Shown here piece by piece: positions 1 through 64,000 of a DNA stretch of 64,000 nt. Position 1 is the stretch's first letter, and every line of letters starts with the position of its first letter. Source of the stretch: an uncultured archaeon (GTDB lineage Archaea > Thermoproteota > Bathyarchaeia > Bathyarchaeales > Bathycorpusculaceae); NCBI GenBank assembly GCA_963782915.1, contig CAWALK010000012.1, positions 224,001 through 288,000 of the forward strand, given 5' to 3'. Below the pieces are notes generated by a model that saw only the letters and a list, made by a program, of their open reading frames with translations, made no database searches and had not been told where the DNA came from. The position numbers were made by a program, and so were the translations under genes.

Positions 1-2
1 TC

Positions 3-170
3 AGCCGCGGCGAAGCAAGCATAGCGTTTCTGGTGAATCCGATTAAGGCTAAAACAGTTGCAGAAGTTGCGGTGCAGCATGAAGTTTTACCTGAAAAGAG
101 CACTGATTTTTATCCGAAACTGGTATCAGGCTTAGTGCTTATGGATATTTCTGCTAGCGAAAAACTCTAA
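3..170 (+). CDS. DUF1015 family protein, C-terminal fragment (gene begins before the window)
   Basis: Manual translation ...AFLVNPIKAKTVAEVAVQHEVLPEKSTDFYPKLVSGLVLMDISASEKL* resembles the DUF1015 C-terminal P.KST.F.PKL.SGL motif. Confidence 0.7.
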   Translation, partial: SRGEASIAFLVNPIKAKTVAEVAVQHEVLPEKSTDFYPKLVSGLVLMDISASEKL

Positions 171-263
171 GCAGAACATCCATTTTAGCGTTTTTTTGTA
201 TACAACAATTATTTATTAAGACACAGAGAGTAAACGCTAAACAGCTAAAAAGAGGAAAAACAA

Positions 264-994
264 TTGACAAGTGAAGTAGAAAAAGTAGAGAAACCAGCTT
301 CTGTCCCAACACAAATCAAACCCATCACAAGATACACAGCAGAATTAATCGGCACAATGGTTCTAGTACTCATGGGCTGCGGCAGCGCAGTCATCGCAGG
401 CTATAACATCGGATTCTTAGGCATCTCATTCGCTTTCGGTATTGCGGTGATGGCAATGGTGTATGCCATCGGCGGCATAAGCGGCTGCCACATAAACCCC
501 GCTATCACTGTTTCAATGCTTATCGCAAGAAAAATCAGCGTAAAAGATGCCGCTTTATACATAGTTTTCCAATGCATCGGTGCAATAATCGGAGCAGGCA
601 TACTCTATTCCATAGCAAGCGGTATTCCATCGTATAGTTTGGCAACAACAGGTTTAGGCCAAAACGGTTACGGAACAGCTTCCCCAGCAGGATACAATTT
701 GATGTCAGCATTAATTGCAGAAATCGTATTGACTTTCATCTTTGTACTTGTCGTGCATGGCTCAACTCATGAACGTGTGCCAAAAGGATTCGCAGGTTTA
801 TCCATCGGCATTGAGTTTGGTGCTAATTCACCTCGTTGGTATACCAATCACCGGAACATCAGTGAATCCCGCAAGAAGTTTAGGCCCAGCCTTATTTGTC
901 GGCGGAACTAGCGCTGAATCAAGTTTGGTTATTCATAGTGGCTCCAATCATCGGCGGCATCATAGCTGCTCTTGTCTGGAAACTCTTCAAGTAA
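264..994 (+). CDS. MIP family aquaporin (AqpZ-like), frameshifted near 810 and 910
   Basis: Both NPA motifs are present in different frames ([25 protein letters not shown]). A third frame gives the typical end [24 protein letters not shown]. Confidence 0.9.
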
Positions 995-1047
995 CCAAGA
1001 AGCAAGCAACCAACCATTTCCCCCACCCTTTTTTTGGGGTAAAAGGA

Positions 1048-1194
1048 TTATTTAACGAATTTAGTGGGTTGACGCTTGAATCGTTTCTTACAGACTAAGC
1101 TGCAGAAATGGAAGGTTTCTCCTTCGTAAGAAATTTTGAACTTTGCAGTATTCTCATCGAGAACTGCGCCGCAAACTGGATCTCTCATTGACAT
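1048..1194 (-). CDS. YHS/TRASH-domain small metal-binding protein (48 aa, not in ORF track)
   Basis: Manual translation [48 protein letters not shown] has the DPVCG...Y.G..FHFCS..C...F...P signature. Confidence 0.85.
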
Positions 1195-1335
1195 TAGGTG
1201 TATTATAGCCTCACTGCATCAATTCGCATTTCACCCTTTTATGGTTAGTGGTGCCTTAAAGTTAAAGCGACAAGAAAACTGTGGCTTTTCTCCGAATAGG
1301 TGTTATTTGGAGGCTATTTCTAGTACTTAACCAAT

Positions 1336-1585
1336 TTTTCTATTTGTAGTTGTTGCCGAAAAGCCGCTATACACAACAACAACCAACGGGTTTGGTTTTG
1401 GCGTCTGTTTTGGGGTTGGCTGGTTTAGGCGGTTGCAGGCTGGTTGCGGCGGTTTGGGCAAGCAACTCGGTTTTAAGTGCAGGTGGACCTACCTACCTCA
1501 GAGGCACCTACCCCTCCCTTATATAAAGAATACATAAGCGTACTTTTGTTGCTTTGCCGAGGTACCCCCTCCCTCTATATATAGA
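1336..1585 (+). repeat. Dispersed intergenic repeat, copy A (full length)
   Basis: Colinear with 60259-60510. It has GTTGTTGCCGAAAA...CTATACACAACAACAACCA, a ~105 nt core with about 9 mismatches by manual count, and the end TGTTGCTTTGCCGAGGTACCCCCTCCCTCTATATATAG. Confidence 0.85.
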
Positions 1586-1847
1586 CTGAATTTGTGAATA
1601 ATTGAACAGCGCAAATCCAGTTGAGCAATATCACAGCACACCACTTATTCGCATTGGACACCCATAAAAAGAAATCCACCACATAAAAAAGTCAGAACCT
1701 GCTCCAACCATTTACCGACGTGGAGGAAGAGATCGAAAACCGTTTTACCGATTTGCTGAGTGCATTAACACTAGATGATAATCAACTTGTAGTTTTTAGC
1801 GTAAATTACATAAGGTACGCTAGTGTTAGCCAAGTAATCGGTGCACA

Positions 1848-3026
1848 ATGACAAGTAGTAACAAAACAATCACGTCTTGCCTTTTTTATGCTTGCACTGT
1901 TAAGTCTAAGCTTGATTGCAGCCCTTCCAAGGGATACAGCTGCGCAGTCAAGAGAACACTTGGGAACTCAAAATACCCAAAACACCTCTAGGAGACGTTT
2001 ATGGCGCAGTTGCCGCAGACGGCAAAATTTACGTTTTCCGAAGTGGCTTTTTCTGCCATGACCCCGCCACTGGCGTCTCGCACCGAAAAAGCACCTTTAA
2101 GAATACCGTTTGAATGGGAAGGTAAAGGAGACGACTGCGCCTATACAGCAGTGACGCTGCAAAACGAGATTTATGTGATAGGCGGAGTTCACAAGGGTAG
2201 ACAGAACAAAGAATTCGATTTTGTAAAAATCTACGACACTACCCATGACTCATGGAGAAATGGCACTGTTCCAAGTTACCAAATAGAATATTTCCCCATA
2301 GCTAACGCGGTTGATGGAAAAATCTATCTTTTGGATGGAAGAAGTGGACACCTTGAAATGTTTGTTCCATCTTCTGACAGTTGGACCGCCAAAACTCCAT
2401 TTCCAGTTTGGTATCTCGCCATGGAAATACAGGACCCACGAATAGATCAAACGGTTGTAATTAACGACAGAATTTATTGTTTCACTTCGCCAAACTATAA
2501 TTCGCCCCCTCGCATGATAATTTATGATACAAAGACTGACAATTGGTTATCTGGAACCAACCCACCTGTTACAAATTCTCAAGCCTCTCATCTTACATTT
2601 GTATGCGCAACAACGGGACGTTTTGCTCCACAAAGAATCTACTATATCGGGGCACAATCATATTATCCAACAACTCCAGCTTTCAGTTATGTCTATGATC
2701 TGTTAAATGATTCTTGGAGCACCGCAGAATCCCTTTCTACTTCAACTTTAGGTTACTCTGCCCGCACCGTGTTGAATGATAAAATATATTATTTTGCAGT
2801 TAACGGCAGCCAAGTTGAAGTGTACACTCCGATTGGGTACAGCACAACGCCTTTGGCGCTTTCGCCATCGCCAACTTACCCACAAAATAGCATTTTACCC
2901 AAAACAAATTATGTGGTTTATGCGCAAGTAGCTGTTGGGGTTATAATCGCTGTATCTATTTTTCTGGTAGCAATTCACTTGCGTAAGTCAAAAGCCAAGA
3001 AAAGAAAGATATCTAGCGACAATTAA
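1848..3026 (+). CDS. Kelch-repeat beta-propeller surface protein with signal peptide and C-terminal TM anchor (frameshifted 5' part)
   Basis: Kelch motifs (EIYVIGG...IYD...DSW, GKIYLLDG, YD.KTDNW), a P/T-rich linker, a TM helix and a basic tail. The hydrophobic N-terminal segment lies in another frame downstream of ATG 1848. Confidence 0.8.
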
Positions 3027-3083
3027 ACTGTTGTAATTAAGTATACCAAAAAACGAAAAGAATCCCTCTAAAGAGGGCGCTAA

Positions 3084-3472
3084 TTAACTGATTGAGACTG
3101 TGTCGTTTTCTACTGTTACTTTATTGCCTGTCTTAAATTTGGAGACGTCAATTTTGTCTACGAATGGGTATTTCGCTGATGATGGCTCCGACTGCGACGA
3201 TGGTTTCGGTTTCTTTGTTTATCATGGCTGCTGGGGCGACGCCGTTCTTTTTTAGGCGATAGAGCGTGTAGCTGCCCACTGTGCTGCCTTTGCCCTGTGG
3301 GAAGACGAGGATTTTGCCCTTCACGCTGACGCCGTTTAATTCGTGCCCTTTTTCCATAACTACGCCTGTGTTGGGGTCAACTCCGCCATAGAAGCTAATA
3401 GGCATCGTAGTTACCAGTGCTTCGCCTTGGGCTTTGCCTTTGTAGATTATTCGTGCCTTTTAATTGTTCCAT
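3084..3472 (-). CDS. Aconitase X swivel subunit (DUF126); putative phosphomevalonate dehydratase small subunit, frameshifted
   Basis: [11 protein letters not shown]...[22 protein letters not shown] signature. The start MEQLKG overlaps the large-subunit stop and the end FVDKID...TVSIS* is in another frame. Confidence 0.85.
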
Positions 3473-4670
3473 TTTCCGGTCACCGCTGCATTAACGCATT
3501 CTTCCATACTGCCCATCTTGGTTTTCATGAGGCTCTGTCTCGAGTAGAAGCAGCCCTTCGCCGATGTGGTTGCTAAGGCTTTGAATCTGCCTTTTAATGG
3601 CGCTACTGCCATGCAGGTGTCGCATGCGAATTTGCCGCCTGCTGCTTCGATGGTGGCTGTGTAGCCGCGTTTGTCCGCTAATTGTTTGGCTGTTCGTGAG
3701 GTTGCTACCCAGAGTTCTGTGCCTTCTTTGACTTTTTTGCCTTCGAGTAAGTCTGGCGATTTCTTGGATTTCTTTGATTGAGCAATGGGGGCAGCCGACG
3801 CAGACAAAATCTATGTCCTCTACGATCGTCGTTGATGTTGTCGTAGGCGTTTTTGATGTCTGCTGCTTCGATGGTTACTGTTTCTTTGGGTTGGGTTTGG
3901 GCTTCTGCTCCTGGTGTTATGCCTTTCATGTAGAAGAGCGGTTTAGCGCCGTAAGTTACTACTGAGGCGCAGAAGCTTTTGAGTTCATCCAGGGTTGCCG
4001 TTTTGATGCCTGTGATGTAGGGGATTTTGTTTTCTGCTTTTTTGCCGATGGCGTAGCCGAGTGCGCCCCAATCTGAGAGTTTGGTTAAGGGGGTGTTTAC
4101 TTGGACGTGGACATCTGGCACACGGTTTTCGTCGAGGTGTAAGCCGTAGCAGGGGGTTTTGCCCACAAATGCTGCTGCCAGTGCAGATGGTCCGCCTTCG
4201 CGGTTGGTGCGTGCACCCAACACTGAGTTGGCAAAAGTGACTGCGCTGCTTTCTGACCATGCGATGTGTTCGCCGTAGAGTGGCAGGTTGCCGATGAGGT
4301 AGGGTGTGCAGGTGCAGCTGATTAGGATGCCCATGCGTTGGAATGCGTCGATGACGAGGTTTTGTTTTTCTGCGAATTCGGGGCTGATGCCGAGTTGCTT
4401 CCAGTTTTCGAGGTCCATGCCTGCTGGGTTTAGGGTGGTCAGGACTTTGACTCTGCCATCCTTTGCGAGTGAGTCGAGGAATTCTAATCCGGCATCGCCG
4501 AGGTTATGGTAGCTTACGCCGGCTACTTGGACGCTGCCTACATCGATGAGGCTTTTAGCGCCGAAAATTTCTCCCAGCGCAACCAAGATTTCCATGCTTT
4601 TGCGGACGGCGTAGCCTTCTTTGCCATCCAGCATTGCTTGCTCTTGCTTAGTCAATTCCATAGCTATCAC
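3460..4670 (-). CDS. Aconitase X catalytic subunit (DUF521); putative phosphomevalonate dehydratase large subunit, frameshift near 3810
   Basis: MELT..E.AML.G..G, CTCTPY, AWSESSA..FANSV.GARTNREGG, and C-terminal DTC...P and TTSAK motifs. Confidence 0.9.
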
Positions 4671-5983
4671 AGGTACTTGTTTAGGTCAACTTTTACGTAG
4701 TCTACTTTACTAAAGCCTTTTCCCGTCGAAACCAAGGGTGCGGTGGCGTCTAAGCCTGCTTTGGCTGTGGTCGCCTTTTTGCCCTCGCTTAAGTCGCCTG
4801 AGGGGTCAAGAGATGAGCCGGGCTGGTTAGAGAGGATGACGCTGTTTTTGTCTGCTTGGAAACGTGTAGCGATTGCCCATTCCACGTCGTGTGGGTCATA
4901 GATGTTGATGTCTTCGTCGACTATGACGCAGTGCTTGAGTGAGCCATGCCCCTTGAAGGTGGCATCTATGGCTTTTCTGCCGTCATCCGGGTTTTGTTTT
5001 TTGATTTGGACAACGGCGTGTAGCCAGCTGCATCCGCCGGGTGTGATGTAGACGTCTTTGCATTGGCAGACTTTGCTGACTTCTTTGTAGATGGTTGGTT
5101 CTTTGGGCATGCCCATTAGGAATTTGTGCTCGTTTCTGCCCGCAAGGATGGTTTGGTAAATGGGGTTTTGGCGGTGTGTGACGCATTTGATTTCGACCAC
5201 GGGCTGTTGGCGTGTGCGGTCAACGATGCCGGTCAAGTCAAGGAAGGGTCCCTCTGTGGCTTTCTCTTTGGTAATTCTGCCTTCAAAGACGAATTCGCAG
5301 TCAGCGGGGACTTCTAAGTCAACTGTTTTACATTTCACCAAATCAGTTTTTTCTAGCACGTTTGCCATGCTTAACTCGTCAGCGCCCATCGGCAGGGTGG
5401 TGGCTGCTGAAAGCAGGGTTGCGGTTGAGTTGCCAAGGCAAATTGCGATGTCTAATTCGCCGCCTGCCTTAGCCAGCGCGGTATCTGTGCCTCTGTGCTC
5501 GACGATGCGGGCGACAAAATGGTTCTTGTCTTTAAGCATCAATCGGTGGAAGCACATGTTGCGTTTGCCCGTTTCCGGGTCTTTGACGATGGAGACGGCT
5601 GAGGCGATGTATTTTCCGCCGTCCTTGTCGGTGTAATGCATTATTGGGAGTTTGGTTAAGTCCACATCTGCGCCTGTATGGACGACTTCTTGGCAAGGGG
5701 CTTTCTCTACCATTTGTGGCGCAACTGGATGCTCGATGGCGTCAAGCAGTTTTGGCAGAAGTTGCTCTTTTGTGATGCCCATACTGCGGCAAATCAGCTC
5801 TTTAGAAGAAACCAACCCAGCCACCACTGGGATGCTGGATTCTTTGACGTTCTCGAAAAGGACTGGTTTTTCGCCGAGTGCAGCGATGATGCCTGCCATC
5901 TCAAACTCGGTTGAGACGGGCTTTGTGATCTTGGTTAATTCATTGGTTTTTTGGAGTTGTTCTATAAAGTTTCTTAAGCCCAC
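4667..5983 (-). CDS. UbiD family decarboxylase; putative anhydromevalonate phosphate decarboxylase
   Basis: UbiD motifs (EGPF.D.TG, VDEDI.IYD..DVEWAIATRFQ, SLDPS). Operonic with the two AcnX subunits. Confidence 0.9.
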   Translation of the reverse strand: MGLRNFIEQLQKTNELTKITKPVSTEFEMAGIIAALGEKPVLFENVKESSIPVVAGLVSSKELICRSMGITKEQLLPKLLDAIEHPVAPQMVEKAPCQEVVHTGADVDLTKLPIMHYTDKDGGKYIASAVSIVKDPETGKRNMCFHRLMLKDKNHFVARIVEHRGTDTALAKAGGELDIAICLGNSTATLLSAATTLPMGADELSMANVLEKTDLVKCKTVDLEVPADCEFVFEGRITKEKATEGPFLDLTGIVDRTRQQPVVEIKCVTHRQNPIYQTILAGRNEHKFLMGMPKEPTIYKEVSKVCQCKDVYITPGGCSWLHAVVQIKKQNPDDGRKAIDATFKGHGSLKHCVIVDEDINIYDPHDVEWAIATRFQADKNSVILSNQPGSSLDPSGDLSEGKKATTAKAGLDATAPLVSTGKGFSKVDYVKVDLNKYL

Positions 5984-6029
5984 TTTGGTTCGCCTTTAGC
6001 AGATTTAGCTGGTTGCTTCTTAAAAAACA

Positions 6030-6300
6030 ATCGGCGTTTTGTCTTTTTTCTTTTGGGTGGGGGCAGTGCGGTTTGGGGTGTCCCATCCCATCTGGGGGTT
6101 GTGGGGGCGGTTGGTTTTTGTGTTTGGGCTGATTTTCAAGTGTTTTGTGGGTGGGTGGAGCTCTTTTTTTGTCCCATCGGGTATGTTGAGCTATGTTGGG
6201 TGGGATGGGGTGCGGATGGGGCAGTATGTTGAGTTGAGCAGATTTTTTGTTGGGCAATTTTTTGTTCTTCAGGTTCTGAGTAGGGAATTTATAAGTTTCT
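6030..6300 (+). other. G/T-skewed low-complexity leader with short direct and inverted repeats and a TATA-like box upstream of the terminase module
   Basis: Many G-runs; GTCCCATC at ~6079 and ~6171; complementary GATGGG at ~6204 and ~6215; TATGTTG(A/G)G three times; TTTATAAG at ~6288. Confidence 0.55.
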
Positions 6301-6325
6301 AGTGGCAACAGAGTTATCGATAGTT

Positions 6326-6787
6326 ATGCCGGGTAAAGTGTGGAAGGCAGAAGAAGAAGCACAATTAAGAGCCCTTGTTGAAGCCAACTTGAACGTGGAT
6401 GAAATCGCTGCTAAACTCAAAAAGACGCCCAAAGCAGTGATTACAAAAAGTCAACGTTTGGGTTTGCAGTTGCAGGTTAAGGGATATGTTGATACTGCGA
6501 TTGATCTTCCAAGGGAGTTGCTCAGTGTTGAGGAAACCGCAAAGATCCTATCAGGTGTCTTAAAGGCGTCCGTTAAACCCGGGTTGAACAGGCTTGAGGT
6601 CCAGCGGTTGATGGCTGTTGCTAACATCTCAAAGACGTATAAGGAAATAATTGTTGACTACATCCACATGCGAGAGGTGGAAGAAAAATTAGAGGAGGTA
6701 GTTGAGCAGAATGCGGCGCTCCAGCAGGCGATTCGAGAAATTCGGGAAAGAACCCCGAGCTTATCGCCCCAACCAGTTCCTAGCTAA
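6326..6787 (+). CDS. Myb-like HTH plus coiled-coil protein; candidate terminase small subunit or DNA-binding partner
   Basis: W..EEE.QL..L......DEIA.KL.KT.KAV..K..RLGL helix-turn-helix and a C-terminal coiled coil. It overlaps the TerL start. ATG 6326 is preferred over GTG 6302. Confidence 0.6.
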   Translation: MPGKVWKAEEEAQLRALVEANLNVDEIAAKLKKTPKAVITKSQRLGLQLQVKGYVDTAIDLPRELLSVEETAKILSGVLKASVKPGLNRLEVQRLMAVANISKTYKEIIVDYIHMREVEEKLEEVVEQNAALQQAIREIRERTPSLSPQPVPS

Positions 6788-8180
6788 GTACCGTGAGCTT
6801 GAGCGGGAACATAATCAACTTAGGCAAACAGTTACGGAGCGGACGCAACAATTAAGCGCTAATACTGCTGACTTTTTTGAGCAGGTCTTGGGTTTTAAAC
6901 TCTTTGCCTATCAAAAAGAGTTCGCGGATATCTTTGAAAATAACCAGTTTACGGCTGCCCGTTGGTGTCGCCAAAGCGGAAAAAGCCAAACCATATCTGC
7001 GCTGCTGCTAAAGTACGCGGTTACCCACCCCAACGCGGAGATCGGTATAGTGGGGCCTTCTTGGCGGCAAACCAAAAGAATCATATCACGAATAGCCATC
7101 CTCGCCCACAAGCTACCACCAAGCATTGTCTTTAAGCCACAAAAAACCCGGATCAGTTTTGTTAACGGAAGCAGCATTGAAGCTTTCCCTAACAACCCTG
7201 AAACAATCAGAGGCCCAACATTTGATGTAGTGTATGCGGATGAGTTCAACTTTGTAGCTAACGACCAAGACCTCTACGACGCCATCCTCTACACGCTTGC
7301 AACTACCAATGGTAAATTCGTCTGCAGCAGCACGCCCTGGAACACTGATAGCGTCTTTTACAAGATTTTTAACCATAAGAATTTTGGGGAATTCAAAACT
7401 TCGCATGTTACATTCAATCAGGCGCTAAGCCCAAATGGTCCACTCTTGCCAAAAACCCTGCAGAGTATCAAGACGCAGATGGGCGAGGACCCCTCCCGTT
7501 GGCAGAGGGAAATGATGGCGGATTGGGTTGAAGACGATAACGTCTGGCTAAATCAGAGCCTAATTGCTTCCTGTATTGGCACTGAAAAAAGTTGCAGCAT
7601 GGATCTACAGTTGTTTAACTCCGAGAAAAGCTATGAAGGCGACTTCTATTTGGGTTTGGACCCGGCACAAACCAGGGACTTTCACGTGTTGTCAGTGGTG
7701 GAGGTAGTTGATGAAAAGCTTTTGCTGAGGCATCTAAAGATTTTTCCACATCCCACCTATGACGCCACCGTTTTGGGTTACATCAAAGCCCTGCAAGATC
7801 GCTGGGGCGGATTCCAAAAAATTCGAGTCGACATCACCCGTGAAGGTCCAAGCTTCATTGCTGACATGGAAAATGCCGACATAGAGAATGCTGAGGGCGT
7901 TAACTTCAGTGTACCCCGCAAAAGCGAGATGGCCAACCTACTTAAGAAACGCATGCAAGACAGACGCTTCTTCTATCCCATGGTGTCGTTTGAGAAACCA
8001 TACCGGGGCGATATCTGCAACGAGTTAAATATAGAGCGGTTTGCGCTGCGTGCAGACGGAGGATTATCATTTAGTCATCCGCAGGGAACACACGACGACG
8101 TTTTCTGGAGTATAGCCTTAGCTGTATATGCAACGGCTGACATGGCACCTGAACCCTACTTGGCAGTTATGCCAAGGTAA
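6702..8180 (+). CDS. Phage terminase large subunit-like ATPase-nuclease
   Basis: YQ adenine-binding motif, Walker A RQSGKS, Walker B VVYADE, coupling motif SSTP, RNase H-like LGLDPAQTRD and C-terminal HDDVFWSIALA. The ORF is intact. Confidence 0.9.
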   Translation: MSRMRRSSRRFEKFGKEPRAYRPNQFLAKYRELEREHNQLRQTVTERTQQLSANTADFFEQVLGFKLFAYQKEFADIFENNQFTAARWCRQSGKSQTISALLLKYAVTHPNAEIGIVGPSWRQTKRIISRIAILAHKLPPSIVFKPQKTRISFVNGSSIEAFPNNPETIRGPTFDVVYADEFNFVANDQDLYDAILYTLATTNGKFVCSSTPWNTDSVFYKIFNHKNFGEFKTSHVTFNQALSPNGPLLPKTLQSIKTQMGEDPSRWQREMMADWVEDDNVWLNQSLIASCIGTEKSCSMDLQLFNSEKSYEGDFYLGLDPAQTRDFHVLSVVEVVDEKLLLRHLKIFPHPTYDATVLGYIKALQDRWGGFQKIRVDITREGPSFIADMENADIENAEGVNFSVPRKSEMANLLKKRMQDRRFFYPMVSFEKPYRGDICNELNIERFALRADGGLSFSHPQGTHDDVFWSIALAVYATADMAPEPYLAVMPR

Positions 8181-8639
8181 TCGGAAAATGTTAGATTCCG
8201 CAACCAATTTCGCCATATAGGTGCAGAGCCCAAGATAGACCCTGAGATATCGTCTAAATCGCGATAGTGGAGCGGCAAAAATATCCTACAACGAGCAATT
8301 AGGCCCGGATATGGGCATAGAAGCAATCACCTACCAGAGTCAAAGTCGACGATGGCAGAAATGAACCAAAAACTAAGCACTTTTAACAGAATAGTAATCT
8401 ACCCCAAATACCGAGCTATATGTCTCCGAGAAAAAATAAATCGCGTTAAAACCCACCGCGTGTTGGTGCTGAATAATTTGATGGTGATGAATATTTTTCA
8501 GTCGTTGATTCGTGTTTGTTATCCTCGGGAAAGCATGCAAGGACCCGATCGTTTCGGGTTGTTTGCGTTGTATGAGTCGCAGAATAAATGATTCTGTGGA
8601 CTAGAGAGATCTTACACCTAACTTTGGTCCAGAACCTGG

Positions 8640-9083
8640 TTTAAAGGTACGTTGATTGAGCTGGGCTTTGTGCAACACTCGAAACCTTAACTAACCAAGC
8701 ATCCCAGTAGTCAGTTCCAAAAGTGTTTGTGGAACCTGACAGTACAAAACCTCGTCACTAGATAATCATAGAAATCAATTGGTCGTCACCTGTTCCTCCG
8801 TAGGTTTGATTCCATAAATGTTGCCAGAAGAATCGGTCTTAACTAACCAAGCGTCCGCTTTGCCCTCACCCGAAGAGGCTGTGTAGCCTGCAGTGGCGTA
8901 TCCGCCGTCGAATGTTTGTATTACAGAAAAAGCCCACTCCGCTCAGGTTCCTCCGAAGGTTTTGCTCCAAACCTGACTGCCAGACTGGGTTGAATCAGTG
9001 AATGCGTCAATTGTATTGGGCGCATTTGCCGCTGCAACTGTTACGATCAACAGCAAAACCAAGCTTTTGTTTAGGATACTCAT
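8640..9083 (-). pseudogene. Degraded secreted beta-propeller repeat protein (W.QTYGG / DAWLVKTD repeats)
   Basis: Manual translation MSILNKSLVLLLIVTVAAA...QVWSKTFGGT*AEWAFSVIQTFDGGYATAGYT...DAWLVKTDSSGN/WNQTYGGTGDD...DAWLVK, with an in-frame TGA, frameshifts and truncation. Confidence 0.75.
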
Positions 9084-9243
9084 GGGTTCGCTTTTTATGG
9101 CGGGCAATAAATATCCTTATTTGTCCAATTTTCTTGTCTAAGTCTTGTGAAGGTTTCTGGACTAAATCGGTGGCGTCGATAGCGGTCGATTACAATCTTA
9201 ATTGGCACTGTTTAGATGCGTAAAAACTAAAAAGAAATTGAGA

Positions 9244-9261
9244 CTGGGCTTTTGTGCCCAG
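9244..9261 (-). terminator. Hairpin followed by a T-rich tract downstream of mvk
   Basis: CTGGGC-TTTTGT-GCCCAG stem just beyond the mvk stop, followed by a T-rich tract on the minus strand. Confidence 0.45.
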
Positions 9262-9265
9262 CTGT

Positions 9266-10207
9266 TTAGTAGGTTACGATGCCGATTCTGGTCATCAAAT
9301 AATCGTAGCCTGCACCTTTGAAGGCACCTACGACTTTACCTTGAACTTCTTTGCCGGGAGTCAGTGCAACCATGCAACCTCCGCCTCCGCCGCCGGTCAA
9401 CTTGGCGCCGAATGCACCCTGCTTACGGGCGATATCAACGAGTTGGTCAAGTTCTTTGCTGGACACGCCGATTTCTTGGAGTATGCGGTGGTTTTCGTTC
9501 ATGAGGTCGCCGCATTTTTTGAGATCGCCTGCTTCGAGTGCTTTTCGCCCTGCAACTGCTAGAGATTCCGCTTGTTTGAAGAGTGGGTCATATTTGGCTG
9601 GGTTAGCTTTTTTGCGGTCAGCGACGCCTTCAACCATGGCTTTGGTGTTGGCGGTTTTGCCTGTGCTGCCGATGACGATTTCGATTGGTTTGCGTACATG
9701 GATTTTTTCGACGAGGTCTTGTCCGCCTGCGGGGTTTTTCTTGAACCACATTAAGCCGCCGTAGGTTGCTGCGGTGTTGTCGATGCCTGATGGGTTGCCT
9801 GCGTAGGCTTTTTCGCCCTCGTAGGCGACTGCGTTGATTTGCTCGTTGGTTAAGCCTAAGTTGAGTTCTTCGCTGATGGCTCGTGCGATGGCGACGCTGG
9901 ATGCTGCTGAAGCGCCTAGGCCGCTGAAGCCGGGTAATGTGCCGCCTATCCAGATGTCAAGCGGAGTTTTGGGGTCTAATTTCATGGCTTTTAGCATGCG
10001 TTCGATGGATTCGATTTGCTGGAGCCGTTTTTCTTCGCCGTAGCCTTTGGCGGTTTTGCGGTCGTCTTTTACGTTTAAGCCTTTTATGGCTTTTTTGACT
10101 TCTGCATCAGTGGAGGAATCAATCGCTGAAACTATGCCGGGAACTCCGTGGACAACGAAGTGTTCGCCGAATAGGATAACTTTTCCGTAACCTGAACCTT
10201 TACCCAT
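9266..10207 (-). CDS. mvk: Mevalonate kinase
   Basis: GHMP kinase motifs GKVILFGEHFVVHG, PGFSGLGASAA, GNPSGIDN and GAKLTGGGGGG. Confidence 0.92.
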   Translation of the reverse strand: MGKGSGYGKVILFGEHFVVHGVPGIVSAIDSSTDAEVKKAIKGLNVKDDRKTAKGYGEEKRLQQIESIERMLKAMKLDPKTPLDIWIGGTLPGFSGLGASAASSVAIARAISEELNLGLTNEQINAVAYEGEKAYAGNPSGIDNTAATYGGLMWFKKNPAGGQDLVEKIHVRKPIEIVIGSTGKTANTKAMVEGVADRKKANPAKYDPLFKQAESLAVAGRKALEAGDLKKCGDLMNENHRILQEIGVSSKELDQLVDIARKQGAFGAKLTGGGGGGCMVALTPGKEVQGKVVGAFKGAGYDYLMTRIGIVTY

Positions 10208-10305
10208 TGTATGTTCACCTTGAAAGGTAGGTATGGGTTGCTTTTAGATAAAAATGTATGTTTTAGGAAGCAATTTTTGTTGCGGCTTTGATTCTAAATG
10301 GGGGG

Positions 10306-11422
10306 TTACGTTTGGTTGTCTAGTGCCCGATTGAAGTTCCGCAGCTTATCCTGCAGCAGCACCAACGCCAAAGCAATCGCCCCGGCAGCCGCCGCCGCAA
10401 TCCCCGCAGTCAAACCGAAATAGTTGCTATAGGTTACGTAGCGGTTGACTTCGTAGTTGACCTCTTTGCTGGTTGAGTCAGGATTATAGAAAACAATGTA
10501 GCGTGTGACCTGCTGATTTTCTTGTACCCATGCACTGATTGTGAATTGGCCCTTAGTGCCATTGAAGTTGGGGTTCATAGGTACGGTGGTGCCGTTTGGC
10601 CAGTACCCAACCGTTCCGTTTTCATTATTAACGTAAACTTCCACGAAACCGATGTCGGCATCAACTTGGAAGGTGTAGTCGCCTGTTTGATCTTGATAAG
10701 TTATGCATTGCTGGCCGTTTGCAGCTAAGGGGGTGATGCCTTTTGAAACTGTCTCTTGCCCCTGCAACGGATGGGAAAAAGTGTTTGCCGCCCAGAGCCC
10801 CGCCCCAAGAAGAATAATGGCGATTAATAATGAGGCGCCTTTTTTGCCAGTCCACTTGAAAGTCACAACTTTTGCCCTATTCTTAACCGTCCATACAGCG
10901 GGAACAGCCAAGAAACCTAGTACACCCGCCGCCATGAGAGCAATCCCTGCATAATAGCCTGCAGGATTTGATTCATACCAGTCACGCGAAACCTCAAAAT
11001 TCACCTGCTGCACAGCCGCTTCTGGGTTCCAGAAAACAACGTTAGCAACATCCGAAGAACGCGTTAACTACTCTCCAGTAATCCATTCTGTAAGAATCAT
11101 AATTGCCATGGTCCTCGGTTCCAGCCCATGACGCATTATAGTTGCCGCATAGCCAATCTTGTAGGGATTGATTGGAGATGGCGGCGGAAAAAACTGTGCC
11201 CGAATCCTTTGGAATACTAACATAAAGAGTGTAATCCCCCGACGCATCAAGCGGAACACTTCGATAGGTTGTTTGGTTGGCTGCTAAAGGGAAAGTTTCT
11301 GAACTTACAGCTACAGACCTTGCCTGAGGCCCAGAATAGTTCTCCTCCACGATCCATCCTGAAATAAGCATTAACACCGCAATCGCCAATACAAGAACCG
11401 AGAGCTTTCTGAAACGTGACAT
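10306..11422 (-). CDS. Hypothetical membrane protein with two internally duplicated extracellular domains (frameshift near 11050)
   Basis: ORFs 11042-11422 and 10306-11013 appear to be one gene. The two halves share PLAAN...GDYT...VF.NP....VN.EV.R between TM helices. Confidence 0.6.
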
Positions 11423-11536
11423 GTTATTCTATAAGGCGTTGGCTTGTTGGGGTAAAGCCATTTGTGCGTACAAAAAAGTACCGTCTAACCCTTATAGCCC
11501 ACAGAGGGGTGCTTTAAACAGAAAGGCATAAACCGT

Positions 11537-12160
11537 ATGAGTCACGCAAAAACCGTTTATCGGGGCTTCACTGCTGCATCCAGTGCAATCTGTTTATTCT
11601 TGACTGCGCTTTGGCTGCCCCGCTACCTGAATCTGGCGGTTTCGTTAGCGTTTTTTGCCGTTTTAGCGGTTCCCTTCGCCTTAAACTGCCTCAAAACATT
11701 GGATCAATCAAACCAGCATAACCCCGATGCCCATGAAAGCGTCAAAAAAGCAAAAACATTCCTGATGGCACTGCAGGGGTTTGGGTTTGCCTGCTGGTTC
11801 TTCGATGTCATCTCAACCATATTTCTAATTAACATTTTAGGGACAGCTGAGGAGCTGAACATTCTGGGTTGGCCTTTTAGTGCGTTGGGTGCGTTGGCGT
11901 TTTATGTGCCGATGGTTTTTGTAGCTTACTTTTTGCTGTTTGGTATGAAATCAAAGTTGTCGTTCTATGGGACAGCGGTGATTTCTGTGTTGGTGGTGTT
12001 TATGGGCGCTTTGAACCTTAATGCTGCACTGTATAACTTTGGCAAAATCGATCCTTATTCGTCGTTGGGGGATTTTGTGGTGGTTGGGTTGTGGCTTGGG
12101 GTTTTGGCGGTTTTGGCAGTTGTTAATGTTGCCGCTGTTAGAGCTAAAAGACAAGCTTGA
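11537..12160 (+). CDS. Hypothetical multi-pass membrane protein
   Basis: 207 aa ORF with about 6 hydrophobic helices. Confidence 0.65.
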   Translation: MSHAKTVYRGFTAASSAICLFLTALWLPRYLNLAVSLAFFAVLAVPFALNCLKTLDQSNQHNPDAHESVKKAKTFLMALQGFGFACWFFDVISTIFLINILGTAEELNILGWPFSALGALAFYVPMVFVAYFLLFGMKSKLSFYGTAVISVLVVFMGALNLNAALYNFGKIDPYSSLGDFVVVGLWLGVLAVLAVVNVAAVRAKRQA

Positions 12161-12169
12161 TGTGGAATA

Positions 12170-12185
12170 ATCGGAAAACCGCTAA
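12170..12185 (+). repeat. Short motif ATCGGAAAACCGCTAA (copy 1)
   Basis: 15/16 identical to 12518-12533; about 10 nt after a stop codon. Confidence 0.6.
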
Positions 12186-12263
12186 CTTGAGTTAGTAGGA
12201 CTTTTCCCACTATATTCCTTGGCAAGAAGTCTTTTTATTGCCATCAGGTTCTATTAGCTATCT

Positions 12264-12506
12264 ATGGGTGCTATAGCCAAAGGTTCTGTTAGTCCCAGCA
12301 TCAAGACGTACTTAGTGATTGGGCTTGGCGTTATTGGTGCAATTTTACTTGTTCTTGGCATTATACTTTCAATATACGGATTTAATGCAGGCATTGGGCT
12401 GGCTGTTTTTGGCTTAATAATTATAATAGTTACAGTCATCGTTTTCATAGTGGCGACGGACGGTATAGACACATCACCTGGAGGTTACATCAATTCTGGA
12501 CCATAA
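12264..12506 (+). CDS. Small two-TM hypothetical protein
   Basis: 80 aa ORF with two hydrophobic helices, bracketed by the two 16-bp motif copies. Confidence 0.6.
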   Translation: MGAIAKGSVSPSIKTYLVIGLGVIGAILLVLGIILSIYGFNAGIGLAVFGLIIIIVTVIVFIVATDGIDTSPGGYINSGP

Positions 12507-12517
12507 ACAAACAAAGC

Positions 12518-12533
12518 ATCGAAAAACCGCTAA
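12518..12533 (+). repeat. Short motif ATCGAAAAACCGCTAA (copy 2)
   Basis: Direct repeat of 12170-12185; about 12 nt after a stop codon. Confidence 0.6.
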
Positions 12534-12667
12534 ACTAAATCAAATATCTTTCGAGCGATGTAGTGGACCCATCCTATGTTTATTGTTAGGTCAAGAAACC
12601 TTGACTGGGCTTAGTCAAGAAACCTATACAAGAATACTTTTAACCAAAGTCCACCCTAAAGAGGAAT

Positions 12668-14101
12668 ATGCGAAAAACTGGTAAGGTCTTAGTAGTACTG
12701 ATAGCCGTAATCTTCCTAAGTTCAATGGCTGTCTTCCAAACTGCACCAGTTAAAGCACAATCAAAAACAATCGTTGTTCCTGATGATTATCCAATGATTG
12801 CTTCAGCGATGGGAAATGCAACAAATGGCGATATAATACTTGTAAGGTCAGGAACTTACAATGAACTGACGTTACAGACAAACAAGAGCATATCATTGAT
12901 TGGTGAAGGTTCAACCAGCACCATAGTTAACCTGCATCCACCAAGTGAACCAATATACATTATGGGACAATATACCGGCATGGGAGCAACGGCGATCTAT
13001 TTTCGTGCAAATAATTTGGTTATGTCAGGATTAACAATAAACAGCTATGGAGGCATGTCTGTCATTGGCAATAATGCGATTATTATGGGTAATACGATTA
13101 ATGATTATGCGCAGTCTTGGTTCAACGTCGTAGGCAACTATGAAACCATCTCAAACAACACGTCAAACACAGTTATCAATGTTGAATGCTCCTATTCGAA
13201 AATCTGTGGTAACAATGGAATAGGCGGTATAAGTAATTCTGGTTCTTTCAATTCTATCTTCGCCAATAATATGGCGATGGTTGTAGGTGGTTATTTTAGT
13301 AGTTCGAACCTTTATTATGGGAACATTGTTAAAAAATGGAAAAGGTATCTATGTGGGCAATAGTGATATTGTTTATAACAATACCATTACTCAATGCACT
13401 CAAGGTATCTGTATTGCACAAGGTTCACACAACGTTATCGTTGGTAACACTATAACTTATAATTCTGGACCAGGTCTTGCAACAGTAAGTTATGTGCAAG
13501 GTAGTTTGCAAACGAATACTGGATTCGATAATACTAGTTTACGGGAACAATGTGGCTCATAATGCTATTGGTGTTCGTACTTTCACTCTTAATATTTGGC
13601 ATGGGGCAACTATACTTTCTATGATAATAATTTCGTTGACAATGCGCAACAAGCAGAAGTCATTGTTTCTAATTCCACATCGACTTATGAGAACTATTTA
13701 TGGCAAAACCGTCCTTGGAGCGATTACTGGAATAATAGTGGAGCGGGCAATTACTGGAGCGATTACTTGTCCTAGTTACCCTAATGCGTCTCAAGTAGAA
13801 TTATCGGCGGTATGGAATACGCCTTACGTTGTAGGTGGCATAAACTGGATAATTTTCCACTTATAATCCTTTCAACGCTTCAAGTTTGAATGTCCAAGTA
13901 CCTTCTTGGGCAGATGTTAAAATTCCAACTCCGCTTCTAACGCCTTCATTTCCAACACCCCATCTTTCTAAATCTACGGGTTCCACTCCAATAGCTTCTC
14001 CCAGTCCTGCCGTTCCAGAGTTGTCTTGGTTAGCAATCTTGCCTTTTCTTTTAGCCACCCCTTTGATTGCCTTAGTACTTCTAAGAAAAAAGAGGAGCTA
14101 A
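12668..14101 (+). CDS. NosD-like parallel beta-helix surface protein with PEF-CTERM-like anchor, multiple frameshifts
   Basis: Signal peptide, TIVVPDDYP.I..A...A..GD.I.VRSGTY start, Asn-rich beta-helix repeats, and C-terminal VPELSWLAILPFLL...LRKKRS. Confidence 0.8.
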
Positions 14102-14102
14102 A

Positions 14103-14963
14103 ATGAACAAACCTGTCTTAGCCCTAATACTAATCTTAGCAGCCTCAAGCCTAATAATAACCCAAACAGCCTCCGCAGTATCTAAACCAATGACGCCAGA
14201 ATTCACCGTACAGTACGTTGATAACTCATACGATATACCCCCAAATTACACCACAGACCCCTATACAGGAAGAAACACCACCACAAACGGTTCAGGCGAA
14301 CATATAGACGACTGCTCGGTAACATTCACAATCGAAAACCAACCGTTTACACCCTATACCGATGCAAGCGGCAACCAAATTCAACTATACTATAACTTTA
14401 GATTCAAAGGCCACTACGGCGACACATGGATCTACTACCCATTCAATGGCACACAAACCACTCATTCCTACGGTGCATATTCAGGCGGATTCTTCAAACC
14501 CTATCCAGCTTCAACCAACACATACACAATTTACTCCATTAAACTCAGTACATTGCTAGCCCACACTTACGGCAGTGACATTCCATCCGGCAGCACACTT
14601 GATTTTCAAGTGCAGACACAGATAGGCCACATTGATCCGATAAACTCAGGCATGATAGCAGGGAATTTCTATAACTTCACCGGAGAATCAAGTGACTGGA
14701 GCAGCATCCAGACTGTAACAGTAGGGAAGGGTTCGGTATCTGTACCGACGCCGACACAATCTGCACCGACCCCAACAGAACCCGCTTCACAGAACCCAAA
14801 TTACCCAGCCACCAGCCCAATACAACCAGCCACCCAGACGGATACACTGCTGGGTCTTGATTGGAGGGATATGGCTATTGTTCTATTGGCTGTGGCGCTT
14901 GGCACAGTGGTTTTGGTTGTGGTGTTTTCGCGCAGGAAACATGGCGCGGTATCTTCACCTTAG
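14103..14963 (+). CDS. Secreted or membrane-anchored surface protein
   Basis: Signal peptide, PEFTV..VD.SYD.PP.YT.DPYTG motif, P/T-rich stalk, C-terminal TM plus RRK. Confidence 0.75.
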   Translation: MNKPVLALILILAASSLIITQTASAVSKPMTPEFTVQYVDNSYDIPPNYTTDPYTGRNTTTNGSGEHIDDCSVTFTIENQPFTPYTDASGNQIQLYYNFRFKGHYGDTWIYYPFNGTQTTHSYGAYSGGFFKPYPASTNTYTIYSIKLSTLLAHTYGSDIPSGSTLDFQVQTQIGHIDPINSGMIAGNFYNFTGESSDWSSIQTVTVGKGSVSVPTPTQSAPTPTEPASQNPNYPATSPIQPATQTDTLLGLDWRDMAIVLLAVALGTVVLVVVFSRRKHGAVSSP

Positions 14964-15204
14964 TTTTTCTCGCTTAGCAGTAGATCAGAAGTTTGTTCTG
15001 CTGCAGAAGTCTCCTCAACCAGCCTGCAACCGCCTAAACTAACCAATACCAAAACAGCTGCTGCACACAAGTTTGCTGGTTGTTGTTGAAATAAGAAGGG
15101 CACATGGCAACAACCAAATAAAGGAAAACAAGCAACCCCCAAAGTAAATCTACTGTTAAACAAGCGGCTATGTCTCTCCCTGAGAAGTTACGTGGTTTCT
15201 CCAT
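14960..15204 (-). CDS. Possible small membrane protein (frameshifted)
   Basis: MEKPRNFSGRDIAACLTVDLLWGLLVFLYLVVAM... hydrophobic segment; weak support. Confidence 0.3.
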
Positions 15205-15310
15205 GGACAAAGCTGCCCCTCTGCGGTATGTGCTAGAAGCTATGGAGCTATCTTTCCGAAACCTAAAATAAGCCCCTAACAAAAATATAGCCACTTGAGG
15301 TTATAGTTGC

Positions 15311-16563
15311 GTGTCATCAATCATCGAGGACCTCATTGCCCGAAAAATTTTCAATAACCGCGGCGATGAAACCATAGAAGTCGATGTAATCACTGCGGGT
15401 GGATTCGGACGTGCAGGTGCTCCAGCAGGCAAAAGCAGAGGCAAAGCTGAAGTAGTATACTATCCACAAGGCGGCGTTGAGGCAGCCATAAAAAAAGTCG
15501 ATGATTTGATTGCACCTGAACTTGCAGGCTTAAACGCCGATTTCCAAGAAGAAATCGACAATACACTCCACGAAATCGATGGAACCACAGATTTCAAGAA
15601 CATCGGCGGAAACACCGCATTCGCCGTAAGCCTCGCAAACGCAGAAGCAGCAGCCAACGCCACGGATTATTATTATTCCAGTTTCTTGGCGGAAACGCAG
15701 CAACCACCCTACCTTACCCATTGGGTAACTGCATAAGCGGCGGCGCACATGCCCGCGGCAAAGCACCCAGCGTACAAGAATACCTAGCGTTGCCCCATGG
15801 CGCGGAAAGTTTCCTCGAAGCCCAAACCGCCAATACACAAATCCACAAAAAAATCGGAGACTCACTCAAAAAGAAATCCACCACGTTTAACGGTGGCAAA
15901 AGCGACGAAGGCGCATGGATAGCAAACATCTCAACCGACGACGCCTTCGAAGTTATGGCTAAAGCCTGCGAAGAAGTAGGCAACGAAATGGATTTCGAAT
16001 GCGGCTTTGGCATAGACGTTGCAGCTAGCAGTTTCTGGAAGCCAAAAGAAGAAAAATATATCTATGAAAACGAAGGCATAAAACGCGATACAGCCGAACA
16101 ACTCGAGTACATGCTAAGTTTAATAGAGAAATATCATTTAGAATATGTTGAAGATCCATTCCATGAAGATGACTTCGACAGCTTCGCAGAACTTACCAAG
16201 AAATCAAAGAATTGCTTAATTTGCGGCGACGATTTGTTCACAACTAATACTGAAAGGTTAAATAACGGAATTAAGATTAACGCTGGAAACGCTATCATCA
16301 TCAAAGTCAACCAGATAGGCACATTAACCGATGCAGCTGAAACAATCGAGACCGCATTACGCAACGGTTATGTTCCTGTCGTGTCACATCGGTCAGGCGA
16401 CACATGCGATTGGCACATCGCCCATTTGGCTGTAGCCTACAAATGCCCAGTCATCAAAACTGGCACAGTTGAAGGTTCACGTATAGCCAAACTAAACGAG
16501 CTAATACGCATCGAGCATTTCCTTGGCAACAGAGCCAAAATGGCTGACCTAAATATACACTAA
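15311..16563 (+). CDS. eno: Enolase, frameshift near 15660-15720
   Basis: RG..TIEVDV, GGAHA, DEG, GDDLFTTN, IKVNQIGTL, SHRSGDT, IKTG and RIAKLNELIRIE motifs. Confidence 0.93.
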
Positions 16564-16570
16564 AGAGAAG

Positions 16571-17368
16571 ATGAACCCAATGTCTGAAGACCAAGTTAAA
16601 GAAAATCAACCAACAGAAAACCCGGAAGAAGAGCAAGAAGAAGAAATCGAAACCGTAGAGGCTCCACAAGAAGAAACCACTGAAGTCGCCGCTGAAGAAA
16701 CCGCAGAAGGCGAAGCAGAGGAAGAAGAAGCACAGGAAGCCCAACCGGAAGAAACCCTCCTTCTACCAAGAGACACCCTGCTCTCCGCAGGCATCCACAT
16801 CGGCACAAGGATGAAAACACTCGACATGGAACCATTCATCTACCGTGTCCGACCAGACGGCTTATTCGTCTTAGACGTCAAAAAAACAGACGACCGCATC
16901 AGAGTAACAGCAAAATTCCTTTCACGATATGAACCATCCAAAGTTGCCATAGCAGCAACCCGCCTATACGCACATGAACCAGTCAAAATGTTCTGCAAAC
17001 TAACAGGCGCAACACCACTCATCGGCAGATTCATCCCAGGCCAACTATCAAATCCACAATACAAAAACCGCGTTGACCCAGAAGTCATCCTCGTATGTGA
17101 CCCACGTGCAGACGCACAAGCAGTCAAAGAAGCATCCACCGTCGGCATACCCATCGTTGCACTCTGCAGCACAGACAACGAATTCTCAGGCGTAGACCTA
17201 GTCATCCCAACCAACAACAAAGGCCGCCGTGCACTCGCAGTCATATTCTGGCTCTTAGCACGCCAAGTCCTCAGAGAAAGAGGCGAATTAGGCGCAGACA
17301 AAGACCCATCCGTAACCATCGAAGACTTTGAAGCAAAAGTCACACGCGAAGAGGAGGAGGACACCTAA
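16571..17368 (+). CDS. rpsB: 30S ribosomal protein S2 (uS2) with acidic N-terminal extension
   Basis: LSAGIHIGT...M..FIYR.R.DG, GRFIPG and IPTNNKGRRALA motifs of archaeal S2. Confidence 0.96.
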   Translation: MNPMSEDQVKENQPTENPEEEQEEEIETVEAPQEETTEVAAEETAEGEAEEEEAQEAQPEETLLLPRDTLLSAGIHIGTRMKTLDMEPFIYRVRPDGLFVLDVKKTDDRIRVTAKFLSRYEPSKVAIAATRLYAHEPVKMFCKLTGATPLIGRFIPGQLSNPQYKNRVDPEVILVCDPRADAQAVKEASTVGIPIVALCSTDNEFSGVDLVIPTNNKGRRALAVIFWLLARQVLRERGELGADKDPSVTIEDFEAKVTREEEEDT

Positions 17369-17372
17369 AAGT

Positions 17373-18226
17373 TTGTCTCCGCTCCGGCGTGCAGTAGTTG
17401 CTTCTCAATTTTATGAGGGCAGCGCCGAAGCGCTCAGAGCACAACTTAACGGTTGTTTTCTCCATAAACTCGGACCACAAAAAACCCCCAAAATTAACCA
17501 AACAACTCACCCACGAAACATCGTGGGTTTAATTTGTCCCCACGCAGGCTACTTGTATAGTGGCCCCGTGGCGGCATCTGCTTTTTACGAATTAGCTATC
17601 GATGGCAAACCCGACACTGTCGTTCTTTTAGGACCTAACCATACTGGGTATGGCAGCGCACTTTCAATTATGCGTGAGGGCACATGGCAAACCCCACTTG
17701 GCAATGTGGAAATCGATTCGGCAGTGGCTGATGCGATTCTTGCATGAAACCAAAATTTTAGACGTTGACGAACTTGCGCACCGCTTTGAGCATTCACTCG
17801 AAGTCCAACTGCCTTTCCTGCAGTATCTCTATGGCAACGCATTCAAGATTGTGCCCATTTCGTTTTTGATGCAGGATTATGATTCAGCAGTTGAAGTTGG
17901 CAGAGCACTGGTTGAAGCCTTGGATGCCACAAATTCAGTTGTAATTGCCTCTTCTGACATGACCCACTATGAACCTGCGAAGGTGGCGGCAGCTAAAGAC
18001 CACGCCGCCCTCGAAGCAAGTCACCGCCCTAAATGCCAAAGGCTTCTACGAAACCGTTGAAAGCCAGAACATCACCGCATGCGGCTACGCCCCAATAACC
18101 GCATTAATCACCTATGCAGTCGGCGTCAACGCAAAAGCCGAATTGTTCAGCTACCATAACAGCGGCGACATAACAGGCGACCCCTCAAGCGTCGTCGGCT
18201 ATGCAGCAGTAAAATTCAGCAAGTAG
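17373..18226 (+). CDS. MEMO1 family protein (AmmeMemoRadiSam system protein B), two frameshifts
   Basis: PHAGY.YSG, GPNHTG, EHSLEVQLPFLQ, ASSDMTHY, CGY.P and SVVGYA motifs across three frames. Confidence 0.9.
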
Positions 18227-18285
18227 CTGCTCCGAAAAAATCTTATACACAATGCCCTGTATTTAGCAACCAAGGGATAACAGGC

Positions 18286-18849
18286 ATGAAAATCAATTAC
18301 TTAGGCCTAATAGCCGCAATACTCGCCATTGCAGGTTTAGCACTACCATGGTTCACTTTTACGATGAATGCACCCTACGATAACATCAACGCAGCCTTCA
18401 CCGTTTACCTCTACCAAATCCAAGGCACCATAAACGGGGTTTCAGCCACTGCATTTGCCAACGTCTGGTTTGTCTTTGGCGGTTTAGCTTTAGCGGCAGT
18501 TACTGTTGTATGCTGTTTTGCTGGGGCTTTTTTGGCGGGTAGGAAAGGGCAGGTTTTGCTGTTGCTGGCTGGCATCATGGCGTTGCTTTCTATGGTGGCA
18601 TTTGGCGGCGGGTTGCTAATGAGCGACTATGTACGCACAGCCTTAGAACCTGGTGCGGTGATGGCTTTCTTCCCAAGCAACGCTTTAGGCATAACAACTG
18701 ACACTGCAATGGGCGCTTTTTACAATAACATAGAGTGGTGGCTTGGTTATGGTTTCTGGGTAACCATAGGCACTGCGATACTGGCGTTTATGGCTGCTGT
18801 GGCTCCTTCGCTTTCAAAGAAGTCTGCGGCTAAATCAACCGAAAAATAA
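18286..18849 (+). CDS. Hypothetical four-TM membrane protein
   Basis: LPW after TM1 and W.LGYGFW before TM4. Confidence 0.65.
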   Translation: MKINYLGLIAAILAIAGLALPWFTFTMNAPYDNINAAFTVYLYQIQGTINGVSATAFANVWFVFGGLALAAVTVVCCFAGAFLAGRKGQVLLLLAGIMALLSMVAFGGGLLMSDYVRTALEPGAVMAFFPSNALGITTDTAMGAFYNNIEWWLGYGFWVTIGTAILAFMAAVAPSLSKKSAAKSTEK

Positions 18850-18876
18850 ACTTTTTTCCTTTTTTGAACTTTATCG

Positions 18877-21162
18877 TTAAACAGTAAATCTAACTATGAA
18901 CTTTGTACCCTTTCCTTCCTCACTTTCAAACGTAACTGTTCCACCCATAGCTTCAGTCATACGTTTAACCACGGCTAAACCGAAGCCTTGTCCCGTCGAT
19001 TTGGTGGTCATTAAAGGCATGAAGAGTTTAGCTTGGACCTCTTTTGGTATGCCTTCGCCTGTATCTTGGATTGATATTTCTGTTTGGCCTGCACTGTTGG
19101 TTGCTGTTATTGTTAGATTTCCACCGTTAGGCATAGCTTGTACCGCGTTTTGAGTTAAATTGACGAGTATGCGCTTTATCATCGTAGAATCAGCGATTAG
19201 CAATGGAAGGTTACCTGAGGTTTTCAGGTTTACTTCTACTTTGTCTGAAATAGTTACCATCGCTAAGGCGTTTTTTATTATCTGTTCGACATCTATTTGT
19301 TCTTTTTTAGGGTTTAAGGGTCTGGCAAAATCTTGTAAGTCTGCAACTATTTTGTTTATGTAGAGTAGGTTTTCTTCTATGCTTTGGATGTTTTCTTGAA
19401 GCGGTAGTTTACTTTCGTCATCGGAAAGTGAGTTAATTTTCTTTTTGGTTAGGTAAAGATGATTGGTTATCGCCTGCAATGGGTTTCTTATGTCGTGACC
19501 CACCATGCCTGCCGTTGCTCCAATTGCTGATAGCCGTTCTGCATCTTTGAGTTGTCTTGTTCTCTCTTCCGCTAATTGCTCCATTTGAGATGCATATTCT
19601 TCAACTTCAATAGCTTTCTTTTCTAACTTATTCTGCAGTTCCTTCTGAGTGTTAAGAGCTTTAGCAAGCTTTAGATTGGCATGGCTAATTTTTGAAATTT
19701 TATCTGATAATTTAGAGTAGAATTGCATGAGGGTTTCTGTTTGAATCCGGTTATATTTTGGAATACGTTCAAAGGCTGCCAAATAGGCGATTTTATCAAA
19801 ACCGTATTTTTCTGCTTGAGTTTCAAACAGCTTCCGATCTGGGACTTCATCATCAAAAAAGAATTGCCCGAAGAACACGTTGCCTACATGTTTATCTCCT
19901 ATGAAAAGCGGTGTAACGACATCCCACATATTATTTTTGCATTTATAGAAGCGCACTTGACCCTTCTCTAACCCGCTTGAGAGTTCAAGGTCACTTTCTT
20001 TGCAGTTTTTACATGTCTGTGGGTTAGTTCGATGGAATTTGAAGCAAATATCTTGCCAGCCTGTACCCACCAGGACATTACCTTTAAGGTCTATGAGTGC
20101 AAAACCCATGTTTGTAACTGTATAGAGGTAATCCATCGTTGCCTGTAGGGATGGTACGTCAATTATGTTGGCTAAGTCTTTTTCTCCCAGTTCAATTTCG
20201 GGGCAAAGTACCGAATCAAGTTTTAGCTGTAGGCGCTCTTCGCTTTCATGCAGCGATTGTTCAACGTTTTTACGTCGAGTTACGTCTTCAAATATACCTG
20301 CAAAATAGCCTTTCTTGGGGCTGTATACCGTAATAGATAACCAAACGCCTAGTTGCTTAAAGAAAAGCTCGGATTTCTCCCCTAATCCAGTTTGGGCAAT
20401 CTTCCCAAGTTTGTCTAATAATTGTGAACCAGCCATCTTTAATTCAGGCATTAATTCAGTTGCTTTCTTCCCAATCAAAGCCTCTTTCTTTACACCCATA
20501 ATTCGCTCGAAGGCTTCGTTAACTTCTAAACAAACGAAATCACAGGGTTTCTCTTCCTCATCGAAAATTGTTTGGCAATAAACAAATCCATTTAGCATGT
20601 TGGCAAATAGAGAGTGGTATTTCTCTTTGGACTCACGCAATTCGCTCTCGGCGAGTCGCTGTTGAAGAATTTTGTTAAGTTCACTCGCAATGACTTCCAG
20701 CTGGACAATATCCTCTTCCGAGTAGGGGGTTTTTTTGTTGCCAACGCCGAAAATGTTGCCGACTTTACCCTGCTCAAGCATGGGGATGCTCAACATTCGT
20801 TTAATCGGGACATGGCCTTCTGGTAAGCCTTTCTGATTTGGGCTTGCCGCGAAGTCGTTATATATGATTGGCTTTTTTAGGCGGACGCAATCTGCCCAGT
20901 TCCCTGCTTTTTCAATGGGGTAATGGGTGGAATAATTTGCAGTGCAATTCTTGAGTGCTTGCTTATTCCAAGTGGTCAATACTATGGTTTTTTCATCTTT
21001 GCCGACGAAATGGAAAAAGCCAATTTGGCTCTTGGTTAATTTGACGGCGAGGTCAAGGAAGTATTCATAGAGGTCGTTTTCATAGAGGCTTTGGGCTTTT
21101 CGGTATAATTCAAGAAGAAATCTGCCCTGATCCTTCGTATCCTCACCCTTAGCTTCTGCCAA
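18877..21162 (-). CDS. Sensor histidine kinase (GAF, PAS, PocR, HisKA, HATPase)
   Basis: H-box GHDIRNPL, N/G boxes (NAVQA, DTGEG, GFGL). PocR-like segment WQDIC.KFHR..P....C..SD...YKC.N...D...P..IG..HVG..F.GQF. Confidence 0.9.
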   Translation of the reverse strand: MAEAKGEDTKDQGRFLLELYRKAQSLYENDLYEYFLDLAVKLTKSQIGFFHFVGKDEKTIVLTTWNKQALKNCTANYSTHYPIEKAGNWADCVRLKKPIIYNDFAASPNQKGLPEGHVPIKRMLSIPMLEQGKVGNIFGVGNKKTPYSEEDIVQLEVIASELNKILQQRLAESELRESKEKYHSLFANMLNGFVYCQTIFDEEEKPCDFVCLEVNEAFERIMGVKKEALIGKKATELMPELKMAGSQLLDKLGKIAQTGLGEKSELFFKQLGVWLSITVYSPKKGYFAGIFEDVTRRKNVEQSLHESEERLQLKLDSVLCPEIELGEKDLANIIDVPSLQATMDYLYTVTNMGFALIDLKGNVLVGTGWQDICFKFHRTNPQTCKNCKESDLELSSGLEKGQVRFYKCKNNMWDVVTPLFIGDKHVGNVFFGQFFFDDEVPDRKLFETQAEKYGFDKIAYLAAFERIPKYNRIQTETLMQFYSKLSDKISKISHANLKLAKALNTQKELQNKLEKKAIEVEEYASQMEQLAEERTRQLKDAERLSAIGATAGMVGHDIRNPLQAITNHLYLTKKKINSLSDDESKLPLQENIQSIEENLLYINKIVADLQDFARPLNPKKEQIDVEQIIKNALAMVTISDKVEVNLKTSGNLPLLIADSTMIKRILVNLTQNAVQAMPNGGNLTITATNSAGQTEISIQDTGEGIPKEVQAKLFMPLMTTKSTGQGFGLAVVKRMTEAMGGTVTFESEEGKGTKFIVRFTV

Positions 21163-21322
21163 AGTTCCCTCTCTCTTCTAAGTATTCAGTTATTGAATAA
21201 AAAAAGTCTGCTTTCGCCCTATATATTCTAACGTATGTCTGGGAATAAACCAACCTTGGATTTTAGGAATATCCCTGACAGATCTTATGGTTAAGATAGG
21301 TTGCCTTGTAAAATTGGTCTAG

Positions 21323-22090
21323 TTAATACTCTTGCAGTAGTTTATCAAAGAAGGCTTTTGTTTTAGCGATGTCTTCCATGGGTGTGCCGTGTTTTAGTTC
21401 CAGCGTTATTGGTCCCTCGTAACCGCACCCATGTAGTGTTGTGAGGAAATGGGTTAACTCGGGCGCTTTCTCCATGAATGGTTGATGGGATTTGTTTGCC
21501 ATATGCACGTTGCAGACCCGCTTGCCATATTTATCCAGAAGTTCATCCATCACTTTAGTTTCTAAGGCATGGCATAAATCAAAGGTAATTCCCATCTCGC
21601 CCTCTGGGTCAATAACGCCGAATACCTCTTCTAGCTGCTCAACGTTCTTGCCAAAACCCGTCGAGTTAAACGACAGATTCTCCAGTGACAGCTTGATGCC
21701 CAGTTTTTTGGCGAAGGGTTTGATTTCCCCAAAAACTTCAGCTAAACACTCCTCCCTGACCTGTCTTGGCAACTGTTTGGAAACGTTCGAATGCACAGTC
21801 ATCAATTGGGCATGCAATGCTCGGGCGCATTCAAGCGAGATTTTGCCATAATAAACCGCCTGATGCACCTCAATCGGGTCCTTAACATGCAAAACCGCGG
21901 AGTGCAGTGTTAAACAGTTCAAGCCTGAAGCCGCCAACGCCTTCTGCTCGCGGTAAACGTCGGTGTCATGCTCTTTTTTGATGGATTTCATGTTGAATTC
22001 GATGTCATGAAACCCAAGCTGTTTAGCGGCAGCAAAGTTCTCGTTTATGCGTAGCTTGCTAAAGATTCCGTTGGATAAACTTAACCTCAT
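21323..22090 (-). CDS. Sugar phosphate isomerase/epimerase family TIM-barrel protein
   Basis: LSLEN, ITFD..H, VH and YEGPITLE motifs of the AP endonuclease 2 / xylose isomerase-like family. Confidence 0.8.
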   Translation of the reverse strand: MRLSLSNGIFSKLRINENFAAAKQLGFHDIEFNMKSIKKEHDTDVYREQKALAASGLNCLTLHSAVLHVKDPIEVHQAVYYGKISLECARALHAQLMTVHSNVSKQLPRQVREECLAEVFGEIKPFAKKLGIKLSLENLSFNSTGFGKNVEQLEEVFGVIDPEGEMGITFDLCHALETKVMDELLDKYGKRVCNVHMANKSHQPFMEKAPELTHFLTTLHGCGYEGPITLELKHGTPMEDIAKTKAFFDKLLQEY

Positions 22091-22545
22091 TTCGTCACTA
22101 CCTTCTCAAAACAGATAAGGCTCAATTTGCCAGAAACCGCCTCTGTCTTAAACGCCCTATAACCCTCTTTTTCGTACAAATGGATATTTTTAGCGCTCTT
22201 GATTCCAGTGAAAAGCTCAAAGCGTTTACAAGAGGCACATTTGCGTTCAATTTCGGAGAGCAGCTTTTTTCCGATGCCCTGATTCTGAAATTTGGGGTCA
22301 ACAACTAATCTGCCGATATGACAGGTTCCATTGTTCAAAGATGCCCTGACTGACCCAACGATTTTGCCATCGACTGTGGCTTTGAGAAAAATGTGGTTCT
22401 TGAAAAGTTGTTTTAACTCTTCTATGGTTTCTGTGAGCGGAGGAATCTCGAAGTCGTTGTATGCTTTTGCTTCGCTTTGGAATGCTTCTTTTTGAAGCAG
22501 CAGTATTTCCGCTGCGTCATTGATGTCTGCGGTTTCAATCTGCAA
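22087..22545 (-). CDS. GNAT family N-acetyltransferase
   Basis: RL.V.P.FQNQGIGKKLL motif A and N..LY.K.GY. Confidence 0.9.
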   Translation of the reverse strand: MQIETADINDAAEILLLQKEAFQSEAKAYNDFEIPPLTETIEELKQLFKNHIFLKATVDGKIVGSVRASLNNGTCHIGRLVVDPKFQNQGIGKKLLSEIERKCASCKRFELFTGIKSAKNIHLYEKEGYRAFKTEAVSGKLSLICFEKVVTK

Positions 22546-22600
22546 CTCTGTATCCTCTTGCTGTTTATGCTTAATACTTGCTCAATGTAGCTTATGCGTT

Positions 22601-22741
22601 TTATGTTGGCTTGCTTTTTTGTTGTTCCCGCAACCTCTTGATATGCGCATCATGGCTGATGTCTTCAGCCGTATCCATCGGCGGCCTAAAACTGCGTTTC
22701 TTTAGGGTTTCCTCCATTTCTTTTTCTTCTTCTTTTGTCAT
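22601..22741 (-). CDS. Possible 46-aa charged microprotein (not in ORF track)
   Basis: MTKEEEKEMEETLKKRSFRPPMDTAEDISHDAHIKRLREQQKSKPT*; fills the gap upstream of the GNAT gene on the same strand. Confidence 0.4.
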   Translation of the reverse strand: MTKEEEKEMEETLKKRSFRPPMDTAEDISHDAHIKRLREQQKSKPT

Positions 22742-22888
22742 AAGATGGATTCAGGGTCTGTTTAGAATAAGCCTTTGTTGTATCAGAGTGTCTCTACAGA
22801 TATCTTGCAGTCCGGTTTTACCAAACTGGCGATATTTCTAAGAAGAGAACGCTAAACGTTACAATTAAAAAATTATATACTAATTGAG

Positions 22889-23701
22889 TTGTTAAAGAAA
22901 GTACTAATGCTAAATGATTGCAGCCAAGACACCCAAATACTAACACGACTAGGGTTAACTCCTCTTCAGGCTGAAGTATACCTGACTCTTGCCAAAATGG
23001 ATAAAGCAACCATCAGAACCCTTTCTTCAATTTTAAAAATAGATCGAGCAAACATCTACCGAGTATTAACAAGATTACAAGAGCTTGAATTGGTTAAAAA
23101 ATTATTAACTAACCCCAATATTTTCAAGGCCTTACCTGCGATTGAGGGCATCCAGATGTTACTTGACCAGAAAGAGGCAGAAGACCAAAAAATTAAAACT
23201 CAGACTAAAGAACTAATAAAAAAATACAAAAATACTTACCAAAGCGCTGTGGACGAAAAAAACTGCGAGTTCGCTCTAATTCCTCACGGAAAATTCACCA
23301 AGCGAAAAGTAGCTGAAATGATTAGTTCAAACCAAAAAACCCATGAAATTATCATTTATTGGAGTGACTTTGCCTCCGACCAAAACGCAGTTGTTGCTAT
23401 GTGGAAAGAAGTCTTGCTTAAGAATATAAAAATGAGAATTATCGTTTTCTTACAGGAAAACGAAGAGCTACCTGCAAAAATAATTGCCATAAAGAAAAAT
23501 CCTTTGTTTGAAATCAGAAAAACACTATCCACCCCTAAAGCAACATTATCGATAATTGACGGAAAACAAGCACTCATCAGTGTTACGCCAATTATTTTAC
23601 CTGGCGGGAAACCTGGTTTGTGGATTAATAATCCTGGAGTTGTTAGCTTAATCCAAGAATATTTTGAGTCAACATGGCGAAATTCTCAAGATTTGCCGTA
23701 G
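22889..23701 (+). CDS. TrmB family transcriptional regulator
   Basis: L..LGLT..QA.VYL.L...R..IYR.L..L...LV wHTH and a C-terminal PLD-like sensor (IIDGK, W.NNP......YFE..W). Confidence 0.88.
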   Translation: MLKKVLMLNDCSQDTQILTRLGLTPLQAEVYLTLAKMDKATIRTLSSILKIDRANIYRVLTRLQELELVKKLLTNPNIFKALPAIEGIQMLLDQKEAEDQKIKTQTKELIKKYKNTYQSAVDEKNCEFALIPHGKFTKRKVAEMISSNQKTHEIIIYWSDFASDQNAVVAMWKEVLLKNIKMRIIVFLQENEELPAKIIAIKKNPLFEIRKTLSTPKATLSIIDGKQALISVTPIILPGGKPGLWINNPGVVSLIQEYFESTWRNSQDLP

Positions 23702-23833
23702 CATCCGTCAGGATTCAAGCTATTTTGGTCTCTAGCTAGCCCAATTCAAAGGTTGCTATTGTAGCCTACACACGCCATTGATTAAAAATAAAAAATGCAA
23801 AAGGTAGGCCTATAACCTTAAGGAGAATAAAAA

Positions 23834-26461
23834 TTGAAACAATTTTCTAAAAACAAAACTATTGCAACCTCGATAATCGCAATTCTTCTACTAAGTACCG
23901 CTATAACACTTACTTCTGTACCCACCGCAGGAGCCCATACCCCTGCATGGCAGATACCAACTTTTGCTTTCATCAACGTTTCACCCAACCCTGCTGGAAT
24001 AGGTCAACAAGTAGCCGTCGTAGTCTGGCTTGACAAGATACCTGACGGCGCCTTAATTACAAACAACATCCGTTTCCACAACTTCAAAGTCGTAATCACT
24101 GCGCCAGATGGAACAACTGAAACAGTAAATTGGGAAACCGTTTCTGATACCACATCATCAGCGTATACAGCTTTTACCCCTGACCAAATTGGAACTTATA
24201 CATTCAACTTTACCTTCCCAGGACAAAAATACACCGACTACACATACAGTACAACCTCAGCATACGTAAACGATACATACCTACCCAGTACAGCATCCAC
24301 AACTTTGACAGTACAAGAAGAACCAGCACCAGGCGGAGACATAACACCCCTGCCAACAGAGTACTGGTCAAGACCTATCGAAGGACAAAATGCCAACTGG
24401 TTCCAAATATCTTCAAACTACATCAACCCATTCGGCGCAGCCTACAGCTTCGGCTCAGTACGACTCCAACCAGACGGCACCGCTCCAGATAGCGCACACA
24501 TCATGTGGAGCAAACCAATCACCTTCGGCGGCATCATCGGTGGAAATAACGAAGCCCAATTACCAAACTCACCTACAGCCCCAACAGGCGTTGAAGGTGC
24601 AGCATTCTACACTGGTCTATCATACGAAACAAAATTCAACACACCAATCGTCATCAGCGGCAGACTTTACTACGGATTACCCCACAGCAACAACGGTGCT
24701 GGCGGCGGATTCATCTGTGTCGACTTACGCACAGGCCAACAAATATGGATGCAAAACTACACCGTAAACCCATCATTCGGCGCAATCATAAACACTGAAA
24801 CACCAAACCAACACGGCGCAATATCATACTTAATCGCAACTCAAGGCACCACTTGGATGATGTTTGATCCATGGGACGGAACCTGGGTATTCAACATAAC
24901 TGACGTACCAGCAGGAACCAGAAGTTACGGACCATACGGCGAACCAATCATCTACCAAATCAACCTCGCAAACAAATGGCTAGCCCTATGGAACTTCACA
25001 CAAGTCGTAAGCAACGGTCCAGTAAACCTCTTAGGAGCCAACGGATACCGACCAGTAAATGCCATCTACAACACAACACAACGCCAATCATACTCTTGGA
25101 ACGTAACCCTTCCAACTCTACCTACAACAGGTGCAGGCATAGGATGGGCAATCGATAACGACTTACTGCTAGGCTATGGCAACATGAGATCCAGTTTCGG
25201 TCAACCGACTTGGGGTGGCGTCGCAGAAGGCAGCACTACACAATATGGAACTGTCTGGGCAGTCAGCCTCAAAGATACCTCCAGAGGCACACTCATGTGG
25301 ACCAAAAACATCCAAGTGCCCGCAGGCAACATTACATTACAACTCGGTACAGTGGACCCAACAAACCGTATTTTCTTCGTAAGCACTAAAGAAACAATGC
25401 AGTGGTACGGCTATGACCTTGACACTGGCAACGCTAAATGGGGCCCAGTCGGTAACACACGCTCATTCAACTACTACCCAACCATCGGAAGCGGCGGTGT
25501 TGCACAAATCGGCTATGTCGCATACGGTAAACTCTACGTCGGCGGCTACGGCGGCGAAGTCTTCTGCTATGACACAAAAACAGGCAATGAACTCTGGACT
25601 TACGGTGGCGGCGGCGCAGGCAACAGCACAAACAGCGGAACTGAAACCTCATGGGGACTATACCCAACATTCATCGCATCAATAGCTGATGGAAAAGTCT
25701 ACGTATACAACAACGAACACTCTCCAAACGTACCCCTCTACAGAGACGAAAAAGTACGATGCCTAAACGCTACAACAGGCCAAGAACTTTGGACCCTTGA
25801 CAGCTGGGCTGCAGTAGGCGGCTTCGGCGACTTTGGCTTCCCAACAGCAGACGGACAAATAGCATACCTCAACGCCTACGACATGGAAGTCTACTCCATC
25901 GGCAAAGGACCAAGCGCAATGACCGTCGACGCACCAAAATCAGCGGTTGAACTAGGCAAATCCTTAGTTATCAGCGGTACAGTCACCGATATCTCTGCAG
26001 GCACAAAGCAAGCCGAACAATTAGCACGCTTCCCCAACGGTGTTGCAGCAGTCTCCGACGCAAGCATGGGCAGCTGGATGGAATATGTCTACATGCAAAA
26101 GTCACTCCCAACAAACGTTGTTGGTGTGACTGTCGAACTCAGTGTCGTTGACTCAAACGGAAACTACCGATCCATCGGAACAACAACCGCAGACGCAGAC
26201 GGATTCTTCAGCTATAGCTGGATCCCAGACATCGAAGGTAAATACACAGTCTATGCTTCCTTTGCTGGCAGTAACTCTTACTATCCATCACATGCAGTCA
26301 CAGCTTTCACAGTTGACACAACCGCAGCAGCAACCTCAACACAACAACCAACTCAGGGAACCTCTTTAGCTGATCAGTACATTCTTCCGGGAATCATCGC
26401 TATCATTGTTGCTATAGTCATTGGCTTTGCAGCTACAATACTGATCCTAAGAAAGAAATAA
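23834..26461 (+). CDS. Large PQQ-like beta-propeller surface protein (paralogue 1)
   Basis: Signal peptide, LPTEYWSRPI, repeated D..TG...W propeller motifs, C-terminal Ig-like domain, TM and RKK. Confidence 0.85.
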   Translation: MKQFSKNKTIATSIIAILLLSTAITLTSVPTAGAHTPAWQIPTFAFINVSPNPAGIGQQVAVVVWLDKIPDGALITNNIRFHNFKVVITAPDGTTETVNWETVSDTTSSAYTAFTPDQIGTYTFNFTFPGQKYTDYTYSTTSAYVNDTYLPSTASTTLTVQEEPAPGGDITPLPTEYWSRPIEGQNANWFQISSNYINPFGAAYSFGSVRLQPDGTAPDSAHIMWSKPITFGGIIGGNNEAQLPNSPTAPTGVEGAAFYTGLSYETKFNTPIVISGRLYYGLPHSNNGAGGGFICVDLRTGQQIWMQNYTVNPSFGAIINTETPNQHGAISYLIATQGTTWMMFDPWDGTWVFNITDVPAGTRSYGPYGEPIIYQINLANKWLALWNFTQVVSNGPVNLLGANGYRPVNAIYNTTQRQSYSWNVTLPTLPTTGAGIGWAIDNDLLLGYGNMRSSFGQPTWGGVAEGSTTQYGTVWAVSLKDTSRGTLMWTKNIQVPAGNITLQLGTVDPTNRIFFVSTKETMQWYGYDLDTGNAKWGPVGNTRSFNYYPTIGSGGVAQIGYVAYGKLYVGGYGGEVFCYDTKTGNELWTYGGGGAGNSTNSGTETSWGLYPTFIASIADGKVYVYNNEHSPNVPLYRDEKVRCLNATTGQELWTLDSWAAVGGFGDFGFPTADGQIAYLNAYDMEVYSIGKGPSAMTVDAPKSAVELGKSLVISGTVTDISAGTKQAEQLARFPNGVAAVSDASMGSWMEYVYMQKSLPTNVVGVTVELSVVDSNGNYRSIGTTTADADGFFSYSWIPDIEGKYTVYASFAGSNSYYPSHAVTAFTVDTTAAATSTQQPTQGTSLADQYILPGIIAIIVAIVIGFAATILILRKK

Positions 26462-26828
26462 TAAGCGTAAAAAACCAAATCAACTTTCCCTCCCTTTTTT
26501 AGTTTAAATTAGCGTCTCAAACTGGGGCTGAGTGGGCTTCTGGAAATTTCACGTATCTGCCTGCCCAGGTGTTGCGTGAGATAGCATTTGCATTTGCTCT
26601 TCTCCTAAGTTGATCCAGAGCTCCAGCAAACCCAGCATAAAGTTAGTTTGTTGTTTAGGGCTTTTTTTGTTCGGTTTTATCAGATGAGATTGCTTATAGA
26701 GATGACTGGCGGTCTGGATTTTAGCGGACGAATGTTTTCTGATTGCAATTCTAGTGCCTGGCTGTATTTTGTTGTGCACTGATTCCTTTGCCGTTCACTG
26801 TCCATCAAGCAATTATGGGTTCAACTCT

Positions 26829-27040
26829 TGGTTTAATCTATATATAGGGGAGGGGGTACCTCGGCAGAGCAACAAAGCCCCCTGCAAACCGTATCTTTTA
26901 GGTCTCTGCCGCAAGCGCATAGCAACCATAAAAGCCGCCTAACAACCGCACAAACCCACCCGTTTCAAACCAACAAACGCCTACCCCCGCTTTGTTCTTA
27001 TCTGCATTCGTGGAGCCTATAAGTAGAGGGGGGATAGACA
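26829..27040 (-). repeat. Dispersed intergenic repeat, copy B (conserved 3' end, divergent body)
   Basis: The minus strand reads TTTGTTGCTCTGCCGAGGTACCCCCTCCCCTATATATAGATTAAACC. It has a G/T-skewed body and a second C-tract motif CTATCCCCCCTCTACTTATAG. Confidence 0.8.
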
Positions 27041-27165
27041 AAAAATCGCACAAGCTACCATTAAAAAACTGTGCAATCGCAAGGTTTATGGAATAATTTA
27101 AAATAACCCCTCTTGTTTATATCAAGGAAATACAAACAAAACAGGCATAGGGGAACAAGAAAGTC

Positions 27166-27366
27166 ATGAGTGATGAAGGCGATACATTCTGGGTATCCTT
27201 TGCAGAAAGAATCTTCGGTTTAGCTTTAATCGTAATCGGCGCAATAATGCTTTACTTCACAGCTACAACAGCTGAAATCGGCGGATTTGGCGTATTCTTC
27301 GGTGTGCTAAGCGTCATCTTAGTTATCATCGGCGTATTCCTCTTAGTCGTTAAGCCGCCACAATAA
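27166..27366 (+). CDS. Small two-TM hypothetical protein
   Basis: 66 aa ORF with two hydrophobic helices. Confidence 0.65.
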   Translation: MSDEGDTFWVSFAERIFGLALIVIGAIMLYFTATTAEIGGFGVFFGVLSVILVIIGVFLLVVKPPQ

Positions 27367-27377
27367 ACCCCAAAATT

Positions 27378-27707
27378 TTATTCCCTTCTTTCAACCACAA
27401 TTCTACAGTTAGCAACCAACGCAGCAATCACACCCAACGCTGCAAGCCAAGGCGCAAAAACCACACCCACGACACCGACGGTTGCCGGAATCTCTAACAA
27501 AGTTTTACCTGCCTCATCCTTCACAATCAAACGCGTAACATTCCCTTCATGCAACAGTTGGCCAACACGATCAACCAAATCCTTGCCAGAAACCTTGTAT
27601 TCTTCACTCGTAAACTTCGCCGTCGGAGCACCGCAAACAGGGCAATATTTATCGTCGGCTTTTAACGGTGAACCACATTTAACGCAATAAGGCAAATCAA
27701 ACACCAA
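27378..27707 (-). CDS. Zinc-ribbon plus DUF4342 domain protein
   Basis: YC.KCG......YCPVCG ribbon followed by EEYKVSG..LV..V..L.HEGNV.R.IVK...LLEIP. Confidence 0.8.
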   Translation of the reverse strand: MVFDLPYCVKCGSPLKADDKYCPVCGAPTAKFTSEEYKVSGKDLVDRVGQLLHEGNVTRLIVKDEAGKTLLEIPATVGVVGVVFAPWLAALGVIAALVANCRIVVERRE

Positions 27708-27852
27708 TCAACCAGAAGTCACAGAAGAAATAAAAGCTTTATCAAAACAAGCAAAAGCTACATTAGCCACTTAAAACACAAAATAGAATGAACGTATTTA
27801 TTAACTAACAGTAGATACATTTTCAGCTTAATTATTAGGAGAAATAACCGAG

Positions 27853-29640
27853 ATGCCCACTCGCCAACCAATAGTCTGTGTTCTAGGACATGTAGATGCA
27901 GGCAAAACCAGCCTACTCGATGAACTGCGCAAAACTAACGTTCAACTGCGTGAAGCAGGCGGCATGACCCAGCATATCGGTGCAAGCTTTTTCCCTGTGG
28001 AAACCCTAAAGCAGCTTATTGGACCCTACATGGTTACGTTTAAAACAGGCATCGAAATCCCCGGCTTATTAATCGTTGATACACCCGGCCACGAAGCCTT
28101 CACAAACCTCAGGCGCAGAGGCGGAAGCGTCGCAGACATCGCAATCCTTGTTGTCAACGCCGTACGCGGCTTCGAAGCACAAACCTTCGAATGCATAGAG
28201 ATACTAAAAGCAAAAAAAACACCCTTCATAGTAGCAGTTAACCAAATTGACCGCATCCCCGGCTGGAAAATCCATGACCACGCGCCCTTTCTGCAATCGT
28301 ATAATGCTCAATCGAGCTTTGTACAAGAAGAACTAAACAACAGCCTCTACCGTGTTATGGGCGAATTCAGCCGTCTCCAATTTAAAACAGACCGATTCGA
28401 CCACATTAAAGATTTCACCCAAAACATCGCTTTGGTGCCAACCAGCGCCAAAACCGGCGAAGGCTTATCCGAATTAGTTATGGTTTTGGTTGGGTTAACG
28501 CAGCAGTTCCTCAAAAAACGCTTGCAAACCACCGATACCGCAGCAAAAGGCTCCATCCTCGAAGTAAAAGAGGAACCCGGTTTAGGAGTCACCTTAAACA
28601 CAATCGTTTACGACGGCACACTACACAGAGACGATTTAGTCGTGGTAGGCGGCAAAGACGGCCCCATCTCCGCACGAGTCCGCACTATTCTTGTACCCAA
28701 ACCGCTGGATGAGATGCGTGATCCCCGGGACAAATTCACAAGCGTCGATGTTGTTTACGCGAGTGCAGGAGTAAAAATCGTTGCACCCGGCTTAGAAACA
28801 GCGTTGGCCGGAGCACCATTACTGGCAGTGCCACAGGGTGAAGATGTAAACAAATACTGCAAACAGATCACAGAAGAAATCGGCAGAATCCGAATCACCA
28901 AAGAAATCGACGGCGTCATCGCCAAAGCAGACACGCTGGGTTCTTTGGAAGCTATGGCTGAAATCCTCAAAGCCAACAACGTGCAGGTCCGCATAGCCGA
29001 CATCGGCGACATAAGCAAACGCGACGTAATCGAAGCATCCGTCGTAAAACAACGCCAACCCCTCGTCGGCGCAATCTTAGCATTCGGCGTTAAAACTTTG
29101 CCTGACGCAGAAACAGAAGCAGAAAATAGCGGCGTTAAAATCTTCAAAGACCCAATCATTTACAACTTAATCGACAACTACCTAGAATGGGTAAAGACTA
29201 AGCGTGAGGCTAAAAGCGAAGAAGAATTCGATGCCCTCATTAAACCCGGCAAAGTCCAGGTTTTGCCTAACTGTATTTTCCGCCGAGCCAAACCCTTAGT
29301 TGTCGGCGTAGCAATTCAGGGTGGACGATTGAAACCGAAGGTGTCGCTTATCCGTGCAGAAGACGGCTCAGACCTTGGTGAGATCGAGCAGATTCAGGAT
29401 AAAGGTAAAGCAATCGGCGAAGCCAAAGTCGGCATGGAAGTCGCGATTTCCATGGATAAACCCATCGCCGGCAGGCACATCTTTGAACGCGATGTCCTAT
29501 TTGTAAAAGTTCCCGAGAAAGATGCCAAGATACTCTTGACAACTCATCTGGATGATTTGACCTCCGCGGAAGTGGATGTGCTAAAAGAGTACGTTAACAT
29601 GATGCGTAAAAAGATTCCCTTCTGGGCAGGCGTCATGTAA
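27853..29640 (+). CDS. infB: Translation initiation factor aIF5B (IF-2)
   Basis: RQPIV.VLGHVDAGKTS, TQHIGA, DTPGHEAF.NLR.RGGS.ADIA and KADTLGSLEA motifs. Confidence 0.97.
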   Translation: MPTRQPIVCVLGHVDAGKTSLLDELRKTNVQLREAGGMTQHIGASFFPVETLKQLIGPYMVTFKTGIEIPGLLIVDTPGHEAFTNLRRRGGSVADIAILVVNAVRGFEAQTFECIEILKAKKTPFIVAVNQIDRIPGWKIHDHAPFLQSYNAQSSFVQEELNNSLYRVMGEFSRLQFKTDRFDHIKDFTQNIALVPTSAKTGEGLSELVMVLVGLTQQFLKKRLQTTDTAAKGSILEVKEEPGLGVTLNTIVYDGTLHRDDLVVVGGKDGPISARVRTILVPKPLDEMRDPRDKFTSVDVVYASAGVKIVAPGLETALAGAPLLAVPQGEDVNKYCKQITEEIGRIRITKEIDGVIAKADTLGSLEAMAEILKANNVQVRIADIGDISKRDVIEASVVKQRQPLVGAILAFGVKTLPDAETEAENSGVKIFKDPIIYNLIDNYLEWVKTKREAKSEEEFDALIKPGKVQVLPNCIFRRAKPLVVGVAIQGGRLKPKVSLIRAEDGSDLGEIEQIQDKGKAIGEAKVGMEVAISMDKPIAGRHIFERDVLFVKVPEKDAKILLTTHLDDLTSAEVDVLKEYVNMMRKKIPFWAGVM

Positions 29641-29651
29641 GCGCAAGAGTT

Positions 29652-29745
29652 CCTTTTGCTCTCTGCGACCTACCCCCCTCTATATATAGGTACTAAAAGT
29701 CTCAAGAGGCGTTTGTTGCTCTTACAGAGAACCCTCCATAGGTTT
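29652..29745 (+). repeat. Dispersed intergenic repeat, copy C (3' portion only, two sub-repeats)
   Basis: TTTTGCTCTCTGCGACCTACCCCCCTCTATATATAG followed by a degenerate TTTGTTGCTCTTACAGAGAACCCTCC. Confidence 0.7.
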
Positions 29746-29799
29746 TACATAGAACCGCTGATGGGCTCCAAATGTTTCGTTCTTTCCCATACATTCTTT

Positions 29800-29854
29800 T
29801 TTAGGTGTGCCTAAACCTTTATATGATTTTACCGCAGATTTAGGTATGCCTAAA
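29800..29854. promoter_or_regulatory. Two DtxR/MntR-type palindromic operators flanking the TATA box
   Basis: TTTAGGTGTGCCTAAA (29800-29815) and TTTAGGTATGCCTAAA (29839-29854) lie either side of TTTATAT (~29818), directly upstream of a DtxR-family gene. Confidence 0.85.
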
Positions 29855-29874
29855 AAAATTAGGGATGAGGACCC

Positions 29875-30609
29875 ATGCAACAAAAATCAACACAAGATTA
29901 CCTCAAAGCCGTATACGGGCTATCAAAAAACGGAGACCTCGTCGGCAACACCCAAATAGCCAAAAAACTCGACGTTGCCCCCGCAAGCGTAACGGAGATG
30001 CTAAAAAAACTCTCCGAAGAAGGATACGTCAAATATTCACCCTACCACGGCAGCACCCTCACAGAGAAAGGCCTAATCGAAGCTCAAAAAGTCACCCGCA
30101 AGCACCGGCTTCTGGAAAAATTCCTTACTGACGTGCTTCATATTGGTAAAGACAAGGTTCACACCCAAGCATGCCAAATGGAACATGCCCTCTCAGATGA
30201 AGCAGAAGAATCCCTCTGCCGCCTACTCAAACACCCCGACACCTGCAGCGACGACGGCAAAACCATACCCGCCTGCGACTTGCCATTTTCTACCTGCGAA
30301 GAATGCATAAAACTCCACGAGCAAGGGCTTAGAAGAAGTCGGCAAACGCCATGCAAACTTAACCCCAATTCGCGAGTTAAAGAGCGGCAAATACGGCAAA
30401 ATCAGCTTCATCCGAGGCGAACATAAGGTTCTGCAGCGCCTATTGGATATGGGGCTTAACTCCTGGAACAAGGATCAGTGTTGTCAAAGGTGGCGCCGAT
30501 GGATGGACCCGTCGAAGTTTCTGTGCGCGGCTCCAAGTTGGCGATTGGGCAAGACATCGCCTGCAACGTTTTCGTTGAAGTTGAAAAAGAAGCCGTTAAG
30601 GAGGCATAA
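29875..30609 (+). CDS. DtxR/MntR family metal-dependent regulator with C-terminal FeoA domain, frameshifted
   Basis: DYLK..Y, P.SVTEM.KKL, RKHRLLE.FL and A..MEH.LS motifs. The downstream frames give a FeoA-like RLLDMGL.PG...GP....RGS.LAIG. Confidence 0.9.
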
Positions 30610-30611
30610 GC

Positions 30612-32598
30612 GTGTCATGCCACACGGAACCAACGACCTCCAAAGCCAAATCAGCCAACGGCAAAAACGGTAAAAAACTAACCTTCGCCTTAGCAGGCAA
30701 CGCCAACGTCGGCAAAAGCGTCATATTCAACCAACTCACCGGTTCAAACCAAATAATCGGCAACTGGCCAGGCAAAACCATCGACCGAGCAGAAGGCACC
30801 CTAAGCTTCGAAGGATACGAAATCAAAATCATCGATTTACCAGGCATCTACTCATTCTCCACGTTTTCAATGGAGGAACTCGTATCCAGAGACTACATTG
30901 CACTCGAGAAACCCGACGCCGTCATCAACGTCGTCGATGCATCAGTGTTGGAACGCAACCTCTTCTTCACCCTGCAACTACTTGAGATGAATGCGCCGCT
31001 AGTTCTGGTTCTAAACCAAGTGGATGTTGCCAGAAGCAAAGGCATGATTATCGACAAAGACAAACTGCAAGACACCCTGGGCGTACCAGTGGTCTTTGCC
31101 ACAGCAACTCGCGGTGAAGGCGTCTACGAAGCAGTTAAAGAAGCAGTTAAAGTCGCCACACACAAACCCAAACCTAAGCACCTCAAATACCGAAAAGAGC
31201 TTGAAGAAAAAATCGAGCAACTACAACGCATAATCGAGAAAGAAAACATTGAACTTCAGTATCCCCCACGGTGGCTATCGATTAAGCTGCTGGAAGGCGA
31301 CGCAGAAATCACCAAAATCGTCGCAGCCAAATCCCAAACAATCGCCAACGCCGCTAAAACCATAGCTGCCGAGTTGCAGAAGAGCTGCCAAGAACAATGC
31401 TTCTCAATCATCGCCTCCGAACGCTATGCAGCTAGCAAGTTCCGTTGTTGCATCGGCGCTTCAGCAGAGCGAAATATGGAATACCTTCTCAGACAAACTC
31501 GAATGGGTAACCACCCACAGAGTATTCGGCTACGTAACCTCCGCAGGTGTCATAGCTGGTTTGCTGCTCTGGACCTTCTTCGTCGGCAACGCCCTCTCAG
31601 GCTTAATTGCAGGCGGATTAGGCATGATTCAACCCGTCGACCCCGCCTTAACAACGACACAGCCAATCCTAGCCGTCATACTCAACGGTGTATGGGGAGG
31701 CATAACCGCAGGATTAACCCTAATCATCCCGTTTGTGGTACCCTTCTATCTGCTCTTGGCATTCATAGAGGATTCAGGCATCTTAACCCGTGTTGCATTC
31801 ATGATGGACAGCGCCATGCACAAGATGGGCTTACACGGCAAAGCCTTAATCCCCATCATCTTGGGGTACGGCTGCAGTGTGCCAGCGATTCAATCCTGCA
31901 AAATCATGGAAACCCGACGGGAACGCCTCTTAGCAGCATTTGCCATCACGTTTGCACCCTGCTCTGCAAGAACGCTTGTACTGTTTGGTATGGTAGGCTT
32001 ATTCGTCGGCATCCAGTGGGCACTGCTGCTATACGCCGTGGATATAGCCGTTATCTTTGCAATGGGCAGAGTCGCCATGAAAGCCATTCCAGGCAAATCA
32101 ACAGGGTTAATCATGGAGATGAGCAGCTTCAAGCGACCCTCAATGAAGGTTGTGCTAAAGCAGACATGGACACGCACTAAATCCATCATCTACGTCGTGT
32201 TCCCAATCTACATCTTAGGCAGTGCACTCATCCAAGCCCTATACGCTTTAAACGTATTAACGCCGTTGGGCAACGCGTTGGCTCCAGTAACTGTTGGGTG
32301 GCTAGGCTTGCCCGTGATTGCTGGGGTGCTGCTCATCTTGGGTACAATTCGCAAAGAATTCGTGCTCGTAGGCGCAGTGGCAATCCTTGGCACCACTAAC
32401 TTACTGGTCGGCTTTACCCCCGTGCAGTTAGTTGTTATGGCGCTGGTTGCAATGCTCTATATCCCATGCGTATCCGCCGTGGCTATATTGGGTAAAGAAT
32501 TCGGCTGGAAAGCCACGGCAGTGATAACTGCGGCAAACATAGGCGTGGCGCTGTTGGTGGGTGGCTTAGCGTTTCGGCTGCTTTCACTATTCGTTTAA
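30612..32598 (+). CDS. feoB: Ferrous iron transporter FeoB, frameshift near 31435
   Basis: [21 protein letters not shown]-domain; membrane part EDSG...R.AF.MD, GL.GK..IP...G.GC, ME....P and LYIPC. Confidence 0.93.
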
Positions 32599-32641
32599 TT
32601 ATCTTCTTTTTTAGCTTTGCAGCCCTCATTTGTCGACAAAA

Positions 32642-32917
32642 TTATCGATTTGTGAGGCCCATTTTGTTCATAAAATCAAGGATTTGTTTGTACCCTTTTA
32701 GGTACTGTTTTCCTTTTTCGGTAAGCCTAAGCGTAGTCTCGTTTTCAATTAAGCCGAGGCGATGAAGCTCAGAAATATAGTTTTTAAATCGGTCAAAAGG
32801 CACGTTGATGCGGTTCTGAATCCGCGTTAGCACTATTTTTTCGCTGTTCGCTTCTTCGTTTAGCACTGCCAACAGGTCGCCGTATATTTCCATTTTACTG
32901 CGCGGAATCTTTTTCAT
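32642..32917 (-). CDS. Small winged-helix DNA-binding protein (ArnR1/HTH_45-like)
   Basis: RSK.EIY.D.L......LTRI....N.....Y..EL...GLI......LTEKGK.YL pattern. Confidence 0.8.
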   Translation of the reverse strand: MKKIPRSKMEIYGDLLAVLNEEANSEKIVLTRIQNRINVPFDRFKNYISELHRLGLIENETTLRLTEKGKQYLKGYKQILDFMNKMGLTNR

Positions 32918-33616
32918 CTATTGGTTTTCCTTTGGATTGTAAAAGGTTCGATAGGCAACTAAAAGAAAAACGGCTAGACCAGCTAAGCGAACAGCCAAGC
33001 CAAACCAACCCAAAAATGTGGTGCTACTTGTAACGAATACGGTCGGTAACACTGCTGTCACTAGCAAAAGACACTGGCTTATTGCAAGGAAAATGAATCC
33101 AATAGGTACCCATAGTTTTGTCAGTTCTGGGTGAGCTCTATAATTTCTTAGTGTGTGGACAATAATGTACGATAAGAATACTATTGTAAGACTTCGAATG
33201 AATAACAGGGCACCTGTATATTGCATCAAATCTGCTTGTGGAGTGTATATCAGTATTAGGGATGAAGCGACGAGAGCAACTATCAAGAGACTGAGGGTTA
33301 GATCCCATAGTAACCGATAAGTTTGTGTTGTTTTTGTAGAAAAATAATAGGTAAGTGCAAGGAATACAAATGCAAATACTCTCGTGAAGTGAGCAAGCCA
33401 TGATAATGCAGCATTATGCAGAAATGGTGTCGTTAACAACATGATAGTAAAAACATAATTTATACCGAGAATGCCAAATCCAAGAGGCAACCCCAGATAC
33501 CTGCCTTGTTTTGTGAGTTGGTATGGTTTTAGCATAAACCTGACAAGGATAAGGCAGGCAATTGCGGAAACGGCCTCAACTGTAATCCTCGCTAAATCGG
33601 TATCCATGCACAACAT
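32918..33616 (-). CDS. Hypothetical ~7-TM membrane protein abutting the wHTH gene
   Basis: About seven hydrophobic helices; its stop is immediately adjacent to the wHTH start. Confidence 0.7.
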   Translation of the reverse strand: MLCMDTDLARITVEAVSAIACLILVRFMLKPYQLTKQGRYLGLPLGFGILGINYVFTIMLLTTPFLHNAALSWLAHFTRVFAFVFLALTYYFSTKTTQTYRLLWDLTLSLLIVALVASSLILIYTPQADLMQYTGALLFIRSLTIVFLSYIIVHTLRNYRAHPELTKLWVPIGFIFLAISQCLLLVTAVLPTVFVTSSTTFLGWFGLAVRLAGLAVFLLVAYRTFYNPKENQ

Positions 33617-33710
33617 TTATGCTGCCCTTTTTTTAGTGTTTGCCCTCGTTTTTCTACATCTTTTAGGCTTTATGGCTTAAACAAGCACGATAATTCCACA
33701 TTTTTTTGTC

Positions 33711-33729
33711 TTCACGCAGTGTGCATGAA
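33711..33729. promoter_or_regulatory. Imperfect palindrome just upstream of a TATA-like box
   Basis: TTCACGCA-GTG-TGCATGAA followed by GCTTAATA, in the divergent intergenic region. Confidence 0.45.
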
Positions 33730-33790
33730 GCTTAATACGAAAAACTATCCACTATGAATTTATCAAATTTAGGAGAGAGAGAAAAAAAGA

Positions 33791-36278
33791 ATGAAATATT
33801 CAACAAAAACTATAGCGATTGTTATCATAACTGCTTTAGCAATCTCAATGTTCACGGGATTTGCAACAGCAGTAGCAGAACCAGAAAGACGCGTTACATA
33901 TGCATACATTGGAGCAACTCCAAATCCAATCGGAATCAACCAAGAAACCCTACTACACATAGGCATTACTCAACAGTACATGGGCGTATACGGCGGCTGG
34001 GATGGACTCACAGTGAAAGTAACAGACCCAGACGGCGAAGTTACAACATTGGGACCTTTCGAGACAGATCCAACTGGCGGAACAGGCAGTATATTTGTCC
34101 CAACCAAAGTAGGCAACTACACATTGCAGACATTCTTCCCTGAACAAATCAACGACATAGCAATCCCAGCAGGCTTCGGTAACCCATTACCCAAAGGCAC
34201 CATAATGCTAGCCAGCAACAGCACAATCCTAACCTTAGCAGTTCAACAGGAGCCAGTACCAATATACCAAGAACACGCATTACCAACAGAATACTGGAGC
34301 AGACCAATCGACACTCAACTGCGCACCTGGACTGTGCTCGCTGGCAACTGGCAGAGAAACCCAGATAACCTTGTGACACAGGGCAACCTTGATGCACCTG
34401 AAACTGCACACATTTTATGGGCAAAGCCACTTGTGCTCGGTGGAATCGTTGGTGCAGAAACAGGCGACAAAACTTGGACAACAGGTGACGCATATCAAGG
34501 ACAATTCAACAGCCCAGTAATCCTAAACGGAGTCTTATACTACAACACATACTCAGTTTCAGACGCAAAAGCCGGCAATCCGAACCAGGGCATCAAAGCA
34601 GTAGACCTACGGAACAGGTGAAGACATCTGGTACAGAAACGGTTCAAGACTAGCTTTTGGACAAATATTATACGTAAACACCATGAACATGCAGGGCGCG
34701 TACGGCTACATTTGGACAACAGAGGGCTCAACTTGGACAGCATACGATGCAGGAAACGGTGACTATGTCTACAAGATGGTAGGCGTACCAAGCGGTGTGA
34801 CAGTTATCGGACCTAACAATGAAATACTCATTTACACAGTCAACAACAAAGGATGGATGACCTGCTGGAACTCTACATCAGTGGTAAACCGAGGACACTG
34901 GAACAATGCATCACAAGCATGGGACTGGGAATTCGGACGCTACTGGAACCCACGCGGCATCACACCAACATTAAACAGCACATGGGATGCATCGAACGGA
35001 TACATGTGGAACGTTACAGTTCAAGCTGGCTTGTCTGGTGCAGCATACGCTAAAATCGGTGACAAACTAGTTGGGCAATCAATCAACCTGAAAAACGTAA
35101 CTACATGGGCAGTAAATCTACACAAAGGACAGGAAGGTCAACTGCTATTCAACGAAGTATGGAATGCACCAAGTGACTGGTTTGATGGCTACCAAACAAT
35201 CAGCCGCATAGCAGGAAGCATCGACAACGGATTAGTCGCTGTTTGGAGCAAAGAAACCCAAAGGGCTTGGGGCTTTAGCACAGACACTGGCAAACTCATG
35301 TGGGGACCAACAAAACCACAGGATTACCTTGACATGTTCGGAATACAATCACTGATAACTGACGGCAAACTGTTTACACAAGGCATGAGCGGCATACTCT
35401 ACGCATACGAGGCAAAGACAGGAAAGCTGCTATACACCTACAAAGCCGACGATACATACAACCAGAATCTCTGGGCAAACCAATGGAACATTAGACCACT
35501 TTTCGTAGCTGCCGGAAAACTATACATGGGCACAGCAGAGCACTCATCAAATGACCCAAGACCGAAAGGCGCAGCATTCTCAGCGATTAACATCACTGAC
35601 GGTACAGAAATTTTCGACGCAAACGGACTCTTCAAACAAACTGAATGGGGCGGCAGAGCTATCATCGGCGACAGCATCATCGCAGCACTAGACACCTATG
35701 ATCAACGTATCTATACCATCGGCAGAGGACCAACGGCCTTGACGGTTGATGCACCTGATGTTTCGATGGAATTAGGTAAGACAGTTGTCATCAGAGGATC
35801 AATAACCGACATTTCAGCAGGCACCAGCGACTACTCTATCGCAGCTCGATTCCCCAACGGTGTACCAGCAGTCTCTGACGAATCACAAACATCCTGGATG
35901 CTCTATGTCTACAAGAACTTTGAGCGACCATCAAACGCTTCAGGTGTACCTATCGAACTCAGCGTTCTAGACACAAACGGTAACTACCGAACAATTGGCA
36001 CAACAACAAGCAATGCAGACGGATTCTTCAACTACAACTGGAAACCAGACATCAACGGAGCCTACACACTCTACGCATCATTTGGCGGAAGCAAAGCATA
36101 CTGGCCATCACACGCAGTAACATCATTCGCAGTCGATCCAGCAGCAGCAACACCCACATCACAACCAGCAATTGAGCAAGCACCAGTAACCACATACATC
36201 GCAGCAGCCGCAGCAGCAATCATAATCGCAATCGTAATCATCGGCGCAATGCTCGCCTTGATGATAAGGAAACGTTAA
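33791..36278 (+). CDS. Large PQQ-like beta-propeller surface protein (paralogue 2), frameshift near 34615
   Basis: Shares LPTEYWSRPI, AP..AHI.W.KP, ARFPNGV.AVSD and SHAVT.F.VD with paralogue 1; signal peptide and C-terminal TM. Confidence 0.85.
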
Positions 36279-36592
36279 AATCGCAAAAAAGGGAAAATCC
36301 TTTTCCCACCCTTTTATTTTAAACCAAAAGTGCAGTATTCTGCGGCTTTAATTATTTAAGGAAAAACTATTGAGAAGCGGTAAATCCAACTTGTACTTTG
36401 ATATGGCATAACTTGTAGAATTCGCCTCAACCCGCCTTCAACCTAAACCAATCGCAGAAGCAAAAAAGCAGTCAACAGCAAAGCCCCTAAGAAGATAATG
36501 AGGATAGGTGGTCAGTTTCTTATTCTTTATACTAAAAACAGAAAGCTACAGGCTAACCTGCAAGCTATTTGTGAAACCAGCTCCAAGCCGTC

Positions 36593-37018
36593 TTAGAGCA
36601 CGTACATTATTAGGTAGAAGATTTCTCCTGAGAGAAACGCAAACCACCAGACACCAAATAGAACCTTCGTTAACTTGCGGTGCCAAACGTTGGGTGCTTT
36701 ACGCTTAATCATCAAGATACCCATGGATAGTACCACAACCTCAAGTGCCATGACTATGACTGCGATTGCGCCATGAACTCCAAAATAAGCCGTTAAAACA
36801 GGCGTAAACTGGATGCCTGAACCCTCAACTTGCCCGCCAAATGAGCGGTAAAGCATGTAGCCAATCGACATTACTAAATCCCAAGTGATGGCTATTGCAC
36901 CTGTGACTGGGTGAAAACGGTTTTTGCCTCTGCCGCTGAGGAATGCGTGGACAAAGAAGAATGCGACTGGGATTAATCCGATTGCTACAACGGTGCTTGC
37001 TAAGGGTGCGAGTGTCAT
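36593..37018 (-). CDS. Four-TM membrane protein (DUF420-like, His-containing)
   Basis: Hydrophobic helices with His residues (FHP, VHG, WHRK). Confidence 0.6.
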   Translation of the reverse strand: MTLAPLASTVVAIGLIPVAFFFVHAFLSGRGKNRFHPVTGAIAITWDLVMSIGYMLYRSFGGQVEGSGIQFTPVLTAYFGVHGAIAVIVMALEVVVLSMGILMIKRKAPNVWHRKLTKVLFGVWWFAFLSGEIFYLIMYVL

Positions 37019-37061
37019 AGTTATGCCTTGTTGAAAGTTGGGGATGGACTAAAGCGGCATA

Positions 37062-37865
37062 TTAGGTTGGCGGTGTCTTCGACGCGATTTTTGCGACAAC
37101 CACGGCACCGGTGAATATGCTGTTATTGATGAATGTTATCTCTTTTCCTGAATCAAGCAGTATGGTTGTGTGGAAGCCTGTTACCTCTTTGATTATGCCC
37201 TCTTCGTTGCGAAATGAGGTAGCCACTCGGTCGCCGACGACATAGGGAAGCCGCGTCTCCAGCTTTGCCTCCGGAGGAAGGATTGCTGTTACGATGACGC
37301 CGCCTGAAGCAATAGCACTGTTAGGGATGGTGATTTGCCCCATATCAGTTCTAATGCGCATAACAAGGGCAGTCATATCCGAGACTTTGCCCGGCATGTT
37401 GTTAACCATGACGTCATCGCCGATTTTGAATTTGTAAGTAGTAAAGACAAGTGCGCCTGAAAGTATGCCGCCGACGAACGTGGAAATGATTATTCCTACT
37501 GTAACGGAGATTATGCCGGCGCTTGCTAGAAGAGCGGGGAGGGTAACGCCGAAGAAGCCTAAGACAACAAATGCTGTGACGGTAAGAGCAACCCCAACTA
37601 GTAAGTATTGGGCGATGGTTGCAGCTTGAACGCCGATATGTGGAGTTAAGAGCCTTTTTACGTGTGTTATTAAGTAAATGGCAACTATCATAAATGCAAA
37701 AACGATAGATATGTCACCCAAGAGGTTGAATGGGTCGGATAGATTTGTTGCTCCAACCACAAAGAGTTCAAAGAAAGCAACCGTGAGCCCTGCTAGCACA
37801 ACTACGGATACGATGAAAACAACCAGTTTCTTTAGCGAAGAAATAACGCCTGCCAACTTAGCCAA
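37062..37865 (-). CDS. MscS-family mechanosensitive channel with duplicated beta domain
   Basis: FKIGDDV....G.V..M......T..G.ITIPNS and a second copy YVVGDRV......G.IKEV..FHT.....SG.EITF.NN. Confidence 0.8.
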   Translation of the reverse strand: MAKLAGVISSLKKLVVFIVSVVVLAGLTVAFFELFVVGATNLSDPFNLLGDISIVFAFMIVAIYLITHVKRLLTPHIGVQAATIAQYLLVGVALTVTAFVVLGFFGVTLPALLASAGIISVTVGIIISTFVGGILSGALVFTTYKFKIGDDVMVNNMPGKVSDMTALVMRIRTDMGQITIPNSAIASGGVIVTAILPPEAKLETRLPYVVGDRVATSFRNEEGIIKEVTGFHTTILLDSGKEITFINNSIFTGAVVVAKIASKTPPT

Positions 37866-37952
37866 TCCTCAGCAATTAGGTAGCTATCATATTTCATATG
37901 GGTTTTCCCAAAAACGAGAACAATTATATCGAATGCATGTTTAATTTGAAGT

Positions 37953-38072
37953 ATGTCAACTAAAGCTCCGAATTGCCCCTGCCCAAAAAGAGACTGTGTG
38001 CGCCATGGCGACTGCACTGAATGTGTGCGGTATCATAAAGCGAAGAATGAAGACCCCTACTGCGCAAGGTAA
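37953..38072 (+). CDS. Cys/His-rich microprotein (39 aa, DUF6485-like; not in ORF track)
   Basis: MSTKAPNCPCPKRDCVRHGDCTECVRYHKAKNEDPYCAR*: C.C....C.RHG.C..C...H.......C pattern. Confidence 0.7.
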   Translation: MSTKAPNCPCPKRDCVRHGDCTECVRYHKAKNEDPYCAR

Positions 38073-38272
38073 TGGGTAAAACAACCTTCTACTTGATCAG
38101 TAACCATGCTATCAAATGAGTAGGTACGTTGCAATTTTTCAACAGCAATATGAGAAATAGCTAAAACGGGATCTCGACTGAAAAATCTACGCTTTGCGTA
38201 TGAGATTCTTGTTCAATTCTCAAAATTTAATAGTATTTGGAATGATTAAAAAGGGAACAGCCGCCAGTTGAA

Positions 38273-39334
38273 TTATTCAGCGTTTACTTGCGTAGCTTTA
38301 GTTTTGGCGGCGGTTTCAATTTTAAGAGTGGGCGGCAGCACAGTATTCACTGAATCCCTCACTGCAACATGTGTAGGTGACATGATTTCGACGCCTGCCC
38401 TCTTGAAGTCGGTAAGTATATTGTTGATGAGGTCACTTTTGATGTTAATGAGCCGGTTTGGTTCATCCGTGTAAGCGTTGATTTCATAAGTTATTGAGTA
38501 GTTGCCAAGGTCTCTAAATAGCACAAACGGTGTTTTGCCATCTGTTTGTACTATACCTTTTGTCTTCTTGGCACTTTCAATGAGCAGTCTTTGCGCTTGA
38601 TCCTTATCGATATCATAACCCAGCGTAACTGGAATATAGATTAGCACCTCTTTTAAGGCACTAAAGTTTCGAATTTCTTTACCCATTACGATTAAATTTG
38701 GAATACTGATGACTTCATCTTTTATGGTTTTTACTCTTGTGAAAAAAATACCTACTTCAATAATGTCGCCGTAGCTATCACCGATTTGTACACGGTCGCC
38801 AACTTTGAACTCGTTGGTTCCACCCAGAATAGCATAACCTAGCACGTTTCCTAGAACACTCGATGAGAAAAGCCCTAAGATGAAGGTTAAACCAATAACC
38901 AAACTATTTCCAAGAAGACCTGCAACCCATGTACCTATGGTGGCGTATGCCCAGATTAGAACAAGAGCTATACCACCTAAAACGTAAACCAAGTAGGTTA
39001 AGTATCTAACCAGGGATTTGTTTGTTTTTTGTACAGATTCTCGGCCGCGAACTATTTTTCCCAGTGCAGGAGAAAAAGAAATTATTGTTGCGGGGATAAT
39101 CATTTTTCTTGAAATCGCCAAAAAGAACCAGACAATGCCAGAAAAAATGATTTTCTGTATAACGCCATAAATAGTCAGTTGCATGGTTTCATCACCGAAG
39201 TACGCAAAAGAACCTAATCGGTAGGCTACTTCGAGTATGATAAAGAAAATGATTATTGCGCCAATTCGTACCGCTGCCCATCCGATGTATTCGCTAATGA
39301 TGGATGTGCGTGTTTTCTGCTGGGTCTTCTGCAA
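38273..39334 (-). CDS. MscS-family mechanosensitive ion channel
   Basis: FKVGDRVQIG...GD..E.G...T...T...E...IPN and the C-terminal LGY...P.V....G..SI.Y domain. Confidence 0.9.
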   Translation of the reverse strand: MQKTQQKTRTSIISEYIGWAAVRIGAIIIFFIILEVAYRLGSFAYFGDETMQLTIYGVIQKIIFSGIVWFFLAISRKMIIPATIISFSPALGKIVRGRESVQKTNKSLVRYLTYLVYVLGGIALVLIWAYATIGTWVAGLLGNSLVIGLTFILGLFSSSVLGNVLGYAILGGTNEFKVGDRVQIGDSYGDIIEVGIFFTRVKTIKDEVISIPNLIVMGKEIRNFSALKEVLIYIPVTLGYDIDKDQAQRLLIESAKKTKGIVQTDGKTPFVLFRDLGNYSITYEINAYTDEPNRLINIKSDLINNILTDFKRAGVEIMSPTHVAVRDSVNTVLPPTLKIETAAKTKATQVNAE

Positions 39335-39456
39335 TTGATTAGCCCTCGAACGGTTAGAGACTCAATGGTTTGGTTATATAAATTTTTCATCAATACTGGG
39401 CAAACGATTCCGGCTGGATTGTCTTATAGCAAATTTTATTTACTCGCCACCACTAA

Positions 39457-39858
39457 TTGTATAGTGGAGTTTTTGGTCACTTGTTTATCGCGAACAAGCC
39501 GTCCATTCTAATCATTGATGATGACCTAGCTATACTAAGAGTGTTCTCGCGGATTTTCCAGAAAAACGGCTACTCCGTTACAGTTGCAACTAAGGGTACA
39601 GAAGCATTAGAGAAGCTGAGCCTTAACCGTTTTGATGTGGCATTGATTGATTTCTGTTTGCCGGACATGGAAGGCACTGAGCTTTTTCCGGCAATCGAGC
39701 ATTCTTCGCCAGATGCAGTCAAAATTATGTTGACTGGCAAAACGTTTGGACAGGGATGTATTGAGGGTTTGGATGCCCTTTTGGGTAAGCCGATTCAACC
39801 TGATAAACTGTTAAGCCTAATCGATAGTAAATTGAAGAACAAGAACATAGAAAGTTAA
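39457..39858 (+). CDS. Stand-alone response regulator receiver (start may be TTG 39481)
   Basis: ILIIDDD, ALID..LPDMEG, IMLTG and KP motifs. Confidence 0.88.
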   Translation: MYSGVFGHLFIANKPSILIIDDDLAILRVFSRIFQKNGYSVTVATKGTEALEKLSLNRFDVALIDFCLPDMEGTELFPAIEHSSPDAVKIMLTGKTFGQGCIEGLDALLGKPIQPDKLLSLIDSKLKNKNIES

Positions 39859-40148
39859 CGGTTCATTCTTTGGCGTTTTCGGGTTCTTTTTTGGGTTGTT
39901 TCTAGCAGTTGCTCCACAGTTGAGAACCCTGTTAAGTGGATTTGGCTTGTGCATTTGTTGCAGCGTAAGACGACTTCTTCTAAACCGATGCTGTTTATGT
40001 TTATGTCAAGTATGTTGTAGGCTTCGTTTGAGTTGTCGTCCGGTGAGATTTTTGATCCGCAGTGTGGGCATGGGAAAGCTCCTTTCGTATCCATTGCTGA
40101 TAGGCTGATTTTGTAGGCGGTTATTTGTTTGGCTTGTTTTGGTTTCAT
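39855..40148 (-). CDS. Small CPxCG zinc-finger protein
   Basis: FPCPHCG..ISPDD...CNKC; ATG at 40148 follows a GGGG RBS-like run. Confidence 0.7.
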   Translation of the reverse strand: MKPKQAKQITAYKISLSAMDTKGAFPCPHCGSKISPDDNSNEAYNILDININSIGLEEVVLRCNKCTSQIHLTGFSTVEQLLETTQKRTRKRQRMNR

Positions 40149-40420
40149 ATTGTTTCCCCCTTGTTTGGTTAGTTTTCTGCGGGAAAATATTAATCCCTTT
40201 ACCCAAATTAGACCAAGATTGGTTGAACCCATAGTGAAACCAAAAAGAGTCGAAGATTATTCAAGGCTTAATGGAAAATAAAGGAGAAAAGCCAGCTTAA
40301 TCAAAAACTAAAATTTATGAAAAACTCGTCAACATAAAAACCTCAGACCCCGACCCAGCAGTACCCAAAATAGATTGCTCCAGCACAGAGGACTGAAAGG
40401 GAACAGCCAAAATGGCGAAC

Positions 40421-40645
40421 TTACGATTGCTGAAGCTGCTTTTTACGAAGTTCCCGTTGCTGCTGCAGAATAGCAGTAGCTATAGTAGCCAAGAAAATCA
40501 CGGCAAACGCAAAGATAGCGATGCCAATTTTGTAGCTAAAATCAATATCTGCATAGAAAAGCGCAAGCATCGTAACCAGCATCAATGCTAAGACAAGTGC
40601 TTCTTGAATGGTGCCGAAGACTTTGTTGAGGTTTCCAAAACTCAA
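40421..40645 (-). CDS. Small two-TM hypothetical protein
   Basis: 74 aa with two hydrophobic helices and a charged tail. Confidence 0.6.
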   Translation of the reverse strand: MSFGNLNKVFGTIQEALVLALMLVTMLALFYADIDFSYKIGIAIFAFAVIFLATIATAILQQQRELRKKQLQQS

Positions 40646-40836
40646 TTTTACACACCGTTATCTGGTTGTGCTCATGCGTGGGATATTAATTTTCTGTTAT
40701 AAAGCAGGGGTTAGTCAGGATATTTTCAAAACAGAAACCCAAAACACAAGAGATACTAATCGGTCCCCTTTGCGGTTTCGGGGTATTGATTTATGAAAAT
40801 TGTAAAATAATAGAAACTGGGGGTTTAGCAGCAGAT

Positions 40837-41289
40837 TTAGAGGCTGTTTGTAGATACTTCTTTCACTCGGCTCTCGATGAATTCGGCGACTTTCTCTTCA
40901 CTGAATTTCCGTTCGTTCTCTTGGTCATAGATTTGCTGTTTAACGGTAGCGAGTAGTTTTTCAACGTCAACTGGTTTAAGTAGGTATGCGTCTGCGTTCT
41001 TGTTTAAGGCTGATATGGCGTTTTGCATTGAGGGGTAACCTGTGACCATTATTTTGCGTGTTCTTGGGACGCTGTCTTTGAGGAGTTTTAACAGTTCGAC
41101 TCCTTCCATGTCGGGCAATCTGATGTCGAGTAATGCAACGTTATAGTTTTTCTCTGTCGTCTTCTGAATTGCCTCTTTACCTGTAGCTGCCAAATCAACT
41201 AGGTAACCTTCGTCCTGAAGGATAGCTTTCATTGTTGTGCGGATTGTTTCGTCGTCGTCGACAACGAGGATTCTGGGATGCTTATCCAT
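40837..41289 (-). CDS. Response regulator receiver protein
   Basis: ILVVDDD, LLDIRLPDMEG, MVTG and YLLKP motifs. Confidence 0.92.
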   Translation of the reverse strand: MDKHPRILVVDDDETIRTTMKAILQDEGYLVDLAATGKEAIQKTTEKNYNVALLDIRLPDMEGVELLKLLKDSVPRTRKIMVTGYPSMQNAISALNKNADAYLLKPVDVEKLLATVKQQIYDQENERKFSEEKVAEFIESRVKEVSTNSL

Positions 41290-44200
41290 ACATTTTCACC
41301 TCCATTTTCATTCTCTAAATCAACTGGTAGAGTTATCGTGAAAGTTGTTCCTTGACCCTTAACGGTTTTAACAGATATTGAGCCTCTGTGTGCTTCAATG
41401 ATGCGTTTGCATATTGCTAAACCAAAGCCCATGCCCTGCGCCTTCGTGGTAAAGAGGGGCGAGAACAGTTTTGGCAGGATCTCATCGCCTATGCCTATTC
41501 CGGTATCTGCAAAAGATATCTCTAAGCCACCCTTAACTTCTTTGCCCTCAACGGTAATTTTGCCGCCGTCAGGCATAGCGTCAACCGCGTTTTTTATGAG
41601 GTTTGTGAAGACTCTTTTTGTCTTGTCAGGGTCGACTTTAATGATTGGCGTTTGGGATAGTTTATTTTTGACTTTTACGTTTTCGGGGATATTCATGATA
41701 ATTAATGAGTCATCGAGTAGCTTTTTGGGAGATTGACTTTCCAATGCCAGATGGATTTCTCGGGAGTAATCTAAGAGGTCATTTATGATTCGGTTAGAAT
41801 AATCTACGCATTTATCGATGGTTTCAAGCATTTCTCTTGCTTGACCGGGCGGTAGTTGACTGCCTTTTTTCTTCATGAAGTAGACTGAGTTTTTGATGCC
41901 GGTTAAGGGGTTTCTTAAGTCGTGCCCAATCATGCCGGCTAATTCGCCGATGGCTGCTAAACGCTCAGACTTAACAAGGTCTGCCTGTGTTTTTTTGAGT
42001 TCACCTGTTCTTTTCTGCACTATTTCTTCTAGTAACTGGGAATATTCAGCCAATTTGTTCTGCAGGCGTTTTCTTTCGTTAATGTCGATGGCAATCTCTA
42101 AGGCGGCAATGACTTTTCCATTTTTGTCTTTGATGGGTGTACTGATTAGTTCAGTCCACACGTCTCTGTCTTGGGTTTTTCTGTGGTAGTCACGTCGAAC
42201 GATGGCTTCGCCGTTTTCGAAGACTCTTTTAACGCCGCATCCTTCACAGACTTCTTTTGAGCCTCCGCCAAAGGTTTCATAGCAGTACTTGTTCTCGAGT
42301 TTACCACAACCGGTTAATTCTTGCGCTGTCCGGTTTGCCCAAATGATACGGTAATCTCGACTAACGATCGATAACACGACATTGGTGCTTGTTGTAACAC
42401 TCTCAAGAAGGTCTTTTTCTTGTCTGAGTGCTTCTTCCATTGCTTTCCATTCAGTGATATCCTTGATTATCGCAAGGAGGCAATTTTGGTTGTTTACCTT
42501 CACTGAGACGACTGAGAGGTCAATTGGGAATGAGGTACCGTCGCTTCTTAGCGCTGTTAATCCGAATTGCCGCTTTGATACAGAAGCCTTACTTAAATCA
42601 GCAAGGAATTCTAAATGTCTGCTGTGTGCTTGGGGCGGGATGACTAGTTCACTTAGTTTTTTACCTAAAGCTTGTTCTGATGAGAAGCCAAAGGTTTTCT
42701 CTGCAGCAGGATTCCAGTACAGAATATGGTCCTCTGCATCGCTCAACACTATCCCATCCATTGCAGAGGTACTTATAGCGCGAAAACGTTCTTCGCTAGA
42801 TCGCAGATCATCTTCTAACTGTTTGTGCTTTGTTATATCTTCTAATTCAACAACAAAAAGGACTGGTTTACCGTTGGAGTTTCTTATTGCATTTATAATG
42901 ACTCTTCCAATGATGGTAGTGCCGTCTTTTCTGATATAGCGTTTCTGATCTACGAATGAAGGGATTTCGCCTCTTTCAAGCATGGTAATGTTTTTGAAAC
43001 TTCTAGCTAACTCATCTGGGTGAGTAAGCTCCTTAAAAGTAAGCTTACGCAATTCGGTCTCGCTATATCCAAGAATTTTGCAGAATGCCTCGTTGGCAGT
43101 TAAGAAATTACGAGATTTGTCTGACGTAGCTATTCCGATGGGGGCATTAGCAACTACTGCTTTTGACAATTCCTCGCTTGCTTTAAGCGCCCTTTCTGCC
43201 TTTTTACGCTGAGAAATGTCAGAAATTACCGCTAAATAGCCTGTTTTCTTTTTTTGGTCATCGGTTATTATGGATATTGTGACAAGTGTATCGATGTGGC
43301 TTCCGTTTTTTTGGGGAAAAGCATATTCATACTGTCCCTTCGTATTTTCAGCTGTAAAACCAATGAGAATGCCCCTGATTTTCTCAACCCAATCAGCATC
43401 TAAAAAGTCGAAAAGCGTCTTACCAAGCATTTCACTTTCTTGGTACCCCAGCATCTGAGCCATACGTGGATTAACAAAGACACTAACATAGTCATTATCT
43501 ATTGCCCAGATGCCTTCTTCTGCAACTTTAACAAGCTGCCGATAGCGTGCTTCACTAGCCATTAGGGCGTTTTGGACTTTTTTGCCTTCCGTTACATCAT
43601 GCGCAATGCAGTGTAAGTAGGTTTTTCCCTGCGATTTGAAGGCTTTATTTGTAACCCCAACAGAACATATTTCACCTGTTTTTGTTCTATGTTTAGTTTC
43701 AAATTCTCCGCCACCATTTTTGACTAATTCCTTTAGGTGAGCTTTCACTTGCTCAGGGGTTTCTTCTGCTTGGATATCAAAAATTGTTATTTTTTCGAAT
43801 TCTTGTCGGGAATAACCCAACTGTAGGTGTGCAATATCGTTAAATTCAGCGAAACTTGCGGTTTCTGGGTCGATAACCATGACGCCGATTGGTGCTTGAC
43901 TAAAAAGTGCATGATACCTTTGTTCCGCCTCTTTGAGCTTTTGATTGGATAGTTTTCTTCGGGTAATGTCTTTCACCACTGCCACTGCATTCCATTTGCC
44001 GCCAGAACGCATAGAAGAGAGGGATAGTTCTGCGGGGAATTCGCTGCCATCTTTGCGGCATGCAGTAACCTCCACGTTTCCCACCGTGAAGTACCCTAAC
44101 CCTGTGTTACTGAAGCTTTTTACGCTCTGTTGAATGCGGTCTTTTCCTTCCTTGCACATCGTTTTTGGAACTACAAGTTCATGGATTACTTTGCCGAGTG

Positions 44201-44732
44201 CTTCATCGTTTGTATAGCCAAACGTTATTTCGGCAGCAGGATTCCAATAAGTAACTTTTGCGTCTTCATTGACTAAAATCAGGGGGTCTTTTATTGATCG
44301 TGCAATCCCGTTAAATCGTTCCTCGCTGGTCCGTAGGGCAGTACGCATCTTTTTGGTGTGTGTCACGTCATGGAAAACTACTACATCGAGCACTTGCCCA
44401 TTGTATTCGACTATTTTGGCGTTTACTTCAAGCAGAATCTCTTGTCCATTCCTGCCTCTCAAGGTTACTCTATATGGCTCAATGGAGTTGCCGCTTAGTC
44501 TCTTTTTGAGGTTTTCTTTGATAAGTATGGTCTGTTTTTCATTGAAGATCTTTAGCTCAAAAAAGTTTTTGTTAATAAAATCTTCCATTTTTACGTCTAT
44601 GATTTTCTCTACAATGGGGTTTGAAGCTATGATTCGTCCTGAAGAATCCATCACTACTACTGGATCGGCGATGAAACCTATTATTGCTGAAAAGGCATCA
44701 TCGGCTTTTTTGGTCAGGTTTCGCTCCGTCAT
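41229..44732 (-). CDS. Multi-PAS (about 7) sensor histidine kinase
   Basis: Repeated PAS/PAC units (N.AAE..FG, R.DG..FP, DIT..K), H-box GHDLRNPL and HATPase boxes. Confidence 0.93.
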   Translation of the reverse strand: MTERNLTKKADDAFSAIIGFIADPVVVMDSSGRIIASNPIVEKIIDVKMEDFINKNFFELKIFNEKQTILIKENLKKRLSGNSIEPYRVTLRGRNGQEILLEVNAKIVEYNGQVLDVVVFHDVTHTKKMRTALRTSEERFNGIARSIKDPLILVNEDAKVTYWNPAAEITFGYTNDEALGKVIHELVVPKTMCKEGKDRIQQSVKSFSNTGLGYFTVGNVEVTACRKDGSEFPAELSLSSMRSGGKWNAVAVVKDITRRKLSNQKLKEAEQRYHALFSQAPIGVMVIDPETASFAEFNDIAHLQLGYSRQEFEKITIFDIQAEETPEQVKAHLKELVKNGGGEFETKHRTKTGEICSVGVTNKAFKSQGKTYLHCIAHDVTEGKKVQNALMASEARYRQLVKVAEEGIWAIDNDYVSVFVNPRMAQMLGYQESEMLGKTLFDFLDADWVEKIRGILIGFTAENTKGQYEYAFPQKNGSHIDTLVTISIITDDQKKKTGYLAVISDISQRKKAERALKASEELSKAVVANAPIGIATSDKSRNFLTANEAFCKILGYSETELRKLTFKELTHPDELARSFKNITMLERGEIPSFVDQKRYIRKDGTTIIGRVIINAIRNSNGKPVLFVVELEDITKHKQLEDDLRSSEERFRAISTSAMDGIVLSDAEDHILYWNPAAEKTFGFSSEQALGKKLSELVIPPQAHSRHLEFLADLSKASVSKRQFGLTALRSDGTSFPIDLSVVSVKVNNQNCLLAIIKDITEWKAMEEALRQEKDLLESVTTSTNVVLSIVSRDYRIIWANRTAQELTGCGKLENKYCYETFGGGSKEVCEGCGVKRVFENGEAIVRRDYHRKTQDRDVWTELISTPIKDKNGKVIAALEIAIDINERKRLQNKLAEYSQLLEEIVQKRTGELKKTQADLVKSERLAAIGELAGMIGHDLRNPLTGIKNSVYFMKKKGSQLPPGQAREMLETIDKCVDYSNRIINDLLDYSREIHLALESQSPKKLLDDSLIIMNIPENVKVKNKLSQTPIIKVDPDKTKRVFTNLIKNAVDAMPDGGKITVEGKEVKGGLEISFADTGIGIGDEILPKLFSPLFTTKAQGMGFGLAICKRIIEAHRGSISVKTVKGQGTTFTITLPVDLENENGGENVWISIPESSLSTTTKQSAQQ

Positions 44733-45141
44733 CCAGTAGAACCTCTATGTCACCAGTTTTGCCTTCACCCTCCATACATAACTTAACCAGCTTCAGGTAT
44801 TTTTCAAAGGTTAAATCGGGTACAAGCCATTTTGGTCCAACCCATTTATAATTGCAATTAACTTTCTCATTGAGATTTTTCATTATCAAAATCTCAAGCG
44901 GAGTTGAAGCTTGCCCAAAAATCCGATCAAGAGCATCTGTGAAATCTTCAACCCTATCAGGGATATCCTGCTTAGGCAATCCAAACTTGTTTTCTAAATG
45001 GAAATATATGGATGTTTTTACGTTTTGACCAAGCGCTGTAAAGGCTACATCTATGGCATCTAATAGTATCACTGCAAATTTCTTCTCAGTTTTTGTTTTA
45101 GCCAAATCCGTCAGCCCGATATAGTTGCTTGCTTCGCCCAT
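44698..45141 (-). CDS. Hypothetical protein resembling the archaeal NitrOD5/DUF3227-type signalling output domain
   Basis: LL.AID..F..LG..VK..IYFHLE.KF...K.DIP.....F..AL..IFG pattern; first gene of the HK-RR operon. The family name is recalled, not searched. Confidence 0.55.
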   Translation of the reverse strand: MGEASNYIGLTDLAKTKTEKKFAVILLDAIDVAFTALGQNVKTSIYFHLENKFGLPKQDIPDRVEDFTDALDRIFGQASTPLEILIMKNLNEKVNCNYKWVGPKWLVPDLTFEKYLKLVKLCMEGEGKTGDIEVLLDDGAKPDQKSR

Positions 45142-45428
45142 TATTCGTCTCTGAATATACTGCTAAAGTGATATAAAAGAAAGTAAAGGCTTATGAAGCC
45201 AAAATCCACACTGCAAATTCATCACTTATCCAAATAGTAGATCAGCGTTTTTTCGCCAAAAATTGCTATGTTGGGAGTAAAAATTGTGTGTGTGTGTGAA
45301 CAACAGTAGTGTACAAATCCCTAGCAAACCCTATAAACGAAAAAGCAATAGTATAAGCTTTTATACGTATGTTGCTGAGAGATGTTAAAAAGAAGAGTAT
45401 CGCTTCCGCGAGAGGGGTAAAAGACTAA

Positions 45429-48400
45429 GTGCCGTACATCAAAAAAATTGAGTTGAAGGGCTTTAAGTCTTTTGGGCCACAAACAGTCAAGGTTAACTTT
45501 GACAAGGGTTTCACAGCGATTACTGGACCCAACGGAAGCGGCAAAACCAACATCATGGACGCATTACTCTTCTCACTGGGAGAACTTAGCACCAGAAGGC
45601 TCAGAGCAGAAAACTCTGCCAAACTAATTTTCCACGGCTCAGAAAAAGGCGGCTTAGAAAAAGCCAAAATGGCCAAAGTAGTCGTCCAATTCGACAACAC
45701 AGACGGCTTAATGCCCGTAGACACAACCACCGTCACCATCAGCCGTGAAGTCTACCGCAACGGCCAAAGCGTCTACCGCCTAAACGGACGCAGAATGAGC
45801 CGTACCCATATCACCGAAACCCTCTCTATGGCTGCCATTAGCAGCTTGAGTAATAACATTATCCCACAGGGCACAATCACCAGGTTAACAGACCTAAACG
45901 CTCTAGAACGCCGCAAAATCATTGAAGATCTCATCGGCATAGCCCAATATGACGCAGAAAAAACCGAAGCAGAAGAAAAACTCCGCGCCGCCGACATCTC
46001 CATCCGAACAGCCATGGGCAGAATCGACGAAGTCCAAAAACGCCTCGACGACTTAGAACGCGAACGCAACCAACTCCTCCGCTACAACTTCATACAAACC
46101 GAAACCCGCAAGTTCCAAGCAGTCAAAGTTTCAAGTGACATAGCCGCGCAGAACATCAAAATCGCTGAAAGCACCACCCAAGCCCTAACAGTCAAAGAAC
46201 GCGTAGACAAACTAAAAGAACAGCGTGATCTGCGCAGAAATAGACGACATGAAATTGAGGGTGACTGGCGCAAACTCAGCGGGGAAGGCTTAGAACAAGG
46301 CGGCTCCGAAGTCCTAAAAGTCCAAATTAAAGTCGGCGAATTAAAATCCAAATTAACTGAATTAAACTCCAGAATTAATTCTGGGCAATCAAGCCTTGAC
46401 AGTTTCAAACGAGTCAAAGAAAACAACATTGCCCAACATGACAGCTTACAAAAAGAAATCCGTGACAACCGACTTAAAATCCGCCAGTACCGCGCAGAAT
46501 TCGAAAAAATCAAAGCTGAATTAGCTGAAAAGCAGGCGCAGCATGAAACCTTAGCAAAAGAAACTGCACAGCTATGGGAAGGATTGGACGGCAACAATCA
46601 GCAGATACATCAGCTTGACGGCCAAACAGATGGCTATGTTAGGCGTTTGGCGTTTTTGCGTTCTGAATACAAACAGGACAAAGCCGCACTTGCGTTTATG
46701 TGTGGGTAGACTCAAGAACCTTAACGCTCGTAAAGAAAAATTCATCACAAGTCAAGCCGAAATCGAGAAATCACTCGGCGAACTCGAACAAGTGCAAAGG
46801 GACCAGAAAGCCCAACTCAAAAACCTCGAGCACATGATCGAGAAAAAGAAGCTGCAGAAAGAAATGGTGCAGAAAGAGATTGAAGACGCCGAAAAAATCG
46901 CTACCTCCGCAAAGGATGCTGTTATCGAATTCGCCACCCAACGCGACTTAGCCGCCACCATCGCAGCAGAAGAGAAAGCGCTTCGCGGCGTGGAAGAGAT
47001 GGGTAATGTTGGCGCCATCAATGGCATCCAGGGCAGACTGCGCAACTTGGTAAAAATCGATAAAAGCTTCAAGAAAGCCATCGACGCCGCCGCAACAGGT
47101 TGGCTAGATGCATTAGTAGTTAAAGACATTGAAGTCGCCTTCACCTGCACCGAATCGCTGCGTCGTATGAAGTTGGGCAGAATCAAAATCATTCCCCTCC
47201 AAGGCGCTATAAACCCCAAAAACAAGCCAGTGCCCAAACGCGAAGGCGTCATGGGACCATTGAGCAGCTTCATGAAGTACGAAAGCAGCTGTGAAATAGC
47301 GGTAAACTATGTTTTCGGCGATACCATCGTAGTCTCAAACGACAAAACAGGTTTTGCACTCTCAAACGAGGGTTACCGAGCCGTCACAGTCAGCGGCGAC
47401 GTTTTCGAACCAGGCGCATTTGAAAGCGGCTACTACCGAGCCCCAATAGATTTCTCAACGATTATTCCAAGCGAGAATGCACTCAAAAGCCTCGATGAAG
47501 CCGTCAAAGCCCTGCAAACCCATCTTACTCAACGGGGCACAGACATCATTGGCATCGAAGAAGAACTTGAGCACAACAAAATCGATATGACCCGCCTTGA
47601 AGAAGGCATCGCAACCTTAGAGCGCGAAATTATCCGTGTCCGCCGAGGCGTCAAACGCACACAATTCAACATACGCCACATCGACAAATACGGCAGCAAA
47701 CTGGAACGTGAAGCAGCCGCCTTCAAAGGCCGCATGAGCGTATACCGCAACGAACGCAACAACATCAAAATTAACCTCAAAAGAATCCACACCCAAGTCG
47801 CCGAACTCAGACTAAAAACCGATATTGGCCACATCCAAGAACTTGAGGTGCAGCGTGAAAAGTTCGGTGAAGAAGTCAACACCCTACGCCAACGCTTAGG
47901 CTCCATGCAAACGGAGATTAACACTAACCAATCCCAGTTTGACCGTGTCCTGCGTATCGGATACAAGAACACAAAGGTTCAGCTTTCAAAAATTGATCAG
48001 CAGCAGGAGAAGTTGCAAAAGGAACTCGCCGACGCCATCGTTGAGCGTGATGCAATCAAGATAGAAACCGATGGGTTGGAAAAGAGCCGGGTTGAATTAT
48101 CCAATGCGGTGCTCTCAGCCCGTGAGGAATCCAAAAAGTTTACTTCGCAAATTGACACTATCGACTCTGAGCTTCGACTTCTAGATACGGAGTATGAGCA
48201 GGCCGATAAACTTCAGAACCAATTGCATGTGAGCATGGAGACTGCTCAGCTTCGTCTTCAGCAACTGCAATCGCAACTCAAACTCTACGGTTACGAGCAA
48301 CCACTTGAAACCACGCAGCGACAGGTACAAGACGCTGAAACTACCGTCCGCATGATGCAGTTCGAAATGGACCGCATCGGCGCAGTCAACCAACTCGCCG

Positions 48401-48984
48401 CAGCCCACTACGCCGACCAAATCAGCCGCTACCGAGAACTCTCCGTGCGCCTAAACGAGTTGGAACGCGAAAAACAAGCTATAGTTGCGTTTATGGATGA
48501 AATCGAAGCTAAAAAACGCAAAGTCTTCATGACTGCATTCGAAAAAATCAATGCAAGCTTAACCGTTTACTTCGAAAAAATGACCGGCGGCGGCAGCGCC
48601 ACACTCAAACTCGAAAACCCAGAGGAGCCTTTCTCCGGGGGTATCGACATGATTGTGCAGTTCCCCAACAAACCCTCCATCACCGTCAGTGGAGCCAGCG
48701 GTGGCGAACGATCCATCTCAGCAGTCGCCTTCATATTCTCACTTAAAGAATTCTCGCCTGCGGCATTCTATATCCTCGACGAAGTTGACGCCCACTTAGA
48801 CGCTTACCACACTACCAAACTCGCCGAAACCATCCTCTCAGAAGCCGGTAAAACCCAGTTTATAATCATCAGCTTACGGCCTGAAATGGTTAACAAAGCC
48901 CAGAGAATCTACGGTGTCTACGAACGCAACGGTATATCAAGCGTTGTAACAGCGAAGTTCCCGCCGGAGGCGCCAGCAAGCTAA
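45429..48984 (+). CDS. smc: Chromosome segregation protein SMC, frameshift near 46700
   Basis: GFKSF, GPNGSGKTN, long coiled coils, hinge (G..G.L..L), SGGE and LDEVDA.LD motifs. Confidence 0.95.
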
Positions 48985-49712
48985 TGTCGTCAACAACAGC
49001 CTCGACCGCTCCGATGCGTAGGCCGTTTTATCTGCGTCCACCCTGGAACATCCTCTTTGAAATTAGCAAGCTTGAGAAGCTTACTCCATGGAACGTTAAC
49101 ATAGCTTATTTGTTGCGCACTTTTCTCTCTGAGATGGAGAAGAGCGGTCCTGAAAAAGTTGATTTCAGAGCTTCAGGCGTCGCATTGGATTCTTCTGCAT
49201 TAATCTATTTGATGAAGTCAAAGCTGTTGCTTACTCTCCAAGAGCCGCCTGCGCCGATTCTGAAGGTTCCGACGGATTTTGTTCCGCCGCCGCTATTTCT
49301 GCCACTGCGACATGAACTGACTTCTACGACTATTCAGCATCTGCTTGAAGTCCTTGACGATGTTTTAAAGGGTGAAAAACTGCTTAGCCTCAATCATGTG
49401 ATCGAGCAGCACCCCATTCTGCCAGCAGTAACCGACTTGCTGCCAAAATTCGACAGATTCATCGCTGAATTAGAATTTGAAGTTGACAAACTCTTCGCCA
49501 TCCTAATGGAGAAAACCGGTGGACAGGGCATCGTCGACTTCTCAAGCCTCTCCAAAGGCGCGACGCGTATAGAAGCGCTGAGAATGTTTATTTATCTGCT
49601 ATTCCTTGCCCAGGATGGCATGGTTAGCCTGTGGCAGAATGAAGAAACCGAAGAACTCTACATAGCTGTGGGGAAATTAAACGTTGGAAAAGCCGAACGA
49701 CCAACCAATTAA
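48984..49712 (+). CDS. scpA: Kleisin ScpA
   Basis: PW.VNI..L, ASG.AL.SA......KS and C-terminal F..LLFLA..G.V.L.Q; lies between smc and scpB. Confidence 0.85.
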   Translation: MSSTTASTAPMRRPFYLRPPWNILFEISKLEKLTPWNVNIAYLLRTFLSEMEKSGPEKVDFRASGVALDSSALIYLMKSKLLLTLQEPPAPILKVPTDFVPPPLFLPLRHELTSTTIQHLLEVLDDVLKGEKLLSLNHVIEQHPILPAVTDLLPKFDRFIAELEFEVDKLFAILMEKTGGQGIVDFSSLSKGATRIEALRMFIYLLFLAQDGMVSLWQNEETEELYIAVGKLNVGKAERPTN

Positions 49713-50433
49713 TCAAGACAAACCGATTCAGGTAGCTCCGGCTCCTGAACCAGTGCAAACTACACTTCCTGAACCGGAACCCGCAGTGGATACTAACGAA
49801 CGCAAAACCCATGTGCTACGACTGCTTGAAGCCGCCCTCTATGTTGCCGGACGCCCCCTTGACTTAAACGAGTTATGCCAAGTTGTAGGCAGCCGCAGCA
49901 AAAAACGGGTCATCAGCTATGCTGAGATGCTAATGGAGCAATACAAAGCCCGCAACAGCCCCATGGAGGTACTGGCACTAAAAGATGAACGCTACGTTTT
50001 GCAGGTTAAAGCCGAATTCACGCCTCTAATCAAAAAACTTGTCAACCGCCCATTGTTATCGGCGGGTCCACTAAAAACGCTCTCATACATTGCTTATCGC
50101 CAACCCATCAGCCAAAAAAGAGTCGTTGAAGTTCGTGGGCAACACGCTTACGGACATGTTAAGATGCTCAAGGACATGGGTTTGATTATGACGGAACGCA
50201 TGGGGCGCTCATTGGCGTTGAAGACGACTGATTACTTTGCTGATTACTTTGGCTTAACTCAGGATATGTCTGTTCTTAAGAGGGATTTGCGTAAGATTTT
50301 CGGTGAAGCCATCAAAGAAGACATGGCTGAGCGGGAAAAGAAGGAAGCTGAGGAAGAGAAACAGGCGATGGCTGAAATAGAGGAACCGAAAGAAAACCGC
50401 GGCTCCCAAGAAAACAAAGCTAAACAAGCATAA
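49684..50433 (+). CDS. scpB: SMC-Scp complex subunit ScpB
   Basis: LEAALY, LS...LKTL.YIAY.QPI......RG and TT..F..YFGL motifs. Confidence 0.93.
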   Translation: MEKPNDQPINQDKPIQVAPAPEPVQTTLPEPEPAVDTNERKTHVLRLLEAALYVAGRPLDLNELCQVVGSRSKKRVISYAEMLMEQYKARNSPMEVLALKDERYVLQVKAEFTPLIKKLVNRPLLSAGPLKTLSYIAYRQPISQKRVVEVRGQHAYGHVKMLKDMGLIMTERMGRSLALKTTDYFADYFGLTQDMSVLKRDLRKIFGEAIKEDMAEREKKEAEEEKQAMAEIEEPKENRGSQENKAKQA

Positions 50434-50468
50434 GAAAAAAGGAAAAGAGGCAAATAATTTTGCCTTTG

Positions 50469-51243
50469 TTACCTCATCATTTTCCTGAATTGATGCATCG
50501 TCACGCCTATACTCAAAAGTGCGATAAGCAGCAGCACTCCGCCGGCAGCGAATATGGTTCCCCATTCAAATCCTGTAAGGGTTAACCCCCGCAAGGCGTT
50601 TGTCGTGAAGGTAATGGGGTTGATGTTTGCGAGTGTTTGCATCCAATCAGGCAGTAAGGCAAGCGGCATGAAGGCGGTGCTTATGAAGATCAGCGGGAAC
50701 GTTAGGAACATGCTTAATCCAGTGACTGTTTCGGCGCTTTTTGTTGTTAACCCTAATGCTAGCGAGAAGCCTGAGCCTGCAATTGCGAAGATAGCCATTG
50801 TTATGAGGATCAATATTATGCCGGGTGCTCCTGTTATGAAGTTAGCACCCATCAGAGCTGATAGTACTGAGTAGTATGGCGGATTGAATGACTATTCTGA
50901 CTGCATCGCTAAGTAGTCGCCCAAGCAGAATGGCTGGTCTGCTAACGGGTGTTACGAGTAGCTTGGAGAGGTATTCTGAATCATAGTCTTCGACTAACGC
51001 TGATCCGGACTGCATAGCAGTGCTAAACGCCATCATCAGCAGGATGCCCGCGACTGCAAATTCAAGGTAGCCCCCGGTTGGGAAACCCGGCATGTTTCCT
51101 AAAGAACTAAACAACTGAGTAAATATCGCAAGAAACATCACCGGCGTCAAAAGCGAGAGCAGAAACAGCGTTGGCGAACGTAGGAACTTCTTCATTGACC
51201 TAGTAAACATGTACCAAACATCATAACCAAAATCGTTTGTCAT
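50469..51243 (-). CDS. ABC-2 type exporter permease (DrrB-like), frameshift near 50850
   Basis: LL.TPVSR..IL.GR, FPL.F.S.AF.P...LP.W and NP.T....ALR motifs. Confidence 0.88.
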
Positions 51244-51255
51244 CTCTTTAGCCTC

Positions 51256-52278
51256 CTAATGGAAGGGTATCTTCCGCTTTTTGGGCATCTTCTCAAAAGC
51301 ATGGATAGGCTTTTTCTGAAGCTCTTCAGGCCGAATCCTTCTACCCGTGTGCTGAAGAAAGACATCATCTAACGAGGGCGAGGAGAAGCTTACTGAAGCT
51401 AGTGGAATCTTGTTAAGATCAAAGGCTCGCACGATTTCGGGGATAATTTGTCCCGCATTCTGTGCAATAACGGCTAGTCCCTCATCAGTGTCGATTACTT
51501 TTGTAACGCCGCCGATGTTGCCTGCGATTTTTCTCGGTTTCTCTTTACTTTCAGGGCTGTTCTCAGTTAGTTTGATAGCGATGGTGTCTCCGCCGATCTG
51601 CTGTTTCAACTCTGCAGGAGACCCGCTTATGATCAGTTGACCATGGTCGATTATGAAGAGGCGCTTGCAGAGTTTGTCAGCCTCGTCCAAATACTGCGTT
51701 GTTAGGAAAACTGTAACGCCCTGAGTTTTGTTTATTTCTTCGAGGTAGCGCCATATTGCCGCACGAGACTGCGGGTCTAATCCCAACGTGGGTTCGTCTA
51801 GGAAGAGCAGTTTTGGCTTATGAACCAAAGCGGATGCCAAATCGAGTCGCCGCTTCATTCCTCCCGAGTACTGGGAAGCTTTCTTGTCTGCTACTTCCAC
51901 AAGACCAACTAAGCTGAGCAGTTCATTGACGCGTTGCTCGAGGGCTGCTCCGTGCATTCTTTGCAGGTGCCCTTGTAGCATCAGGTTTTCTCTTCCTGTC
52001 AAGTCATCGTCAACTATGGTGTATTGGCTTTGGACACCGATTAATCGGCGGATTTCTTTTGCATTGGTTTTTACATCGTAGCCTGCTATGGTTACTTGCC
52101 CGGAGGTTTTCTCCAAGAGGGTTGTTAGGACTTTTATGGTGGTGGTTTTTCCTGCGCCGTTTGGGCCTAGGAAACCGAAGAATTCCCCTTCTTTGATTGA
52201 GAAGGAGATATCGTTAACGGCTTTTGTGCCATCAGGATACACTTCCACGAGGTTTTCTACTTTTATGATATCTGACAT
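51256..52278 (-). CDS. ABC exporter ATP-binding protein (DrrA-like)
   Basis: GPNGAGKTT, YSGGMKRR, LDEPT.GLDP and C-terminal PSLDDVFL. Confidence 0.92.
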   Translation of the reverse strand: MSDIIKVENLVEVYPDGTKAVNDISFSIKEGEFFGFLGPNGAGKTTTIKVLTTLLEKTSGQVTIAGYDVKTNAKEIRRLIGVQSQYTIVDDDLTGRENLMLQGHLQRMHGAALEQRVNELLSLVGLVEVADKKASQYSGGMKRRLDLASALVHKPKLLFLDEPTLGLDPQSRAAIWRYLEEINKTQGVTVFLTTQYLDEADKLCKRLFIIDHGQLIISGSPAELKQQIGGDTIAIKLTENSPESKEKPRKIAGNIGGVTKVIDTDEGLAVIAQNAGQIIPEIVRAFDLNKIPLASVSFSSPSLDDVFLQHTGRRIRPEELQKKPIHAFEKMPKKRKIPFH

Positions 52279-52368
52279 TTAATCGCCGGATACCCTGAGG
52301 TGGGACTATGCGGATTAGTTTTATAGCGGATATATCCTCTCCAAAATCTTTATGGCTCCACCCAACTA

Positions 52369-53040
52369 TTGCAGGGTATGCGAAGACTGATACTAGAGTT
52401 CCAAAAACAAGAAGTCGAAAAACTCCATGGCGCCATTCCCCTGCATGACATAAAAACGTTTGAAATCATCCAACTGCTCAGACATGACGAGGAAGAGTTC
52501 GCTGCAATCTGCAGAATAGAACCGACAAACGCAGACATGGACTTCTCAAATTTGACTTCAGATGAGGGGCTTGAGAACTTTTCAGGAGCCCAAATTCTTG
52601 AAAAAGAAAAAAGCGGAGCCTACATCATCTTCGTAAAACATAAACCCGTACCTGTAGACCTGACCAGTTCCTTGTTTAAAGGTGAAGGCGGCTATGTTGT
52701 TTCAACCGAAATCCATGAAGACAGAGTTAAAATGACCTATTTGGGAACCGCCAAACAAATAAAAGACATCCTCGACGCAATCAATCAGCATGGCGTGCGC
52801 TACAAGATTTTGTCTCTTACTGACGCAAAATTCTCGCTTAATTCCCCGCTTAACGGTTTGACCGAGAAGCAGAGAAAAGTCTTGATCGCAGCCTATGACT
52901 TGGGGTATTATAGCCTCCCAAGGCGCATCAGCACTGAGCAACTGGCGAAGAGGCTTAATTTGCATAAGTCGGCGCTGCAGGTGCATAGGCGGAAGGCGGA
53001 GATGCGTTTGATTGCTGAAGTGCTTAAAGAGCGAGCATAG
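52369..53040 (+). CDS. Regulator with C-terminal HTH_10 (bacterio-opsin activator-type) domain
   Basis: LTEKQR..L..AY.LGYY..PR.I....LA..L.L.......H.RKAE; divergent from the ABC operon. Confidence 0.85.
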   Translation: MQGMRRLILEFQKQEVEKLHGAIPLHDIKTFEIIQLLRHDEEEFAAICRIEPTNADMDFSNLTSDEGLENFSGAQILEKEKSGAYIIFVKHKPVPVDLTSSLFKGEGGYVVSTEIHEDRVKMTYLGTAKQIKDILDAINQHGVRYKILSLTDAKFSLNSPLNGLTEKQRKVLIAAYDLGYYSLPRRISTEQLAKRLNLHKSALQVHRRKAEMRLIAEVLKERA

Positions 53041-53211
53041 GATTTGGTCCAAAGTGAGATTCGGTGATTCGTCAAAAGAGATATTGCTGAACAGGAAAAG
53101 AAGATAACTAAGCAAGCAAGACAAGCATTACCGAGGCAAGTGTACTCTAAGAGAGCATCAAAATCAAAGAGCTAACAAACAGGACTGAACTGATAGACTG
53201 CTCTTGCTTCA

Positions 53212-53679
53212 TTAAAACGGTGCAGTTGTTGGATTAATCATGCTGACGTTGTAGTCTTCAAGTTTTCTAAAATGTTCTTCATCGGCTGTGTAAATTAGCT
53301 TTGTGTTCTCCGTCATGCATGCGGCTATTAGGGCATCGTTTACTGGGATGTTTGTTTTCTTTGCCCATTGAACAGCTTTTTGGCATGCTTCCTTTGTTAT
53401 TGATAAGTATCCGAGTCGTCTTGAACTTAGAAGAGTGCTCATTCTTGATTCGGCTTCGCTGCAACTGAGCAGTTTTCTTAGAACCGTAAAAACTTCAACT
53501 ATAATGATGGGATTAACCGCTAAAATGTAGTTTAGCTCGCCTTTTAGCCCGTTCTCCAGCAGGTTTAAGCATTTTTCGTGCCTTGTCTTGTCGGGGTAGT
53601 CTTTCAGCATTGCGTAAACTATAATGTTAGAGTCAACTATCGCAAGCGGTTTCGATTCGGCGTTGTTTATTCTTGCCAA
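53212..53679 (-). CDS. VapC-like PIN domain toxin
   Basis: IVDSNIIVYA, EV, NDALIAA and IYTAD..HF motifs; start TTG overlaps the antitoxin stop. Confidence 0.88.
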   Translation of the reverse strand: MARINNAESKPLAIVDSNIIVYAMLKDYPDKTRHEKCLNLLENGLKGELNYILAVNPIIIVEVFTVLRKLLSCSEAESRMSTLLSSRRLGYLSITKEACQKAVQWAKKTNIPVNDALIAACMTENTKLIYTADEEHFRKLEDYNVSMINPTTAPF

Positions 53680-53930
53680 GTTGTTTCTTCCATTATTTCT
53701 TGGAGTTTTTCGGGTGTCACATATTTTTTGAGTTTCGCTGGTTTTTGTAGCATTTGCCATACGGGGTCGTCTTCAAGTTTTTCGTTGGTAAAGTCTAGAA
53801 CGTTTACTTTGAAGCTATGGTCGTCGAGGGGTTCGATGATTACGGTAGTGCCTGGCTTTAGGTGTGTTTGGGCTCTGGTTTTTTTGTCTATTAGTATTCT
53901 GTGTTTTTGGTCAACTTTGGATGTTGACAT
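53667..53930 (-). CDS. AbrB/MazE-like antitoxin (VapB)
   Basis: KVD.K.RI.I.K..R....LKPG..V.I swapped-hairpin pattern, upstream of the PIN gene. Confidence 0.8.
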   Translation of the reverse strand: MSTSKVDQKHRILIDKKTRAQTHLKPGTTVIIEPLDDHSFKVNVLDFTNEKLEDDPVWQMLQKPAKLKKYVTPEKLQEIMEETTWQE

Positions 53931-54283
53931 ATTTTTTCCCACGTTTATTTCCCACTCAGTCCTAAATAAAACTTTTGCCAATACCAACCTCCCCAAAATT
54001 TCATATAATTCGAAGGCACCCTAAGCACAGTGCCTACGGCCTCATCGCAGTAAACAAGGCGTACCTCATTCTGGCGAACTCGAGCAATCGATAAAGAAGC
54101 CACAGTGCAACTCGACCATTACAGGGAAGGATACAATTACGCGGGTTTAGTCACGGCGTTGGTCTACTCGTAGGACGGGACACTTTTGTTCTGGTATGCT
54201 AATAGAAGGCAGATATCGAGTTTTAACAGGGCAATAGATAACGAAGAGTAAGAACTGGATTATCTTGGGAGTTAGACCTTTTT

Positions 54284-54474
54284 GTCTTTATATAGGGGAT
54301 AGGGTGTCCTTTGAGAGTAACAAACCTTCGATGCAGCTTTGCATCTGCTTGCTAAAGTCTCCACAACCAGCCAGCAATGTGAATCAGACGCAGACACAAA
54401 AAAGCAACCGACGGCGCAGTCTACTGGTTGTTGTTGTGTATAGGAGATTTTCACCAACAACACACTGTAGAAGA
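54284..54474 (-). repeat. Dispersed intergenic repeat, copy D (diverged)
   Basis: The minus strand reads TTCTACAGTGTGTTGTTGGTGAAAATCTCCTATACACAACAACAACCAG...TTTGTTACTCTCAAAGGACACCCTATCCCCTATATAAAG; its 5' end closely matches 60263-60311. Confidence 0.8.
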
Positions 54475-54570
54475 AGAGGTCAAGAAACACTGAACAGTAA
54501 CCTTTAAACGGATACGTTTATATTGAAATCTACAGTTTTAGTGACTACTCGAATCAAGGAAATGTAGAAT

Positions 54571-54963
54571 ATGTCTACCCATAGCAGTCTATACAAAAGA
54601 AAACTCACAGGCGGCAAAAAACGAGCTTACCGCAGCAAGAAACTCTACGAAGCAGGCGGATACCCAGCAGAGACAACTCTTGGTGAGCCAAGAAGAAAAT
54701 GCAAAAGAGCTATTGGCGGTAACGTAAGAATCAAAGCATTAAGTGACAAATTCGCTTCAGTAACAGACCCAAAAAGCGGCAAAACAGAGAAATCTGAAAT
54801 AGTTCGTGTTGTCAAAAACGGAGCAAACGTTGACTATAACCGCAGAGGAGTCATCACAAAAGGCGCAGAAATCGAAACTGAATTGGGCTTAGCTAAAGTT
54901 ACAAGTCGTCCAGGCTGCGACGGCGTAATCAGCGCAGTCCTAATCACTAAAGAAAAAGCCTAA
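54571..54963 (+). CDS. rps8e: 30S ribosomal protein S8e (eS8)
   Basis: KRK.TGG, GGN, RRGVITKGA.I.T..G.A.VTSRPG..G motifs. Confidence 0.96.
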   Translation: MSTHSSLYKRKLTGGKKRAYRSKKLYEAGGYPAETTLGEPRRKCKRAIGGNVRIKALSDKFASVTDPKSGKTEKSEIVRVVKNGANVDYNRRGVITKGAEIETELGLAKVTSRPGCDGVISAVLITKEKA

Positions 54964-55009
54964 TTTTCCCTTTTAAAATATAAAAAAATATTTTTATTTG
55001 TTTAATGTT

Positions 55010-55321
55010 TTAGCGTTTAGTCTGCACGGGTTGCTGCTGATTCTTAATTTTCACAAGCTGCTTAGCTAACTTTTTAATTATGGCTTCTTTAGCTTCGTTC
55101 TTCTCAACCAGCAACATACCGCTCTTAGACCAGTGCATCTTGGGGAAATGGGCTTCAAGATTAATTTCGTTCTCTAAACCCAACTTATCAGCCGCTTCTT
55201 TAATTTCAACAATCTTGGGGGAAATCACCGCTTGACTCTTAGGCACACGGCGCCCTTCCTCTCTAGACTTGTTAATATCGAAGTATACTGGCCAAATGAT
55301 GGCTTTGTCAAGTTTCCGCAT
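55010..55321 (-). CDS. srp19: Signal recognition particle protein SRP19
   Basis: IIWPVYFD..KSR.EGRRVPK..AV..P...EI..A...LG motif. Confidence 0.93.
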   Translation of the reverse strand: MRKLDKAIIWPVYFDINKSREEGRRVPKSQAVISPKIVEIKEAADKLGLENEINLEAHFPKMHWSKSGMLLVEKNEAKEAIIKKLAKQLVKIKNQQQPVQTKR

Positions 55322-55330
55322 TCATGTCAC

Positions 55331-57083
55331 CTATTTTTGGGCAAAGTAAACAGTTAGTTTTTCGCCGACTTCGTTTACCCGCACAAAGCCGAACCGTTCA
55401 AACTGTATGATGTCGTCTGGCTTTAACTTTTTGCAGGCATCCTCAGCAAAGCCTTCGATGACTGTGGCGTCTTGCTGGACTACGTCTGTTTTGTATTCTG
55501 CGCCTTTAGGGATCCACTGGATGAGTTGGGCCTTGAGTTTACGCACATCGTCATAGGATTCGCTCGCATACGATGCGGTTACGCAGTTGTCGGTTACTGT
55601 TTGGATTTGTATGTTGAATAGTTCCATGAGGCGCATGGTTTGCTGGGGCTGCATGGCTTGAGCGTCTTTTTGGGCAATCCACAAACTGGCCGTACACTCA
55701 TCACCTTCGGGTTTAACGGTGTATTCGCGGAAGCCCCGTTCAGGGTGCTCCGAATGCAGCGGCAGCTTTGCCTGGAAAATCTTGGGTAACCCAGACACTT
55801 TGAGTTCGACTGGTGATGCTACGAAGAAGTAGCGGTTGCTGGTGGAGTCAAGAATTTTACGGTTGTAAGAATTCAGGTTCTCCCAGCTCAAGGTTACATC
55901 GTTGGGTTTGATGCCTACGTCAACGATCATTTTCTTGATAGCTTCAGGGGTAATGCCGCGTTTTCTCAGCGCCGCAAAAGTGCCGAGTCGTGGGTCGTCG
56001 AAGTCTGCGTAGTCACCCTCTTTGATGCCTGCAACAATCTTGGATTTGGATAAGTGCTGCGCCCGTGATTTTTAGTCTGCCGTAATGGATGGCTTCGGGG
56101 TATTCCCAGCCGAGGTGCTGGTACATGTATTTCTGGCGCACCATGTTGGTGAAGTGTTCTTTGCCTCGGATGATATGGGTCATGCCCATCAGGTGGTCAT
56201 CTAAGCCTGCTGCCAAGTTGTATAGTGGCCAAAGGATGTATTTGCTGCCGACCCGTGGGTGAGGATACTTTTTGGTATCGATTATGCGCAGTGCTGGCCA
56301 ATCGCGGATGGCTGGGTTTGGATGGTCCAGTTCGGTTTTTATGCGGACTACTGCTTGTCCTTCTTGGTATCCGCCTGCGAGCATTTTGTGCCAACGCTCC
56401 AGCTGCTCATTGGCGGGTAGGTTTCGGCATGGGCAAGCCTCTTTCAACAAAGTTCGGTTATGGAATTCTTCAGCGGGGCATTCGCAGACATATGCGTTGC
56501 CGTCCCCGACCATCTTCTCAACATATCCGTAGTAGATTTCGAGGCGGTCGCTTTGGATGTATTCTTCGTCCCATGTGCAGCCGAGCCATTTGAGGTCTCT
56601 GCGGATGGCTTCATAATATTCCAGGGATGGCTTCTTGGTTTTGGGGTCGGTGTCTTCGAAGCGTAGGATGAATTTGCCGCTGTACATGCGGGCGTATTCG
56701 TGGCTTAGCACTATAGCGCGTGCGGAGCCCAAGTGCAGTACGCAGTCTGGGTTAGGTGAAAATCTGGTTACGATTTGCTTGTATTTGTCCGCGTTTGGCA
56801 GCGGAGGCAGTTTTTTCTCTTCTGCCTCATGCTTCTTTTGGGTATCGGGCCAATTCGCCTCAACAATAGCTTTCTGTTCAGCTAATGATAAACTGTTAAC
56901 TTCAGCTACAACCGCGTTGATAACGCCTGAAAGTTCCTTGATTTTGCTGCGGTACTCTGCTTTTTCGCCGAGAACTTTGCCTACCATTGCGCCTGCTTGC
57001 GCTTTACCATCATGACTAACCGCGTTCAACAATGCGGCTTTACGGATAAACTCACGTAATTCATTATCGTTTTCTAATGCCAA
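55331..57083 (-). CDS. gltX: Glutamyl-tRNA synthetase (archaeal type), frameshift near 56050
   Basis: TRFSPNP...HLGS, LRFEDTDP, THIIRGKEH, DDPRL.T..ALR.RG and QFERFGFVR motifs. Confidence 0.95.
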
Positions 57084-57100
57084 ACCTGATACGCTCGCAT

Positions 57101-58172
57101 TTACTTGTTTCGTGTTATCAAGAATTCAGCGAACGCTTTTAATTTTTCCTTAGCTTCGGGCGTAGGAAGAAGCTTATCTACCTCACTCCAGCTGTCCACA
57201 ACCATCTTTTCCGCGACTGCTTTGACATGCTCAAACGCGCCATATTTTTTGATGATGGCGATTGCTTCGTCGCGTAGGTTTTGGTCAAACGTGTGCATGT
57301 TGAGGATTTCGATTAAGCGTTGTTTGTCTGCAGCGTTGGCTTTTTGGAGTGTGTAGATGACTAGTAGGGAGCGTTTGCCTTCGCTTATGTCGCCGCCTGC
57401 GCCGCCTTTCTTTTTAGCGAATTCCTCGCCGATTAAATCTAAGTACGTCATCTTGCATCTGGAATGCGACGCCTATGCATTCGGCTAATCGCCCAAGCTT
57501 CTCAACCAGTTTGCCATCGGCATCTGAGAGAACCGCAGCCATTTTTGCAGCCATACGCGCCAGCGTGCCTGTTTTGTAGGCGCACATCTGCAAGTAATCC
57601 TGCTCACTCAGGTTGTCAGCGTTGGCTAAACTTCGGTGCCAAGCTATATCCATGGCTTGCCCCATACTGAGGTTAATCATTTCCTGCACGTAAATCTCAT
57701 AAACATCCCGCTGCGCCTCAGCAGAGAGCTTGTCTCTGTTTGCCATTATGGGTAAAAGCGGCAGGTAATACATGGCGTTGCCTGCGTTTACGGAGATGTC
57801 GAGTTGGAAGATTTTGTAGGTGCAGGGTTTGCCTCTGCGCATCTCACTGGAGTCTTCGATGTCGTCGATAACTAAGGTGCCGTTGTGGATGACTTCGGGG
57901 ATAACTGCGAAGTCAAGGCAGTAATCAGCCTGTTTGCCCAGTGCTTCACAGATAAGTAGGAAAAGTGCGGGTCTCCACCGTTTTCCGCCTCTGTCAAGCA
58001 TATCCCAGATTGGGTCAGCTATAGCTTTGTTGAGTGGTTCAAGGTTATAGCTATAGAGGGGAGGATTTACTTTGAAGAGAACTGCTTCTTTGGTGAATTT
58101 TCTTGGGAGATATTTTTCTATTGCTTTGTCGACTTTTGGTGCTGTTTCTTCAAGATACTTTTCGATGTCCAT
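57101..58172 (-). CDS. idsA: Geranylgeranyl diphosphate synthase / polyprenyl synthetase, frameshift near 57440
   Basis: GGKR.RP, LVIDDIED.S..RRG.P, GQAMD, YKT, AFQ.QDD and DI.EGK motifs. Confidence 0.9.
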
Positions 58173-58173
58173 G

Positions 58174-59279
58174 TTAGTATGCTCCTCGTTTTGCATATTT
58201 TTGGAGGTTGAAACCTCGGGCAGTTAACCATTCGGCTGTTTTGCCAGTGATGACAACTGGTGTGTTTGCTAAATCTGTGATTTTTTCTACGCCGACAAGG
58301 AACATAACGTTGCGGAGTTCCTCTATTAGGCATTGGAGTTTCTGTTCGGTTTCTTTTGTGCCTTTAACGGCTGTTTGGAGAATAGGCTGGACTATGCTGG
58401 CTAAGCTGGCGTTTAATGACTAGGGCTTTGGCGATGTCTGTGCCGCTGCGAACTCCGCCAGATGCGATTAATGGGAGTTTAACGGTTTGGGCTGACTCAA
58501 TCAGGCTTACAGCGGTGGTTATGCCCCAATCCCATAGTGCTTCACCCAAGAAATGCTGGATTTCGCCTTCTTTCTTTGAGACACGGTGGTATTCGACTGC
58601 TGCAAAGCTTGTTCCGCCGACTCCGCCGATGTCGATGGCTTTTACGCCTGCGTTTTCGAGGGCTTTGGCGTCTTCGGCTGAGATGCCTGCGCCCGTTTCT
58701 TTTACGATGACTGGTTGGTCTATTGCGCCTGCGATTTCCTCTATTTTGGCGAGGACACCTTTGAAGTTAGTTTGACCTTCTGGCTGCACAGCTTCCTGCA
58801 ACGCATTCAAGTGTACTGCAACTGCGTCGGCATCTATCATTTCAACGATGCGTTTGACTTCTTTCACGCCATAACCATGGACAAGTTGGACTCCGCCGAC
58901 GTTAGCGATTAAGAATGCGTGGGGTGCTTTTTCACGTGCAACCCTGTAAGTGCGTTCTAGGGTGCTGTTTTCTATGGCGGCTCTTTGGCTACCAACACCC
59001 ATGCCTAACCCAAGTTTTTCTACCGCTTCGGCTATGGCTGTGTTGATTTTGATGGCTTCTTCGGTGCCGCCAGTCATAGCGCCAACAATAATTGGGGCAG
59101 AGAATTTTTTGCCTAAAAAAGAAGTTGAAAGATTAATTTTGGCTTTATCGGTTTCTGGCAATGCTCGGTGAACCAAGTTGGATGTCTTCAAAGCCTGCTG
59201 TGGCTTTCTTAGCTTGCGCTTTATCATCCAAACAGATACGAATATGGTCTACTTTGCGTTTGCCAGTTTCCTCAGCCAT
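58174..59279 (-). CDS. fni: Type 2 isopentenyl-diphosphate delta-isomerase, frameshifted at both ends
   Basis: RK.DHIRIC, HRALPE, MTGG, GVGSQR, HLN.LQE.VQPEG, KETG.G, GGTSF and ASGGVR motifs. Confidence 0.93.
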
Positions 59280-59280
59280 T

Positions 59281-60084
59281 CTACGCCTTCTCTATTTCAG
59301 TGCCTAACACACTTTGGTCTGTTAAGGCTCTAAAGATAGATAACCCTTTTGTGGCGCCTGTGATGGTTACTTTAACGCCTGCTTCGACGGCTGGGATTAA
59401 CTCGGCGATTTTGCCTGCCATGCCGCCTGTAATGTCGGTGCCTTGGGCTTTTCCGATTTTGGGTTGTATCTCTTTTAGTTCTTGTAGGTTTAGTTTTTTG
59501 TAGGCTTTGGCGTTTGGGTTAAGTTTGGGGTCTGAGTCGAATAATCCGTCTGTGTCGGTTCCGACTACGATTTTTGAGGCTTTGTATTTGATGGCGAGCC
59601 ATGATACGAGTGAGTCTCCTGAGAGGACTGTGAAACCCATTTTTTCGTCGAGAACAACATCGCCGTACATGACTGGTATGAAATTCATTTTTTGGTACGC
59701 TTTTAGGAGGGTTTCGTCGAAGTATTTGACTTTGCCATTTTCGGTTATGAAGGAGCCTGATGGTGCGATGCTGACCGCTGGGATTTCATGCCAAATCAAT
59801 GCGTCCATGACTAAGCCGTTTAGCACTGTCATGACGTGGTGTGTTTCGGCGAATCCCAGTTTCTGGGTTGGGTCTTCTTTGTAACCGTCTTTTATGCCGT
59901 ATTTGGCTGCTGTTGGGTGACCGAAGCTTCCGCCGCCGTGAACTATGATTAGGTTATCTAGGTCTGCCCGCTTGATTTCTTCTGCTAAGCGGTTGATGAT
60001 TTCTGTTTTTGCGGCTAATTCTCCAGTCTTGTCAGTGATGGCTGAACCGCCGATTTTTAGAATGATTGGTCTTGCATCGCTCAT
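59281..60084 (-). CDS. ipk: Isopentenyl phosphate kinase
   Basis: LKIGGSAITDK, HGGGSFGH, SGD and DITGGM.GK motifs; upstream of fni. Confidence 0.92.
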   Translation of the reverse strand: MSDARPIILKIGGSAITDKTGELAAKTEIINRLAEEIKRADLDNLIIVHGGGSFGHPTAAKYGIKDGYKEDPTQKLGFAETHHVMTVLNGLVMDALIWHEIPAVSIAPSGSFITENGKVKYFDETLLKAYQKMNFIPVMYGDVVLDEKMGFTVLSGDSLVSWLAIKYKASKIVVGTDTDGLFDSDPKLNPNAKAYKKLNLQELKEIQPKIGKAQGTDITGGMAGKIAELIPAVEAGVKVTITGATKGLSIFRALTDQSVLGTEIEKA

Positions 60085-60258
60085 CGTAAATCGTACCTTA
60101 ACTATGAGTATTTATGTTCTGGTAATTTAACGTTGCAGTTGGTTTGCTGTGCCGTCTTGAAGGGTTATGGGGTTGTTTGTTTTATTTTTGGAGGCGTCTG
60201 TTTTGGTATGCACAGGTTTTTGGTAAGTATTGCGGGTTTTGATATGTTTGCTGTGCGG

Positions 60259-60515
60259 TTTTTTCTACAGTGTGTTGTTGCCGAAAATGCCCTATACACA
60301 ACAACAACCAGCGGATTGTGGAAATGCTTGCTTTTTTTGTTCTGCGGCTGGTGTGGGTTGCAGGTTGGTTGCGGCGGTTTCTGTAAGCAACTCGGTTTTA
60401 GGTGCTGGTGGACCTACCTACCTCAGAGGTACCTACCCCTCCCTTATTTAAAGAATAAATAGAGTAGGCTGCTGTTGCTCTGCCGACCTACCCCTCCCCT
60501 ATATATAGATTCAAC
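60259..60515 (+). repeat. Dispersed intergenic repeat, copy E (full length)
   Basis: Colinear with 1336-1585; ends TGTTGCTCTGCCGACCTACCCCTCCCCTATATATAGATTCAACC. Confidence 0.85.
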
Positions 60516-60896
60516 CGTAGGTTCAATTATCCAGTGAAGCGGGGATCAGAACAATCACACAACCAACCAAACGCTGTACGTTTGCTGAAGAACACCCAGG
60601 AAAAGCATGCGTTTGCGGGTTACCACCTGCTGGATCTAATGCTATTGTTAAGCAGCTGCTTCAGCTGTCGAGATGTTTTGTCTATGGAGTCACTGGTTTC
60701 TTCTAACTGGGGAAAATCTGCACTTAAAAATTCGTAATGTTCTAGCGGGATCAATTCGGCAATGTTTCGTAGGGTGTTTTCGCTTGATAACTGGCGCTGT
60801 TTTGAAGAAGGGGTATTTTGAACAAAGAGAAGTCATTTAAGTCAGCTTGTTTTTGGAAAAAAGGGAGAGAGCTCTAAAGCTCACCCATATCTAGGT

Positions 60897-61715
60897 CTAT
60901 TCCTCGGGTTCTCGGTCCTTGACGAAAGCCATGACGGCGACGATTGCGGCTATGACGCTGATAATTATGGCTGCATAGACCAATATGCTGTCTGCGTTTT
61001 CTCCCGCTGGGCCGGTTGAGCCTTTTGCGCCTTTGTCTCCTGTTTGGCCTGTGTCTCCTTTGGGTCCTGTTAGGTCTGGGACGATTATGGCTGTGTTTGC
61101 CATTGCGCCTGTTCTGGTTTGAGCCATTAAAGTGTAGTTGCCGCTGATGCTTGTTGGGATGATCAGTGTTACGGAGAAGTTGCCGAGATTATCGGTTACT
61201 CCGATGTCAGTGAAGTTGAATACTGGACCAGTAGCGCCTGCCAGTACGAAGCCGACGCCATCCATTTGGCCAAAACCGCTGCCGGTTACTTTGATGAGGT
61301 TGCTGTTGGCGGGTGAAGCAGTGATTTTTGGTGTTGCTGAGTTTGTGATGGTGTATACTGTGCTTGCAGTTACTGTGGAGGTTTTAGCGTATATGATGTA
61401 GGTTCCAGGGGCGGCGGATGGTAAGGTGACACTGTTTGCGAATTGACCGATGCTGCTGGTTGTTATATGTTCAGTGAAGTTATACACGACTACGCCGGTG
61501 GTTGCATTTGCCAGAGCAAGGTAAACGGTTTCGTTTGCGTTGAACATGTTGCCGATTACATTGATTACGTTGCTATTGCTGGTTGGAGCAACTGTTAAGG
61601 TTGCCACAGTGTTTGCGCTTGCAGTTGCCAATATGGGCGTAGCCAGCATGATGCAAAGCGCCACCAAGATTGCAAAGATATGTTTTCTATTCTTTTGTGG
61701 TTGTTTTTGGTTCAT
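60897..61715 (-). CDS. Membrane-anchored surface protein with two Ig/IPT-like repeats and a collagen-like G-X-Y stalk
   Basis: Signal peptide, two alignable ~85 aa beta repeats, GPKGDTGQTGDKGAKGSTGPAGEN and a C-terminal TM. Confidence 0.8.
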   Translation of the reverse strand: MNQKQPQKNRKHIFAILVALCIMLATPILATASANTVATLTVAPTSNSNVINVIGNMFNANETVYLALANATTGVVVYNFTEHITTSSIGQFANSVTLPSAAPGTYIIYAKTSTVTASTVYTITNSATPKITASPANSNLIKVTGSGFGQMDGVGFVLAGATGPVFNFTDIGVTDNLGNFSVTLIIPTSISGNYTLMAQTRTGAMANTAIIVPDLTGPKGDTGQTGDKGAKGSTGPAGENADSILVYAAIIISVIAAIVAVMAFVKDREPEE

Positions 61716-61726
61716 TCATATTCCTC

Positions 61727-63038
61727 CTATTCGTATCTCAAGGCTTCTACAGGTCTAAGCTTAGATGCTCTCCATGATGGATACAGGGCAAAGATAACGC
61801 TAATACCAACACCGAAACCAAACGCGCCTACGAGCACTAACGGAGTTAATACTGGCGTTAAAGTTATCCCGCCGGCTGACCCGAGCAACCCTGAACCTAA
61901 GATGTTGGCGACGACAATTGCTAAGCCATAGCCAGCAACTATACCGATGACTGCACCCAGTACGCCAATGATTGCTGCTTCGCCTATGAAAATTGACAGT
62001 ACAGTTCTGCGTTTCATGCCTAATGCTTTCAGGATGCCTATTTCGCGAGTGCGCTCAATCATCGAGACAAGCATGATGTTCATTATGCCAACGCCTGCGA
62101 CTAGTAGCGAGATGCCTGCGATGCCAACGAGGAACAATTGTATAATGCTAAAGATTGAATTAATCGTGGCAAGCATGGATGTAGATGACATAACAGAGAC
62201 GTCGGAGCCATATTCGTCTTTGATTGCTTTAGTTACTGCGTCGATGGTGGCGGAGTCGCTGTTTGTGAGTTTCACGATGATCATGCTGCATTTAGTGGTG
62301 CCAAAGAAGTTTTCTGCTTCCTTGATAGGCATGTAGACGCCTGTATCAGATGGACCAGATAGGCTTAAGCCGCCGACTTCTTCAAGTACACCGGTAACAG
62401 TGACGCTGCTAAGTTTCATTTGTAAGCGGATATGTTGTGGAGTTAGTCCAACTGACGTTGATATGGTCGCCTGTGTTGAAGTAGATTGTACCGTTATCGC
62501 CGGGATCGTTCACGTGGGCGCCTATAACAACCTCGTTGTTGTCGGGGTTATTTGGGATGCTGCCGTCTTTTGCTACAAACGTGGAGCTGTACACTTCGGG
62601 GTAGGTTTCAAAATCAACGCCGTATAGAGTGACAGACCCATTGAGGTTCTCACTTACGATGTATCCACTACGACTGATAACCGGAGTTACCGTTTCAATA
62701 TCGGTAGACAACGAGCTAATTATCTCGGTATCGTTGAGGTAGAGTGCAAACCCTGAATCACCACTTGAAGTACTAGCGCCTCCGCCAAACCCTTGATTGG
62801 GACTTGGAGGTCCGCTAATACCGCCAAGAGCGCCGCCACCCGCAGTCAAAACTAGAGTGTCAGCAGACAAGCCATCATTTAACTGGCTTGTTAACGATGT
62901 CTGCAACCCTTGAGTGATTGATAGAAGCGCCACAATAGCCGCGATACCAATCACTACACCTAGAGTTGTTAATGCTGCTTTCAGCTTGCGAAGCCTAATG
63001 GCATTGAAAGAAAAACCGAAAATATCAGATGTTCGCAT
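61727..63038 (-). CDS. MacB/FtsX-family ABC permease, frameshift near 62415
   Basis: LT.LGVVIGIAA, ISLLVAGVGIMNIM..S..ERTREIG..KALG and P..RA..L.PVEALR motifs. Confidence 0.9.
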
Positions 63039-63039
63039 T

Positions 63040-63724
63040 TTAATTCACAACTTCCTCGGCTATATTGCCATCAACCATTCGCACAGTTCTTGAAGCCTCA
63101 TGGGCTAATTTTTCATCGTGCGTAACCATGATGATGCTGACTTTTTTTTCCACATTTAGCATATGGATTAAATCCATCACTTCCCGTGCCGTCTTGGAGT
63201 CAACGTTTCCAGTCGGCTCGTCTAAGCAAAAGGAATTTGGGATTGTTAGCTAATGCGCGTGCAACAGCTACACGTTGCTGTTGTCCACCACTCAATTCAG
63301 CAGGTTTATGCTTCATTCTATCCTTTAGACCTACAGTTTCAAGAAGCTCAACTGCGCGTTTGCGTCTTTTCCGTTTACTCATGTTAGCTATTGACATGGA
63401 TAATTCGACGTTGTCACGGGCGCTTAATCTTGGGATTAGGTTAAAGAATTGGAAAACAAAGCCTATTTTGAGTCTTAGTTCCGAAAGTTGGTTATCGTTA
63501 AGCATTGCGATGTCCATGCCATCTATCAGAAGCCTTCCCGATGTGGGTTTATCTAGTGCTCCGATAAGATTGAGCATTGTTGACTTGCCGCTTCCAGACG
63601 GTCCAAGTATTGATACGAATTCGCCGTCGCCAACATGAAGGTTTACTCCTCGTAGGGCTTCGACGGGCACTTTTCCAAGCATATAGGTTTTCTTCAAATC
63701 TATAGCTTCAACTATTGCTACCAT
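63040..63724 (-). CDS. MacB/LolD-type ABC ATP-binding protein, frameshifted 3' end
   Basis: GPSGSGKST, GFVFQ.FNL, LSGGQQQRVA.ARAL; DEPTGN and VTHD continue in other frames. Confidence 0.9.
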
Positions 63725-64000
63725 TTTTTTACCTCGTTCCTGGATATATTTGAATGCAATATATTGGGGCGGCTTAAAAGGCGGACTCATTCGGAGGGAG
63801 TACTAAGGTGAATTCGATCATGGAATAATGAATACCCAATTCATCAGATGAGAGAAAAAAGGAAAAGGAAATCAAGAAATGATTCAGAATTAAATTAGGT
63901 ATGAACTTTTAGTCGAGGAAATTTAAGTTGCCCAACATACTTCATTATCCAGTTTACAAGATCATCATATGCTTGGTGAACCCTCTTTAGTTAAACATAC

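Follow-up and report, generated by a model that had tools for sequence, protein, structure and literature searches.

What is an intact pair of terminase genes doing in the middle of a housekeeping operon? Without capsids, terminases are generally held to be of no use. The window that we analysed, a stretch of 64,000 nucleotides from the genome of an uncultured archaeon (genome G000), nevertheless carries such a pair on a 453-kb contig where no portal or capsid neighbours of the large subunit were found, nor any other gene of the parent virus family beyond the pair itself and a short remnant of the gene called v5. A sequence-only reading of the window had already described the pair as solitary, with no virion genes or integrase, and the search of the whole contig agrees with this apart from the remnant. 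Overall, our data are best explained by an exapted terminase pair which is kept under selection and may act on related infecting viruses, a reading to which we would give a probability of about 0.65.

The pair is carried by an insert of 3,282 nt (3.28 kb, positions 5984-9265) which splits an operon of mevalonate kinase, a UbiD-type decarboxylase and AcnX, and its earlier placement between mevalonate-pathway genes is therefore correct. The left border of the insert is the gene of the UbiD-family decarboxylase (4667..5983, minus strand; Pfam UbiD, UbiD_N and UbiD_C; TIGR00148 score 412 bits) and the right border is the mevalonate kinase gene (9266..10207, minus strand; TIGR00549 238 bits, cut-off 163). 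The empty site is seen in six relatives (G003, G004, G013, G016, G019 and G040), where the UbiD gene starts at most 22 nt after the mevalonate kinase gene. The left junction is common to three species, namely G000, G014 and, partly, G022, and the divergent intergenic region between the UbiD gene and the pair (5984..6325) has a homologous counterpart in G014 and a partial one in G022. A dispersed repeat rich in GT is present once in this region (6038-6254). Next to mevalonate kinase the insert holds a pseudogene, a fragment of a secreted repeat-protein gene (8780..9107, minus strand), which is also present in the corresponding spacer of G015, where the terminase pair is missing. Rfam gave 0 matches over the whole window and the tRNA scan of the window also gave 0, which means that there is no tRNA-type attachment site. 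AcnX is frameshifted in the G000 assembly, and calls of decay in this genome that are based on frameshifts are for that reason unsure.

The large terminase subunit, TerL, is encoded on the plus strand at 6711..8180 (489 aa). Its open reading frame opens at TTG 6702 (6702..8180, 492 aa), and the alignment of homologues indicates ATG 6711 as the likely start. The protein matches PF03237 (Terminase_6N; E 1.3e-16, 61.4 bits, cut-off 22) and phrog_2 (E 3.2e-36), and phrog_5909 spans residues 209-477, the RNase-H-like nuclease region. With T4 gp17 chains (E 9.8e-15) the Walker A, Walker B and coupling motifs (CRQSGKS, VVYADE and SST in TerL) and the first nuclease aspartate align. Numbered from ATG 6711, the key residues are K91 of Walker A, D177-E178 of Walker B, S207-T208 of the coupling motif and the nuclease acidic residues D317, D374 and D462-D463, the latter being invariant in sequence alignments (22/22 and 14/14). 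By these motifs TerL is predicted to be an intact packaging ATPase of the T4 gp17 type with a C-terminal RNase-H-like nuclease.

The gene upstream of TerL, also on the plus strand, overlaps it by 77 nt, and the description of an intact TerL overlapping an HTH/coiled-coil gene thus holds for both frames and for the aligned motifs. It encodes a small-terminase-like protein of 153 aa (6326..6787), within a frame that opens at GTG 6302 (6302..6787, 161 aa) and for which homologues favour ATG 6326 as the start. The protein has a GcrA-type three-helix domain that is joined by a linker to a long coiled-coil helix; in the predicted model (pLDDT 81) the helices cover residues 8-44, 68-82 and 89-142, which is the layout of small terminases, where the DNA-binding HTH is N-terminal and helices for putative oligomerisation come after it. 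The modelled three-helix domain is similar to the DNA-binding domain of GcrA (5yiu; TM 0.83 on the target, rmsd 1.1, 45 columns). A Foldseek search of the PDB with the whole model gave no match at E <= 0.001, and clear similarity is confined to the 45-residue GcrA-type domain. Among Pfam, PHROGs, NCBIfam and PDB sequences no described small-terminase family matches the protein, the best matches being GcrA (PF07750, 22.8 bits, under the cut-off of 26.9) and phrog_323, a “transcriptional regulator”. The position directly upstream of the large-subunit gene, coupled to it by the overlap, is that of a small terminase, and of the 42 retrieved loci with a TerL frame, virus-linked ones included, 33 have an HTH homologue upstream of it. 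We consider the protein to be a predicted DNA-recognition subunit of an unusual type, with a GcrA-like HTH and a coiled coil. The pair also seems to have its own promoter-like box, as had been proposed: TTTATAA is found at 6287-6293, 33 nt before ATG 6326, it lies 33-39 nt upstream of the ATG in the orthologues of G000, G014 and G012, and its position is occupied by coding sequence in the virus copies. A sigma-70 promoter scan of the insert, with a model that is irrelevant to an archaeon, stayed below the shuffled expectation.

The origin of the pair is indicated by what follows it. Directly after TerL lies a v5 remnant of 32-47 codons (8304..8444, plus strand), detected by tblastn/blastx and matching residues ~292-340 of v5, which is 75% identical to the copy on contig C11 of the same genome and 49-59% identical to six others. 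The v5 (c3) cluster is an ABC-type ATPase/GNAT gene, located directly 3' of TerL in intact proviruses and in viral contigs, where the order is fixed as tail genes, v3, v18, HTH, TerL and v5. This order was found in 10 of 33 genome-derived main-family loci and in 76/76 contigs of the viral collection. The elements in question carry an HK97 capsid gene (PF05065, 5e-13), a cement protein (PF09956) and a tail tube (PF18906), and the family is siphovirus-like and common in the genus of the window. According to the available excerpts of the reports on head-tailed viruses and proviruses of Bathyarchaeia (PMC10848311, PMC11697101, PMC11705971), the parent element resembles these in its HK97 capsid, tail tube and TerL and in its ~20 kb of colinear morphogenesis genes; the excerpts cover whole viruses and make no mention of lone terminase pairs, whereas here the pair is found alone. 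Two features that the sequence-only reading did not contain are the v5 remnant and the paralogous copies of the pair elsewhere in G000. Decayed proviruses with split capsid, tube and tail genes are present on contigs C11 and C18 of this genome. PF05065 is matched in G000 on contig C18 only, PF04860 is not matched anywhere in the genome, and PF00589 gives weak matches only, on other contigs than that of the window.

The pair belongs to a larger solitary lineage. The tree contains an all-solitary clade of 14 rows (support 99-100), whose members have the TerL catalytic motifs (Walker A, Walker B, coupling and nuclease) unchanged in 14/14 cases. With metagenome contigs added, the window falls, on a tree of 188 rows, within a clade of 48 rows (support 99) which consists of solitary pairs save for one basal exception; large trees were built with FastTree only. 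In this clade v5 is missing in 17/18 rows with at least 1.5 kb downstream and v3, v18 or v2 occur in 0/17 rows with at least 1.5 kb upstream, while virus genes are found on 41/45 metagenome rows outside it; these counts are not independent, since the metagenome contigs of the clade include many short ones and some that duplicate genome copies exactly. The lineage comprises at least 48 pairs at several chromosomal loci in many species. By contrast, virus genes are present on 76/76 contigs of the viral collection. Two further loci, L078 and L079, were dropped from the solitary set, as they fall outside the main clade and lie beside colinear large ORFs resembling another virus type. L054 and L055 of G015 have ~7 kb in common at 95.6% identity and may be two strains of one locus rather than two insertions.

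One lineage at several unrelated loci is also what would be seen if the HTH gene and TerL, at first together with v5, formed an autonomous or helper-dependent mobile mini-element which moved between loci and species as a unit, its mobility coming from the RNase-H-like nuclease of TerL or from virus-mediated transduction. In line with this, the nearest genome-derived relative of the window (L049 of G015) is at a different locus and the mevalonate kinase-UbiD site of G015 is without the pair, the pair on C11 is inverted and no longer occupies the usual place between v18 and v5, and the two genes have diverged unequally between G023 and G010 (dS 0.31 for HTH and 1.15 for TerL). However, the repeat scan of the insert revealed no terminal inverted or direct repeats, target duplications or flanking repeats, merely short two-copy families of a size expected by chance, and PF00589 has no match on the contig, integrase and transposase being absent. 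The nucleotide homology between loci is limited to the two reading frames and ends at their start and stop codons. Moreover, v5 traces in differing states of decay occur at three separate loci, so that each of these loci began as a larger provirus piece, which fits parallel reduction of larger inserts. The copies at the UbiD locus appear compatible with vertical descent: in the AU test on the module data none of all 15 five-taxon trees was rejected (minimum p 0.07), and horizontal spread at this locus is not shown by tree incongruence (UbiD tree p 0.36). An independently mobile two-gene unit, as suggested in the sequence-only reading, is in our view improbable.

Among the UbiD-locus copies of 7 species, with dS saturated for most pairs, dN/dS is 0.05-0.11 for TerL and 0.06-0.20 for HTH, and the TerL range is comparable to that of the housekeeping flanks (UbiD 0.05-0.08, mevalonate kinase 0.07-0.15). 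In a syntenic trio of solitary copies that is unsaturated (dS 0.09-0.15) the ratio is 0.04-0.09. The frames of the pair also stay open across species whose flank genes differ by dS ~0.9 or more. Part of the purifying signal could date back to the virus ancestors of the pair or be renewed when infecting viruses recombine with it, a point on which the unequal dS of HTH and TerL between G023 and G010 bears. The selection data bear directly on one alternative, a plain decaying provirus fragment in which the two genes are merely the last part undestroyed and have no present function. Such a fragment would agree with the v5 remnant directly after TerL, with the decayed proviruses on C11 and C18 and with the state of relatives at the same site, where G005 has a C-terminal TerL fragment only and G015 has nothing of the pair; among solitary copies L072-L074 have one stop each, and several split copies are known among relatives. 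It is at odds with the low dN/dS values and the open frames, and with the invariant motifs of the clade when copies that are truly decaying have 5 (the C11 pair) or 6 stops (the copy of G023:C10). Solitary pairs, with the one basal exception, form a single clade instead of being scattered among virus copies, and Khan and Wahl (2020; PMC7744054), in the part of that paper available, describe terminase and portal genes as preferentially lost from incomplete bacterial prophages. We regard simple decay as quite improbable. Of the two signs of decay named beforehand, flanking remnants and relaxed selection, the first is present as the v5 remnant and the second is not observed. Provirus origin, retention across species and purifying selection, which define a domesticated defective provirus, are found together at this locus, and a provirus origin with selective retention of the terminase pair is the likely history. 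The earlier suggestion of a domesticated or retained unit is in this respect supported, both by the strong purifying selection and by the clade of solitary pairs.

A function that persists is suggested by the hosts. The family profile detected no capsid gene in either G022 (95% complete) or G010 (92% complete) and just a capsid pseudogene in G023; all three have intact lone pairs, which suggests that the pair still does something despite the lost capsid genes. PF05065 likewise has no match in G022 and G010, but this probe is less sensitive than the family profile, it missed the capsid gene of G012, and its blanks weigh little. Capsid-less hosts, together with the likeness of the HTH domain to the cellular regulator GcrA and with small cassettes (c12/c22) of a candidate defence-island kind which adjoin TerL at 5 other loci, could point to a role in host DNA processing in which capsids play no part, such as cleavage at specific sites or an HTH-guided defence nuclease. 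This is very unlikely, since the pair shares with the virus copies both the coupling motif and the entire architecture of the packaging motor, neither of which a pure nuclease would need, and since the locus survey showed no conserved partner genes beside the pair; the idea of a defence system also found no match to known defence families in PADLOC (0 families for either protein). A dispersed system of the gene-transfer-agent kind, with head and tail genes elsewhere in the chromosome, had been proposed too and would suit the family capsid genes found elsewhere in G014 and G000, but has the smallest probability of all given the capsid results for G022, G010 and G023, the split structural genes on C11 and C18 and the capsid-bearing elements of G014, which bring their own terminase pairs.

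The history of the exapted pair and its possible action can be put together as follows. In all likelihood an ancient siphovirus-like provirus entered the archaeal mevalonate operon between the genes of mevalonate kinase and the UbiD-type decarboxylase, all other virus genes were deleted save a scrap of the gene 3' of TerL, and the pair remained intact under purifying selection. Because the ATPase, coupling and nuclease motifs are conserved throughout and some hosts are capsid-less, we infer that the pair would act upon infection by a related virus, with procapsids coming from that virus. In this scheme the HTH subunit would select and bind its own target site, at which TerL would cut, and TerL would dock on the foreign portal. 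Packaging would in this way be diverted from the virus genome, which is interference, and host DNA beside the module would be loaded into the particles, a form of hitch-hiking similar to lateral transduction. We propose this mechanism of packaging interference or hijack, deduced from sequence, only tentatively. An extended form, a helper-dependent minimal “packaging island”, seems rather unlikely; here the HTH protein would recognise a site in or beside the module, and the resident terminase would fill the capsids of the infecting virus with neighbouring chromosome and lower the virus yield. If true, the island would be an archaeal engine of lateral transduction which spreads through homologous recombination in conserved flanking sequence, the mevalonate genes for instance, and takes neighbouring host genes with it; terminase pairs that have lost all else of the virus would then form a class of genetic elements able to sustain itself.

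At least 48 lone pairs (with one basal exception) kept intact across species of an uncultured and abundant archaeal group point to an unrecognised use of the packaging motor, be it virus interference, gene transfer or both, and a pair of two genes is a simple system for testing it. A TerL match in an archaeal genome is accordingly not evidence of a provirus. The locus also implies that a virus insertion splitting an essential lipid-synthesis operon has been tolerated for a long time.

In our literature search, which covered orphan and domesticated terminases, Bathyarchaeia proviruses, prophage domestication and minimal satellites, we came across no account of archaeal lone terminase pairs. The domestication of defective prophages in bacteria was reportedly described by Bobay, Touchon and Rocha in 2014. 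Bacterial domesticated prophages, as far as the excerpted accounts go, are alike in that genes of a provirus persist in the host chromosome, pass down to related species and, once the rest of the virus has decayed, evolve under purifying selection. Unlike in the bacterial prophage surveys, judging from the accessible part of PMC7744054, the terminase pair is here the sole thing kept, repeatedly, and in an archaeon. Gene transfer agents of the RcGTA type resemble the pair in being domesticated packaging machinery kept by the host, by which host DNA is packaged (PMC5026251, in excerpt). They keep a full head-tail set under selection in the accounts available, whereas none such was found in G022 and G010.

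PICI and cf-PICI are satellites that redirect packaging by their own small terminase. The pair could be similar to PICI-like satellites such as PICMI (PMC10803314, in excerpt), in that a resident DNA-recognition subunit could exploit helper capsids and reduce helper yield. These satellites have an integrase, regulators, replication genes, att sites and excision, whereas the unit in the window consists of HTH and TerL only, fixed between housekeeping genes; none of the integrase, att repeats and replication/regulation module of such satellites was found in the two-gene insert. The described archaeal satellites are plasmid-derived and, in the texts excerpted, are not reported with a terminase pair. 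Lateral transduction, the in-situ packaging from an integrated prophage, is said to have been described by Chen et al. in 2018. The proposed action of the pair would be analogous, with a terminase at a chromosomal site packaging adjacent host DNA in one direction. Lateral transduction, however, relies on a complete prophage with its own capsids, whereas here there is a terminase only, and the capsids would come from another virus.

The larger of the two genes (TerL, 6702 to 8180, + strand, 492 aa) encodes, as judged by its product's sequence, a terminase large subunit. It matches Pfam Terminase_6N with 61.4 bits (cut-off 22), phrog_2 with E 3.2e-36 and T4 gp17 chains with E 9.8e-15, and its CRQSGKS, VVYADE, SST and LGLD segments align to the gp17 residues that we take to be Walker A, Walker B, the coupling motif and the first nuclease aspartate. 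The HTH gene upstream occupies 6302 to 6787 (+ strand, 161 aa). Alignment with 22 homologues places the likely starts at ATG 6326 for HTH (153 aa, MPGKVW...) and ATG 6711 for TerL (489 aa), and with these starts the genes overlap by 77 nt in different frames. The solitary pair with an intact TerL described in the sequence-only reading is real. Profile and structure searches established the terminase and gave only a GcrA-like domain for the HTH protein, which matched no small-terminase family and had no significant match among PDB sequences or in NCBIfam. Its GcrA score (22.8 bits) is under the Pfam cut-off of 26.9, and it matches phrog_323 with E 5.9e-9. The predicted model (pLDDT 81) has a three-helix domain joined by a linker to a short helix, after which comes one of 54 residues, and the three-helix domain superposes on the GcrA DNA-binding domain 5yiu with TM 0.83 (target) and rmsd 1.1. 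Because of this predicted architecture and its constant position 5' of, and overlapping, TerL, we call the protein small-terminase-like, outside the known families.

The pair does lie, as had been read from the sequence, between genes that presumably belong to the mevalonate route of archaea: on the left those for a UbiD-family decarboxylase and, next, the AcnX large and small subunits, and on the right that for mevalonate kinase (MvK; TIGR00549, 238 bits, cut-off 163). MvK and UbiD have the same orientation and a gap of at most 22 nt in six relatives (G003, G004, G013, G016, G019 and G040), and in G003 only 12 nt separate stop codon and start codon. The window therefore has a 3,282-nt insert (5984 to 9265), antisense to the operon that it splits. 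In order, this insert holds a copy of a dispersed GT-rich repeat (6038 to 6254), a TTTATAA box (6287 to 6293), the two genes, a remnant of 32 to 47 codons of the ORF cluster v5 (8304 to 8444, + strand, as TerL) and, beside the mevalonate kinase, a fragment of a secreted repeat-protein gene (8780 to 9107, - strand). The last scrap recurs in the 830-nt MvK-UbiD spacer of the related genome G015 (L098), where there is no terminase pair. Part of the old insert is thus common to both species, the pair apparently having been lost from this site in G015. Nine metagenome contigs (best 80 of 470 relatives fetched) have the window's arrangement of the UbiD locus, one with AcnX, UbiD, HTH, TerL and MvK together and a TerL 85% identical to the window's, and it is therefore no assembly artefact.

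In G012, too, the GT-rich element adjoins the start of UbiD although the terminase pair is 7 kb off, so it is no part of the pair. It measures about 170-220 nt, and its copies are 76-82% alike and apparently intergenic in the neighbourhoods inspected; in the window's own genome (G000) others are at C9:12359-12531, C24:81002-81223, C20:201-390, C14:31714-31866, C22:78831-79002, C19:35881-36047, C15:125198-125366 and C23:76262-76397. It holds the complementary motifs CCCATCCCA / TGGGATGGG, has no Rfam match and in the window folds slightly better than shuffles (z -1.6); a small mobile repeat and an RNA gene are both conceivable. The gene for the AcnX large subunit (3460 to 4670, - strand) is broken into overlapping frames of 321 and 115 aa, whereas relatives have a single frame of about 398 aa. 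Either the frameshift is genuine, in a gene of an essential pathway, or an indel arose in assembly; pseudogene calls that depend on frameshifts are consequently unsure in G000.

TerL matches were found in 31 of 41 related genomes (G000 included), at most 10 per genome. All ORFs within about 9 kb on either side of 40 TerL copies were clustered, and in 10 of the 33 genome-derived rows of the main tree (two of the ten partial only) the pair stands inside a fixed colinear virus block: protease-like, cement protein (PF09956), HK97 capsid (PF05065 5e-13, phrog_10 1.4e-17), several unknowns, tail tube (PF18906 5.6e-14), tail proteins (phrog_400, YQBQ-like), the clusters v3 and v18, HTH, TerL and v5. 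Every one of the 76 viral-collection contigs whose TerL ORF is full carries genes of the block, with a TerL at most 64% identical to the window's. The v5 remnant in the window begins 124 nt past the TerL stop, represents v5 residues ~292-340 and is 75% identical to the copy on C11 of G000 and 49-59% to six others. Because of the block order and this remnant 3' of TerL, the window's pair is best described as the right-hand end of such a provirus, one which inserted into the operon and lost all its other virus genes. The region from UbiD to the HTH start, box included, can be aligned between G000 and G014 and partly with G022, so that loss of the provirus's left part predates the divergence of these species. 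G000, G014 and G012 have the promoter-like TTTATAA box in their UbiD-locus orthologues, while virus copies have coding sequence there.

The v5 product, an ABC-type ATPase with a GNAT domain, is about 480 aa long (e.g. L062:10774-12213), with an ABC/SMC-type ATPase head (phrog_293 1.5e-35) and an acetyltransferase-like part. It adjoins TerL in every virus copy, an unusual constant companion for a terminase, and weakly matches PADLOC defence ATPases (mad3, 1.7e-11). The TerL paralogues of G000 include an intact one on C13 (58% identity) and one on C11 with five stops. The latter belongs to a decayed provirus (L043, C11:128001-148000) where HTH-TerL is inverted at the far left beside the 147-aa c23, and v18 and v5, which normally enclose the pair, are only 70 nt apart; the order c23-HTH-TerL recurs in G015 (L054, L055), there without virus genes. 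A second provirus-like block of G000 (C18:12600-30200) has an intact-looking capsid (320 aa), split tail-tube and tail genes and no terminase. A cassette of c12 (76-86 aa), often with c22 (131-134 aa), taken from size and arrangement for a putative toxin-antitoxin pair, stands directly 3' of TerL in L043, L059, L071, L074 and L075. A second terminase family, about 30% identical, has broken copies in G000 (C22:324445-326218, C20:432023-433786). In G013, G023 and G010 (L083, L086, L087) it comprises a small upstream ORF and TerL with no recognisable virus genes nearby, nearly identical between G023 and G010, and lone pairs may have arisen twice.

In the 38-row IQ-TREE the window falls within a 14-copy clade (support 99), none of whose members has virus-block genes within about 9 kb; adding the viral contigs leaves the clade unbroken (FastTree local support 100), with a virus contig as sister. 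When an independent sample of metagenome contigs (best 80 of 470 relatives fetched, 79 placed) is included the clade grows to 48 rows, 34 metagenomic (support 99), several contigs being short, some identical to genome copies and the big trees FastTree only. Among clade metagenome rows of this best 80 of 470, 17 of the 18 with at least 1.5 kb downstream of TerL are without v5, and v3, v18 or v2 occurs in 0 of the 17 with at least 1.5 kb upstream; of the 45 metagenome rows outside the clade, 41 have virus genes, and two of those without are too short to judge. The sole exception, L212, is basal in the clade with v5 split into two frames, and the next two outgroups are virus-linked. The window's pair is thus a member of a solitary lineage. 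Its 48 rows are spread over several unrelated loci. The independently mobile two-gene unit that had been suggested is not supported. At three loci v5 is found in as many states of decay (a piece from mid-gene in the window, one from the N-terminal end in L057, the split gene in L212), which larger inserts cut down more than once to the same pair would explain better than a bare unit hopping between loci. Moreover, no terminal repeats flanking the pair and no integrase match on the window's contig were found, and homology between loci is confined to the reading frames. L222 and L231, at the locus of L212, have lost v5.

That the lone pair serves a particle system like a gene transfer agent, with dispersed genes, is not supported. 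Matches to the family capsid profile occur in 21 of 41 genomes, the richest having four or five capsid genes. The profile has no match in G022 (95% complete) or G010 (92% complete), both with intact lone pairs, and in G023 it finds a pseudogene only; Pfam PF05065, a weaker probe, is also without match in these genomes. The structural blocks on C11 and C18 of G000 have splits among capsid, tube and tail genes, some of which may be sequencing errors given the AcnX frameshift in that assembly. Nor is the suggested defence system supported.

Codon comparisons place both genes of the pair under purifying selection. Among UbiD-locus copies of seven species, dN/dS is 0.05-0.11 for TerL and 0.06-0.20 for HTH, near the values of the flanking genes (UbiD 0.05-0.08, AcnX 0.06-0.15, MvK 0.07-0.15), with dS at or near saturation (>=0.9) in all sets; the other syntenic lone-pair group (G000 C13, G002, G011) is unsaturated (dS 0.09-0.15) and gives TerL dN/dS of 0.04-0.09. 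No member of the window's clade (14 of 14) deviates in Walker A, Walker B, the coupling motif or the acidic residues of the nuclease. About 4% of random base changes in sense codons create a stop, so a 1.47-kb frame drifting by 0.5 substitution per site should carry dozens; decaying copies have five (C11 TerL) or six (G023:C10, where the capsid gene has seven). Ordinary provirus decay, in line with the flanking v5 remnant and the breakage or loss of the pair in some lineages, is not the explanation here, as selection is not relaxed, the motifs are kept and truly decaying copies are full of stops; together with the 48-row lineage (best 80 of 470 metagenome relatives) this upholds the domesticated unit of the sequence-only reading. 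In AU tests of all 15 five-taxon trees the module data reject none (UbiD tree p 0.36), leaving vertical descent at the UbiD locus uncontradicted. Between L052 (G010) and L056 (G023) the HTH proteins are 88% identical (dS 0.31), as against 79% for TerL (dS 1.15). The pair is therefore mosaic, which hints at recombination inside the module; recombination could also refresh the pair from viruses. Isolated TerL fragments in relatives represent the last 40-100 codons in about 14 cases and the N-terminal part in about 3; the end fragments include L052 11263-11528, L051 6243-6499 and L071 4485-4718, and several of them have an intact TerL 0.5-5 kb upstream.

The motor motifs are conserved just as those of virus copies are, which suggests selection for DNA translocation; for this a resident TerL would need a portal-bearing procapsid. 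In a capsid-less host such a procapsid would come only from an infecting related virus, of a family abundant in these genomes. Because of the conserved motifs, the hosts without capsid and this abundance, we tentatively propose, with a probability of roughly one in three, that the resident terminase competes with the incoming virus's own enzyme, the HTH protein picking the DNA and TerL cutting and docking. Virus genomes would then be packaged less and module-adjacent host DNA exported, and either the host may gain (interference) or the module (spread). No target site for the proposed resident terminase was found; this, the unequal divergence of HTH and TerL between G023 and G010, and the loss or breakage of the pair in some lineages limit the case for such competition. 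A helper-dependent packaging island is a bolder, possible reading.

Satellites redirect packaging by a small subunit of their own. They carry integration and replication genes, whereas the contig of the window's pair has no integrase match, and the archaeal satellites known so far are, in the available part of the source, plasmid-derived (bioRxiv 10.64898/2026.08.12.739948). Head-tailed viruses and proviruses are known in Bathyarchaeia from the available parts of three reports (PMC10848311, PMC11697101, PMC11705971). No account of lone terminase pairs under selection was found in the literature, of which supplementary tables might list such fragments, and the lone pair represents prophage-gene domestication in a variant form not found in the literature searched. 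Domestication of defective bacterial prophages was reportedly described by Bobay et al. in 2014. In bacteria, the terminase and portal genes are preferentially lost from defective prophages, according to the part of the source available (PMC7744054), whereas here the terminase pair is what stays.
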